The notes beneath the pieces were generated by a model. The model saw nothing but the letters and a program-made list of their open reading frames with translations, had not been told where the DNA came from and did no database searches. A stretch of DNA of 48,355 nt from a virus (taxonomy: Duplodnaviria; Caudoviricetes): IMG/VR virus record IMGVR_UViG_3300029224_000058, positions 1 to 48,355 of that record; one strand, given 5' to 3'. Position 1 is the stretch's first letter. Every line of letters begins with the position of its first letter. The position numbers and the translations under genes are program-made. This document shows, one piece after another, positions 1 through 48,355 of this stretch.

Positions 1-149
1 TGGACAGCAAACTGTACAGCCAACTTCGCAACCAACTGTACAGCCAACTGGACAGCCAACTGGGCAGCCAACTGTACAGCCAACTGGGCAGCCAACTGGG
101 CAGCCAACTGGGCAGCCAACTTCGCAGCCAACTTCGCAGCCAACTTCAC
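1..149 (+). repeat. 12-bp coding tandem repeat (CTK NNC AGC CAA), about 12 units, encoding L-x-S-Q
   Basis: Read directly: [49 protein letters not shown]; the window starts inside the array. Confidence 0.95.
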
Positions 150-866
150 AAATACAACTACGATTATTTATTTACAGCTAATGTTTGCTCAAACACTTAT
201 TTTGCATGGTATAAATTTATATCTGATGAATTTAAGATAGACGCAGAAATAAATGTTGACCTCAACTCAATAAACGACCTGTATTTAAAATCGGGGGTGT
301 ATTCTGCCATTTTTTCTGAATTAGTTTGTGTGGTATCAAAATACCCTAAAAAAGTTCATAGAAATGAAGCTAATGATTTACATAATATTAAATCAGAAGC
401 CGTAGAGTGGGGGTATTCTTGCGAAGAGACAATTTTTAGTTCATATTATATAAACGGCAGAAACATACCAAGCGGTGCTTTTCAAAAAGCAATTAGTGGA
501 GCGGTTTCTCAAAAAGACTTTATTGAAGAAAACAATGAAGAAACAAAAGCGGCGTGGTACGAGATATTAGGCAGGGAAAGAGTAATGAAACTTCTTAATG
601 CTAAAATGGTTTCATCGGGAAAATTTGCCCATTCGGACGGCTCGTTAGAGACGGTAGAGCTTTATAAAACACAAGACCTAATTAAGGAATTAGGAAACCA
701 ACCTTTAGCGTGGGTTAAATTCATTTGCCCATCAACAGGGACAAACTACTTGATAGACGTTGAACCAAAACATACAGACGCACGAGAGGCAGCAATATCC
801 ACATCTCCGTTTTATGGAAGTGAAATAAAAACTGTATCAGACTATAAGTGGGACGAAAGAGCATAA
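3..866 (+). CDS. 5'-truncated phage protein with SQL repeats and a DUF6745-like C-terminal domain
   Basis: The frame from base 3 is open and continuous with ORF 297..866; the C-terminal [17 protein letters not shown] motif resembles the DUF6745 family. Confidence 0.75.
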
Positions 867-901
867 TTTAACACATTTATACTAAACTCTCTAAAAAACA
901 A

Positions 902-1237
902 ATGGGGCGGACAAAAATTGACGGAATTACTGTAAAATGGTTTTTAGAAGCACAAAACAAAAATATGGTATGGATATTTGAGCATAAGTTTCACCCTAAG
1001 AGAAAATGGAGGTTTGATTTAGCTTGCCCTGAACAAAGAATAGCGATAGAGATAGAGGGGGGGGTGTTCATAAAAGGAGCGCATGGCAGTATAACAGGAA
1101 TTTTAAGAGATGTAGAGAAGTATAATGAAGCAACATCGTTGGGGTGGAGGGTTATAAGGGCTATACCTACTAAAATAACTTTAGCGCAAATAGAAGTTTT
1201 AGTAAAAAAAATAATTAATCTAAAAAACAATGTCTGA
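902..1237 (+). CDS. PD-(D/E)xK endonuclease (DUF559/Vsr-like)
   Basis: EHKFHPKRKWRFDLA...IAIEIEGG...KYNEA..LGWRVIR motif set. Confidence 0.8.
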   Translation: MGRTKIDGITVKWFLEAQNKNMVWIFEHKFHPKRKWRFDLACPEQRIAIEIEGGVFIKGAHGSITGILRDVEKYNEATSLGWRVIRAIPTKITLAQIEVLVKKIINLKNNV

Positions 1238-1505
1238 ATGGTCGCCTCAAATATTAGAAATATCAACCGAGTGCAAAATGTTAAGGAGTAATATTTTGAG
1301 TATAGAGTTAGAAATAAAAAACCTTTGGCATAAAAAAAATCTTTGCCAAAGTTTTAGTCAGACAACATCAATTAGTAGTGGTATTTCTGCCCGAACTCAA
1401 GAGATAAGAAGGATTAAAGAAGCATTATATCCAAAAGAAGAAGGGTTAACTTCTTTGGTTCTTTCCTTTGAAAAAGAGCGAGAATGGATGGAGAAAAACG
1501 GATAA
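1230..1505 (+). CDS. hypothetical coiled-coil protein
   Basis: Overlaps the stop of the previous gene; same strand. Confidence 0.55.
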   Translation: MSEWSPQILEISTECKMLRSNILSIELEIKNLWHKKNLCQSFSQTTSISSGISARTQEIRRIKEALYPKEEGLTSLVLSFEKEREWMEKNG

Positions 1506-1698
1506 AAGTTAAACTACCGCCCTATTTTAGGGAAACAGCAACAAAATAAGTTATGAAAGTTACTTGGAGAGACGAATATCTTTTTTTATCGGAAATATCT
1601 TGAATAATCCGCAATTATACGCAAAAGCCCCAACCTTAAAAAAGGAGCGTATCTTTTATAAGAGCGATTGTTCTAAGTTAGAGATAGTAAAGTGGTAA
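1484..1698 (+). pseudogene. possible frameshifted small ORF
   Basis: MDGEKRIKVKLPPYFRETATK stops at an A4 run (1543-1546); the -1 frame continues ISYESYLERRISF... to TAA at 1698. Confidence 0.3.
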
Positions 1699-1710
1699 TA
1701 GAATACTTAA

Positions 1711-2205
1711 ATGAAATCCATTGAGATACCTTTAAAACTTTGGCGAGCAGGAATTTCTTTAAATGCGAAGAGTTATTACATTGACCTTTTAGCGTATGGG
1801 ATAGATAATATTAAAGGAAAACCTGCGACAGATGCAATAAAATCAGAACTTACAAAGCATAAGTTTTTACCACTGAAACCACTTATTGAAACAAAGGACA
1901 TTCAGACTATTTTGAGTGTATTTAATAATAAAAAGAAGGTGAGTGATTTAAAAGGGTATAGATTAACTACTGTTAGAAAGAAGGTAATATCATCACGTAT
2001 TAAAGAATACGGATTAGATATTTGTGTAGCGGTAGTAGAGTACATGAGTAAATGGCTTAAAGATGAAAAAATGAAGGAAAACTATACGCCCGACACTATT
2101 TTCCGCCCAAGTAACTTTGATAAATACAGGGTGGCAATGGAGATTGAGAAGAAAAAAGAAAACACGAAAAACAGTCAAATATTAACAGGCTTCAAAAAAA
2201 GCTAA
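1711..2205 (+). CDS. phage replication initiator (conserved phage C-terminal domain)
   Basis: KW..DEKM.ENYTPDTIFRPSNFDKY C-terminal motif; directly upstream of DnaB. Confidence 0.75.
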   Translation: MKSIEIPLKLWRAGISLNAKSYYIDLLAYGIDNIKGKPATDAIKSELTKHKFLPLKPLIETKDIQTILSVFNNKKKVSDLKGYRLTTVRKKVISSRIKEYGLDICVAVVEYMSKWLKDEKMKENYTPDTIFRPSNFDKYRVAMEIEKKKENTKNSQILTGFKKS

Positions 2206-3554
2206 TGGAAGAAAACACGAAAATACCACCAAATGCTACCGACTTAGAAGAAGCGGTTTTAGGCGCAATAATGTTAGAAAAACACGCCTTTTTACACGTC
2301 TCTTTTTTAACAAAAGAGATGTTCTATGAACCAAAAAACAGTCAAGTGTTTTCCGTATGTCAAGATTTATCACGAGAGAATAGCCCTATTGATGTTTTAA
2401 CAGTTACCAACAAGTTACGAAAAAGTGGTGAGTTGGATAGTGTTGGAGGGGCGTACTACATCACCCAGCTTACCAACAGAGTATCATCATCAGCAAATGT
2501 TGAGTACCACGCCTATATAATAAAAGAAAAATATCTGTTAAGAGAAATAGCCTCTATTGTTACAAATACAATAGAAATGGTTTACGAGTACGAAGCTGAA
2601 CCAATAGAACTATTGGCAAAAACAGCACAACAACTATCAATGCTTTCAGCGACACGCAGGCAAGAGGTTACAATCACAGACACGGCGAAGAAATCTGTGG
2701 AGAGAATGAGGGAGATGTATGAAAAAGGAGATAACTCTACTATTGGTGTTCCGTATGGAAACCTACTGTTAGATGCTCGAACGGGCGGAAAAAGAAAAGG
2801 ACATTTTATTATTATAGGAGGTCGTCCGTCAATGGGTAAAACAGCATTATTAACGTCTATTGTTGTACACACCGCAATTACTTTAAAAGTTCCAGTCGTT
2901 GTTTTTAGCTTAGAAACATTAGCCATAGATTTATCTGACAGAATTATTAGTACTATCACGCAAATACCGATAAACGAAATAGAAAAAGGGAACGCTATAA
3001 TGGATGGTAAGTTGCATAATGCTTTAGAAAAAATAGAGGGCAGCCCCCTTTATTTTGACACAGATAAAGAACTTACGGTATATGATATTAAAGCAAAAAT
3101 AGCTTTGTATAAAATGAAGTACGGTATTGAAGAGGTTTATATTGATTTCTTACAATTAGTAAAAGTATATAATAATAAGCATAATAGAAACGATGGAGTG
3201 GGTGAAATTACTCGTGAGTTAAAGATTATTGCCCAAAATTTAGAGATATCCATAATTGCATTAGCGCAGTTAAATAGGGCGGTGGAAACACGACCAGATA
3301 AAAAACCGATGCTACAAGATTTAAGAGATAGTGGTAATATTGAGCAAGATGCTGATGAGGTTTTGTTTTTATACCGCCCTTGCTATTATAATCTAAAGGA
3401 TGATAGAGGAGTGCCGTTTCCCGAAGACTACGCTGAAATAAATGTTGCAAAACATAAAACAGCAGGTGTAGGGTGGTTGCCTATAAAATTTATTGGAAAA
3501 ACAGTAACATATACTGATTGGAATAATATCGACCAAACCATTAGTGAATTTTAA
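2205..3554 (+). CDS. dnaB: replicative DNA helicase DnaB
   Basis: N-terminal PP...EEAVLG, Walker A GRPSMGKT, IDFLQL, AQLNR, DLRDSGNIEQDAD. Confidence 0.97.
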   Translation: MEENTKIPPNATDLEEAVLGAIMLEKHAFLHVSFLTKEMFYEPKNSQVFSVCQDLSRENSPIDVLTVTNKLRKSGELDSVGGAYYITQLTNRVSSSANVEYHAYIIKEKYLLREIASIVTNTIEMVYEYEAEPIELLAKTAQQLSMLSATRRQEVTITDTAKKSVERMREMYEKGDNSTIGVPYGNLLLDARTGGKRKGHFIIIGGRPSMGKTALLTSIVVHTAITLKVPVVVFSLETLAIDLSDRIISTITQIPINEIEKGNAIMDGKLHNALEKIEGSPLYFDTDKELTVYDIKAKIALYKMKYGIEEVYIDFLQLVKVYNNKHNRNDGVGEITRELKIIAQNLEISIIALAQLNRAVETRPDKKPMLQDLRDSGNIEQDADEVLFLYRPCYYNLKDDRGVPFPEDYAEINVAKHKTAGVGWLPIKFIGKTVTYTDWNNIDQTISEF

Positions 3555-3558
3555 CATT

Positions 3559-3939
3559 ATGAACGCAAAAGAAATTAAAGTTACGGAAGATTTTTATATA
3601 AAAGGAGAAACAGTTATTTATGGTCAACTACAAAGAGTAGGAGGTAAACAACCAAAAATAAGGCTTGAAACGGATGATGGAATACATCTATATATAAATG
3701 TAGATGAATCTACCGCAAAGGAATTGGCAAAACACCTGTACACAACAATTGGAGTGCAAGGAATTGCAACTTGGCGAAGAGATAATAGAGAAATCTGTCA
3801 ATTCAAATTTGAAAAGTTCTCTTCAATAAAGGATGGTACTTTAAGTGATAAGTTAAATGAATTAAAAGGAAAAATTAAGGATTATTGGGTTAATATTGAT
3901 AATCCCTCTGAATACATATCAAAATTGCGTTCCGAATAA
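3559..3939 (+). CDS. hypothetical protein (beta-rich, OB-fold-like), possibly a captured host gene fragment
   Basis: ORF track 3544..3939; ATG at 3559 follows the dnaB stop; GETVIYGQLQRVGG motif. Confidence 0.6.
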   Translation: MNAKEIKVTEDFYIKGETVIYGQLQRVGGKQPKIRLETDDGIHLYINVDESTAKELAKHLYTTIGVQGIATWRRDNREICQFKFEKFSSIKDGTLSDKLNELKGKIKDYWVNIDNPSEYISKLRSE

Positions 3940-4042
3940 ATAAAGACCATATATAAATCAACTAATTTAAATGAAAAAACACACTAAAGTATATCACACC
4001 CCGAATTCAGGGGAATATCTTATTTATAAATAAAACAATATT

Positions 4043-4936
4043 ATGGAAGACAATACAGGAGTAGCAAAACAAACACCAAAACAATATTTAAATAATCCAA
4101 CAATAATCAAAAAGTTTGAGGATATTTTAGGAGACAAAAACAAGGCAACAGCATTTAGAACCAGTGTACTACAAGTAGTCGCCTCAAATGAGATGTTGGC
4201 GAAAGCAGACCCTTCAACAATATATCATGCAGCTATTACTGCCGCAACAATGGAGCTGCCTATAAACAACAACTTAGGGTTTGCGTACATTATCCCCTTC
4301 TACAACAACAAAAAGAAAACTACCGAAGCCCAGTTTATGATTGGATACAAAGGTTTTTTACAGTTGGCACAAAGGTCGGGGCAGTTTAAAACCATTTCTG
4401 CCTCACCAATATATGAAGGGCAACTAATCTCTCAAAACCCACTTACAGGATTTGAGTTTGATTTTTCCGTGAAACCACAAGGGAAACCGATAGGGTATGC
4501 CTCGTATTTTAGCCTGCTAAATGGTTTTGAGAAAACAATGTATTCCACCGTAGAAGAACTTGATAAGCACGCAAAGAAATTCTCCCAAACCTATAAAAAA
4601 GGGTTTGGGCTATGGAAAGACGACTTTGAGAGTATGGCACAAAAAACCGTTTTAAAACTCTTAATATCTAAATTTGCACCTCTATCTATTGAAATGCAGA
4701 AAGCAACAGAAGTTGACCAGTCAGTAATAAATGACCCCGAAGGCAACGATATATCATATCCTGATAACACCACTATTGACATCACGCAGGAAGAAAAACA
4801 ATCGGACAGGATGCTAAAACTAATTGAAAACGCTAAAACATTAAAGGAATTAGAAACCTACGAAAAAGACCTGAAAACAGAAGAAGAAAAAACGGCGTTT
4901 ATCGATAGAGGAAACCAATTTTTAAATGCTGAATAA
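4043..4936 (+). CDS. recT: RecT-family ssDNA annealing protein
   Basis: LPINNNLGFAYIIPF, AQFMIGYKGFLQLAQRSGQ, MAQKTVLK...APLS motifs. Confidence 0.93.
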   Translation: MEDNTGVAKQTPKQYLNNPTIIKKFEDILGDKNKATAFRTSVLQVVASNEMLAKADPSTIYHAAITAATMELPINNNLGFAYIIPFYNNKKKTTEAQFMIGYKGFLQLAQRSGQFKTISASPIYEGQLISQNPLTGFEFDFSVKPQGKPIGYASYFSLLNGFEKTMYSTVEELDKHAKKFSQTYKKGFGLWKDDFESMAQKTVLKLLISKFAPLSIEMQKATEVDQSVINDPEGNDISYPDNTTIDITQEEKQSDRMLKLIENAKTLKELETYEKDLKTEEEKTAFIDRGNQFLNAE

Positions 4937-4939
4937 GGT

Positions 4940-5710
4940 ATGGATATACACAAAATACTAATCCGTGCCAGTTCAACAGGTAAATTAATGACTAATGGTA
5001 AGGCAAAAAATAGCATGGGAGAAACCGCTAAAACCTACCTAAGACAACTGCTAAAAGAAGAAAAATACGGACGCACCAAAGAAATCAGTTCTAAATATTT
5101 AGAAAAAGGCAGAAAGGGTGAAGAGGACGCTATAACATTATTAAGCCTTGAAAAAGGGGTATATTTAAAAAAGAATGAAATAAGGCTTGATAACGAGTAT
5201 GTAACAGGTGAACCCGACGCAATATTAGGCAATGATATTAACAACTGTACAGAAGGTTACGATGTAAAATGCCCTTTTGATATTTTCACAATGCCCACCA
5301 AACTTGACGCACTAAATAAAGACTATTATTGGCAAGCACAAACTTATATGTGGTTAACAGGCGCAACAAAGTGGACAATAGCATATTGCTTAATTAACTC
5401 ACCCTTTCAAATCATCATCGATGATATAAAAAGAGAGTGGTATAAAATGGGGATGCCTGATGAAGATGACATTGAGTATCTGAAAAAATGCAGAAATATA
5501 GAGGCGTTACATATTTACGATTTGCCCCAATACAATCAAGATAATTCTTATAACAAAATAGATGAGAAAGGGTGGGATAAGCCCGAAATACCTCAAGATA
5601 AAAGAATATTGGAGTATGTGGTAGAGTTTAATCCTGATGATATTCAAAGGCTAAAAGACAGGATAGTTGAGGGCAGGGAATATATGAAACAGCTAAACGA
5701 TATAATATAA
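4940..5710 (+). CDS. YqaJ-like/lambda-type exonuclease
   Basis: RAS, KG..E, TGEPD, DVK, YYWQ.Q.YM motifs; next to RecT. Confidence 0.88.
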   Translation: MDIHKILIRASSTGKLMTNGKAKNSMGETAKTYLRQLLKEEKYGRTKEISSKYLEKGRKGEEDAITLLSLEKGVYLKKNEIRLDNEYVTGEPDAILGNDINNCTEGYDVKCPFDIFTMPTKLDALNKDYYWQAQTYMWLTGATKWTIAYCLINSPFQIIIDDIKREWYKMGMPDEDDIEYLKKCRNIEALHIYDLPQYNQDNSYNKIDEKGWDKPEIPQDKRILEYVVEFNPDDIQRLKDRIVEGREYMKQLNDII

Positions 5711-6023
5711 ATAAACTAATTACGATAGGAGGAAAAATTATCGACTGTACGTTAAACAAAGGACAAAGAACCATTTTAGTAAAAGGTACAATTAATTGGT
5801 AAATATATTTGGTGGCAATCAGGAGCGGTATTTCTCGATGTATTGCTTGTTTATGGAGGTTACGAGTATAAAATTGAAGATAAAAAACAAGACTAAAATT
5901 AGAGAAATAATATTAGTTTGGAAAGAATATGCTGCCATTCGGAAAGAAAAATCTCTCGTTAGGAAAGAATATTATCTTCTTGGAAAATCAAGTAGCATAT
6001 TTGAATCATTAATAAAAAATAAT

Positions 6024-6773
6024 ATGAACAAAAAATCAGTAATTAAAGCAGACCAAATTAAAAATTTAGACGACTTAATCACAAGTCCTGAATCAGACTT
6101 CTATTTAGAAGATGTGGTAAAAACTAAAATTGATTCCTTTAGTCCGTCAATTAACTTATTTTTTAATGTTGATATAACGGCAGAAGATGTCTCTACCGTA
6201 GAGGCGGCTATTAAAATTTGGATAGTGGGCGTTAGGATAAAAAAAGAGTTTGACATTAGGGACGTAAAAAGACACCTTTTAATAAGTCATACTATCGAAA
6301 ATGGAACATTACAAAATGTTATTTCAATATACTTTGAAGGAGTTAATGTCGTAGAACATAACCCATTAACCGCATTTTTAAATGTGGATGTAACTAAGAC
6401 AGAGGCCGTTTTTCCTAAATGGGAAGAATGGAAGGAGGTTGATGGTACGTGGATGACGTGCGGAACAATAAATGTTCCTAAAAATTTAATTCCAAATTCA
6501 TTAGGAATTAAAGAGCTTAATAGCATTCTTAGAGATGATTTGAGTTTTATTTACGGTAATTCTCATTCAGAAATTTCTATTAATGGAATACAAAAAAGTG
6601 AAAGTGAAGCAAAAGTTGAGCTGTGTTTTTGTAGAATAGACCATGATTACAAGCCTCATTCTATAAAATCTTTTTTACAAAATTGTATAGAAAAGGTATC
6701 TTCAGAAGGGGATGTAGAAAATTCTCTTGGGAGAATTTCAGCATACAAAAAGGCACTTGCATTTTTAAATTAA
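6024..6773 (+). CDS. hypothetical protein
   Basis: Part of ORF 5796..6773; the ATG at 6024 (MNKKSVIK) has an A-rich leader and is a likelier start than the TTG. Confidence 0.6.
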   Translation: MNKKSVIKADQIKNLDDLITSPESDFYLEDVVKTKIDSFSPSINLFFNVDITAEDVSTVEAAIKIWIVGVRIKKEFDIRDVKRHLLISHTIENGTLQNVISIYFEGVNVVEHNPLTAFLNVDVTKTEAVFPKWEEWKEVDGTWMTCGTINVPKNLIPNSLGIKELNSILRDDLSFIYGNSHSEISINGIQKSESEAKVELCFCRIDHDYKPHSIKSFLQNCIEKVSSEGDVENSLGRISAYKKALAFLN

Positions 6774-6786
6774 AATAATAAACACC

Positions 6787-6826
6787 AAAACGCCCTGTAA
6801 AAACTCATTTTTTACAGGGCGTTTTT
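6787..6826. terminator. bidirectional intrinsic terminator
   Basis: AAAACGCCCTGTAAAAA / TTTTTACAGGGCGTTTT inverted repeat just after a stop codon. Confidence 0.75.
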
Positions 6827-6896
6827 AAGAAACTGATTTACCCGTAAAAAACAAAATAGAAACGACCCGCATCCAATTTTCCTTTTTTCAAAGAAA

Positions 6897-7118
6897 TTGG
6901 ATGCGGAACTTAAAGAAAATGTAAGGGAAACTCCCGATAAACTTATACGTCAATACGTACTTGTGCCTACTGTTGCTGGAACGGCAGAGTTTAATTTTCG
7001 TGTTACTGATTTTAACGACCCTTTGCTTAACGTTTATGAGGACTGGGTTATGGTTCATGGAGGTAAAAAGGTGGAAACTCTTTGGGATAGAGGGGGATTA
7101 AAAAAAGATTTTAAATAG
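6897..7118 (+). CDS. hypothetical protein (start uncertain)
   Basis: ORF with a TTG start that lies inside a hairpin arm. Confidence 0.45.
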   Translation: MDAELKENVRETPDKLIRQYVLVPTVAGTAEFNFRVTDFNDPLLNVYEDWVMVHGGKKVETLWDRGGLKKDFK

Positions 7119-7122
7119 AATT

Positions 7123-7757
7123 ATGATATTACCAAACGGAGCTTCACTTCGCCCAATGCTTTTTAATTCAGAAATGGCATTGAAAAATGTTGCTGGAGAA
7201 AAAACTGAAACAAGGCGAATAGTAAAATTTGAAAGTTCCTGTTACGATGTTTTGCCTAAAAATGTCCATATGGCAAAGCAGGCGATTGGATTTGGCAAAG
7301 GGAATCTTTTGCCAAAGATTATTTCAAATATGGTATTCATGGTTATAAATCAGACTGGACAATAACCGCCGCCGAGTATTGTGATGAACCAAAATGGAAA
7401 CCCTCAATACATATGCCTTTGGAAGTGTGCAGACACTTTATGCAAATAGAAAGTATAACCATCCAACGTTTGTTGGATATTAGTGAGGAAGAGGCAATTA
7501 ATGAAGGTGTAGATAAAAATCACGGGGGCTATAATCTATACGGTCTATCACTAAGCGATTTTGTGAGACTGGGGCGTATTTATGCCTTAACGGCAAAAGA
7601 AAGTTTTGAGAGCCTTTGGGAAAGCATAAATGGTAAAGGTAGCTGGGATACTAACCCCTTTGTATGGGTAATAAAATACAAAAACTATACCTTCTCTGAA
7701 TTTGAGGCAATCAATAATCTTGACTGGTTAGAACTACTTGCAAAGAACAAACATTAA
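7123..7757 (+). pseudogene. ASCH/PUA-like phage protein split by a -1 frameshift
   Basis: N-part PMLF...GEKTETRRIVK; the -1 frame from 7260 gives KCPYGKAGDWIWQRESF...WKPSIHMP and joins ORF 7413..7757 (LWESING..SWDTNPFVWVI). Confidence 0.8.
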
Positions 7758-7769
7758 AGAATATAACCC

Positions 7770-8216
7770 ATGATAAGCCAAGAGCAAAGATTATTGATTG
7801 AAAAAGAGGGTGAAAACCTAAAGTTTAATGCGGAAAAACTGTTAAACGACAAGTACCGAGTTATTGTAAAAATCTCTGTTTTGAGAAAAAACGAAAACGT
7901 GAGCGATAAAGACTTAACGGGTTATATTATTAAAACAGTATGCTGGCATCAAGGTGTTGTTGAAAAAGACGTTTTATCGTGTAGTAGGAGAAAACAGCTT
8001 GTTAAGGCAAGGCAAATTATAGTTTTTTTAGCACGAAAGCACACTGAATTATCTTTTTTAAAAATAGGCGTTCAGTTGGGCAACAGGCATCACTCAACAA
8101 TATTATTTTCTTTAAAAAGAATAAACGACTACTTGTCTTTTGAAAAAGACTTAGTAAAAGAGGTGGAATACCTTGACAATAAAATCAATAATTTCGTTAC
8201 AAATGAAAACCTTTGA
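7770..8216 (+). CDS. DnaA C-terminal HTH domain protein
   Basis: SRR..LVKARQI..FLAR..T.LS..KIG..LG.RHHSTI resembles Bac_DnaA_C. Confidence 0.85.
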   Translation: MISQEQRLLIEKEGENLKFNAEKLLNDKYRVIVKISVLRKNENVSDKDLTGYIIKTVCWHQGVVEKDVLSCSRRKQLVKARQIIVFLARKHTELSFLKIGVQLGNRHHSTILFSLKRINDYLSFEKDLVKEVEYLDNKINNFVTNENL

Positions 8217-8350
8217 CATGTAAAAGAGTTAGGACTTTTTTCATTTAATATTCTATATCAAAAGTGTAATGAACTTTACCCTTTAAGTAAAACTCGTTCT
8301 TAACCCATATAAGAGATTTTCTATACGCCGTATAGGCGGTGTGTTTTACT

Positions 8351-8512
8351 TTATAGGTTAGCATAATCTCTTAGTTTCCAATATTGCTCAATCGCATTTT
8401 GGCTTGTTTGTCCCTCTTTAACTTCTACCCATGTTTTACTATCTATCTTCGTGTATTTCTTATTGCTATGGTCTAACTGGGCGTACTTTCGCTTATCGTG
8501 TTTCATTTTCAT
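8351..8512 (-). CDS. small hypothetical protein (53 aa, MKMKHDKRKY...)
   Basis: Translated by hand; below the ORF-track size range; collinear with the minus-strand cluster. Confidence 0.5.
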   Translation of the reverse strand: MKMKHDKRKYAQLDHSNKKYTKIDSKTWVEVKEGQTSQNAIEQYWKLRDYANL

Positions 8513-8582
8513 TAGTCTGTGTGTTTTCTTCCCTTAATGTTAATACAAGTACTAACCTCAAAAAAAACAGGGAATAGCTTTC

Positions 8583-8735
8583 TTATTTCATTAAAAAGTG
8601 GACAATAACGTGTAGTGCGATGTAAGTTGTTGTCCCTAATATTATAAACAGTGATACCCTGTCAAACTGGCTATTAAAAAAAGCATATGTAAACAAAGCC
8701 ACTGTTACTAAAAGTTCAATTATCTTTTGTTTCAT
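8583..8735 (-). CDS. small membrane protein (50 aa, two hydrophobic segments)
   Basis: MKQKIIELLVTVALFTYAFF...; starts just after the ATPase stop. Confidence 0.5.
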   Translation of the reverse strand: MKQKIIELLVTVALFTYAFFNSQFDRVSLFIILGTTTYIALHVIVHFLMK

Positions 8736-8737
8736 AA

Positions 8738-9397
8738 TTATAGTTTAATAAACTTATCGAGGTTAAAAAACACGTCCATATTCCACTCCTGAATTTCGCT
8801 CAATTCCTCATTATTCAGCACCTTAATTTTGGTTTGATTGTCCTTATAATAAGTTAGTATTATGTTGAGTTCATCATCGCCCAAGCTACTTATTAAAGGA
8901 TTTAGCATATAGGGGCTATGGGTAGATAAGAAGTATTGATTTTCATCGTCCAATATAATCATATTAGCGAAGAACTTTATCATTTTTGGGAACATATATT
9001 CTCCTAACCCATCGAAGAGTAAGGTTGCGTTTTTATTCGTTTCCATAGCTACTAAGTAAAATATTGCTCTTTTATAGGTTTCAGAAAGATTATGATGAAA
9101 ATATTTTTTAGGTAAATTCAATAAACTTGAAACTTGTTCTCGTAGTTCTGTATTGACGGATAGTAGGAGAAACAGGTTTAATCCAAAAGGATGTTTTAAG
9201 ACAGAGGTTTTTTCATTAGGCACTTCGCCACGATAATCATTATAGATATAAGTTTTAGTATCTTTAACCTCTTTATCTATACACTCTAATATATTGGTTT
9301 TGCCCGCTCCGCCTTCTCCTATAAAAACATTAACCCGTTTAGGTTCAAACTCTATATGATTTATAGACTTGAAGTTTTTTATCGTAATTTTTTTCAT
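8738..9397 (-). CDS. compact ABC/AAA_15-like ATPase with a degenerate Walker B
   Basis: KNFKSI, Walker A GEGGAGKT, LLFDGLG at the Walker B position, H-loop STHSPY. Confidence 0.8.
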   Translation of the reverse strand: MKKITIKNFKSINHIEFEPKRVNVFIGEGGAGKTNILECIDKEVKDTKTYIYNDYRGEVPNEKTSVLKHPFGLNLFLLLSVNTELREQVSSLLNLPKKYFHHNLSETYKRAIFYLVAMETNKNATLLFDGLGEYMFPKMIKFFANMIILDDENQYFLSTHSPYMLNPLISSLGDDELNIILTYYKDNQTKIKVLNNEELSEIQEWNMDVFFNLDKFIKL

Positions 9398-10003
9398 TTA
9401 GTTAATCGGTAAATGTTCTCTACAAATATTCGCACATTGTTCTAAAATCGTAGCCTTTTTAGAAGCAGCAGCAGCATTATAAGACTCGATAGCAGCAGCA
9501 TAAGTATAAGCGGCGGCGGCGGCGGCAGCGGAGGCAACAGTATAAGCATAAGTATAAGCGGCGGCGGCAGCAGTATAAGCGGCGGTGGCGGCAGCGGCGG
9601 CGGCAGCAACAGTATAAGCAGCATCATCATCAGCAGCAACAGTATAAGCAGCATCATCATCAGCAGCAACAGTATAAGCAGCAATAGCAGCACTGTCTAA
9701 CTCTTCTCGTGTTGCTTTACCTAACCCAAATTGCTCTGCTACTTCAACGGCTTTTTTACTACGTTCGTCAGCCATTAAATGAACAACTAATTTAGCACAG
9801 AGAGCTTTAGCTAAAGTAATTTGTCTTAAAGTATGCCACCCTTCTTTGCCCTGCATTTCACGTGCAATCCACAACATCCAATCACCTCTGTGGCACGTTT
9901 TCCAAACTTCTTGCAAAGTCTTGCCTTTAGCCCATTCTTTAGCCTCGGTACAAGCATTTAATTGTTCTTTGCTTAATAATTCCTCAAGTTCTTTTGCATT
10001 CAT
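9398..10003 (-). CDS. phage protein with an Ala/Tyr/Thr/Asp low-complexity tract
   Basis: RGDWMLW and DERSKKAVEVAEQF..G.AT N-terminal domain, then AAYTVAADDD repeats. Confidence 0.8.
   Translation of the reverse strand: MNAKELEELLSKEQLNACTEAKEWAKGKTLQEVWKTCHRGDWMLWIAREMQGKEGWHTLRQITLAKALCAKLVVHLMADERSKKAVEVAEQFGLGKATREELDSAAIAAYTVAADDDAAYTVAADDDAAYTVAAAAAAATAAYTAAAAAYTYAYTVASAAAAAAAYTYAAAIESYNAAAASKKATILEQCANICREHLPIN
9465..9692 (-). repeat. coding low-complexity repeat with exact 27-bp tandem units
   Basis: cagcagcaacagtataagcagcatcat repeated near 9603-9680, plus GCC runs. Confidence 0.9.
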
Positions 10004-10005
10004 AA

Positions 10006-10260
10006 TTATATTTTGTTTAAAAGGGTTGGTATTTCAGGATACAGAGGCTTACTTCCATCACCACTATTAGAGTAATCAAAACTAAAAGGCAACGGCGTAC
10101 CTGCTCTCGAAGCGTCGCTTATTATGTTTTCTAATTCTCTTACAAGTATAGCCATCTCCTCGTAATATTTATCGCTATTGTAGGGGGCTAAAAGTTCTTG
10201 TATGCTCTCTCTTATAGCGTTTATAGCTATTGAGTTATCTTTTTCAAGTAATCCATTCAT
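10006..10260 (-). CDS. hypothetical protein
   Basis: The ATG at 10260 (MNGLLEK) lies 4 nt after a TAnnTTTG box, so the track's 10287 start is probably too long. Confidence 0.6.
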   Translation of the reverse strand: MNGLLEKDNSIAINAIRESIQELLAPYNSDKYYEEMAILVRELENIISDASRAGTPLPFSFDYSNSGDGSKPLYPEIPTLLNKI

Positions 10261-10264
10261 AAGG

Positions 10265-10296
10265 CAAACATACCTTAAACAAACCAAACAAACAAG
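10265..10296 (-). promoter_or_regulatory. Bacteroidota sigma-A promoter
   Basis: CTTG-N20-TATGTTTG on the minus strand. Confidence 0.7.
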
Positions 10297-10356
10297 CTAA
10301 ACCTTGTTTTTGTTAAGTTGTTTTATTGCAAATAATACAAAAAACAGGGGAGAGAC

Positions 10357-10914
10357 TTATAATATCCACTCGATACTGGGCTTGCCCTTATAGTCTTTAT
10401 CCCACACAAACCATGAAAATGAAATCATGCCTGAATTTTTCATGGGCTTACCATTTTTTGTTAAAGATACCCGCTTACTAAACTGATACATAGTTTTCAA
10501 AGGAAAATTTTTATCTTGAAACATACTATACCGTTGCTCGCTCTCTAAAAACACGGTTTTTAAGAACATTGCTATCTTTTTATTTGACTGCAATTTTGCC
10601 CTATTTACAAACTCTAAAGCCGAACTAAATGGTGGGTTTGTTATTATATTGTCTGCTTGGTTAGGGTTGAAAAAGAAGTCTGATTGTTCACCATAGCCTC
10701 TATTTACTATATCAGTACTATAAACTTCATAGCCTTGCTCAATTAGCACCTGTGATATATCACCAGCACCACAAGCACATTCCCAAATGTTGCCTTCAAA
10801 TTTTTCTCGTTTTAGCAACGCCTCTACTGCGTAGGCTGGAGTAGGGTAAAAATCGTGCTTATCCCTTTCGCCGTTTTTTCGGCTTGCCCCAACTATTGGT
10901 AATCCTTTTCCCAT
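10357..10914 (-). CDS. DNA N6-adenine methyltransferase
   Basis: DFYPTP, WECACGAG (SAM binding), ITNPPF (catalytic), WFVW. Confidence 0.9.
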   Translation of the reverse strand: MGKGLPIVGASRKNGERDKHDFYPTPAYAVEALLKREKFEGNIWECACGAGDISQVLIEQGYEVYSTDIVNRGYGEQSDFFFNPNQADNIITNPPFSSALEFVNRAKLQSNKKIAMFLKTVFLESEQRYSMFQDKNFPLKTMYQFSKRVSLTKNGKPMKNSGMISFSWFVWDKDYKGKPSIEWIL

Positions 10915-10924
10915 TTATTCTTTT

Positions 10925-10952
10925 TTAAAGTGGTCGAATTCGACCACTTTAA
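10925..10952. repeat. perfect 28-bp palindrome
   Basis: TTAAAGTGGTCGAA|TTCGACCACTTTAA. Confidence 0.95.
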
Positions 10953-10999
10953 GATTTTTATTTTAAAGCGTTTCCCATTTATTATTATTATCTGGTATT

Positions 11000-11182
11000 T
11001 TAATCTTTGTAAAAACTTATATTTACAAATATATATTCTATGACAGTTGTGAATAGCCCCGTAATAGAGGCAGCTAACGGGATTGTGCTGTTATTTTCAA
11101 TACTTAATAAAATTCCTATTATGAAAAAATAAATAAGAAGATATAGTATTATTATTATAAGAATTTTTAAAAAAAGTATCAT
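11000..11182 (-). CDS. small membrane protein
   Basis: Two hydrophobic segments; tightly packed in the cluster. Confidence 0.5.
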   Translation of the reverse strand: MILFLKILIIIILYLLIYFFIIGILLSIENNSTIPLAASITGLFTTVIEYIFVNISFYKD

Positions 11183-11188
11183 TTGGTT

Positions 11189-11806
11189 TTATTTATTAAT
11201 TGGTTTTTTTTGTTCGGGTATTTTAAACACCTCCAACGGGGCTAACCCTATAAATGTGGTGGTTTTACCTTCGTAGTTGATAGTCGTTTGTACCGACCTG
11301 TGGTGATGTCCATATATCCAGTATTCGGGCTTATGTTCTTTGAAACACGCCTCTAAAAGTTGCCTTGTTATAGATTTGTCTTGTATGCCATACAGTAAAG
11401 AGGCTAAACTTTGTGGGCAATCATGGCTCACCACTACACGTGGTTTGTTAGCAAAATAAGCGTTATCAACCCTGCGTGCTTCTGCATAGCTTAACTCTTC
11501 ATTTTCAAACCATGATACGTTTTTTATTCGATACTCTTTATCGATACTGTCAGCACCACGAATAATAAATATACCTTTCCACAAATTAAAATCTGTTGTT
11601 GAATAAGGCGAAGTTTCTAAATATGGTAAATAATCGTGATTACCCATATTAATTTTGTGTTTATTAGGGTCTGAATCACTTTTATGTAGCGCATCCCACT
11701 CTTCTTTAAATCCAAAATCACCAACTTGCAAGCTATTATCATTAAGATTACGTACTATTTTTAAGTAAGTTTCTATATTGCCGTGAACATCTCCTATTAC
11801 GTACAT
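11189..11806 (-). CDS. calcineurin-like metallophosphoesterase
   Basis: GDVHG, GDFG, GNHD, SHD, GHHH motifs. Confidence 0.92.
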   Translation of the reverse strand: MYVIGDVHGNIETYLKIVRNLNDNSLQVGDFGFKEEWDALHKSDSDPNKHKINMGNHDYLPYLETSPYSTTDFNLWKGIFIIRGADSIDKEYRIKNVSWFENEELSYAEARRVDNAYFANKPRVVVSHDCPQSLASLLYGIQDKSITRQLLEACFKEHKPEYWIYGHHHRSVQTTINYEGKTTTFIGLAPLEVFKIPEQKKPINK

Positions 11807-11815
11807 ATTTTAATA

Positions 11816-12013
11816 TTAAATTTCTATATCTTTAGTTTCAAGCCTATAATAAGGTATTATAAAACTTGGGAATACATCACTTTGGTACATTCCTATCCAC
11901 CATATACGGGGCTTAGCCATCCATTTGAATCTGTAAACAAAAACCCGTTCCTCTATCTCTAAGGTTTCAGTGTTTTTGTAAGTTACTGTTAAGTAATATC
12001 TTCTCTTTTTCAT
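11816..12013 (-). CDS. hypothetical protein
   Basis: ORF in the minus-strand cluster. Confidence 0.5.
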   Translation of the reverse strand: MKKRRYYLTVTYKNTETLEIEERVFVYRFKWMAKPRIWWIGMYQSDVFPSFIIPYYRLETKDIEI

Positions 12014-12067
12014 ATCTGCTAATGTTTAATGTTTTTAATCTTTGCCATAATTGTTTGTTTTATTTTA

Positions 12068-12466
12068 TTAATCTATTACCCGTAATGTATATTTTAAAAT
12101 ACATGGAGTATGGTCGGAAGGAATATAATGTAGCCTATAAAGGATAGAATTATTACTAAACTCATATATATCTACATCTTCGTTAAGGTGAACAGAATAA
12201 CTACCTGAAGAGATAGAATATAATAAAGTATCGCCTATTTCAGGCGAATATACCAAATACGGAAAACATATCGGTTTTACTTGTATAGTCGTATCTGTAT
12301 CATAAAAATAAACTATATATTCTATATGATAATTTTCAGATTTATACTTAGTAAAATCTTTTGGTATTGCTTGTTTAGTTATATCATGAAAATAAAGTAT
12401 AAAAAAAGTAAATAATATCAACACTAAAGCTAAATAAAAATATCTCATTTTTTGTTTTTTACTCAT
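12068..12466 (-). CDS. hypothetical protein with an N-terminal membrane anchor
   Basis: Hydrophobic N-terminal helix. Confidence 0.5.
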   Translation of the reverse strand: MSKKQKMRYFYLALVLILFTFFILYFHDITKQAIPKDFTKYKSENYHIEYIVYFYDTDTTIQVKPICFPYLVYSPEIGDTLLYSISSGSYSVHLNEDVDIYEFSNNSILYRLHYIPSDHTPCILKYTLRVID

Positions 12467-12792
12467 TTATTATTTCAGTTTTCAAAAGTTTGCTCTTCAT
12501 AGTTTTGAAGTTTGTTATAAAGGTCTTTAATCTATTCATGGGATGTTTGTTTGAATGTTTTATTTAGATGTGAATGTTTAATAAAATATAGTTACAATTT
12601 TATTAAAGTGTTATAATAACTATTGAATGTTTTTGAGATAGTTGGGAAGATGTTGAAATAGAGATGTGGTGATTGTCATAATTCTCAATGTTCATAGGCA
12701 TCTTCAAGCTTTTTAAACACTTTAAAAAGTCCTAATTACACCTCAGAATAACTCTTTATTTCTTAGTTATACATCATATGTGTATAACTTTA

Positions 12793-13167
12793 CTAATCTT
12801 TATATATTTCAATCAACTTATTATAACATTCAAGTCCTGATTCAGTTAAATCATTTACATTATCTCCTAAATCACTTGTAGTCCAATATTGCATACAGTC
12901 ATGTAAGTTTTGTAAGTTTTCCCAAAACTTAACATGGTGTCCTTTGTATTCTTCTTTTAATACCTTATCAATTCCATATTCTTTATGGATATCCAATACA
13001 TTTAGTATCGCATTATTAAACTCTTCAGGATTTTCCATACATCTGCCTATTGGGCAGGTGTCTCCGTTCCTGTAATAATAACAATCATGAGTCTTATTAT
13101 CAATAGCTCTATTATGAGTTTTGTAATATTCAACTGTCTCTTCTATTATTTGTATTTTACTTAGCAT
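12793..13167 (-). CDS. phage hypothetical protein (Cys/His motifs)
   Basis: CYY..G..CPIGRCM and FW..LQ.LHD motifs. Confidence 0.7.
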   Translation of the reverse strand: MLSKIQIIEETVEYYKTHNRAIDNKTHDCYYYRNGDTCPIGRCMENPEEFNNAILNVLDIHKEYGIDKVLKEEYKGHHVKFWENLQNLHDCMQYWTTSDLGDNVNDLTESGLECYNKLIEIYKD

Positions 13168-13169
13168 AG

Positions 13170-13370
13170 TTAAGTTATGATTAGTTTAGTTAAAAGTATT
13201 GAAATTATAGTAAATATTCCAACTATAACTTCAATATATAAGAGGTCTACTAATTTAACTTTGGTTTTTTTAAGTATCTTTTTATTGTAAAGCGTAATGT
13301 ATATGCTCATTAATAGACAGAATAGTACTATTGATGATGAAATTTCATATATTACTTTGTATTGTTCCAT
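13170..13370 (-). CDS. small membrane protein
   Basis: Two hydrophobic segments. Confidence 0.5.
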   Translation of the reverse strand: MEQYKVIYEISSSIVLFCLLMSIYITLYNKKILKKTKVKLVDLLYIEVIVGIFTIISILLTKLIIT

Positions 13371-13385
13371 AAGTATTGTTTTAAA

Positions 13386-14117
13386 TTAAAAATCAATACC
13401 TAAATCATTGGCTATTTCTCGGACAGTTTCGCCAAATCCAAAATGCGCATACCAGTATGGTCTTTCGGTATTCAGGGTCTCGCCAGTGGATAATTCCCAC
13501 TCATTACACAATGCTTGAATTTCGTCAAAATGATTGTAATAAAAATCATTACAATCGGAAGTCATTATAAGAAAACCAACGCTTCCATTATTTGACCCAT
13601 TATTTAACTGGTCTTTAAAAAACACCGCTATATCTTCATTGTCTCCCCTTTTAAGGGCTTCTTGCGCTACCGCCACCTTTAGCTGGTTATTGTCGCTTAA
13701 AAGCTCGGTTAACGCTGTTTTGAGGTCTGTTTGTACTATCATATTATTATTTGTTTGTGGGTTATATCCTGTAATTTTACCCCAAGCGTGTAAGGGTGGC
13801 AAAATTATATCATTATTAAAATCTTTTATTACACCATATTGAACGGTAAAAGGTTGTGTTTGAAAATAACCTCTACTCTCTACTCTAAATCCTTCAAAGT
13901 CTTGTAAAGTAGCAGTTCTAATTTTGCGAAATTGGTAATCTATAAAAACTGCATTCATACCTACATTAGCACCTCTGGTAATAGATTCAGCAATAATACC
14001 AGCTTTCCAAGTATTCAAATACTCATCGTGTATAATAGCTAATATATTTTCATCTATTACAACACAAAGAGTATTAGCTGTAGTAATAATACCATTATTC
14101 AAAATTTCAGTTTTCAT
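13386..14117 (-). CDS. early phage protein with an acidic DUF7222-like C-terminal domain
   Basis: NG...GSVGFLI...D...FY..H.DEI C-terminal motif; family recalled, not searched. Confidence 0.6.
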   Translation of the reverse strand: MKTEILNNGIITTANTLCVVIDENILAIIHDEYLNTWKAGIIAESITRGANVGMNAVFIDYQFRKIRTATLQDFEGFRVESRGYFQTQPFTVQYGVIKDFNNDIILPPLHAWGKITGYNPQTNNNMIVQTDLKTALTELLSDNNQLKVAVAQEALKRGDNEDIAVFFKDQLNNGSNNGSVGFLIMTSDCNDFYYNHFDEIQALCNEWELSTGETLNTERPYWYAHFGFGETVREIANDLGIDF

Positions 14118-14468
14118 AATTTTATAGTTTAAATTCGTCTATGGCTTGTTTTCAAATTTCTTTAGTAGGTTTTCTACTGTGATTGTACTAACATGCCCAA
14201 AAACACATGAATAGTCTTTTTCGTCTTCACTTAGAAATGAAAATATACCCGCATTTAGAAGTTGTCTTGCTGTGGCAAAATTACCTGTCCTTTTAGAAAA
14301 AAAAGCAATTTCTAAATGTGTGTAGTCGTTTGGGTTTTAAATTTTAATTTTTTCATAATTTAAATTAATGATATTGTTTGCATAATGCGTAGTGCCAAAG
14401 GCACTAACGCTAAAATAAGGGTGGCAGAAATAAAGATTACCTCGTATTTTCTTGCCCTGTGTTGTTTA

Positions 14469-14693
14469 TTATGAATTACGGGTTTTTTCAATTTCATCAA
14501 TTAATTTGTCTATATCGTAACTTTGAAATACAAAAAGGCAATCATCACTGATTTTTGTTTTATAAGGTTTTCCACCTAAACTTTTAGCACGTTTTTTAGC
14601 TAAGGATAGACCAGTTTCTTTTTCTCCTAAGAAATCTGTGTAAGGAAACACATATCTTGGGTTTCCGTTTACGTCTCTTTTTATTTTTTCCAT
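14469..14693 (-). CDS. small early phage protein
   Basis: KRDVNGNPRYV motif; downstream of a promoter. Confidence 0.7.
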   Translation of the reverse strand: MEKIKRDVNGNPRYVFPYTDFLGEKETGLSLAKKRAKSLGGKPYKTKISDDCLFVFQSYDIDKLIDEIEKTRNS

Positions 14694-14722
14694 AATACTA
14701 TATTTACATCTAATTTCTTATT

Positions 14723-14754
14723 CAAAGGTATGAATAACTATTTAAACAAACAAG
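14723..14754 (-). promoter_or_regulatory. Bacteroidota sigma-A promoter
   Basis: CTTG-N20-TACCTTTG on the minus strand. Confidence 0.75.
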
Positions 14755-14970
14755 CTAAACTTTGTTTTTATTACTGCTTGGAGAAACCCATTTTTCAGGG
14801 GTGCTTGTCCACCCCGCTTTTTGCAGCCATTTCCGCATAGTATTTTCTTTAGGGTAGTTGCCTTTTTTTAGCCTATTTTTCGCATTGCTAACCCGCCTCC
14901 GCTCTATGCCGACTTTGGTAAATTCGGCACGGGTATTTAGAGCCGTTTCAAACGCTTGTTTTATATTCAT
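14755..14970 (-). CDS. small basic protein, possibly HTH
   Basis: Basic, helical, 71 aa. Confidence 0.55.
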   Translation of the reverse strand: MNIKQAFETALNTRAEFTKVGIERRRVSNAKNRLKKGNYPKENTMRKWLQKAGWTSTPEKWVSPSSNKNKV

Positions 14971-14984
14971 AATTCTTTTAAACC

Positions 14985-15137
14985 TTAACTATTGTTAAGT
15001 TTGTTTTCTGTTTTTAGCATTGAAAAAATAATCATGTCTTGTTTAGTGTGCGTAACCTGTAGTTCCCAAGTATGTATTTCGTGGTTCATTTGCTGCTTTT
15101 GGGCGTTTATTTTGTCCCAATGTTCTTGTTCTGTCAT
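14985..15137 (-). CDS. hypothetical protein (MTEQEHWDK...)
   Basis: ATG at 15137 lies downstream of the promoter at 15158-15190. Confidence 0.5.
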   Translation of the reverse strand: MTEQEHWDKINAQKQQMNHEIHTWELQVTHTKQDMIIFSMLKTENKLNNS

Positions 15138-15157
15138 ATTATTGTGATTTGTTGAAA

Positions 15158-15190
15158 CAAAGGTAAGGTAAAAAGACAACACAACGCAAG
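15158..15190 (-). promoter_or_regulatory. Bacteroidota sigma-A promoter heading the early cluster
   Basis: CTTG-N21-TACCTTTG on the minus strand. Confidence 0.75.
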
Positions 15191-15219
15191 TCTTTTGTAA
15201 AGTATTTTATTTTTGGGTT

Positions 15220-15745
15220 TCAAAATAGAAGGTAAAACAAAACCAAAGTAACGTGAAAAGCCCAGCGAATACAAACACCACAAAACAATGACCGTAAGGT
15301 CATAAAACACCCCGAAACAACAAAAAGACACGATACCAACACAATACACACTTTTGTAATAACATTTGTATATACAACATTTGTACATACAAATAACATC
15401 TCGAAAAAAGAAGAGAATGAAACAAATCATAAAATAGCCAAATAATACCCCAAAAAAGAAACAGCAAACGCCTACAGATAATGAAGCTGCACCCACACAC
15501 CCACAAGCAAGCCGCCTAAGCAGCCAAAACGAACGAAAACACCTATAACAATAGCCACACACATATACTAATACAAAAAGAACAAAGCAGCATATTAAAC
15601 AAACCAAAAAAGCGAAGCGAAGCGAAGCAAATAAAAGAAAACAATAAAAGAAAACAAAGCAACAACAGCAAAGCCAAGCATAGCAACATATAAACGGATT
15701 TATAAAGCAAAAAAACAACACAATATAAAAAAATCATAAGGAAAT
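15220..15745. other. non-coding, strongly A/C-skewed tract
   Basis: The plus strand is dominated by A and C; overlapping minus-strand ORFs are C/F/L/V-rich compositional artefacts. Confidence 0.85.
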
Positions 15746-15802
15746 TAAGGAGTTGTGTAAATTTCAGTCGCTTTCTCACTCACGTAAGTGTTTGTAATTA
15801 AG

Positions 15803-16339
15803 CTATTTAGGCATAAAATACCATCCTTTTTGTCTCCAATTAATTGAATTGCATCTTTTAATGACAGTTTTAGGCGACAAAGCCAGTGATATAGCTGCTT
15901 GCGATGCAGTTGGATAGGTTTTATAATTGCAAATATACTTACCTTTATTCATAGGGTTGTTAGCTCCGATATTAGCTTTACTTATCAACCTCTTAGTTGC
16001 CTCCGTATGCTTCAATCCCTTTCTACCATTGCCTTTGTATAGTTCTTTACGGCTTATCCATTCGAGATTAAAGGCGTTGTTGTTAAGCGTGTTGCCGTCT
16101 TTATGGTTTACTATATTCTTATTTGGTTCGGGTTCGTTAAGCCAAGCGGTAGCTACTGCCCTGTGTACTTGCACGGTTTCAGTGATTGTATTTAAGCCTA
16201 CTTTTACGCTAAGGTTAACGGCGTGATACTGTTTACTTTTGTTATTTATAGTAAACTGCTTTACTGGACGATGCCCATTGGCTACCTCGCCTTTGATACT
16301 AACGGTATAGCCTTCGTAACCCTTTATTTTCTTAATCAT
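15803..16339 (-). CDS. HNH homing endonuclease (NUMOD4-HNH-NUMOD3-like)
   Basis: IKGYEGY.VS..G, VHRAVA, VNHKDGN..NN...NLEW, HTEATKRLIS. Confidence 0.9.
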   Translation of the reverse strand: MIKKIKGYEGYTVSIKGEVANGHRPVKQFTINNKSKQYHAVNLSVKVGLNTITETVQVHRAVATAWLNEPEPNKNIVNHKDGNTLNNNAFNLEWISRKELYKGNGRKGLKHTEATKRLISKANIGANNPMNKGKYICNYKTYPTASQAAISLALSPKTVIKRCNSINWRQKGWYFMPK

Positions 16340-16343
16340 AATG

Positions 16344-16375
16344 CAAAAATAATCCCAGCAAACCGAAAATACAAA
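16344..16375 (-). promoter_or_regulatory. Bacteroidota sigma-A promoter
   Basis: TTTG-N20-TATTTTTG on the minus strand. Confidence 0.75.
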
Positions 16376-16401
16376 CCGATATGTGAATTTACCCTTCTTT
16401 T

Positions 16402-16429
16402 TTGTCGCATAATCAACATTATGTTAAGT
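16402..16429 (+). other. XerC/XerD dif-like recombination site
   Basis: TTGTCGCATAA-TCAACA-TTATGTTAAGT versus E. coli dif GGTGCGCATAA-TGTATA-TTATGTTAAAT (11-6-11; XerD arm 10/11 identical). Confidence 0.85.
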
Positions 16430-16454
16430 AGGTATTTAAATACAGTGCATCAGC

Positions 16455-16467
16455 CCCTCCCCTACCC
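16455..16467 (-). other. two overlapping KOPS-like motifs (GGGNAGGG) oriented towards the dif-like site
   Basis: The minus strand reads GGGTAGGGGAGGG. Confidence 0.55.
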
Positions 16468-16703
16468 TACTGCAATAGGGTAAATCGATATTAAGCTATG
16501 CGAAAAATTGGATGTTTAAGTATAGTGTGGAGCGTTGGAAATAGCGAATCAAGTTTATTTTGGACAGAAAAAAGAAGTAGGGGGGGGTGTTTCCAAATTC
16601 GGGGGGAGTGCTGCGTACGGTGGGTGGTACTCCTTATATTTCCCCCACTTGTGGTTTATATTTCATTGTATTTATTCCTATACCTTTTCGTAAAAAAAAT
16701 GTT

Positions 16704-16751
16704 CACTAAAAAAACCCGCACTCAGTCTCGACAACTTACACGGGTTTTAGT
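16704..16751 (-). terminator. hairpin plus T tract (intrinsic terminator on the minus strand)
   Basis: Minus strand AAAACCCG...CGGGTTTTTTT. Confidence 0.5.
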
Positions 16752-16760
16752 TTTCAAATT

Positions 16761-16830
16761 GAGCGGAACTTCGTGGCGAAGGGAATTGACTTTTAATCAG
16801 TTCAGGAGGGTTCGAGACCCTCCCCGCTTT
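16761..16830 (+). tRNA. atypical tRNA-Lys(UUU) or tRNA-like element
   Basis: Acceptor GAGCGGA/CCCGCTT, anticodon arm ATTGA-CTTTTAA-TCAGT, T arm GAGGG-TTCGAGA-CCCTC; short D arm; no encoded CCA. Confidence 0.75.
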
Positions 16831-16839
16831 TTTGTAACG

Positions 16840-16870
16840 CAAAAATACAATAATATTATGACAGACCAAA
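16840..16870 (-). promoter_or_regulatory. Bacteroidota sigma-A promoter, antisense to the tRNA
   Basis: TTTG-N19-TATTTTTG on the minus strand. Confidence 0.65.
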
Positions 16871-17158
16871 ATGAAAAAGTATTGGGTAGTGTCTCAGTTT
16901 GAAATTTTTCTTATATTATCAAATAGGTAGGTTATTCGTACCTTTGTTTGTTAAAATTCATAAAACATTAAGAGTAACAAAATAAATAATTTTCCTGACG
17001 AAATCGTGTCGGGCGTATTAAATGAAATACATCAAGTGTACGCCCAAAGTGCGGGTATAATTGTTTTTCAGTATGTTGTTTTTTCCGACTAACTGAATTT
17101 AGGTGGTTATTTTATGGAATTATAAATGCTTAATATATTGCTTATACTAACCATTTTC

Positions 17159-17506
17159 TTATCTTTCAAATCCTTTCATGTAGTCCATTGACTGTATATT
17201 TCCGAACATTAGTGCTTCTAAGTCAACATTTTCAAGGTCTGATATAGCGAGCCACATTTGTATTTCCCATTGCTGGCATCTTGTTTCTATATCGGTATTC
17301 TCATTATATATCCACCGCCATAGTTGTGCTGCGACAATTTGCCTACTTGTTCCTACTTTAGAAAGTGCTTTTGCGTATTGTTCGAGTGTTCCGCCTTTTT
17401 CTTTAAATTTAAGGAATAGGTATGCTATATTTTGTGCTGAATTCTCTAATATTTTTTTTGTTTTGGTGTGTTTTTTATAGCTCCACCTTGCTGTTTCCTC
17501 ACTCAT
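17159..17506 (-). CDS. hypothetical protein, divergent from the portal gene
   Basis: 115-aa ORF with a near-consensus -7 box (AATATTTG) 4 nt upstream. Confidence 0.65.
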   Translation of the reverse strand: MSEETARWSYKKHTKTKKILENSAQNIAYLFLKFKEKGGTLEQYAKALSKVGTSRQIVAAQLWRWIYNENTDIETRCQQWEIQMWLAISDLENVDLEALMFGNIQSMDYMKGFER

Positions 17507-17543
17507 CCTGCAAATATTATAAAAGTTTCCTTAATTTTGAACT

Positions 17544-19661
17544 ATGGATAGTAATTTCTTACAGGTAAAAACGGAGAAAGAGAAGAATGAGGATAATAAA
17601 AAGTGGTATAAGGACTGGATGGATTTCATTCTTTCACGATATAATACTCAAACATATCGAAACAACTATGGCGGTGTCGGTGGTTCATCATCTCCTTCAA
17701 CGGGTGTTCATTCAATGGATTCTGATGCTGACGGTTTTGCAACTTCTCCTATTGAGAGGATACGCAGGAATTACTCTTACTTCTCTAACACACAGGATAA
17801 TAAACAGTTTGGGTTTACGACAACCGACACCGATAATCTCCCACTACCTTATGGTCAGGCATGGCAAAGAGTGCCTAAAACGCAGCAGCTTATAAAAGAT
17901 TTGATAGGTGGCACTTTAAAAGCGATGAAGCACCAAGATTTATACGCTCAATCTATAAGCCCTTCTGCACAGAATGAAAAAACGAACCTACTTGGGCTAA
18001 CGAGGCTGAAAGTTGACAACAAAGAATTATATGACGACCTTAATGAGTTAGGATTATCATTTACCCCATTGGGGGGGGTAGAAGATGAATTTGAGACGAT
18101 TGACGAGGTAGAATCCTTTATCAATAACGACTATAAAACACCTGTTGAGGTATATGGTGAAGTGATAAAAGAGGAGATAATTGCTCGAAATCACTATATG
18201 GATTACTATAATGAGGTGTTAAAGGCGGCTACAATAGGTGGCATTACGGCGACAGAAATTGTGGTAAAAAATGGAAAGACATATTGGGAAACATACGAAC
18301 CTGATAAGATAATATGGGATAATTCAAAGGACAAGCAGCATCATAGAGATTTTAGATTTATAGGTCTTATAGAGGAGAAAACACCAACAGAAATTCTCGA
18401 CATATATTCCGATGAGTTATCAGAAGAAGAGATTAAAGAACTATCAGAACTAACAAATAGCAAGACTGTCTCTACAAGTCGTGAGCTATCATTATTCGGT
18501 GAAAGCAATAATATCCCCGTTGTTACTGTCGTAAAAGGATATTGGATGGCAATAAAAAAAGACGGTGATGAGACCTACGCTACATATTATAAAGCGGTTC
18601 AGATTGCTGATATAGCCACAGTAGGACAAGGCTTGGTGGAGAATTTGGTGGAGAATTTTGATGATAGGAGGATAGTATATCCCCCCGTAGTATTATGGAC
18701 TCCCGACATGGTGAATGGGTCTCTTAATAGCTTTACTGGCAGAATGATACACAACCAAGACCTTATAGATTTTTATAAAAATGAAATGAACACAAAAATA
18801 CTCTTATCGCATGGTAAGGTAGCATTGGTGATGGCAGAAAATCTTGGCTCAAGCACTATGATGGACATAGTAAATGACTGGAAAAGATATGGTCTATCTG
18901 TTATAAATAATGCTGATGGTGATGATATAGAGAGTTTAGGGAATAAGTTTGCCCAAGTATTTGATTTTTCAAACTCACAAATAATACAGTCCTTAGATGC
19001 TCTTTTAAAAAATGAGGAGCGTATGATGGAAGAGATTACGAGTGCCAACGAAATTACAATGGGACAGCAAAGGAATTATATAAGTCAGGGGGCGCAGCAG
19101 ACGACAATAGAACAAGCAAAAAAAGGAGTTTTTGGCTTTTTTGAAGGCTTTTTAAATATGGTAGAATCACTCGTGCAAATGAGTGTGAATATAGAAAAAA
19201 GCCTTATACCCGTTAATAATGAAAAATATGCTATTCCGATAGTAAGTAAATTTGGAGAGAATTTTTTAGAAAAAATAAAAGAAATATCACTTGAAGATTT
19301 AAGGATACGCTTTAAATACCTTGACCCGATTACCGAAGACAAAATGAATAGGATTATGAACTACATTGAGAGAGAGGCTTCTATCCCTAACAGCCTGATA
19401 ACACCCGAAGATTTTGCTAATGCTCTTTCCTTTAAAACAACGACACAGCTGCAAAAATACTTTAAGAAAATAACGAAACGTGGTGAGAAACAAAAAGAAA
19501 GAGCATTAGAGGCTCAAATGTTACAAGCAGAACAGGAGCAAATGGCAAAAGGAGAAAGCAATATGGCTGTTGCCAGTATTTCTGCCGATGCCTCACGTGA
19601 TGTAGCAGAAACAAAAGCAGAAGCCGATTTATTGGCAACAGCAATGAAACAAGGGCAATAG
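17544..19661 (+). CDS. portal protein
   Basis: 705 aa, first gene of the head module, helical with a Q/A-rich C-terminal tail. Confidence 0.8.
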   Translation: MDSNFLQVKTEKEKNEDNKKWYKDWMDFILSRYNTQTYRNNYGGVGGSSSPSTGVHSMDSDADGFATSPIERIRRNYSYFSNTQDNKQFGFTTTDTDNLPLPYGQAWQRVPKTQQLIKDLIGGTLKAMKHQDLYAQSISPSAQNEKTNLLGLTRLKVDNKELYDDLNELGLSFTPLGGVEDEFETIDEVESFINNDYKTPVEVYGEVIKEEIIARNHYMDYYNEVLKAATIGGITATEIVVKNGKTYWETYEPDKIIWDNSKDKQHHRDFRFIGLIEEKTPTEILDIYSDELSEEEIKELSELTNSKTVSTSRELSLFGESNNIPVVTVVKGYWMAIKKDGDETYATYYKAVQIADIATVGQGLVENLVENFDDRRIVYPPVVLWTPDMVNGSLNSFTGRMIHNQDLIDFYKNEMNTKILLSHGKVALVMAENLGSSTMMDIVNDWKRYGLSVINNADGDDIESLGNKFAQVFDFSNSQIIQSLDALLKNEERMMEEITSANEITMGQQRNYISQGAQQTTIEQAKKGVFGFFEGFLNMVESLVQMSVNIEKSLIPVNNEKYAIPIVSKFGENFLEKIKEISLEDLRIRFKYLDPITEDKMNRIMNYIEREASIPNSLITPEDFANALSFKTTTQLQKYFKKITKRGEKQKERALEAQMLQAEQEQMAKGESNMAVASISADASRDVAETKAEADLLATAMKQGQ

Positions 19662-19679
19662 CGATAAAAATTAGCAAAT

Positions 19680-19710
19680 GTTGTAATTATATATTTTTAT
19701 TATACATTTG
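19680..19710 (+). promoter_or_regulatory. Bacteroidota sigma-A promoter
   Basis: GTTG-N19-TACATTTG. Confidence 0.7.
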
Positions 19711-19753
19711 TAAAGGCAAACGACTAAGTAGTCATTAGTAATATTAAAATAAT

Positions 19754-20725
19754 ATGGCAGAAGAAGTTAACGACCCTATAAAAGGGGAACAACCAGAAAG
19801 TAATGAAGCCGACGAAACACCTGTTGTAGAAAACGAAAGTTTAGAAAACAACAAAATTGAAGGTGCAGAAGGGTCTAAAAACCCTGAAATTCAAGAAAAT
19901 GTTGTCCCTAATACGCACCCTTTTTCTACCGCACCAGCAGAAAATAAAGAGGAAAAAATAGACTACAAAGCAATAATTGCTGAACGTGATACTGAGATAT
20001 CATCTCTTAGAGCGATGTTAGAAACAGAAGACGTTAAGTTTGTTTTAAAAGCAAAAGAGGAGGGAAAAACAGTTTTCGAGGCACTACAAGAAGTTGCACC
20101 GTTAAATGTTGACAGCTTAACACAAAATGACCTTTTAGAATTAAAACTAAAACGAGTTCAAGAAAGTCGCAACCTAAGTAGCGAAGCCATAGAAAAAAGG
20201 AGGGAGGCATACGCTGAGATGAGCGAAGTATTGCGTGAAGACGAGTTTGAAAGTTTTAGAACAGCATTACGAGGTGAGCAAAAGAAAAAAAGAGGCGAGA
20301 TTGACTTCGATATAAATAAGCAAGTTAATGCTGATAAAAACCTAACAGCAAAAATCGCCCAAGTAGAAAAAGAGTTTAACAATTCTTTTGATAATAGAGT
20401 TGAAGACTTAATAAAGAGCGGTGAATTATCGGAAAAACAAAAGGCAACATTTCTAAAAATAGCAGGGGAAATCCCTCCACAATATAAAATAGAAGATGGA
20501 GTTGTAATTGCAAATCCTGATATTTTAGCAGAGTTATGCTATTGGAGAACAAAATTCGCAGAAAAAGAAGCGGAGTTAGTTGCTTCAACAGAAACAAGGG
20601 TAAAAAAAGAGGAGGCGGATAAAAGGAGAAATATAGGAGCGGGATTACAATCACCAGCCACTTCTGAACAAGATGCCGATGCAGCGGAAAAATTCCGCAT
20701 TGATGCAATTAATAGTAGAAAATAA
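19754..20725 (+). CDS. head scaffolding protein
   Basis: Acidic disordered N-terminus, coiled coil; lies between portal and capsid genes. Confidence 0.7.
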   Translation: MAEEVNDPIKGEQPESNEADETPVVENESLENNKIEGAEGSKNPEIQENVVPNTHPFSTAPAENKEEKIDYKAIIAERDTEISSLRAMLETEDVKFVLKAKEEGKTVFEALQEVAPLNVDSLTQNDLLELKLKRVQESRNLSSEAIEKRREAYAEMSEVLREDEFESFRTALRGEQKKKRGEIDFDINKQVNADKNLTAKIAQVEKEFNNSFDNRVEDLIKSGELSEKQKATFLKIAGEIPPQYKIEDGVVIANPDILAELCYWRTKFAEKEAELVASTETRVKKEEADKRRNIGAGLQSPATSEQDADAAEKFRIDAINSRK

Positions 20726-20746
20726 TAAAAATCAAAAGAAAAAATA

Positions 20747-22114
20747 ATGGCACAAACAGGAATACAAACAGCGTCGTTCTTAAATAACGGTTCGTACCAA
20801 ACAATGATAAAACCGAGCGAGGGTAGGTACGCCTATAAAGATGCTCTTGGAAACTATGATGTTATTACCAACATTATCAACAAATTGAACCCAAAAGGTT
20901 CAATACGAGAGGATAATATGAGATACGGCATTACAACCCGTACGGGAATACGAGTGCCTCTATCAATAGCGAATTCTTCAAGTGTGCTGACAAATGGGAA
21001 CTTATTAGTGCATGTTTCCGTTCCAACAGGAATTGCATTAAGAAATGTTGTGCGTTTTCCTGATATTGTGCAAGATAGTAACTCTGTACAAGGGCGAGTA
21101 GTTAAGGTAAATAATGATACTGTTGAATTAGAAATTTCTGGGCGAACCACAGCGTGGAACGCTGCACTACATTATTTATCGGGTAAGACAATGGGAATTG
21201 TTGGTGATGCTAACAGTGTTTTATCGGGCGGAAGAAGCTCTATAAAATCTTTACTGACAAGCACGTACCAATACCACCAAATACTAAGGGACGGGCATTC
21301 TATTAATTCAGTAGATTTACTAAAACCAACATGGGCAGAATTTGATGGTAAATATTGGTGGAACTCTGATTTTGAAGATGTAAATTTACGTGTTTTCAAG
21401 TCAAGAGCGAATACGGACTGGTTTGGTCAAGCGAGCCTTACAGGTGAAGGAGACGGAGCGGTTTATACCTCAGAAGGATTGAGAGATGCTGTAATCCTTA
21501 GAAATCCCGAAGGATACCACCCATTAACCACACGCTTAACAGAAGATATATTACAAGACCTAATAACGAGGTACTCTGTAAGGATGGGCGGGAACGTTTC
21601 TGAATTACTATGCTGCTGCGGCACACCTGCACTCGCAAATGTGCAGAAGTTTTTAGCAAAATATATAATTACTGCGGGAACAAACAACACATTTGGGGGA
21701 CATGACGTTGAGGGTCTTGATATAACCTACTATGCTTTCGCTGGAGTAAAACTTGGATTTACTGCAACATCAATATTTACTGATACTGTTAACCTTGAAA
21801 GGTCAACAATTCAAGACGGAATTAGAAATGGTTTTACCATGTTTTTCTTTCCTACATACAACAAATCAGTAACATCAGCAGGGACGAAAGGACCTGTTCA
21901 GATTAAACATCTTGGACCTCGTGAATTATACGTTGGGCACATAAGAGGTATTGTTGACAAGGAACTTATCACTAATTCGTTAATCTCATCAGCAACCATT
22001 GACCCTTCTATGCCTGTTACGAGTTTGAATAATTCGTTTACGTATTATACTTATGAAACACGGTCTTTAGAGATTAATCCTGTAAACTTTATGTTAATAG
22101 AGTACGCTATTTAA
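20747..22114 (+). CDS. major capsid protein
   Basis: 455 aa, follows the scaffold gene; size and position fit a capsid protein. Confidence 0.75.
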   Translation: MAQTGIQTASFLNNGSYQTMIKPSEGRYAYKDALGNYDVITNIINKLNPKGSIREDNMRYGITTRTGIRVPLSIANSSSVLTNGNLLVHVSVPTGIALRNVVRFPDIVQDSNSVQGRVVKVNNDTVELEISGRTTAWNAALHYLSGKTMGIVGDANSVLSGGRSSIKSLLTSTYQYHQILRDGHSINSVDLLKPTWAEFDGKYWWNSDFEDVNLRVFKSRANTDWFGQASLTGEGDGAVYTSEGLRDAVILRNPEGYHPLTTRLTEDILQDLITRYSVRMGGNVSELLCCCGTPALANVQKFLAKYIITAGTNNTFGGHDVEGLDITYYAFAGVKLGFTATSIFTDTVNLERSTIQDGIRNGFTMFFFPTYNKSVTSAGTKGPVQIKHLGPRELYVGHIRGIVDKELITNSLISSATIDPSMPVTSLNNSFTYYTYETRSLEINPVNFMLIEYAI

Positions 22115-22149
22115 ATTAAATTTATATATATCTATAAAACAAAATTATA

Positions 22150-23451
22150 ATGATACCAAGTAGTCAAGAATTTCACGTAAAAAACTCTATGGGAGTCGGC
22201 GATGTTGATTATAGAGACGGGAACTTAAACGTATTAAACTGCGTACAGAAGTTTCCTGAAATATTTACGAAAAGCCTAACAAATGCGCCGTATTTCTTAA
22301 AATCACTACAAGAAATACTTGCGAGAAACACATATAGCTTCACTGCTACGGCTAATACTATTTATAAAATGGTATTAGCGCAGGTGGTGAGCCAAAATGG
22401 GGCATTAACCTATTTTGATATTCAGTTTGATAGTACGGGGACTACTGCAACAAATGCAGTAATACAATCGGGTCTAATGGCTTCCGTTAACAGCTATCCT
22501 GCGCTTAAAGCTACTGCAACTGTTGCAGCAGCGAATAGTTTTACCGTAACAGCAGAGGCGGGAACGGCAATATATTTTGCTCAAAACCTAAGCAATTTAA
22601 CAGAAACAGCATCACAAACAACTTATACAGCGAGTGGTACTGCTAATATTGCTATAACCACTGTTATTGCTCCTCACGCTACGGCAGGAACAGCAATAGC
22701 AGGCACGAATGTGGTTACGATAACCACAGCCGCAGCACATCTTTTAAGAGCAGGTGATTATGTTGAGATAACGACTACCGCAGGGTTTTTAATAACATAC
22801 ATTGACCGTGTCCCATTATCAAATAATGCTGATTTTGGTAAGTCGTTCAGTAGTTCTACGACCTGCAAGGCAAGAGTTGGCTCAACGCCTTCTACTACAA
22901 CCTTCACACTTGACGAAGTTACTGGTAATGGCGTTACTAACACAGGAACGATTACTATTAACACCTTAAATGCAGCGTTTTTAACGACTGCGGGTGCTGA
23001 AACAATTACTACTGGAAAAAAACTTACTATTGCCAGTGTTGCTACAATGACCATTTCAGAAATAAGAAACGATGTAGTAGCAACGGCAGGGGCAAGTGGA
23101 ACATTTAGAGTAGGAGTAGGGGGGGCAGCAGCAACCCGATTCTTAATTGAAGGCATTAATACTAACGGCTCTTTAAATTCAGGAACGATTACTATTACTG
23201 AAAAAGCACAAAACTCTCAATTTACAGGGACAGACCTTATTGAAGATATGGGAAGTACTAAAGGAGGCGTTATATCGACAAATACATACTCTCAAATTAC
23301 CTTTAATTTTGGAGAAATTGGAGAGGATTATATAGCCTCTACAAATAGTATTTCTAAATTCGCTGGTCTATTTTTTAATGAAAGCGATGCTGATTCATCG
23401 CTTATACAATTTGAATTGTACAAAGCCCTTGAGAAGGGTTACGTGCGATAA
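22150..23451 (+). CDS. capsid decoration/auxiliary structural protein with inserted beta-barrel repeats
   Basis: T/A/G-rich; follows the MCP; TITTAAAHLLRAGDYVEI motif. Confidence 0.65.
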   Translation: MIPSSQEFHVKNSMGVGDVDYRDGNLNVLNCVQKFPEIFTKSLTNAPYFLKSLQEILARNTYSFTATANTIYKMVLAQVVSQNGALTYFDIQFDSTGTTATNAVIQSGLMASVNSYPALKATATVAAANSFTVTAEAGTAIYFAQNLSNLTETASQTTYTASGTANIAITTVIAPHATAGTAIAGTNVVTITTAAAHLLRAGDYVEITTTAGFLITYIDRVPLSNNADFGKSFSSSTTCKARVGSTPSTTTFTLDEVTGNGVTNTGTITINTLNAAFLTTAGAETITTGKKLTIASVATMTISEIRNDVVATAGASGTFRVGVGGAAATRFLIEGINTNGSLNSGTITITEKAQNSQFTGTDLIEDMGSTKGGVISTNTYSQITFNFGEIGEDYIASTNSISKFAGLFFNESDADSSLIQFELYKALEKGYVR

Positions 23452-23460
23452 TCTTTACTT

Positions 23461-23484
23461 AGGGGGAGCAATCCCCTTATTTTA
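23461..23484 (+). terminator. intrinsic terminator
   Basis: AGGGG-GAGCAAT-CCCCT followed by TATTTT. Confidence 0.6.
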
Positions 23485-23516
23485 TGACTTATTAAACATA
23501 ATTTCAATTAAACACA

Positions 23517-24599
23517 ATGAATAAAATAGAAAAAGGTATTGCAGATAGTTATTCTTACTGGAAGGACAAAAAAGGACTGCAATCTGTCCATGTTTCATCG
23601 ATTACAGAAGGAGGAAATTTTAATACAAGATTTGACTGCCATCATTACATAGGTAAAAACGAGCAAAAAATAATAGTTAATAAAACCGTTGATATTGATA
23701 TTAAGGGGAATAGAGCCTCTTTTGACAGTGTTATTTCCGAATATTCAGTCCCCTATGTAAGGAGAGGAGAACCCTTAATCTTTCAGATAGATTTTGATAC
23801 CGATGCAGGAAAACTACTTTGGATAGCACTTATATTATCACCTGAAATAAACGTAGAAGGGGAAAAATCATTTTGTAATAAAAGTCTTTTACCAAGATTT
23901 GAACTAACTATCCCTTCACGAGTTGCGGATGGAATATATAGAGTGATAAAAGATAAAGCCTCTATTATGCAGACCGTACTAAGTTATGATTTGCAGGATT
24001 TGATACACTTAGTTTTCTTCTTAGGAAAATCGCCGTTTTCTTCACCATCAAAATATATGTCTTTTTCAGAGATTTTTGGGGCATTAATAGGTAGTGATTT
24101 GAATGGGTGGATATTTAGCAATATCAGTGGTGTAAAAAAATACCACTCTAAATCAGACAACCCACGAAGAGCAATTAAGATACTATTTAGAAAAGGAGTT
24201 GTTTATGATATAGTAAAAGAACAGGATGGGATATTTATTTCTAATGAAGCCGATACGCTTGGGCATAATGAAGAAACATCTTTAGAGTTTCTTTTAAATA
24301 ACCCTTCTACTGCGGATAGGCTAAAACTGAAAGTAGCACAAAAAGAAACGACTCTTGAGCCTATTGGTGATTCAAAAGAAGACATTGTAAATAAGATAAA
24401 AAATACAGGTTCAGAAGAAAAGAACAACTATGATTTGTCAGAAGAAACCAAAGAAAACAAAATGTCCGTAATTAAAACCCTTGTGGAACAAGGAAATACG
24501 CAGCGTCAAATCGCTGAAATGACAAAGCTAAGTGTTTCTATGGTAAACCACTTATGGAAAGATGTTGAGAGTGTTGAGAAAAAACTCGACAATGGATAA
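23517..24599 (+). CDS. hypothetical protein with a C-terminal HTH
   Basis: GNTQRQIAEMTKLSVSMVNHLW HTH signature. Confidence 0.7.
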   Translation: MNKIEKGIADSYSYWKDKKGLQSVHVSSITEGGNFNTRFDCHHYIGKNEQKIIVNKTVDIDIKGNRASFDSVISEYSVPYVRRGEPLIFQIDFDTDAGKLLWIALILSPEINVEGEKSFCNKSLLPRFELTIPSRVADGIYRVIKDKASIMQTVLSYDLQDLIHLVFFLGKSPFSSPSKYMSFSEIFGALIGSDLNGWIFSNISGVKKYHSKSDNPRRAIKILFRKGVVYDIVKEQDGIFISNEADTLGHNEETSLEFLLNNPSTADRLKLKVAQKETTLEPIGDSKEDIVNKIKNTGSEEKNNYDLSEETKENKMSVIKTLVEQGNTQRQIAEMTKLSVSMVNHLWKDVESVEKKLDNG

Positions 24600-24909
24600 C
24601 AGCAGCAAAGATATTAATAAAAAAATAACTGATGTTAGAAACTCTTATGTACTTGCGGTTATAAAAAGTATAGAGCGGTTAACAAAAGAGCTTAATGATG
24701 AGTTAAAAAACAAAGAGCCTTTATTAAGTGCTACCGACAGAAGATTTGATAGGGTTAGGGGGCTTCTTAACGATGCCCCTAAAACTCTTGAGACCTTAGC
24801 TTCTCTATCAAAAGAGGGTGATGTAACAACAAAAGAAAAACCGATATTAAGAAATAAAAACGGGAATAGAGTAAACGACCCTGACCAAGAAAAGAAAATA
24901 TTTGTATAA
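24562..24909 (+). CDS. probable terminase small subunit
   Basis: Small helical gene directly before terL; true start probably MDNSS. Confidence 0.5.
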   Translation: MLRVLRKNSTMDNSSKDINKKITDVRNSYVLAVIKSIERLTKELNDELKNKEPLLSATDRRFDRVRGLLNDAPKTLETLASLSKEGDVTTKEKPILRNKNGNRVNDPDQEKKIFV

Positions 24910-24911
24910 TA

Positions 24912-26714
24912 ATGCCTTTAAAACAAATAAGAAATGGCGGGTATAAATACGCTCACATTCCTCCTGTTTTTAAAACAACCTTAGAAGCTCAAAGGTTTTG
25001 GGCTAATGAAAGAAAAAAGTGGATAGAAGGGTGGAGGGATTTAACGGGGCGACAATATCATTTCTTAACACAGGGTTATATTATGAGCGGTACGGGGATG
25101 GTAATGAAACCTCTTTACCGTTTTGATGATAGAGTTACGTTTGAAGCACTAACAAAGTCAGATACTACCTTTAGAGATACTGCTGTTGTGTCGGGTCGTG
25201 GTGTTGGAAAAACCGTTCTACTGTCCCACGACAGCATTTATAATTCCCATATTAAAATGGGATGCCGACAGTTGGTAACGGCTTGTGATTTAGGTCGTTT
25301 AGGAAAGTTCTTTAAAGATAAAATAGACGACATTGTTACCAATATGGATGTAGAAATTAGCCCTTCATTTCGTGGCGGAGGATATTCTAATAAGCAAGGA
25401 TACCCCGAAAGGGAGCTAAAATATGGGATAAAAATAAAAGGGCAAGAGAAAATAGTAAGTAGCCACATATTCGGAAGGCAGACAAGTCAATCCCAAAACG
25501 ACGTTACCAATCTATCAGGTTCACGGGGGGTACGCCTCACCATTGAAGAACCTTTTTTACACGCTTACCTTACAAAATTACTGGCAACGGGAAATGAACT
25601 TGTATCAGAGAACGGCGTAAGGATAGGGAGTATATTAATGGCAGGGACATTAGAAGAAGAGAGTCCTCAAAGTGCTATAAATGAGCTTGTAAATCTATTA
25701 GAGGTAAAAGATGAGATAGGGATGGAGGTTATTTTTCTGCCTTTCCATCACGGAATGAATTTAAGAGCTGATGGGACTTCTGATGTAGAGCAAGCAATCA
25801 GGGAATGGGAAGAAACGGCGGAAAGGTTTGATAAAATGGAGGATAAAACATTTTTATTAAACCACAAAAAAAATAGACCTCGCACCATCGCCGATGTTAT
25901 TACGCTGAGTACGGAAGGTGATTTGCCTCCTGAAGCAAAAGCAAATATTGATGAGCAAAAATTAAGGATTAAAAGTGAAAAGGTAAAAATTGATAGAATT
26001 ATTTTCGGGAAAACAGAAAAGAAATTAAGCAGTGAAGGGAAAATACTGATATTAGAACACCCCGTTGAAGGGGTAGAATATATTGCAGGCACTGACCCTA
26101 TTCAGATGATAAATACAGGGGGGACAAAGGGTTCTAAATTTGTTACAATAGTAATGAACCCTATAACTATGCAACCTGTTGCATTATATGCCGAGAGAAA
26201 TCTTAATGAAGATATTGTTGTCCATAATGTTGTTTCCCTATTAGAGTATTATAATGATGCTAAAAATATGGTAGAGGCAAATGCTGGACACGTATTCTTT
26301 AAGGCAATGATAGAATTGCACAAAACAAAACTTTTAGCACGGCAGCCTAAAAAAACGGGGCTGGCAATAAAAGAGAGTGCGGGGAAACCATTATGGGGCG
26401 TTCGTATTACCAGTTCAAAAGAGGCTACTAATATTTCACACGCACTATTAGTAAAATACTTTCTAAAATATACTAATTTAATATGGTTCGCAGACATTCT
26501 CGCTGATGTTAGCAACTATCCACAAGAGAACTCCGATTATATTGATGCCTTGAAATGCTGCTTAATATATATTAAGGAATTAGAGATAAGGAAACGAATA
26601 GCCAGTAAAAACAAAATGCAGAAAAAAGAAATTGTATCTATGTACACAGACCATACTGGAAGAAAAGTATATGGAAAAATAATAGTAGAAGTACCCACAA
26701 ATGAGAACAATTAA
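24912..26714 (+). CDS. terL: terminase large subunit
   Basis: Walker A SGRGVGKT, Walker B LTIEE, nuclease motifs AGTDP, VEAN, DYIDA. Confidence 0.9.
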   Translation: MPLKQIRNGGYKYAHIPPVFKTTLEAQRFWANERKKWIEGWRDLTGRQYHFLTQGYIMSGTGMVMKPLYRFDDRVTFEALTKSDTTFRDTAVVSGRGVGKTVLLSHDSIYNSHIKMGCRQLVTACDLGRLGKFFKDKIDDIVTNMDVEISPSFRGGGYSNKQGYPERELKYGIKIKGQEKIVSSHIFGRQTSQSQNDVTNLSGSRGVRLTIEEPFLHAYLTKLLATGNELVSENGVRIGSILMAGTLEEESPQSAINELVNLLEVKDEIGMEVIFLPFHHGMNLRADGTSDVEQAIREWEETAERFDKMEDKTFLLNHKKNRPRTIADVITLSTEGDLPPEAKANIDEQKLRIKSEKVKIDRIIFGKTEKKLSSEGKILILEHPVEGVEYIAGTDPIQMINTGGTKGSKFVTIVMNPITMQPVALYAERNLNEDIVVHNVVSLLEYYNDAKNMVEANAGHVFFKAMIELHKTKLLARQPKKTGLAIKESAGKPLWGVRITSSKEATNISHALLVKYFLKYTNLIWFADILADVSNYPQENSDYIDALKCCLIYIKELEIRKRIASKNKMQKKEIVSMYTDHTGRKVYGKIIVEVPTNENN

Positions 26715-27000
26715 AGATATTAATAACAGGGCGGAAATAGAGGGGAAGTTAGAGGTGTATAGCTGCCTTCTAAAATATATAAAGGGGTATTCTATTATTC
26801 GTGATATTGTAAATAAAAAGCTAAAAAAAGAAAACTTGACAGGTATATCGCAAGATGTTGTATATAGAATGCTTAAAAAAAAGCATTTACCTGATGAATA
26901 TGTTGCTCGAATTGTCTTAGAGGCTTGTGATGAGTTCTATTCATCAATTGTGATTGAGATGAATAAAATTTCATTAGCTTTGTATAGGACACAATCTTAA
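26701..27000 (+). CDS. small protein, possibly DNA-binding
   Basis: Overlaps the terL stop; HTH-like ISQDVVYRMLK. Confidence 0.55.
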   Translation: MRTIKDINNRAEIEGKLEVYSCLLKYIKGYSIIRDIVNKKLKKENLTGISQDVVYRMLKKKHLPDEYVARIVLEACDEFYSSIVIEMNKISLALYRTQS

Positions 27001-27007
27001 TAAAATA

Positions 27008-28072
27008 ATGACAGGTGCAGAATACGGTAGATATTTAAAGCAAAAGTTTGACCAGCCTTACAGTACTTACTACGATGATGCTAAGCTGAATGCTATTATT
27101 GCAGAAAGCCTTTCGAGAACGGTAGAAAAAAAATACCTGCAACTAAGAGAGCAAAAGCAATACGATGAGCTACGAAATCTTATAAAAACAAATATCAGTG
27201 TTACATTAGTAAATGGACTTTTATATTTAGATGCTTTGCAAATAAGCAATGCTACTTTCGTTACTGCGGCAGGGGTGGTTACAGCAACGATAACCACTGC
27301 AAAACCACATTATTTGTCAAATATACAAAGTGTTGCGATAAGCGGCGTGCAGGGCGTAACACCCGACCCTAACGGCACGTTTACTGTTAGCAACATAACG
27401 GCAAATACTTTTGACTACACCTTTGCAGGAACGGCAGGGGGTACTTACATTACTAATAGCGGAATAGCAACGCCAAGTAATTCTATCACTGATTATATGC
27501 ACTATTTGTTTTCTGAAATCCTCGTTTTGGAGGATATAAAAGACATTTTTGCAGTAAAAGTAGGCACAGAAACAACGGTAACAACGAATACAGCGCACTA
27601 CCTTAGAACGGGAGATAACACTACTATTATAAACACGGCGGGCGTAACTGGGCTAAACCAATATCACCAAAATATAAGAGTGTTAAATAGCACTAAATTT
27701 ATTGTAGGAACAACATCAGGGGCATATACAGGCGGAGGAACGGTTCAACGAACACAATATAACGAGGCACGGATACGTCGTTCAGACCAAAAAGGATTTG
27801 TTTATACAGAACCTACCAATAGGTATCCAAAATACGATATAGGCGATGGGGTATTATTTTATCAGCCTTTAACTACGCAAGTAAACATAGATTACATTAC
27901 TAAAATACCATTTGTGATTGATGTAGCCGATACTATTGTAGATTTAGAAATTTGGTATCCTGATAAATTCTTATTTTTTCTTGCTGATGAGATAACTCAA
28001 AATGAAGGCACACAAGTGAGAGACCAAGAAATTCAGGCATCAGCAGCACGGGCAATTATTGATAACCCATAA
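27008..28072 (+). CDS. tail ring/tubular (head-tail adaptor) protein with two inserted beta-barrel repeats
   Basis: Helical N-terminus, C-terminal IDYITKIP; inserts ATITTAKPHYL...NGTFTV and TTNTAHYLRTGD. Confidence 0.65.
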   Translation: MTGAEYGRYLKQKFDQPYSTYYDDAKLNAIIAESLSRTVEKKYLQLREQKQYDELRNLIKTNISVTLVNGLLYLDALQISNATFVTAAGVVTATITTAKPHYLSNIQSVAISGVQGVTPDPNGTFTVSNITANTFDYTFAGTAGGTYITNSGIATPSNSITDYMHYLFSEILVLEDIKDIFAVKVGTETTVTTNTAHYLRTGDNTTIINTAGVTGLNQYHQNIRVLNSTKFIVGTTSGAYTGGGTVQRTQYNEARIRRSDQKGFVYTEPTNRYPKYDIGDGVLFYQPLTTQVNIDYITKIPFVIDVADTIVDLEIWYPDKFLFFLADEITQNEGTQVRDQEIQASAARAIIDNP

Positions 28073-28099
28073 AACGGGTTTTTCTTTTATCTTTGTTTT

Positions 28100-31000
28100 G
28101 TGGATAATCCTGTAAGAAACACGCCAAAATTAGGTATGGACGCTGATACTAACGTAGAGGGTCTTCAAAACGGCAAGTATATGCCTAATGCTTATGATAT
28201 ACGCCATAAAACAACCAATGGAAACACTACTAATAATGCTCAAAATATATTAGGAAACAAATTTGTATATGCTGGAGGTTCGGTAACTCGACAAAATAAA
28301 AGAATTGCTATTGCTATTAACGCATTAGTAGCGGGAAGCGGCACTATAACGTTCAAATCTTCGGGCAATGGGTTTTCTTTTACCACAGCACCCTTTACTA
28401 TTCCTTTAAACGATGTAGAAACCGCTATAAATAACGCCGTTTCCGCAGCAAATACTATTCTATCCTCTTTTGGTGGTGTTTCTGAGATTACACCTGAAAG
28501 GGTAGTGAATAGTAATACCTCTGCTTCTTATGTAATAGAAATAGGGGGGCTATCACAAAATAATCAAGGTGTAGATTGGAATATTACAGTAACAGGCAGT
28601 CAGACAATTCTTTTTGACACACAAGAGGCGATACCACAAGGGCTAACAGGAGATTTAATAAAAACCTCAAACATCGTTTTAAACGATAGAAACTTTCAGC
28701 TATGGACAACACAGCAGGAACTCCCTGAAACAGGGGATGTTGTAGAAGCCTCTAACGCTACACCAATACGCATCACCGAAAGGACAGAACACGGATTAAG
28801 CGTAGGCGATATAACAGATATTAGCGGTGTAAAAAGAAATATAAATGCTAACGGAAGATGGTTTGTAGGCAGCGTAATAGATGCTTTTACATACGAGATA
28901 TTAGGCAGTAGCCCTTCGGGTGTAACAGCAACAATATCTATACTTTCGGGAGTACAATATCTTTCCACAGGAAAAGTATTGCTTACCACTACTTCGGCAC
29001 ACTCTATTTCAAATGGAGCGAAGGTTTTTATTATAGGTTCAGATGCCTCTGTAAATGGTGAAAGCACCGCAACGGTTATTTCTACTACTACCTTAGTAAT
29101 AGATAGTAGTACTTACGTTGCTAATTTTGGTGCAGGGGGAACAATTGTTCAGATAGCAAATGCAGCACATAGTCCATCGGGATTAGGGGAAATAGGTGTA
29201 GTAGAAATTGATGTTAATAACATCCATACCTATACCCGACTATTAAGGAGTACCGAGTTTAATTTTAGGACAAAAAAGCAGCAAGATGTTGTAGGAGAAT
29301 TTTATAATAACACCTATTCAATATATTGGGACGATGATTATAATACGGGGAGAGTTTTCTACTATGACTATAAAGAAAGTGTAGGATTTATAATCGATGG
29401 CGCAATAAAGTATATCAACAATATTGGGCGTTATACCTATGGGAACATTTCTTCGGGATTAAACCTAATACTAATCCCTAACACTGTTACAATAGATTAT
29501 GAAGGACAGCTACAAAGTGGTGGATTTTTAAGAGTTGGCAATAAAAGGTATGCCGTAAGTTTGCTAACAGAAAGTTTAGAAGGCACAAACTTCTCTAAGT
29601 TATCGCAACCTATACCTGTTTTCGCTGCTAATACTAATAACCCTACTAATATATTAGGAAACGCGGCGGGAGAAGGCAGTTCTAAGGCGAACCAAATTAG
29701 AATAAGCGGAATTGACCCCGATGTATTTCCATTGATACAGGTAGCGGTAGTAGAATATGAAGGAGGTTCGTTTACAGGTAGTATAATAGGTAGGTATAGT
29801 GTTCCCGTTGGTGGCGAGTTAGTCGTTACCCATTATGGTAATGAAACGGGCGCAGAAAACTTAGATATAACACTACTAAACCAACTTACGGCAGATATTC
29901 AGAGTGCAAAAAATATAGAGATATTAGAAAATAGACTTATAAGAGCAAACATTACCGCTACATCAGAATATGATTTAACGGAATGGGCGCAGGAATCTAA
30001 ATATAGGCTTAAAAAAGGAATTATGACTGCTGTGGGTAGCGGTGAAAACCCTGTCTTTGGTGAATACCAAAACCCTGAAAATGTCTTTAGGTTTTCTTCG
30101 GGAATGCTAAAAGAAACCTATCGCATAGGATGCCAGTTAGAAGATGCAGAAACAGGCGTATGGACACGGGTATATCATATTGGTGATTTTAAATTTGATA
30201 CCGCCGCTATTGGAGGTCGGAGATTAGAAACATTATTAGATTACAACCTAACGGATACACCAACACCCCCTAATGATGCTACTGAAACATATTATTTTTA
30301 TCTAACACTTGAAGGGTTTGACTGGGATTTTGTATTACCGAATGGGAAAACAATCAGAAACCAATATAGAAATATCAGGTTTTCACGGGCAGAGATAAAC
30401 ACGAGAACAGTATTACAAACAGGAGTACTAAGCACAAAATCTTCCGCAGGAGTTAGTAATAGAGTAAATGTTAACCCAACATACCTTTCTGCTGCGGGAA
30501 CAGGAACAACGCCTACCACCGCTTATATCCCTATTGCTACTGATGTTTTAAGGCAAGCAGGAGTGTTATTTTCCCCCGATACTATTATTGGAGGTCAGGA
30601 TATTGCTTTCATTAGCGGTGATGAACTTCATGTTTTTGGACAGCCATTATTTCAAAAATTGCGGGCTACGGGAGGAGGGTCAAGCACTTTGGGTTCTGCG
30701 ACACTAACAGAACTATACGGAGCGGTTGCACCCGTAGCGGTAGAACACAATTTAAGTGGAATACAGCCTATTTCACTCAATGAATTAGTAACCATAGTAG
30801 GGGTAGATATACGAGGAGATGGGGAGGTGGCAGGGGTAGGCACAGGGCTTGAGATAAGAGGGGGAAATGCCTTTGTAATAAACACTACTTTTATTACAGA
30901 TACAGCAGCATTAATGGCTAATGATTATGGTATTTATTACTATCAATATTACCGCCCTTCTACAAATCAGTATGGAAGCCCCGAAAATAATCAGTGGATT

Positions 31001-32908
31001 GACCTTAGTGCTATTTTTAGTATAGACACGAGTTCTTTACCAACAACACAATACGATTTTTATTTACAAGACTGCTTTACTCAAAAAACGTATATAGACC
31101 TTTATGAACCGAATAATTCGGCGGCACACAGTAAGATAATAGGGTTTTATTCACAGAATATAATTAATAGTCAACTGCGTTTTGAAGACGGCACTGATGC
31201 TTATATATTCCCAAAAGCACAGGGTTCAAACGCCCCCTTTGACAATAGAATAAACGAAGTTACTATATCAAGCAATAAAGAACCATATAATTATAACTTA
31301 GGATATAGCTATCCTGTAAGAGTACAGTCAGAGGTAGGGTATGACGTACTATTCCCAAAACAGGGTAGTTACCCTACTCGTGTTATTTATTCTGCTTTTA
31401 AGCCCAGTGGCTCTTTAGTAGATTATTTCAGGACATTTTTACCCTTAGACTTCTACGACCAAGATGAAAAATTCGGAGAATTACTTTCTATAAAAGCAAT
31501 AAATGGAGAGTTATATACGTGGCAGGAAAGGGCTATGTATAGGCAGTTTTTCTCTACTCGTGCAGAATTTAGAAGTGCGGATGGAAGTCAAACAATAGTA
31601 GTAGGTAGCGGCAGTGTATTTACACAGAGGGGGCGTATGATAAGTGCTATTGGGCTTACCCACAAATGGGGCATTAACCTTGTTAAAACAAATAAAGGTT
31701 ATGATGCTGTATATTGGATAAACACTAACTTAGGAAAGCTAATGCGCTTTGCGGGGGATGGCTCTCGTGTTGTTAGCGAAAATGAAGCGGGAGGGTCTCG
31801 AATGAGAGCTTTTTTAGCAAAAAACTTGCAATGGACATTAGATAAAGACACCCCCGCCGATAATGAAGGAATACATATAGGGGCAAATCTTAGATATTCC
31901 GAAATATACCTTACAGTAAGAGCTAAAAAAACTACTGCCGAATATGTAGGTGCTACTACCTATAACTTAGGAGAAAGCGTAATATATACGCCTAATTTAT
32001 ATGAACGTAATTTTGAACAAACAGGGGAAATATACGAATATATTAACGCCAGCCCTGCTTCGGGAAATTTACCGACAGATACTTCCTATTGGAAAAAAAT
32101 AGAACACAGCAACAATAAATACTATAATGAATATACATTAGTATATGATGAAGATAGAAATACTTTTGAGTGCTTTTACCACGTAAAACCGACAATATGG
32201 GAAACGTGGAATAATAATATATATAGTTCTCGTCCTGTGGGTACTCGTTCACGAATGTATATACACGATAGAGAGAAATATGGATTGTGGTATCCCGAAA
32301 ATGGAGAGACGTTATCTGATATTACAAAAAACGCAGGTTCTTTCTCTATTTCTGGAAACGGCACTGCCTTTTTGTCAGAGTTTCAAAAGGGATATGGAAT
32401 ACTTGCAAATGGAAACACTTTATTTGTAATATCGGCATCAAGTAATACGGCAATGATAATGGACGACATTTATATTGATGCTAATGGAGATGTTCAAACA
32501 GGGGCGCAAGCACTTTCTTTTACAGCCGCAGCATATACCCCAATAAGCCAACAGTTAAGACACGGGTATATAGAAGTAGTATTTAATATAGAGCCACAGA
32601 GTTTAAAAGATTTTAGCGCAATTTTGGCTGATACTGCTTTGATGCCATATAGGGTAGATTTTTTAACTAATACACAGGCGAGCTATTTACTACGCAGTGA
32701 TGGTGATTTTACCGACAGGAGTGATGGTGATTTTTTTATTAGCCCTATAAAGAATGATATAACTGGGACAGGTATTAATAGCGGTGATACATCTCGATTA
32801 CGTGGACAGTGGATAAAGGTCGGTTTTACCTTTAGATATTTAGAAGAGCAAGAGATAAACGCTATTATTGTTAAAATGAGAATTAATCAAAGAAACTTTA
32901 ACCGATAA
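28100..32908 (+). CDS. tail stabilization/muzzle (nozzle) protein
   Basis: 1602 aa; N-terminal GMDAD, ETYRIG, C-terminal RLRGQWIK; position typical of Bacteroidota podoviruses. Confidence 0.75.
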   Translation: MDNPVRNTPKLGMDADTNVEGLQNGKYMPNAYDIRHKTTNGNTTNNAQNILGNKFVYAGGSVTRQNKRIAIAINALVAGSGTITFKSSGNGFSFTTAPFTIPLNDVETAINNAVSAANTILSSFGGVSEITPERVVNSNTSASYVIEIGGLSQNNQGVDWNITVTGSQTILFDTQEAIPQGLTGDLIKTSNIVLNDRNFQLWTTQQELPETGDVVEASNATPIRITERTEHGLSVGDITDISGVKRNINANGRWFVGSVIDAFTYEILGSSPSGVTATISILSGVQYLSTGKVLLTTTSAHSISNGAKVFIIGSDASVNGESTATVISTTTLVIDSSTYVANFGAGGTIVQIANAAHSPSGLGEIGVVEIDVNNIHTYTRLLRSTEFNFRTKKQQDVVGEFYNNTYSIYWDDDYNTGRVFYYDYKESVGFIIDGAIKYINNIGRYTYGNISSGLNLILIPNTVTIDYEGQLQSGGFLRVGNKRYAVSLLTESLEGTNFSKLSQPIPVFAANTNNPTNILGNAAGEGSSKANQIRISGIDPDVFPLIQVAVVEYEGGSFTGSIIGRYSVPVGGELVVTHYGNETGAENLDITLLNQLTADIQSAKNIEILENRLIRANITATSEYDLTEWAQESKYRLKKGIMTAVGSGENPVFGEYQNPENVFRFSSGMLKETYRIGCQLEDAETGVWTRVYHIGDFKFDTAAIGGRRLETLLDYNLTDTPTPPNDATETYYFYLTLEGFDWDFVLPNGKTIRNQYRNIRFSRAEINTRTVLQTGVLSTKSSAGVSNRVNVNPTYLSAAGTGTTPTTAYIPIATDVLRQAGVLFSPDTIIGGQDIAFISGDELHVFGQPLFQKLRATGGGSSTLGSATLTELYGAVAPVAVEHNLSGIQPISLNELVTIVGVDIRGDGEVAGVGTGLEIRGGNAFVINTTFITDTAALMANDYGIYYYQYYRPSTNQYGSPENNQWIDLSAIFSIDTSSLPTTQYDFYLQDCFTQKTYIDLYEPNNSAAHSKIIGFYSQNIINSQLRFEDGTDAYIFPKAQGSNAPFDNRINEVTISSNKEPYNYNLGYSYPVRVQSEVGYDVLFPKQGSYPTRVIYSAFKPSGSLVDYFRTFLPLDFYDQDEKFGELLSIKAINGELYTWQERAMYRQFFSTRAEFRSADGSQTIVVGSGSVFTQRGRMISAIGLTHKWGINLVKTNKGYDAVYWINTNLGKLMRFAGDGSRVVSENEAGGSRMRAFLAKNLQWTLDKDTPADNEGIHIGANLRYSEIYLTVRAKKTTAEYVGATTYNLGESVIYTPNLYERNFEQTGEIYEYINASPASGNLPTDTSYWKKIEHSNNKYYNEYTLVYDEDRNTFECFYHVKPTIWETWNNNIYSSRPVGTRSRMYIHDREKYGLWYPENGETLSDITKNAGSFSISGNGTAFLSEFQKGYGILANGNTLFVISASSNTAMIMDDIYIDANGDVQTGAQALSFTAAAYTPISQQLRHGYIEVVFNIEPQSLKDFSAILADTALMPYRVDFLTNTQASYLLRSDGDFTDRSDGDFFISPIKNDITGTGINSGDTSRLRGQWIKVGFTFRYLEEQEINAIIVKMRINQRNFNR

Positions 32909-33582
32909 TGCAAACATTAAAAAGCATAGTACAGGAGGTAATAGCAGGTGTAGAAGGCGGTGTTTTTACTGATGAAACAAAGTTTGAAGAGGGCTACATA
33001 CAGGAGATAGTGCATCAAGCAAGGGCGTTGCTGTTAAAAACGCAACATCCTATTAGCCAGTTATGGACAAATGAATACCACCCCCCTTATAGTGAAGACT
33101 TGCAAGAGAATGATTTTTGCGAGATTAAAATTGCTATACCTACACCTATTATCTTTGACAATCAAGGGGAAGGACTGCTATATCTCGGCGGGAAAGATGG
33201 CAGAAGCCCCTTTAAAAGGATAGGGTACTTAGGAGATGAGAGCATAGAATATGCACATCCTATAACAACACCTCGAAAAGGAAGGATTAGTTTTTCTATT
33301 TCAGCAAAAGATAAAGATTTTTTTGTTGCTAAAATTTATGGTAATGTTACCTTAGAAAATATTTTGGTAAGAGTAGTTGCTTACGACCCTACGAAACTGC
33401 CTTCTTTTAGAGAAGACAAAGACCTGTACCCTATTAGTGGAGAGTTGTTAACGGAGTTAAAATCTATTTTGATAAGACTTTTATCTCCCGAAGCAAACAC
33501 CCCTCCCGATGTATTAGGAAATACAAGCGGTGAATTAAATGATGTTTATAGAGCATTAAATGCGTTTAAAAAGAGACAATAA
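32908..33582 (+). CDS. tail ring-type structural protein
   Basis: MQTLKSIV...HQARALL...DP...YPI pattern; stop overlaps the muzzle gene. Confidence 0.65.
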   Translation: MQTLKSIVQEVIAGVEGGVFTDETKFEEGYIQEIVHQARALLLKTQHPISQLWTNEYHPPYSEDLQENDFCEIKIAIPTPIIFDNQGEGLLYLGGKDGRSPFKRIGYLGDESIEYAHPITTPRKGRISFSISAKDKDFFVAKIYGNVTLENILVRVVAYDPTKLPSFREDKDLYPISGELLTELKSILIRLLSPEANTPPDVLGNTSGELNDVYRALNAFKKRQ

Positions 33583-33618
33583 CTATATTTGAAGTATAAA
33601 TATTAAAAAAGCACTATT

Positions 33619-33741
33619 ATGAAGAAAATGAAACCAACAAAAAAGGGATACGGTATGAAAAAAACCACTACTAAAAAATATGCAGGTGGTGCTAAAATGA
33701 AAAAGACGGTAGTAATGAAAAAAGGAACGAAAAAATATTAA
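33619..33741 (+). CDS. 40-aa Lys-rich peptide, possible DNA-condensing virion core peptide
   Basis: MKKMKPTKKGYGMKKTTTKKYAGGAKMKKTVVMKKGTKKY; fills the gap; TATATTTG box at 33584-33591. Confidence 0.75.
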   Translation: MKKMKPTKKGYGMKKTTTKKYAGGAKMKKTVVMKKGTKKY

Positions 33742-33752
33742 TTTTACATAAT

Positions 33753-34541
33753 ATGGAAGATGGTGCTGCGAAAAAAAATAAAAGAGAGGCGTTAATAAAT
33801 GCGGGAATAGGCGCATTAGGATTAGCAGCACCTGTTGTAAAGGGTGCTTACGGTATTTATCAAGCATATCAAGCAGATAAAAGAATAAAACAACTTGGCG
33901 AAAGACCAACCTTTAAGATAACTCCAGAAATGGATAAAAGCTATAAAAGGGCGGAGCGTGATGCGAAGTTTGGGTATAGTTCAGAGGAAAGAAATGCGTA
34001 CCAACAACGCCTTGAACGTTCTCGTAGCCAAATATTTGGCAGGGGAAAGATAATAGGCGGTGGCGGTGTTGCGCAAGCACTAAATGCAGCGGTACTAACT
34101 AACCAGTTAGGAGCTGAATTAGACTACGCCGCTTCTGACGCACAACTAATAAGGCAGAAAAGACGGTATGCGGATAGACGTGGTGATGTTATCTCAAACC
34201 AAAGAAATAGAATAACAGCAGAAAGAATTAATTATAGAAATAGAGTAGAACAGGCACTTGGATTAGCAGGTAGTCAAGGGAATCTTAATGCCGTAGAAGC
34301 AGCAAGTGAGTTTATACCAGCAGCAGGATTATTAGGGGCATATCTATATAACCCAAAAGAAAAAAAATCACTTTCAAGAAAAGATGCTGGAATGGGAAAA
34401 AGAGTAGCTCCGTTATTACAGTCAAGGCAACCGAATTTTGGATATAACACGCCTAACACGGAAATACAACGCCCTATGTTTGGAGAAGGTAGTTTATACG
34501 ATAACCGAAGAGTTAAATCACCAGTAGAAAGGAGGTTTTAA
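33753..34541 (+). CDS. internal virion/ejection (pilot-like) protein
   Basis: Gly/Ala-rich hydrophobic N-terminal helix, Q/R-rich coiled coil; first of three cargo-type genes. Confidence 0.65.
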   Translation: MEDGAAKKNKREALINAGIGALGLAAPVVKGAYGIYQAYQADKRIKQLGERPTFKITPEMDKSYKRAERDAKFGYSSEERNAYQQRLERSRSQIFGRGKIIGGGGVAQALNAAVLTNQLGAELDYAASDAQLIRQKRRYADRRGDVISNQRNRITAERINYRNRVEQALGLAGSQGNLNAVEAASEFIPAAGLLGAYLYNPKEKKSLSRKDAGMGKRVAPLLQSRQPNFGYNTPNTEIQRPMFGEGSLYDNRRVKSPVERRF

Positions 34542-36064
34542 TGGCAGAATTAGCAGAAGCACTCGCCCTACAAGGGAGACCCGTTACTCCAAAAGCAAGC
34601 ACCGCTGTAAAGGATTTTATAAAAATAAGCGAAGGCAAAAAAAGGGAAAAGGTCGCCAAAGAAAAGGCGCAAGAGAAAAAGGATAAAGAGATTGAAGACT
34701 TAGTTTACAATTCCGTAGATGTCGATTTCAATAAAATACACCCTTTTAATAAGCAAAATGCGGTGAACTTGTCAAGTGATTTTACTAAGAAAGCGACAAG
34801 AAGTCAACAAAGCCCGAATTCTCGTTCGGTAATTAATAACTTAGGGAATGAGTTAAAAGCAAATCTATCAGAACTAAATAATGCCTCAAAAAATATTTAT
34901 TCGTTTGAGAAATATTTTCAAAGCGGGGGATACCTTAACGATGAAGACCTAAAGGTTTTCAAATATATAGAAACAGGTAATCCGTTATACATAAAAAACT
35001 ATGATTTAAAAAAATCGGCAGCTATAAAAGCATTTGACCCTGAAACGGGTAATATTATATTTGATGAATTCAAAAAAATGAACCTTGCTGCTTATGCTAC
35101 TAAAAAATATTTCGCCCCTAAAGAGCGGGTAATGGGGAAAGAGGGGCGTTTCGACATTATAGGGGATGAGTACGACAAAGAAGAAATTAGAGATGTTGCA
35201 GAACAGGACTTGATAGCAGATAAAGGAGGCAACTTGTGGAAAAATGCAGAGTTAATGTTTAGAGAAGAAGTCTTGAGTGAGTTAGAAAAAGAGATAAACC
35301 CTATTACAGGAGAAAAGATATATGATGAAATTGATGCCAATACACTTAAAGACCCTACTTTTATAGAAGATTATGAGGAGGCTCTTATAGAAAAATATGG
35401 TAACTACGCTTCGGGACTTGATAAAAAATCAAAACAAGATTTACGTGCAAGACCGAGAGCAAGAGTCAGTAAAAAATCAACTAAATACGCCTCTACATTA
35501 GAAGGTTTTGGGTGGGAGAACAAATCCGATGGATATTATAATGGGGGTAGCGGAGAAGATATTAAATATACCGCAGAATGGAGAGGCAGCACGCAACCTG
35601 TATCCCTAAACTTATCGGGTAGCAGTAGGTTGTTTAATGCAACTAATGGTGATTTTGAGCCTAACTCTGCCACCAGCAAATACCAAACAGCAGAAATAGA
35701 GATAGCACCGATATATACCAGTGGAAACAATAAGGGAAAACCCGTTCCCGATAGTAGGTTAGAAGAAGACAAAAATCTTTATGAATATGAAAGTATAATC
35801 AATTTAAGGAAAACGTATAAAGATGAGGATAAGCAGACTATTGAAGAAAAATATATCGTTCCTTTGCCAAAGGCAAGAACGGCGTATTATTTAGGGCTTT
35901 CACAGAGCGAGAAAAAAGCAGCTTCAGCCCAATTTAAAGTGATGGGAGAAGAGGTCGATAGGCTTAATAAGGATTTGAAAGAGAGCCTGAATAAGGGGAG
36001 GGAAAAGGTTGAAGAGAAAACATCTGAAACTACGACTATGCGTGATAAATATAGAAGGAAATAA
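34541..36064 (+). CDS. internal virion/ejection protein
   Basis: Charged helical protein between the pilot-like and giant genes. Confidence 0.6.
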   Translation: MAELAEALALQGRPVTPKASTAVKDFIKISEGKKREKVAKEKAQEKKDKEIEDLVYNSVDVDFNKIHPFNKQNAVNLSSDFTKKATRSQQSPNSRSVINNLGNELKANLSELNNASKNIYSFEKYFQSGGYLNDEDLKVFKYIETGNPLYIKNYDLKKSAAIKAFDPETGNIIFDEFKKMNLAAYATKKYFAPKERVMGKEGRFDIIGDEYDKEEIRDVAEQDLIADKGGNLWKNAELMFREEVLSELEKEINPITGEKIYDEIDANTLKDPTFIEDYEEALIEKYGNYASGLDKKSKQDLRARPRARVSKKSTKYASTLEGFGWENKSDGYYNGGSGEDIKYTAEWRGSTQPVSLNLSGSSRLFNATNGDFEPNSATSKYQTAEIEIAPIYTSGNNKGKPVPDSRLEEDKNLYEYESIINLRKTYKDEDKQTIEEKYIVPLPKARTAYYLGLSQSEKKAASAQFKVMGEEVDRLNKDLKESLNKGREKVEEKTSETTTMRDKYRRK

Positions 36065-36066
36065 GT

Positions 36067-39000
36067 ATGCCCGAAGAAAAAACATACCTAATCGGTACAG
36101 AGGTTTTTGATGTTCCCGATAATGAAGCAGAAGCGTTTTTAAAAGAAAACCCGAAAGCTATTGAGGCACAGTCATATACTATTGGAAAAGATACTTTTGA
36201 CGTTCCTATTTATGATGTTGAAGCGTTTTTAAAAGAAAACCCGAAAGCCAAAACATTAAAAAAAAAAGTTTCTGGAAAAGGTTTATTTGGTGGTTTTCCC
36301 GAATTGCAGGATGCTCTCAATATTAAAAGAAAAGATAAAAAAAATCCTAACTGGTTAGAAAAAAACACAGTAGTAACTACTAATAAAGAGCCGTTTTCAA
36401 TAGAACAAGGGATAAAAAATGCTACACAAGCGCAAACAGTAGAACAAATTGAAAGTGCCGTAAGAAAGAAATTAGCCCCAACTACTCCCCCTGAACTTTT
36501 AGAAGTCGAAGTTCAGAAATTCATTAAAGAGAATACTGGTCAACAAGAAAATAAAAGCCGTAAGGTAAAATTTACTGATATAGGTTTAAAACCCGATGAT
36601 TTTTTTACCCTATCACAAAAGGCAATATTTGATAAGCCATATATTAACCAAGAGGAAGTAACGGAGTATTCTGCTGAAATCCCTTCACTAAATGCTTTTG
36701 AAGAAAGTTCGCTAACACCTAAACTTACTCGTTCTATCCTGAAATTATTAAAAGAAAACCCTGAATACCGATTAGATATTCAAAAAGATGTTGATAAAAA
36801 GGGCAATAAACTTTCTGCCAGCGACCAAGAGAAATACATACGGTTAGCTACTTTTGAAACACCTGAAAATAAAGCAGCACAAGAAACAATAAATAATATT
36901 CAAAACTCACCCTTTTATGATGATGTAAAGCGATACTTTAAAGGGGCAAAAGAGCTAAATGAACAACAAAGGCTATTCAATCTAAAACACCCTGATTTTG
37001 AGGCTGCTAAAGCACAGTTTGAAGAGACTTTAGCACAGAACCCTAACGATGAAACAGCGTTAGCATATTTAGAAGAAATAGAGCAAAACCCTGATTATAT
37101 TGCCCTTCAAGAGGCTGCGATGGGGCTAACAGAAAGTGTAGAACAACATTTGCTTTCCGATGGGCAAAACAGGATAGAAGAGGCTATAAAAGAGTATGCT
37201 TTAGCAGCAAACCAAATATTTGAAACACAAGATGAATATCAAAACGCACTAAATAGCAGTAAAGCAATTCGAGAAAAAAGAGAATTAAAGTCTTATAAAA
37301 AAGCCCTCACCGAAGGTAAAATATTAAATGACCCTATGCTTAATCCGTTTGGAATGCGTGGTGATGATACTTATTCAAAATCAATACAAGATTTCAGCAA
37401 TAGTACTATTGATGTTATTGACGGAATAAGCAGAGTAACAGCAGAAGCATATAAATCTATTTCAGAAGCATTATTAGGCGCAGAAGGCGCACGCAAAGAC
37501 CGCCTTTTTAGAGGGGCAGATGTTTTTAGTAGTTGGGTAGGGGATAATTTAGATGAGCTAAAGTTTGAGAACGAACCAGCAGGTGATGTTTTAAATGAAG
37601 ACGGGACTGTTAATGTAGAAAATATTGTACGAGGAATTGCAGGGGCAACGCCACACTTTTTAGCAATAGCGGCGGGAAACCAATTAGCAGCAGCAAAAAT
37701 AGGAAAAGCATTAGGGATAGGGGCTAAAGGAGCGAATACTATTGCCACAGTAGGCGGAATATACGCAACTTCTTTTGCTCAATATTCTGATTTAGCAGAT
37801 GAAATGGGAATTACAGGCAGAAAAAAGGCTGCTTTTACTCACGGAATGGCACTAAACGAGGGGCTATGGGAAAGCATATTGCCTAACAACAAGGTGTTTA
37901 CCCGTAGCATAAGAAAGCAGCTTGTAAAAGACTTTGCTGAAAACATAGTAAAAGGCGGTAACAAAAAAGCATTAAAAGAGGCTATTAAAAATGCTGGTAG
38001 AGTAGTAGCACGTGCAGGGTTTGATGGCAGTCTTGAAGCGATAGAAGAAGTTGGCGTAAACTATACAAACCCATACTTAAACAAAATAGTAAACAGTTTA
38101 GGAAACAAGGGGCAAGATTTATCTACCGAAGCACCAACCTTAAACGAAAATCTAAATGCTATTGTACCTGCTTTCTTTTTAAGTGGTATTCCAAGTGCTA
38201 TTTCAAGTGCCTCAAGCCTAACGCTAAAGCAAAGTCAACTGATGCAGATAGCAGCCAGTGATATTGACGCTACTTTAGAATTAATAGAAAAAAGTGGTTT
38301 CTCAAAAGAGCAGAAGAAAAATTTAGCAGTAGTATTAGAAACATATAACGTTCTTAATGAGCAAATGCCTGATGTAGGTAATGGCAAAAAGGCATACGTT
38401 ATCCCTCGTATTACTAAGATTGAAGAACTAAAAGAACGGTCTCAAGACCCTGATAGAAATGAAGCATTAGTAAAAGCTGATGAACAGGAGATTAACACCT
38501 TGCAAAAGGAGGTTAATGATGCCTTATCAATGAGTAATAAGGACTTTAAGGGAATATACGATAGAGAAATCTCCGAAAGTTTAGAACAAAAAGAATCTGA
38601 AAGTATTGATAATAAAGAAGACACGACCCTTGACGATACTACTGAAAATGTAGAGGAAAAAATTGTTAATTATGAAAATATAGAATTTAAAGGAAGTCAA
38701 CAAAGTTCGAGTGATAACAGTATAGATTTTGAGTACAACCTAATGAAATCACAAGGTTTCGGATTAAGTTCAACAGGATATAGTCATTTTGACATGGGCA
38801 ATGGTATTAGTGGGATAATAAGAATAAAAGACCATGATGCTAATTCAGACTATATAGAAAATGATTTAGAAAACGAAGAAATAGGGGCTTATATTAATGT
38901 TGTCTCGATAGGAAAAGCAGACACTAATTTTAGTGGATATACATCGGAGAAACAATCCAATGAAGAGTTAACGGAATTATTTAAAAAATATGGCAAACCT

Positions 39001-42000
39001 ATAATAACTATACGAACTAAAGATGGTGATACTGTTAAAGATATTGCTGATAAAATTCAAAAGGAAAAAAGTGTAATTATTTCTGAAAGCACTAAAACAG
39101 GCGATAAAGTAGTCATTGATACCAGTGAAAAAGATACTGGTCCTGACCTTAACGAAAACATTGAGGTTGATGAGGGTAAGACTATCGACAAACCTGCGCC
39201 AATAAAGGAAAGCGAAGCTGGACCTGTCCCCCCTGCCCAAAATAACGAAAAAACTGGGATTAAGGAAAACGAGACTAAGTCTGAACCCTTGCAAACAAAG
39301 GAAAAAGCCCACCTGCCCACAATCACCCCCGAAGAAACAGAAAAATTAAACAAAGAAGCTGATAATTTAGGGTTTGGCAATATTTTTAAAGCTACTAATA
39401 GTGTTAATAAAAGGTTAGGTACTAACTATAAAGATTTTCGTGATATACCTAAAGAGGATTTACAAAAAGTTAGTAAGGAAAGGAAAGAGGGGGAGCTTGT
39501 TGACCAAAAAAGCGGAGAAATTATACCTAAAACTAATACCACTAAAAAAGAAGCCTCTGTTTCTAAAGAAAATCAAGAGGTATATGGCACTTTAAAAGAA
39601 GCTAATAAAATAGTTGTTGACGAAGATGGGAATATAAAAGAAGTTAAGCAAAACAGTGGATTTCCTTCACAGTTATATGAAGACATAAAGGCAATTATTG
39701 GAAGCGACAAATCATCATTGAATGAATACCTGAACATCAAAAATGATAACGGCAAATTTAAAGAGGAATTTGGTGATTGGGAAAACCGTATAATGAAGGA
39801 TTTTGGTAATTCAGGGAAAGAATATACCATTGTTCGGAAAGATATTGATGATAATAAATTTATTGATGTAAGGGAATATGAGAAGGGAAAGATTGTTATG
39901 GCTTTTAATAACGAAAAACTTGCCAGAAACAGAGATTTTAATAAAACTAAAGAAGAGTTTTCTGAGACTATATCAAACTCAGAAACAAAAGAATTGTTTA
40001 ATTCAACCGTTAATAAGTTACGAGATTTAAAACTCCACCTTATTCACATGAATTTGGGCGTAGAAGAAATTACATCGTTAAATGAAATCAAAAGAATAAA
40101 TGATGTTAATTTGGCAAAAGATTACTTTGGTGAACCTATGATTTTCATGCACGCAGGGGCAGAGGGAATTGAAAGTTTTAAAAAGCCCGATGACGTTGGT
40201 TATAAGCAAAACGATAACATTACTGGTTCAGCAGGGATATATTTCTCAAGAGATGTTAATCAGGCTGGAAAATACGCTAAAATAGAAGAGGGAAAACCTG
40301 CTAAAGGAAAAGATATTTATTATGTGTTTCTAAAAATTAAAAACCCTTATTATATCACCGACCCCTTTGCGCAGGCTCAATATAAGTTAACTGACAGCAA
40401 AACTTTAACAAAGGATGACGAGAATTCTTTAAAAGAATTAGGATATGACTCTATTATTTGGGATGAAGAAGAAGCCCCTAAGCATGAAGTAGTGGTATTT
40501 GACCCAAATCAAGTAGCTATTTTTGAGAACTTTAATTCAGAGGATTTGCAAAAAGTTAGTGAGCAAAGATTAGTAGAGAAAAAAGAAGCCACAGAACAAG
40601 TCATTGATGTATTTGAAGAAATAAGGGCAGAGAATGAACCCTCTAAAAAGCCTACACCGAAAAGAAAAAAGAAAACTCAAACAACTATTAATAAAAATGT
40701 TAAGAAGGATGCTAAGAAAAAGTTTGTAAGTGATGGTAAGGTTAAACAAAAAGAGTTTGATAATTGGAGAAATGAGACTATTTCAAAAGTAGATGAAGCG
40801 ATAAAAACAGTAATAGAGATTAACTTTGAAAAAGAAGGCGAAGGCTATGGTAGTGTAGGTGAATATGCTAAAGAGGACAATTCTATATTATCAAATGAAG
40901 ATGTTGTACGAGTTCTTAAAGAAAAAGGATTTGAAATTAAAAAAAGCGAAAAAGAAGTTGATATAATAACTATTAAAACTCCAAATGGGGAATATAATGT
41001 GCCAATAGAATCCCTACCTGAATTTAGAAAATCATTAGGAAAACTGACAAAAGAATATGGAAAAGGGAAAACGGAAGGGATACAGAAAGGGGCGCGAAAA
41101 GACGCATCAGAAGACTTTTATCAGCCTGAAAGTAAAGAAGAAGCAAAAGCAGAGCTTGAAATAGCGCAGCAAGTATTAGATAATGCGGGTAATAATAAAA
41201 AACTATCGGCAATAGCACAAAAACAAGTTGATTTTTATAAAAACTACTATGAAAACTACGAAAAGGTTGCCGCTAAAAACACGAACGATAACTTAACGAA
41301 AGAGTTTAATACGAGACTATTCCACAACAAAGAGATAACAGACTTCTACAATAATAATAAAGAAGAGTTAAAAACATATTTTGACATATATTCAGAACGT
41401 GATGTTTTTGAAATATCTGAACAGTTTTCAGAGACAGCTCCAAAAAGTATAGAAGATTTTGGATATATGTATTTAGCAGATAAGTTTATAAGAAATAAAA
41501 ACAAGTCTATATCCGAGTTAAAATCTGAAATAGAAAAATCACTTGTTGAAGCTAAAAAAGGCATTGAAAAATATGAAAGAGCCGATAAAAAGGGGTATAG
41601 AAAACAATCAACATCCTTTGATATAAATAAACTTCAAGAAGGATTAGATGATATTGATAAACAGAAGGATAGATTAGACATTTTAAATAAAGGAGCTAAA
41701 GAAATAAAAAGGTATGTTGAAATAAATAAACCCTCATTGTCTCAAAGGATTATTGACGGCTTAGAAAGTGTTAAAATAAGGACTGATAAAAAAGCATTAG
41801 GGATTATACCCCCGTTTAATATTGTGCCTGCCGTATGGAATACCTCAATAACTATAATTCAAAATGGTATTCGTGCAGGAAAAGTCATAAAAGATGCCAT
41901 TGAAGATGGTGTCGCCTATATAAAAGCAAATGTTAAAGGTGTTGATGAGAAAAAATTAAGAGACTTTTTCTATGAGAAAGCAAATGTTAAAGACACTGAA

Positions 42001-45000
42001 CCCACAGAAGAGGTAATTGAACCTAAACCTGAAAAAAAGGCAGCAGAAGAACCTAAAGAGGATAGAGTGTCGGGAATAAAAAAAGCCCTCGTTTCAGACG
42101 ATAAAGTTGAAGCCACCGACATAGAAAAACGCTCTACTGAACAAATGTTAGAAGCAGGGAAAAATGCTGTGGAAAGCGGTGATGTTAAACCTGCTATTAT
42201 AGTAAGTGCTATTCTAAAAGAACCTCGTGCATTACAAGCAATAGAAGTAGCGGCACTGGTTTATTACAAAACACAGTTAGACAATGTCTATGATACCTTA
42301 GCCGAAGACATCGAAGAATATAGAAAGGATAATGATACCGATAAACTTGTTTTAGCACAAGAGGAATTACACGTTTTAGAAAAAGCGATTGATGACTACC
42401 ATGAAATGTCGTTACTAACAGCTTATGAACAATCATTAGCTTTTAGATTACGTCAAATGCTATTAAGTAGTGAGTATAACCTACAATCACAAATTCGCAA
42501 GTATAAGTTAATTAACAACGGCGTTATTCCTCCTGATATTTTAGAGAAGTTTGAGCAGTACGATAAAGAGTTGAAATCTGTTCAGCAAGAGTTAAAAGAA
42601 TTGCGAGAAAAGCAAGAGATTGAAGAAGGGCAAGATGCTATTGACAATATCAAAGAAAGTGTTGACAGGCAGTATAAAAAACCCAAACAAAAATCAGTAT
42701 TAACAGAAAAAGAGCAAAAGCGCAAAAGAGAACTTAGTAAAAAGCTATTTGGTAGGTTTAATGATATTACCTCTTTCGCTCAACTAATTGCAGATAAAGA
42801 GTTTTATGAGTTTTCGGGACTTGTTATAAAAGAAACAAAAGGCGATTTTAATAGATTTGCTAAACAGATAACAGGTGCTGTGGGAAATGCTGTTAGAAAG
42901 TTCTTACCTGATTTATACAGAGACTTAGGCGGTAAAGGTGAAACTATTTTTGATAACACAAAAGTGGCTATCAAAAATGGGAAACTAATTATTCCTAATG
43001 CTATTATCCGTGATTTAGTAGCAGGGGGTGTTGACACTATTGAAACCTTAACTGATGCTATTTATAATGACATAAAAGATGAGTTTCCTAATATTACAAA
43101 AAGAAATATCCGTGATACTATCACAAATTACGGCAGGACAATAAACTTATCAAAAGAAGAAATTGATGTAAAAATCAGAGGAATAAAACGTATAGGGAAA
43201 CTATTTTCAGCACTTGAAGATGTTTTAAACAAAAAGCGTCCATTGCGAAGTGGTCTTCAAAGGGATAAGTTAAACGCCGAAGAGCGCAGACTGAAAAAGG
43301 CTATATCAGAGGGATTAAAAGATATTCCCCTAAGTGAAGAAGAAGTAAATGAGGCGTGGGCAACGGCTTTGGATAAGGTAAAATCAAGGCTAAGAAACCA
43401 AATTGAAGACCTACAAAACCAAATCGAAACAGGTGAAAAAACACCTAAGAAAAAAGGTATAGAATATGACAACGAGGCGAAACTATTACAAGCGGAAAGG
43501 GACGGGCTAAAACAAACGCTCGAGCAAACAGAGGGGAAACCCTCAATAAGTGATGAGCAACGCCTTAGAATGGCAATGAACTCCGTTGAAAGAGGGATAG
43601 AGGATTTAGAACGCCGTATTGCTGAAAATGATTTTAGCATAGGGGCAAAAAGACCGCCTATTAGTTCAGAAGAATTAACCGCCTTAAAAGAAAGAAGGGC
43701 GAGCCTACGTGATGTTTTTAAGAAAATGGAAACAGAAGCGGGAATAGTAGAGAAAAAAAGAATAGAGATTCGTAAACGAAATATCGATAAAAAAATAGCA
43801 GAATATCAGAGCAGGATTAAAAATAAAGACTATACCCAAAAGAAAAGAGCGAAACCACCTATTGACAAAGAAATTACCGCCAAAGAGGTTGAGCTTTTAT
43901 TAGTAAAAGAGAAGTTCGATGTAGAATCGGAGAAAATTAAACGTAAAAACAGGTCGTTAAGAGAAAAAGTATTTGAGATTTCTGCGGATATTTGGAATAT
44001 GACAAAATCATTAGTAACGACTTTAGATTTATCCGCACCACTAAGACAAGGGGCAGTAATAGGATATGCGAACCCAAAGATAGCGATTGCCTCTATGGTA
44101 GAAATGTTTAAGCAAATGGTTTCTCAAAAAGCAGCAGATAGTTTTTTAGCAGAAATGCGTACAAAAGAGGAATATTCTTTAATGCGTAAGTCTAAACTAT
44201 ACTTGGCAGAACCTTCATCAAAATTATCAGCAAAAGAAGAAGCGTTTATGTCAAATCTTGTCCATAAAATCCCACTGTTTGGAAAACTTGTAAAAGGCTC
44301 TGAAAGGGCATACACAGGATACCTTAATAAGATGCGTGTTGATGCTTTTGTTAAATTTTCTGAACAGCTAAAACGAGACGGATATGATGAAAACAAAGAT
44401 TTAGCCGCTTTTACAGCAGCAGCCAGTTTTGTGAACAACGCAACGGGAAGGGGAAACCTATTAGGCATGGAAGGGTCGGCAGTAGCCCTAAGTTTCTTTA
44501 TATTTTCACCCCGATATGTAGCCTCTCGGATAGCCCTTTTAAATCCATACAAGTATTATAAAATGCCTCCTCCACTAAGGAAAGAGGCTTTAAAATCAAT
44601 GGCTATTTTTACTGGTTCGTGGTATTTATTTAACAACCTGCTGATATTAGCAATACAATCATTTTTTGATGACGAAGAGGTTACAGTGGAAGAAGACCCT
44701 CGTAGTTCAGATTTTGGAAAGGTAAGGGCTGGCGACCTTAGATTTGATAACGCTGCGGGTATGCAGCAGCCCATACGTGTTATGTCGCAAATAGTAACAG
44801 GGCAAACAAAAAGCAGCCACACAGGAAATATAACAGAGTTAAATAGCGGAGGGTATTTTAGCCGCACACGAGGGGATGTTCTCTTTTCTTTTGGTCGTTC
44901 TAAACTTAGCCCCTCTTTTAGTTTTGTCGTAAACTGGTTAGATGGAGAAAATATCGTTGGAGAGCCGTTTGAAATAACAAATGAAATGGCGAGTTTAGTA

Positions 45001-45477
45001 ACACCATTATACTTATCCGATGCTAAAGAAATACTTGAAGAAGAAGGGGTAGGATTAGCCTCTATCGGTATTGGATTATCAGCATTTGGTGTTGGAATAC
45101 AGAGATATAGTGCATACGATGGTGTAGGTGAAGATGGGTTAGGAACTAAAACAGAAGAAGACTTAAAACTTCGCCGACTACTTAGGCAAAAACAAGTTTC
45201 TGTTACTAAAAAGAAAGAAGGCTCTATAAAAATAAAAGGTGAGGATATGACAGAGGAACAGTTTAAAACATTTTCTACTGTTAGGGGTGGTATTATCAAA
45301 GATTATTTATTAGATAATTATGATAAGTTAATGCAACTAAGTCCCGAAGATGTGCAGAAGAGGATTAAGAGAGTTAAGGCTTCTGCTACAAGAAGGGCGA
45401 AAATAAAGGCTAATAACCCTATATCAAAAAAGGAATTTCAACAGCTCCCTTCACGGTTAAAACAATTTATGAATTAG
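36067..45477 (+). CDS. giant polyvalent ejection protein with an ART-PolyVal-like ADP-ribosyltransferase module
   Basis: 3136 aa; FKEEFGDWE...GEPMIFMHAG...GIYFS...VFLKIKNP...GYDSII...HEVVVFDPNQ; C-terminal DLSAPLRQG/NNATGRG/DPRSSDFGK domain. Confidence 0.85.
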   Translation: MPEEKTYLIGTEVFDVPDNEAEAFLKENPKAIEAQSYTIGKDTFDVPIYDVEAFLKENPKAKTLKKKVSGKGLFGGFPELQDALNIKRKDKKNPNWLEKNTVVTTNKEPFSIEQGIKNATQAQTVEQIESAVRKKLAPTTPPELLEVEVQKFIKENTGQQENKSRKVKFTDIGLKPDDFFTLSQKAIFDKPYINQEEVTEYSAEIPSLNAFEESSLTPKLTRSILKLLKENPEYRLDIQKDVDKKGNKLSASDQEKYIRLATFETPENKAAQETINNIQNSPFYDDVKRYFKGAKELNEQQRLFNLKHPDFEAAKAQFEETLAQNPNDETALAYLEEIEQNPDYIALQEAAMGLTESVEQHLLSDGQNRIEEAIKEYALAANQIFETQDEYQNALNSSKAIREKRELKSYKKALTEGKILNDPMLNPFGMRGDDTYSKSIQDFSNSTIDVIDGISRVTAEAYKSISEALLGAEGARKDRLFRGADVFSSWVGDNLDELKFENEPAGDVLNEDGTVNVENIVRGIAGATPHFLAIAAGNQLAAAKIGKALGIGAKGANTIATVGGIYATSFAQYSDLADEMGITGRKKAAFTHGMALNEGLWESILPNNKVFTRSIRKQLVKDFAENIVKGGNKKALKEAIKNAGRVVARAGFDGSLEAIEEVGVNYTNPYLNKIVNSLGNKGQDLSTEAPTLNENLNAIVPAFFLSGIPSAISSASSLTLKQSQLMQIAASDIDATLELIEKSGFSKEQKKNLAVVLETYNVLNEQMPDVGNGKKAYVIPRITKIEELKERSQDPDRNEALVKADEQEINTLQKEVNDALSMSNKDFKGIYDREISESLEQKESESIDNKEDTTLDDTTENVEEKIVNYENIEFKGSQQSSSDNSIDFEYNLMKSQGFGLSSTGYSHFDMGNGISGIIRIKDHDANSDYIENDLENEEIGAYINVVSIGKADTNFSGYTSEKQSNEELTELFKKYGKPIITIRTKDGDTVKDIADKIQKEKSVIISESTKTGDKVVIDTSEKDTGPDLNENIEVDEGKTIDKPAPIKESEAGPVPPAQNNEKTGIKENETKSEPLQTKEKAHLPTITPEETEKLNKEADNLGFGNIFKATNSVNKRLGTNYKDFRDIPKEDLQKVSKERKEGELVDQKSGEIIPKTNTTKKEASVSKENQEVYGTLKEANKIVVDEDGNIKEVKQNSGFPSQLYEDIKAIIGSDKSSLNEYLNIKNDNGKFKEEFGDWENRIMKDFGNSGKEYTIVRKDIDDNKFIDVREYEKGKIVMAFNNEKLARNRDFNKTKEEFSETISNSETKELFNSTVNKLRDLKLHLIHMNLGVEEITSLNEIKRINDVNLAKDYFGEPMIFMHAGAEGIESFKKPDDVGYKQNDNITGSAGIYFSRDVNQAGKYAKIEEGKPAKGKDIYYVFLKIKNPYYITDPFAQAQYKLTDSKTLTKDDENSLKELGYDSIIWDEEEAPKHEVVVFDPNQVAIFENFNSEDLQKVSEQRLVEKKEATEQVIDVFEEIRAENEPSKKPTPKRKKKTQTTINKNVKKDAKKKFVSDGKVKQKEFDNWRNETISKVDEAIKTVIEINFEKEGEGYGSVGEYAKEDNSILSNEDVVRVLKEKGFEIKKSEKEVDIITIKTPNGEYNVPIESLPEFRKSLGKLTKEYGKGKTEGIQKGARKDASEDFYQPESKEEAKAELEIAQQVLDNAGNNKKLSAIAQKQVDFYKNYYENYEKVAAKNTNDNLTKEFNTRLFHNKEITDFYNNNKEELKTYFDIYSERDVFEISEQFSETAPKSIEDFGYMYLADKFIRNKNKSISELKSEIEKSLVEAKKGIEKYERADKKGYRKQSTSFDINKLQEGLDDIDKQKDRLDILNKGAKEIKRYVEINKPSLSQRIIDGLESVKIRTDKKALGIIPPFNIVPAVWNTSITIIQNGIRAGKVIKDAIEDGVAYIKANVKGVDEKKLRDFFYEKANVKDTEPTEEVIEPKPEKKAAEEPKEDRVSGIKKALVSDDKVEATDIEKRSTEQMLEAGKNAVESGDVKPAIIVSAILKEPRALQAIEVAALVYYKTQLDNVYDTLAEDIEEYRKDNDTDKLVLAQEELHVLEKAIDDYHEMSLLTAYEQSLAFRLRQMLLSSEYNLQSQIRKYKLINNGVIPPDILEKFEQYDKELKSVQQELKELREKQEIEEGQDAIDNIKESVDRQYKKPKQKSVLTEKEQKRKRELSKKLFGRFNDITSFAQLIADKEFYEFSGLVIKETKGDFNRFAKQITGAVGNAVRKFLPDLYRDLGGKGETIFDNTKVAIKNGKLIIPNAIIRDLVAGGVDTIETLTDAIYNDIKDEFPNITKRNIRDTITNYGRTINLSKEEIDVKIRGIKRIGKLFSALEDVLNKKRPLRSGLQRDKLNAEERRLKKAISEGLKDIPLSEEEVNEAWATALDKVKSRLRNQIEDLQNQIETGEKTPKKKGIEYDNEAKLLQAERDGLKQTLEQTEGKPSISDEQRLRMAMNSVERGIEDLERRIAENDFSIGAKRPPISSEELTALKERRASLRDVFKKMETEAGIVEKKRIEIRKRNIDKKIAEYQSRIKNKDYTQKKRAKPPIDKEITAKEVELLLVKEKFDVESEKIKRKNRSLREKVFEISADIWNMTKSLVTTLDLSAPLRQGAVIGYANPKIAIASMVEMFKQMVSQKAADSFLAEMRTKEEYSLMRKSKLYLAEPSSKLSAKEEAFMSNLVHKIPLFGKLVKGSERAYTGYLNKMRVDAFVKFSEQLKRDGYDENKDLAAFTAAASFVNNATGRGNLLGMEGSAVALSFFIFSPRYVASRIALLNPYKYYKMPPPLRKEALKSMAIFTGSWYLFNNLLILAIQSFFDDEEVTVEEDPRSSDFGKVRAGDLRFDNAAGMQQPIRVMSQIVTGQTKSSHTGNITELNSGGYFSRTRGDVLFSFGRSKLSPSFSFVVNWLDGENIVGEPFEITNEMASLVTPLYLSDAKEILEEEGVGLASIGIGLSAFGVGIQRYSAYDGVGEDGLGTKTEEDLKLRRLLRQKQVSVTKKKEGSIKIKGEDMTEEQFKTFSTVRGGIIKDYLLDNYDKLMQLSPEDVQKRIKRVKASATRRAKIKANNPISKKEFQQLPSRLKQFMN
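36130..36248 (+). repeat. 29-bp exact direct repeat, 90 bp apart (30-aa tandem N-terminal domain)
   Basis: gaagcgtttttaaaagaaaacccgaaagc at 36130 and 36220. Confidence 0.9.
39453..40560 (+). repeat. 22-bp direct repeats (1 mismatch) bracketing the ART module
   Basis: agaggatttacaaaaagttagt at 39453-39474 and agaggatttgcaaaaagttagt at 40539-40560. Confidence 0.9.
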
Positions 45478-45479
45478 GG

Positions 45480-46040
45480 TTATTTCCAATCCTTACACTT
45501 CATTTCTTTATCAATAAGAGGGATAAAATATTTATTTGCAGCCTCTACCGTGTTTCCCCCAAAGAAATTAGTGCCAGCACAACTCTTTGAGCTAAACCAA
45601 TGGTGATATATTAGAGAAGTATCATTTGCTTCAATCTTAAAGTGATTTAGCAGGATAGCATTGTACATAACAATAAAGTTTTTGTGCCTATCGTTCATTT
45701 CATCTTCGCCAATATCAAAGTTACCAATATGCTCTATGCATATACTACCTGTGTTTGCACCTTTTATGCCTGCGGGAATAACATTTATATCTCTACCAAT
45801 AGCAATTGAACCATCGGGATATGTGGTGAAATGCTGTGCTATATCACTAAAGCTCCTTACATCAACATGAAAATTTCTCATTCCATTGTGAAGCCTTTTG
45901 TGATTTTCACCAGTAAAGTTTGAGTAGTCGGGTCTATAAGTATGGTGGTTCTGCACTCGAAATATTGAGCGAGTTATCTTTTGCTCTTTTAACCATTTAT
46001 AGAACTTGTAAGGCGTTTCTATTAGTACAAATTCACTCAT
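45480..46040 (-). CDS. endolysin, N-acetylmuramoyl-L-alanine amidase (Amidase_2)
   Basis: HHT, IAQHF, ICIEH.GNFD, HH...KSC.G Zn-amidase motifs. Confidence 0.9.
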   Translation of the reverse strand: MSEFVLIETPYKFYKWLKEQKITRSIFRVQNHHTYRPDYSNFTGENHKRLHNGMRNFHVDVRSFSDIAQHFTTYPDGSIAIGRDINVIPAGIKGANTGSICIEHIGNFDIGEDEMNDRHKNFIVMYNAILLNHFKIEANDTSLIYHHWFSSKSCAGTNFFGGNTVEAANKYFIPLIDKEMKCKDWK

Positions 46041-46267
46041 TTTTTGTTATTTTTACGTTTTTGTATAATCTTTTTGTACTTCTCATACACATCGGGGGCT
46101 TTGTTAAGTATCGTTATCAGTGTTAATATGCTGCCCATTATAGCGAAAATAGCTTGAAAAGACTCGGTATTAGGAGTTATACTATAAAGTATAAATGTAA
46201 GACCTGTGGGTAGAACCACCTTATAGTCTGTTATTTGGTTTATTATTTCTAAATTTATCCACCGCAT
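46037..46267 (-). CDS. putative holin
   Basis: Two TM segments and a basic C-terminus; overlaps the endolysin start. Confidence 0.6.
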   Translation of the reverse strand: MRWINLEIINQITDYKVVLPTGLTFILYSITPNTESFQAIFAIMGSILTLITILNKAPDVYEKYKKIIQKRKNNKK

Positions 46268-46336
46268 TTATTATATGTATTATATGTATTATAAGTAATA
46301 TTGATACTAATATTCCGTTTACTGTAAAAATAATAT

Positions 46337-46786
46337 TTAACGTGCCACTCCCTTGAAGTAATATTTGATATATAATAGCCATTTTTTGCAAATTGATATT
46401 GACTTTATTATAAATGGTATTAGTAACCTAACGATAATATATGTGAATACTGCGCCTGTAAATAGTGTTATCCAATTGCCTTCTTCGTTTATAAGGGCTA
46501 TATCGCCGATTAAATTTAGTAAAAAGTAAACAATATATATTCCTGAAATATGTTTCCAAAAAGACTTTAATCTAACTTGTAAAATCAAAAAATATACTAA
46601 TACAGAAAAAGAAAATATTGATATGCTTTTACAAATATCTACTATATCCCAATAGTTGTAGTCATTTTGTTGTTCTAATGTTGTTGGGATAATATCATAC
46701 GTAATCGCCCACCCTAACGCAAGGGAGAGGGTGGTTGCACCGAAAACGGCGGCAATAACGATATTAAGAATTTGTGGGCGTACCAC
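46337..46786 (-). CDS. membrane protein (about 4 TM segments)
   Basis: Hydrophobic segments; lysis region. Confidence 0.6.
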   Translation of the reverse strand: MVRPQILNIVIAAVFGATTLSLALGWAITYDIIPTTLEQQNDYNYWDIVDICKSISIFSFSVLVYFLILQVRLKSFWKHISGIYIVYFLLNLIGDIALINEEGNWITLFTGAVFTYIIVRLLIPFIIKSISICKKWLLYIKYYFKGVAR

Positions 46787-47033
46787 CTCTTTTTACTTTC
46801 TTTTTAGGGAATGAATTACTTTTGAAGTGGTCGAGGTCTTCATTTGTAAATTCGGTAGTATTTACAAAATTTCTCCAATAGACATATATTCCTGTTGATG
46901 AAGAAGCGTCTGCCTCAATATATTGAACTTCTTTTACTGGGTTAGGATTATTATCATCCGTCCATGTAAAGTGTTCTACATCGTAACCATCGTTAGTTTG
47001 TGCTGTTACCCTTGCTGTCTCTTGATATGCCAT
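46764..47033 (-). CDS. hypothetical protein
   Basis: Tightly packed ORF. Confidence 0.55.
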   Translation of the reverse strand: MAYQETARVTAQTNDGYDVEHFTWTDDNNPNPVKEVQYIEADASSSTGIYVYWRNFVNTTEFTNEDLDHFKSNSFPKKKVKRGGTPTNS

Positions 47034-47037
47034 TATT

Positions 47038-47265
47038 TTATTTATTATTTTGTTCTACTTTATCGAAGTCAACGGCAGATTTACCAATGATTGTTAAGAT
47101 ACTTCCTGCCACTATAAGGTGTTCTCCTATTTTTTCTATAATAGCTGGTATGTCAAGTTCTAACGCAACAATACCAGTGCCTATGGTGAATATTGCTATT
47201 CCTAAAGCCATTACTTTTTTAAAGAATCTTGGCGTTGGTGATTTTAATCTTTCTATTAAATTCAT
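47038..47265 (-). CDS. holin-like 2-TM protein
   Basis: ERLKSPTPRFFKK N-terminus then two TM helices; promoter box at 47270-47277. Confidence 0.65.
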   Translation of the reverse strand: MNLIERLKSPTPRFFKKVMALGIAIFTIGTGIVALELDIPAIIEKIGEHLIVAGSILTIIGKSAVDFDKVEQNNK

Positions 47266-47399
47266 TCATCAAATATATGTAAAAGATGTCTATTTTCCGT
47301 ATATTTTAGCACGAGGGTTTTTGGAAATGACATACTTGTGTAACCAAAAATATTGCCATATATAGTATAATTATTATAACCCTATTTTAGTACGGCTGT

Positions 47400-48206
47400 T
47401 TAATTTTCTATTAATATTATATCAAATCCACCTGTTATATCAACGTTATTAGCACTCACGGATTCTATACGAATTACTACATCTGTTTTTTCTGTTAAAA
47501 CAAGTCCTCCAAAAATAGGCTCTACTATTGAATAATTTGTAGATACTCCCGTAGGTCTTCTCGATTCAAAAACACCTCCGTCAGAACGGGTAAACACATC
47601 AATGTCAGCACTTTGTAATGTGCTTCCTTTTTCTATTGAACAGTAAATCTTATCAAGGAGACCTGTTGTTCCTGCTGGAATGGTATATGCCGCTACTTGT
47701 GTCCTATTTTTACCAATAGGGACTTTAAAGAATATATTTTGAGAAGTAGTAGTATGACAACACGTTATCTCTCCTTCGTTTAAGGCAGTTCCGTCAGTTG
47801 ACATACATCTTCCTACATTTACTCTGCTCCATGTATTGATAGATATAACGTGAGAAAGACCGTTTAATATTAATATTTCTTCTTGATAATTAAAATTTGC
47901 GTCTAACCCATATATTGTAATAGATTGTACGCCCGACCCTACTGCGGTATCATTTGCACTGGTACTAAATACATCAACAGTCTCTATAACACCAAGAGGA
48001 AATCCCGTATATAACCCTCCGCCTGCCCATAAGTCTTCGGGAACACTTCCTGAGTCTACATCAGGGTTCTTTCCAAATTTATTTACCAGTTTTTTGCCTG
48101 CAATTCTTCCAATTGCTAAATCTCTTTCAAAATCACTTGGCGCACCATTCTCTATCCCCTCTAATATAGAAACAAAAGGAGATTGTGTCCCATTTGCGCT
48201 TCCATC
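47400..48206 (-). pseudogene. probable phage structural gene, 5'-interrupted by an IS
   Basis: The frame of ORF 47400..47804 stays open upstream (...NKFGRNPDVDSGSVPEDLWAGGGLYTGFP...) up to the IS end, with no ATG. Confidence 0.7.
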
Positions 48207-48355
48207 GGCAATGATATACTAAGTTACACAAGATTTATTTAACTTATGTAAATAACTACTCGAAAAGTATTATCTTTGTATTGTAATGATAGAGATAAAG
48301 GAGTTCACTAGTTTATTTGATTTACTTAAAAAGTTTTCTGATGAGGAAACCTGTA
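48207..48355 (+). mobile_element. left end of an IS1595-family element with a truncated transposase (ATG 48286)
   Basis: Terminus GGCAATGATATACT, own TATCTTTG promoter box at 48271, and MIEIKEFTSLFDLLKKFSDEETC resembling IS1595 transposase N-termini. Confidence 0.75.

Follow-up and report, generated by a model that had tools for sequence, protein, structure and literature searches.

The window, that is, the whole 48,355-bp stretch of DNA analysed here, was a linear virus record that was 66% complete, and the sequencing runs containing its sequence were seawater metagenomes from one study. Its genes encoded DnaB, RecT, an exonuclease, a portal, a crAss-type muzzle protein and a probable TerL. 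The homologue of the last protein in G001, a phage genome sharing virion genes with the window, matched a TerL PHROG (E 1.7e-7); some of the Atlas clusters nearest to the window protein carried Terminase_6 in 10-99% of their members, and the top three had no common family. A Shine-Dalgarno-like motif was found in 3 of the 39 window genes, an A occupied position -3 in 22 of 39, and promoter-like sequences of the form TTG..TAnnTTTG lay upstream of several leftward genes. Few Shine-Dalgarno motifs, A at -3 and promoters of this form, which we take to be signatures of a Bacteroidota host, suggest that the phage infects a member of this phylum. A dif-like site accompanied by a pair of G-rich motifs was located at the point of divergence between a leftward block of small genes, with the HNH gene first, and a rightward virion block that began with the portal gene at 17544 (Table 1). 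The dif-like site was non-coding, lying between the start of the HNH gene (16339) and the portal block and overlapped by short unsupported ORFs only. On its XerC side, a promoter-like sequence and the HNH gene start were found within 63 bp.

Table 1. Coordinates of the dif-like site, its motif pair and the surrounding features in the window
Feature	Position	Strand	Remark
XerC-type arm TTGTCGCATAA	16402..16412	+	Direct read; arm class also in bacterial genomes
Central region, TCAACA	16413..16418	+	6 bp; direct read
XerD-type arm TTATGTTAAGT	16419..16429	+	Equals the arm of several Bacteroidota dif candidates, e.g. L151, L157, L159
Gap from XerD arm to motif pair			25 bp
KOPS-like octamer GGGGAGGG	16455-16462	-	Aimed at the XerD arm
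KOPS-like octamer GGGTAGGG	16460-16467	-	Overlaps GGGGAGGG; aimed at the XerD arm
Conserved 16-mer	16454..16469	-	Spans the overlapping KOPS-like motif pair (both AGGGNAGGG); predicted FtsK loading site
HNH/NUMOD3 endonuclease gene	15803..16339	-	First of the leftward small-gene block, XerC side
Portal protein gene	17544..19661	+	Opens the rightward virion block; XerD arm 1.1 kb away
Probable terminase large subunit gene	24912..26714	+	8.5 kb from the site; product 52% identical to G001 protein
G-rich non-coding motif	16580..16633	+	Possibly a packaging or terminus signal (inferred)
tRNA-like element, TTT anticodon loop	16761..16830	+	23.4 bits, E 0.11, below the Rfam cut-off; cloverleaf z -3.9

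Direct reading confirmed the original prediction of an 11-6-11 dif-like site with two overlapping minus-strand octamers aimed at its XerD arm. The site was a pseudo-palindrome in which arms of both the XerC and the XerD type were present (16402-16429), and together with the motif pair it formed a stretch of 68 bp. The pattern CATAA-N6-TTATGTTAA had a single exact match in the window, which was this site, and the runner-up had 2 mismatches; within the 66% of the genome present the dif-like site was single-copy. The octamer GGGNAGGG was commoner in the window than expected by chance (8 copies versus a shuffle mean of 2.3), so one copy alone says little. In 5000 shuffles of the region 16340-16700 that preserved its dinucleotides, a single copy in the correct orientation turned up within 100 bp of the arm 0.6% of the time, and two oriented copies never did. 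The degenerate octamer AGGGNAGG fitted both motifs of the pair, which were its sole minus-strand copies in the window; of its three other copies, one was directed at the site and the other two away from it. Inside the T-arm of the tRNA-like element lay a third minus-strand GGGNAGGG (16818-16825). A G-quadruplex at the motif was rejected because there were three G-tracts in the window and merely two in many other cassettes, and a hairpin was rejected because the region folded no better than its shuffles (z -0.5). A 7-bp inverted repeat (16463-16482) overlapped the outer motif, and a 9-bp inverted repeat (16387-16395 and 16477-16485) bracketed the dif-like site and the motifs; neither was general among the cassettes.

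Comparison with host dif sites had been proposed as a check. Bacteroidota dif candidates, including that of G002, a Lacibacter genome, had the same XerD arm as the window, and their XerC arms mostly ended in CCTATAA or CGTATAA (58 of 201 genomes matched); the supplementary tables of predicted dif sites in PMC3025954 may be relevant to a comparison of host spacers. The exact dif core of the window occurred in 0 of 401 Bacteroidota genomes and in 14 of 401 at one mismatch. The 12 one-mismatch genomes that were inspected contained four host-like sites with the spacer TTAACA, one base from that of the window, and one plausible site with TCAACA itself (G201), a spacer that was absent from the genome sites listed (0 of 121 and 0 of 71). 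An arm-pattern search of bacterial genomes yielded 121 sites in the 120 listed of about 400 stretches, and within up to 1.5 kb of these listed matches GGGNAGGG was directed at the site in 62 cases and away from it in 8, as a chromosomal dif would show.

Guide motifs were then sought among 38,642 degenerate octamers across six Bacteroidota genomes, over 100 kb to either side of dif. The top octamer for polarity toward dif was AGGGNAGG, with 71 copies toward and 8 away. Inside genes pointing away from dif its ratio was 29:1, compared with 11:17, 12:13 and 17:16 for G-rich controls, and the bias was therefore independent of gene direction. In a held-out set of five genomes, with 40 kb per side of dif, the polarity was 33:5 overall and 11:1 in opposed genes. 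A clear GC-skew switch at the site was seen in 7 of the 11 genomes; in G066, G170, G012 and G002 it was weak or absent. Since the dif candidate of G002 showed no switch, the host statistics were also computed without it (held-out polarity 26:3). The fraction pointing toward dif, in dif-flanking regions of 80-200 kb per genome, was 0.90 in the discovery set and 0.87 in the held-out set (0.90 without G002). The densities of 79 copies in 1.2 Mb and 38 in 0.4 Mb of the host dif region exceeded one per 40 kb, the minimum among the KOPS criteria in the excerpts of PMC3384302. On this statistical evidence, AGGGNAGG is a candidate KOPS-like motif around Bacteroidota dif. The original prediction had left it doubtful that Bacteroidota FtsK reads GGGNAGGG, a doubt that is partly answered; the related octamer AGGGNAGG behaved like a KOPS, while GGGNAGGG itself was weaker, at 45:13 (0.78) in the discovery set and 26:8 (0.76) in the held-out set. 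The T and G variants of the host motif were the most polar (42:2 versus 62:11), a difference that was not significant (p 0.13). A compact arrangement of dif with a close motif was found in 2 of the 401 Bacteroidota genomes, both times among ordinary host genes. No description of a Bacteroidota KOPS was found in the full-text literature, largely open-access, and no paper was found on KOPS, GGGNAGGG and Bacteroidetes together; AGGGNAGG is a candidate KOPS of the phylum. The octamer AGGGNAGA was also polar toward dif in Bacteroidota chromosomes (96:16 and 40:7; L180-L239 and L376-L395), which suggests a host motif family AGGGNAG(A/G).

The same arrangement recurred in other phages. In a pattern test on IMG/VR, the dif core was combined with a motif within 12-42 nt that pointed either toward it or in reverse; the toward form matched about 180 stretches, of which 119 were listed, and the reversed form 17 (68 versus 12 after dereplication). 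In a separate set of 119 stretches matching the bare 16-mer, it was accompanied by a perfect dif core within 120 nt, and aimed at its XerD arm, in 45 (24 of 77 dereplicated), and each of the three other geometries occurred in none. Similar results were obtained with an unselected IMG/VR sample of Bacteroidota-type dif sites (120 listed of about 660 stretches), of which 78 were dereplicated and had full flanks. Within 100 nt on the XerD side of these 78 sites, AGGGNAGG pointed toward the site in 19 and away in 2; on the XerC side the counts were 1 and 0, and two control octamers gave 0-2 in every geometry. The motif was absent within 100 nt of the other 59 sites. With 19 in this geometry against 0-2 in the other three and dozens of dissimilar contigs carrying the arrangement, the expectation that phages would conserve dif together with an oriented motif was borne out. 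In the full-text literature, largely open-access, we found no account of tailed phages with a dif-plus-KOPS cassette.

Among 60 dereplicated cassettes, the motif was tandem in 28, the spacer took 33 different forms, of which those of 17 cassettes were also seen at host dif candidates, and the distance between dif and motif varied from about 10 to 40 nt. Helical phasing of this distance was unsupported (p 0.33 at 10.5 bp; the nominal p of 0.02 at 12-13 bp was uncorrected for six periods). In 85 of 88 cases the phage motif had T or G at its variable base, where in hosts all four bases were about equally frequent; this preference could reflect either a shared ancestry of the cassettes or a different binding protein. 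The flanks of the cassette loci had almost no proteins in common with the window, and a distant TerL match to the window was found in 1 of 37 cassette records, so the module was not inherited together with the genes of this phage. Outside the cassette, in 8 circular cassette genomes, AGGGNAGG pointed toward dif 5 times and away 15 times, which shows that the signal was local and not part of a genome-wide bias. Viral matches to the exact arms (L001-L016) had no GGGNAGGG within 250 bp in any of the 16 cases; 11 of these 16 had terminase genes of unrelated tailed phages close by, and one belonged to an inovirus.

A gene-context scan of 116 chosen ORFs from 49 dereplicated loci showed that the cassette was usually beside packaging genes. 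A terminase was recognised within 3 kb in 19 of the 49 loci; in 12 of these it lay on the XerC side and in the remaining 7 on the XerD side, and the direction of the motif therefore followed dif and not the terminase. The window had been described as free of integrase, and no tyrosine recombinase (PF00589) was found in it, a result that holds for the 66% of the genome present; among the larger cassette records a tyrosine recombinase was found in 6 of 31, and in 3 of 17 of those at least 90% complete. No FtsK-gamma domain (PF09397) was found in the same 66%, and none scored over the cut-off in the window or in 32 cassette records. Neither a serine resolvase nor ParA was found in 18 cassette genomes. 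In both of the two proviruses examined, the phage's own integrase was at one end and the cassette lay whole in the interior. Half of the site joined to host DNA, the read-out proposed for integration, was not seen in the Logan contigs of three runs from one study, and no joint or loose end of any kind was present at the site in these contigs, which drop rare forms and cannot show genome ends. Contig ends were mildly enriched near the cassettes on both sides, with 7 within 150 nt versus 2.1 expected in a set that was not dereplicated. In one cassette phage (G427), a short tyrosine-recombinase-like gene (L308:4032-4670) lay between the cassette and terL. Two cultured, T7-like Ralstonia phages (p2137 and 10RS306A, Serkorvirus) had a near-perfect dif-like site near the start of the record (L638:125-152 and L639:280-307). 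This dif-like site was just past the terminase end of the gene order, had no GGGNAGGG nearby and may be inside the terminal repeat.

Cultured relatives of the window phage were scarce. INPHARED gave no match for the region, the portal or TerL, the DnaB matches among cultured phages were all below 40%, and the proteins neighbouring the cassettes had no close cultured isolate. A portal search without alignment found nothing, and alignment-based portal searches found only G001 (complete; portal 53%) and G446 (90% complete). Both genomes had homologous virion genes and neither a dif core nor a cassette; the module is therefore dispensable in this lineage. Conservation of the module failed in these two relatives and was found in many other phage contigs. 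No prophage relative was found in the 401 Bacteroidota genomes, in which there was one marginal match (E 9e-4).

The geometry of the cassette can be compared with the action of FtsK in E. coli. According to the excerpts of PMC2673442, FtsK activates recombination from the XerD side only, and a triple KOPS raised recombination more than tenfold when less than 114 bp of DNA flanked the XerD side. FtsK-gamma first binds KOPS and loads the motor, and the same surface afterwards serves to activate XerD (excerpts of PMC5052618). FtsK is a fast translocase able to displace DNA-bound proteins (excerpts of PMC5357621) that is normally active at the division septum (excerpts of PMC11724359). The KOPS-type geometry originally proposed for the window agrees with these in vitro needs of E. 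coli FtsK, namely loading on the XerD side and help from KOPS on short DNA (excerpts of PMC2673442). Because the cassette reproduced this geometry, we infer a local loader. Host FtsK would load at the motif pair (16454-16469), beside the XerD arm, and would then activate host XerCD on a synapse of two copies of the phage site, so that phage copies would recombine with each other and not with the chromosome. The predicted outcome is the closing of a terminally redundant genome into a circle or the cutting of multimers into single circles; terminal redundancy with circularisation, or multimer resolution, is suggested by the position of the cassette near packaging genes. The least certain step is that the site would be near a physical DNA end, where FtsK would load poorly without a dedicated motif. 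Of the models considered we favour this one, in which a local loader lets FtsK activate host XerCD where two phage copies of the site pair; in our judgement it is somewhat better than an even bet, and the motif quite probably serves host FtsK. The 59 of 78 viral dif sites without a motif and the 16 exact-arm viral matches without one count against this model, as do the two cassette-less relatives, the preference of the phage motif for T or G at the variable base, the mild and two-sided enrichment of contig ends, the G-rich motif seen in 5 of 39 loci, the host-type spacers of 17 cassettes and the route of phage DNA to septal FtsK, which has no explanation in it. The cassette is a real and widespread module with a predicted function.

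Alternatively, the site might be an attP at which XerCD and FtsK would integrate the phage into host dif and excise it again, like the gonococcal genomic island. This use, which the original prediction had included, fared poorly and now appears unlikely. The arms match Bacteroidota dif candidates, the spacer is within one base of the TTAACA of the four host-like sites and equals that of the plausible G201 site, and the host-type spacers of 17 of the 60 phage cassettes would permit integration. An integrase was absent from 14 of the 17 cassette genomes at least 90% complete, and use of dif has been reported for small ssDNA phages of Bacteroidota (excerpts of PMC3091885 and PMC9719478). However, two proviruses had been integrated by their own integrase with the cassette intact, the two compact arrangements in the 401 Bacteroidota genomes were both surrounded by host genes, and these genomes contained neither the exact core nor, apart from the marginal match, a prophage relative; the contigs of the one study showed no joint at the site. 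Equally doubtful is a reading in which XerCD uses the dif-like site while the tandem serves a different binding protein, for instance a terminase subunit, a phage FtsK-gamma-like domain or a host factor other than FtsK. The phage motif was tighter than that of the hosts, with its T or G at the variable base and conserved flanks, about two thirds of the dereplicated bare 16-mer matches had no dif within 120 nt, some of them in terminus-like G/C-rich regions, and an FtsK-gamma domain has been published for the small terminase of a Bacillus phage (excerpts of PMC8190038). Against another binder, the motif kept its orientation to the XerD arm whichever side the terminase was on, no FtsK-gamma domain exceeded the cut-off in the window or the 32 records, the unphased spacing of about 10 to 40 nt is as for a translocating motor, and the T and G variants tended to be the most polar in hosts too.

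The cassette might also act as a tether or decoy, capturing XerCD and FtsK to place or move phage DNA or to disturb chromosome segregation, with recombination incidental. Such a role would draw on the ability of the FtsK translocase to displace proteins from DNA (excerpts of PMC5357621), and the local cassette without genome-wide motif bias and the variable spacer (33 forms in 60 sites) are in keeping with it; but the variable spacer is equally expected for self-recombination, and the strict XerD-side, toward-only geometry matches a need of recombination activation and not of a decoy, which makes this role less probable than either of the two preceding readings. A G-run that arose by chance or is vestigial, next to a dif-like site that is itself real or decayed, would be compatible with the over-representation of GGGNAGGG in the window and with the two relatives that lack the module. 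Such an origin is very improbable, because the 16-mer recurred on the same side and in the same orientation in dozens of dissimilar contigs, because no local shuffle of the 5000 produced two copies, and because of the geometry counts of the bare 16-mer and of the unselected sample.

The loxP/Cre system of the tailed phage P1 reportedly circularises the incoming genome. Like the predicted local loader, it pairs a tailed phage with a recombination site that joins phage DNA to itself; P1, however, encodes Cre and has a genome-wide KOPS bias (excerpts of PMC11724359), whereas here the recombinase would be that of the host and the guide is local. With chromosomal dif and the XerCD/FtsK-KOPS system of E. 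coli, the cassette has in common a 28-bp 11-6-11 site, a polar G-rich octamer directed toward it and an activation expected from the XerD side (excerpts of PMC5357621 and PMC2673442). The chromosomal guide consists of dozens of KOPS over both replichores according to the same excerpts, whereas the phage guide consists of a single tandem at a distance of 25 bp from the arm, and the best-fitting host octamer here was AGGGNAGG and not GGGNAGGG. The FtsK-dependent xrs of megaplasmids such as R27 is likewise an extrachromosomal 28-bp Xer site, presumed to act on the DNA of its own element under FtsK control, but it belongs to large plasmids with a replicon-wide KOPS bias (excerpts of PMC11724359); the cassette phages were 30-80 kb, ParA was absent from all 18 genomes, and the 5 toward and 15 away in the eight circular genomes did not converge on the site. 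The plasmid sites cer and psi also direct host XerCD to the element's own multimers; they do so without FtsK and use accessory DNA of about 200 bp on the XerC side (excerpts of PMC11724359), whereas the conserved extra element of the cassette was on the XerD side. A phage-borne dif-like site, usually without integrase, is shared with the IMEX (CTXphi, VGJphi, TLCphi and GGI), the dif-targeting microviruses and the PhiCjT23-like phages of Bacteroidota (excerpts of PMC5357621, PMC3091885, PMC9719478 and PMC12715192, the last of which contain no mention of KOPS). The IMEX phages are tailless, are split at host dif and in several cases have a degenerate XerD arm according to these excerpts. Here, both arms were host-like, the site had its own oriented motif, and no hybrid dif at both ends was seen, since the two proviruses kept the whole cassette and the 401 genomes yielded no relative.

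Descriptions of Xer hijacking by phages concern small tailless ones with integration at dif. An FtsK loading site of their own in mostly integrase-free tailed phages would, if true, represent a different use of the division machinery, that is, the processing of phage DNA during infection; ftsK, xerC and xerD would then be host factors for lytic growth, and the cassette would correspond in nature to the engineered triple-KOPS-dif substrate. In its broadest form, the proposal is that many Bacteroidota tailed phages carry a portable dif with a loader at the genome end, that host FtsK and XerCD circularise their DNA or process concatemers, and that AGGGNAGG is the KOPS of the phylum; this we put forward tentatively, as somewhat more likely wrong than right.

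Several further features were noted in the window. The G-rich non-coding motif (16580-16633; also L029:13790-13870) had a similar counterpart in non-coding DNA of G001, the relative without a cassette, and 4 other loci had one past their cassette; with 5 of 39 loci including the window, it was rejected as a general partner of the cassette. The tRNA-like cloverleaf, which was not called by ARAGORN and was followed by a T-run, might be a tRNA-Lys that has degenerated, a terminator or what is left of an att site. A short non-coding stretch (16881-16978) with a TAnnTTTG promoter-like motif was common to higher-depth contigs of all three runs and is possibly a regulatory element common to co-occurring phages. 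A 3136-aa protein (36067-45477) had no Pfam or PHROG match; its homologue in G001 has an LPD38 domain, and it is probably an ejected virion protein. The first ORF contained 12-bp tandem repeats (1-168), and an Ala/Tyr-rich repeat gene was located at 9465-9692. A protein with the C-terminal HTH of DnaA was encoded at 7770-8216, and a homologue of the staphylococcal phage terminal-repeat protein TreK (14469-14693) was found among the leftward genes.
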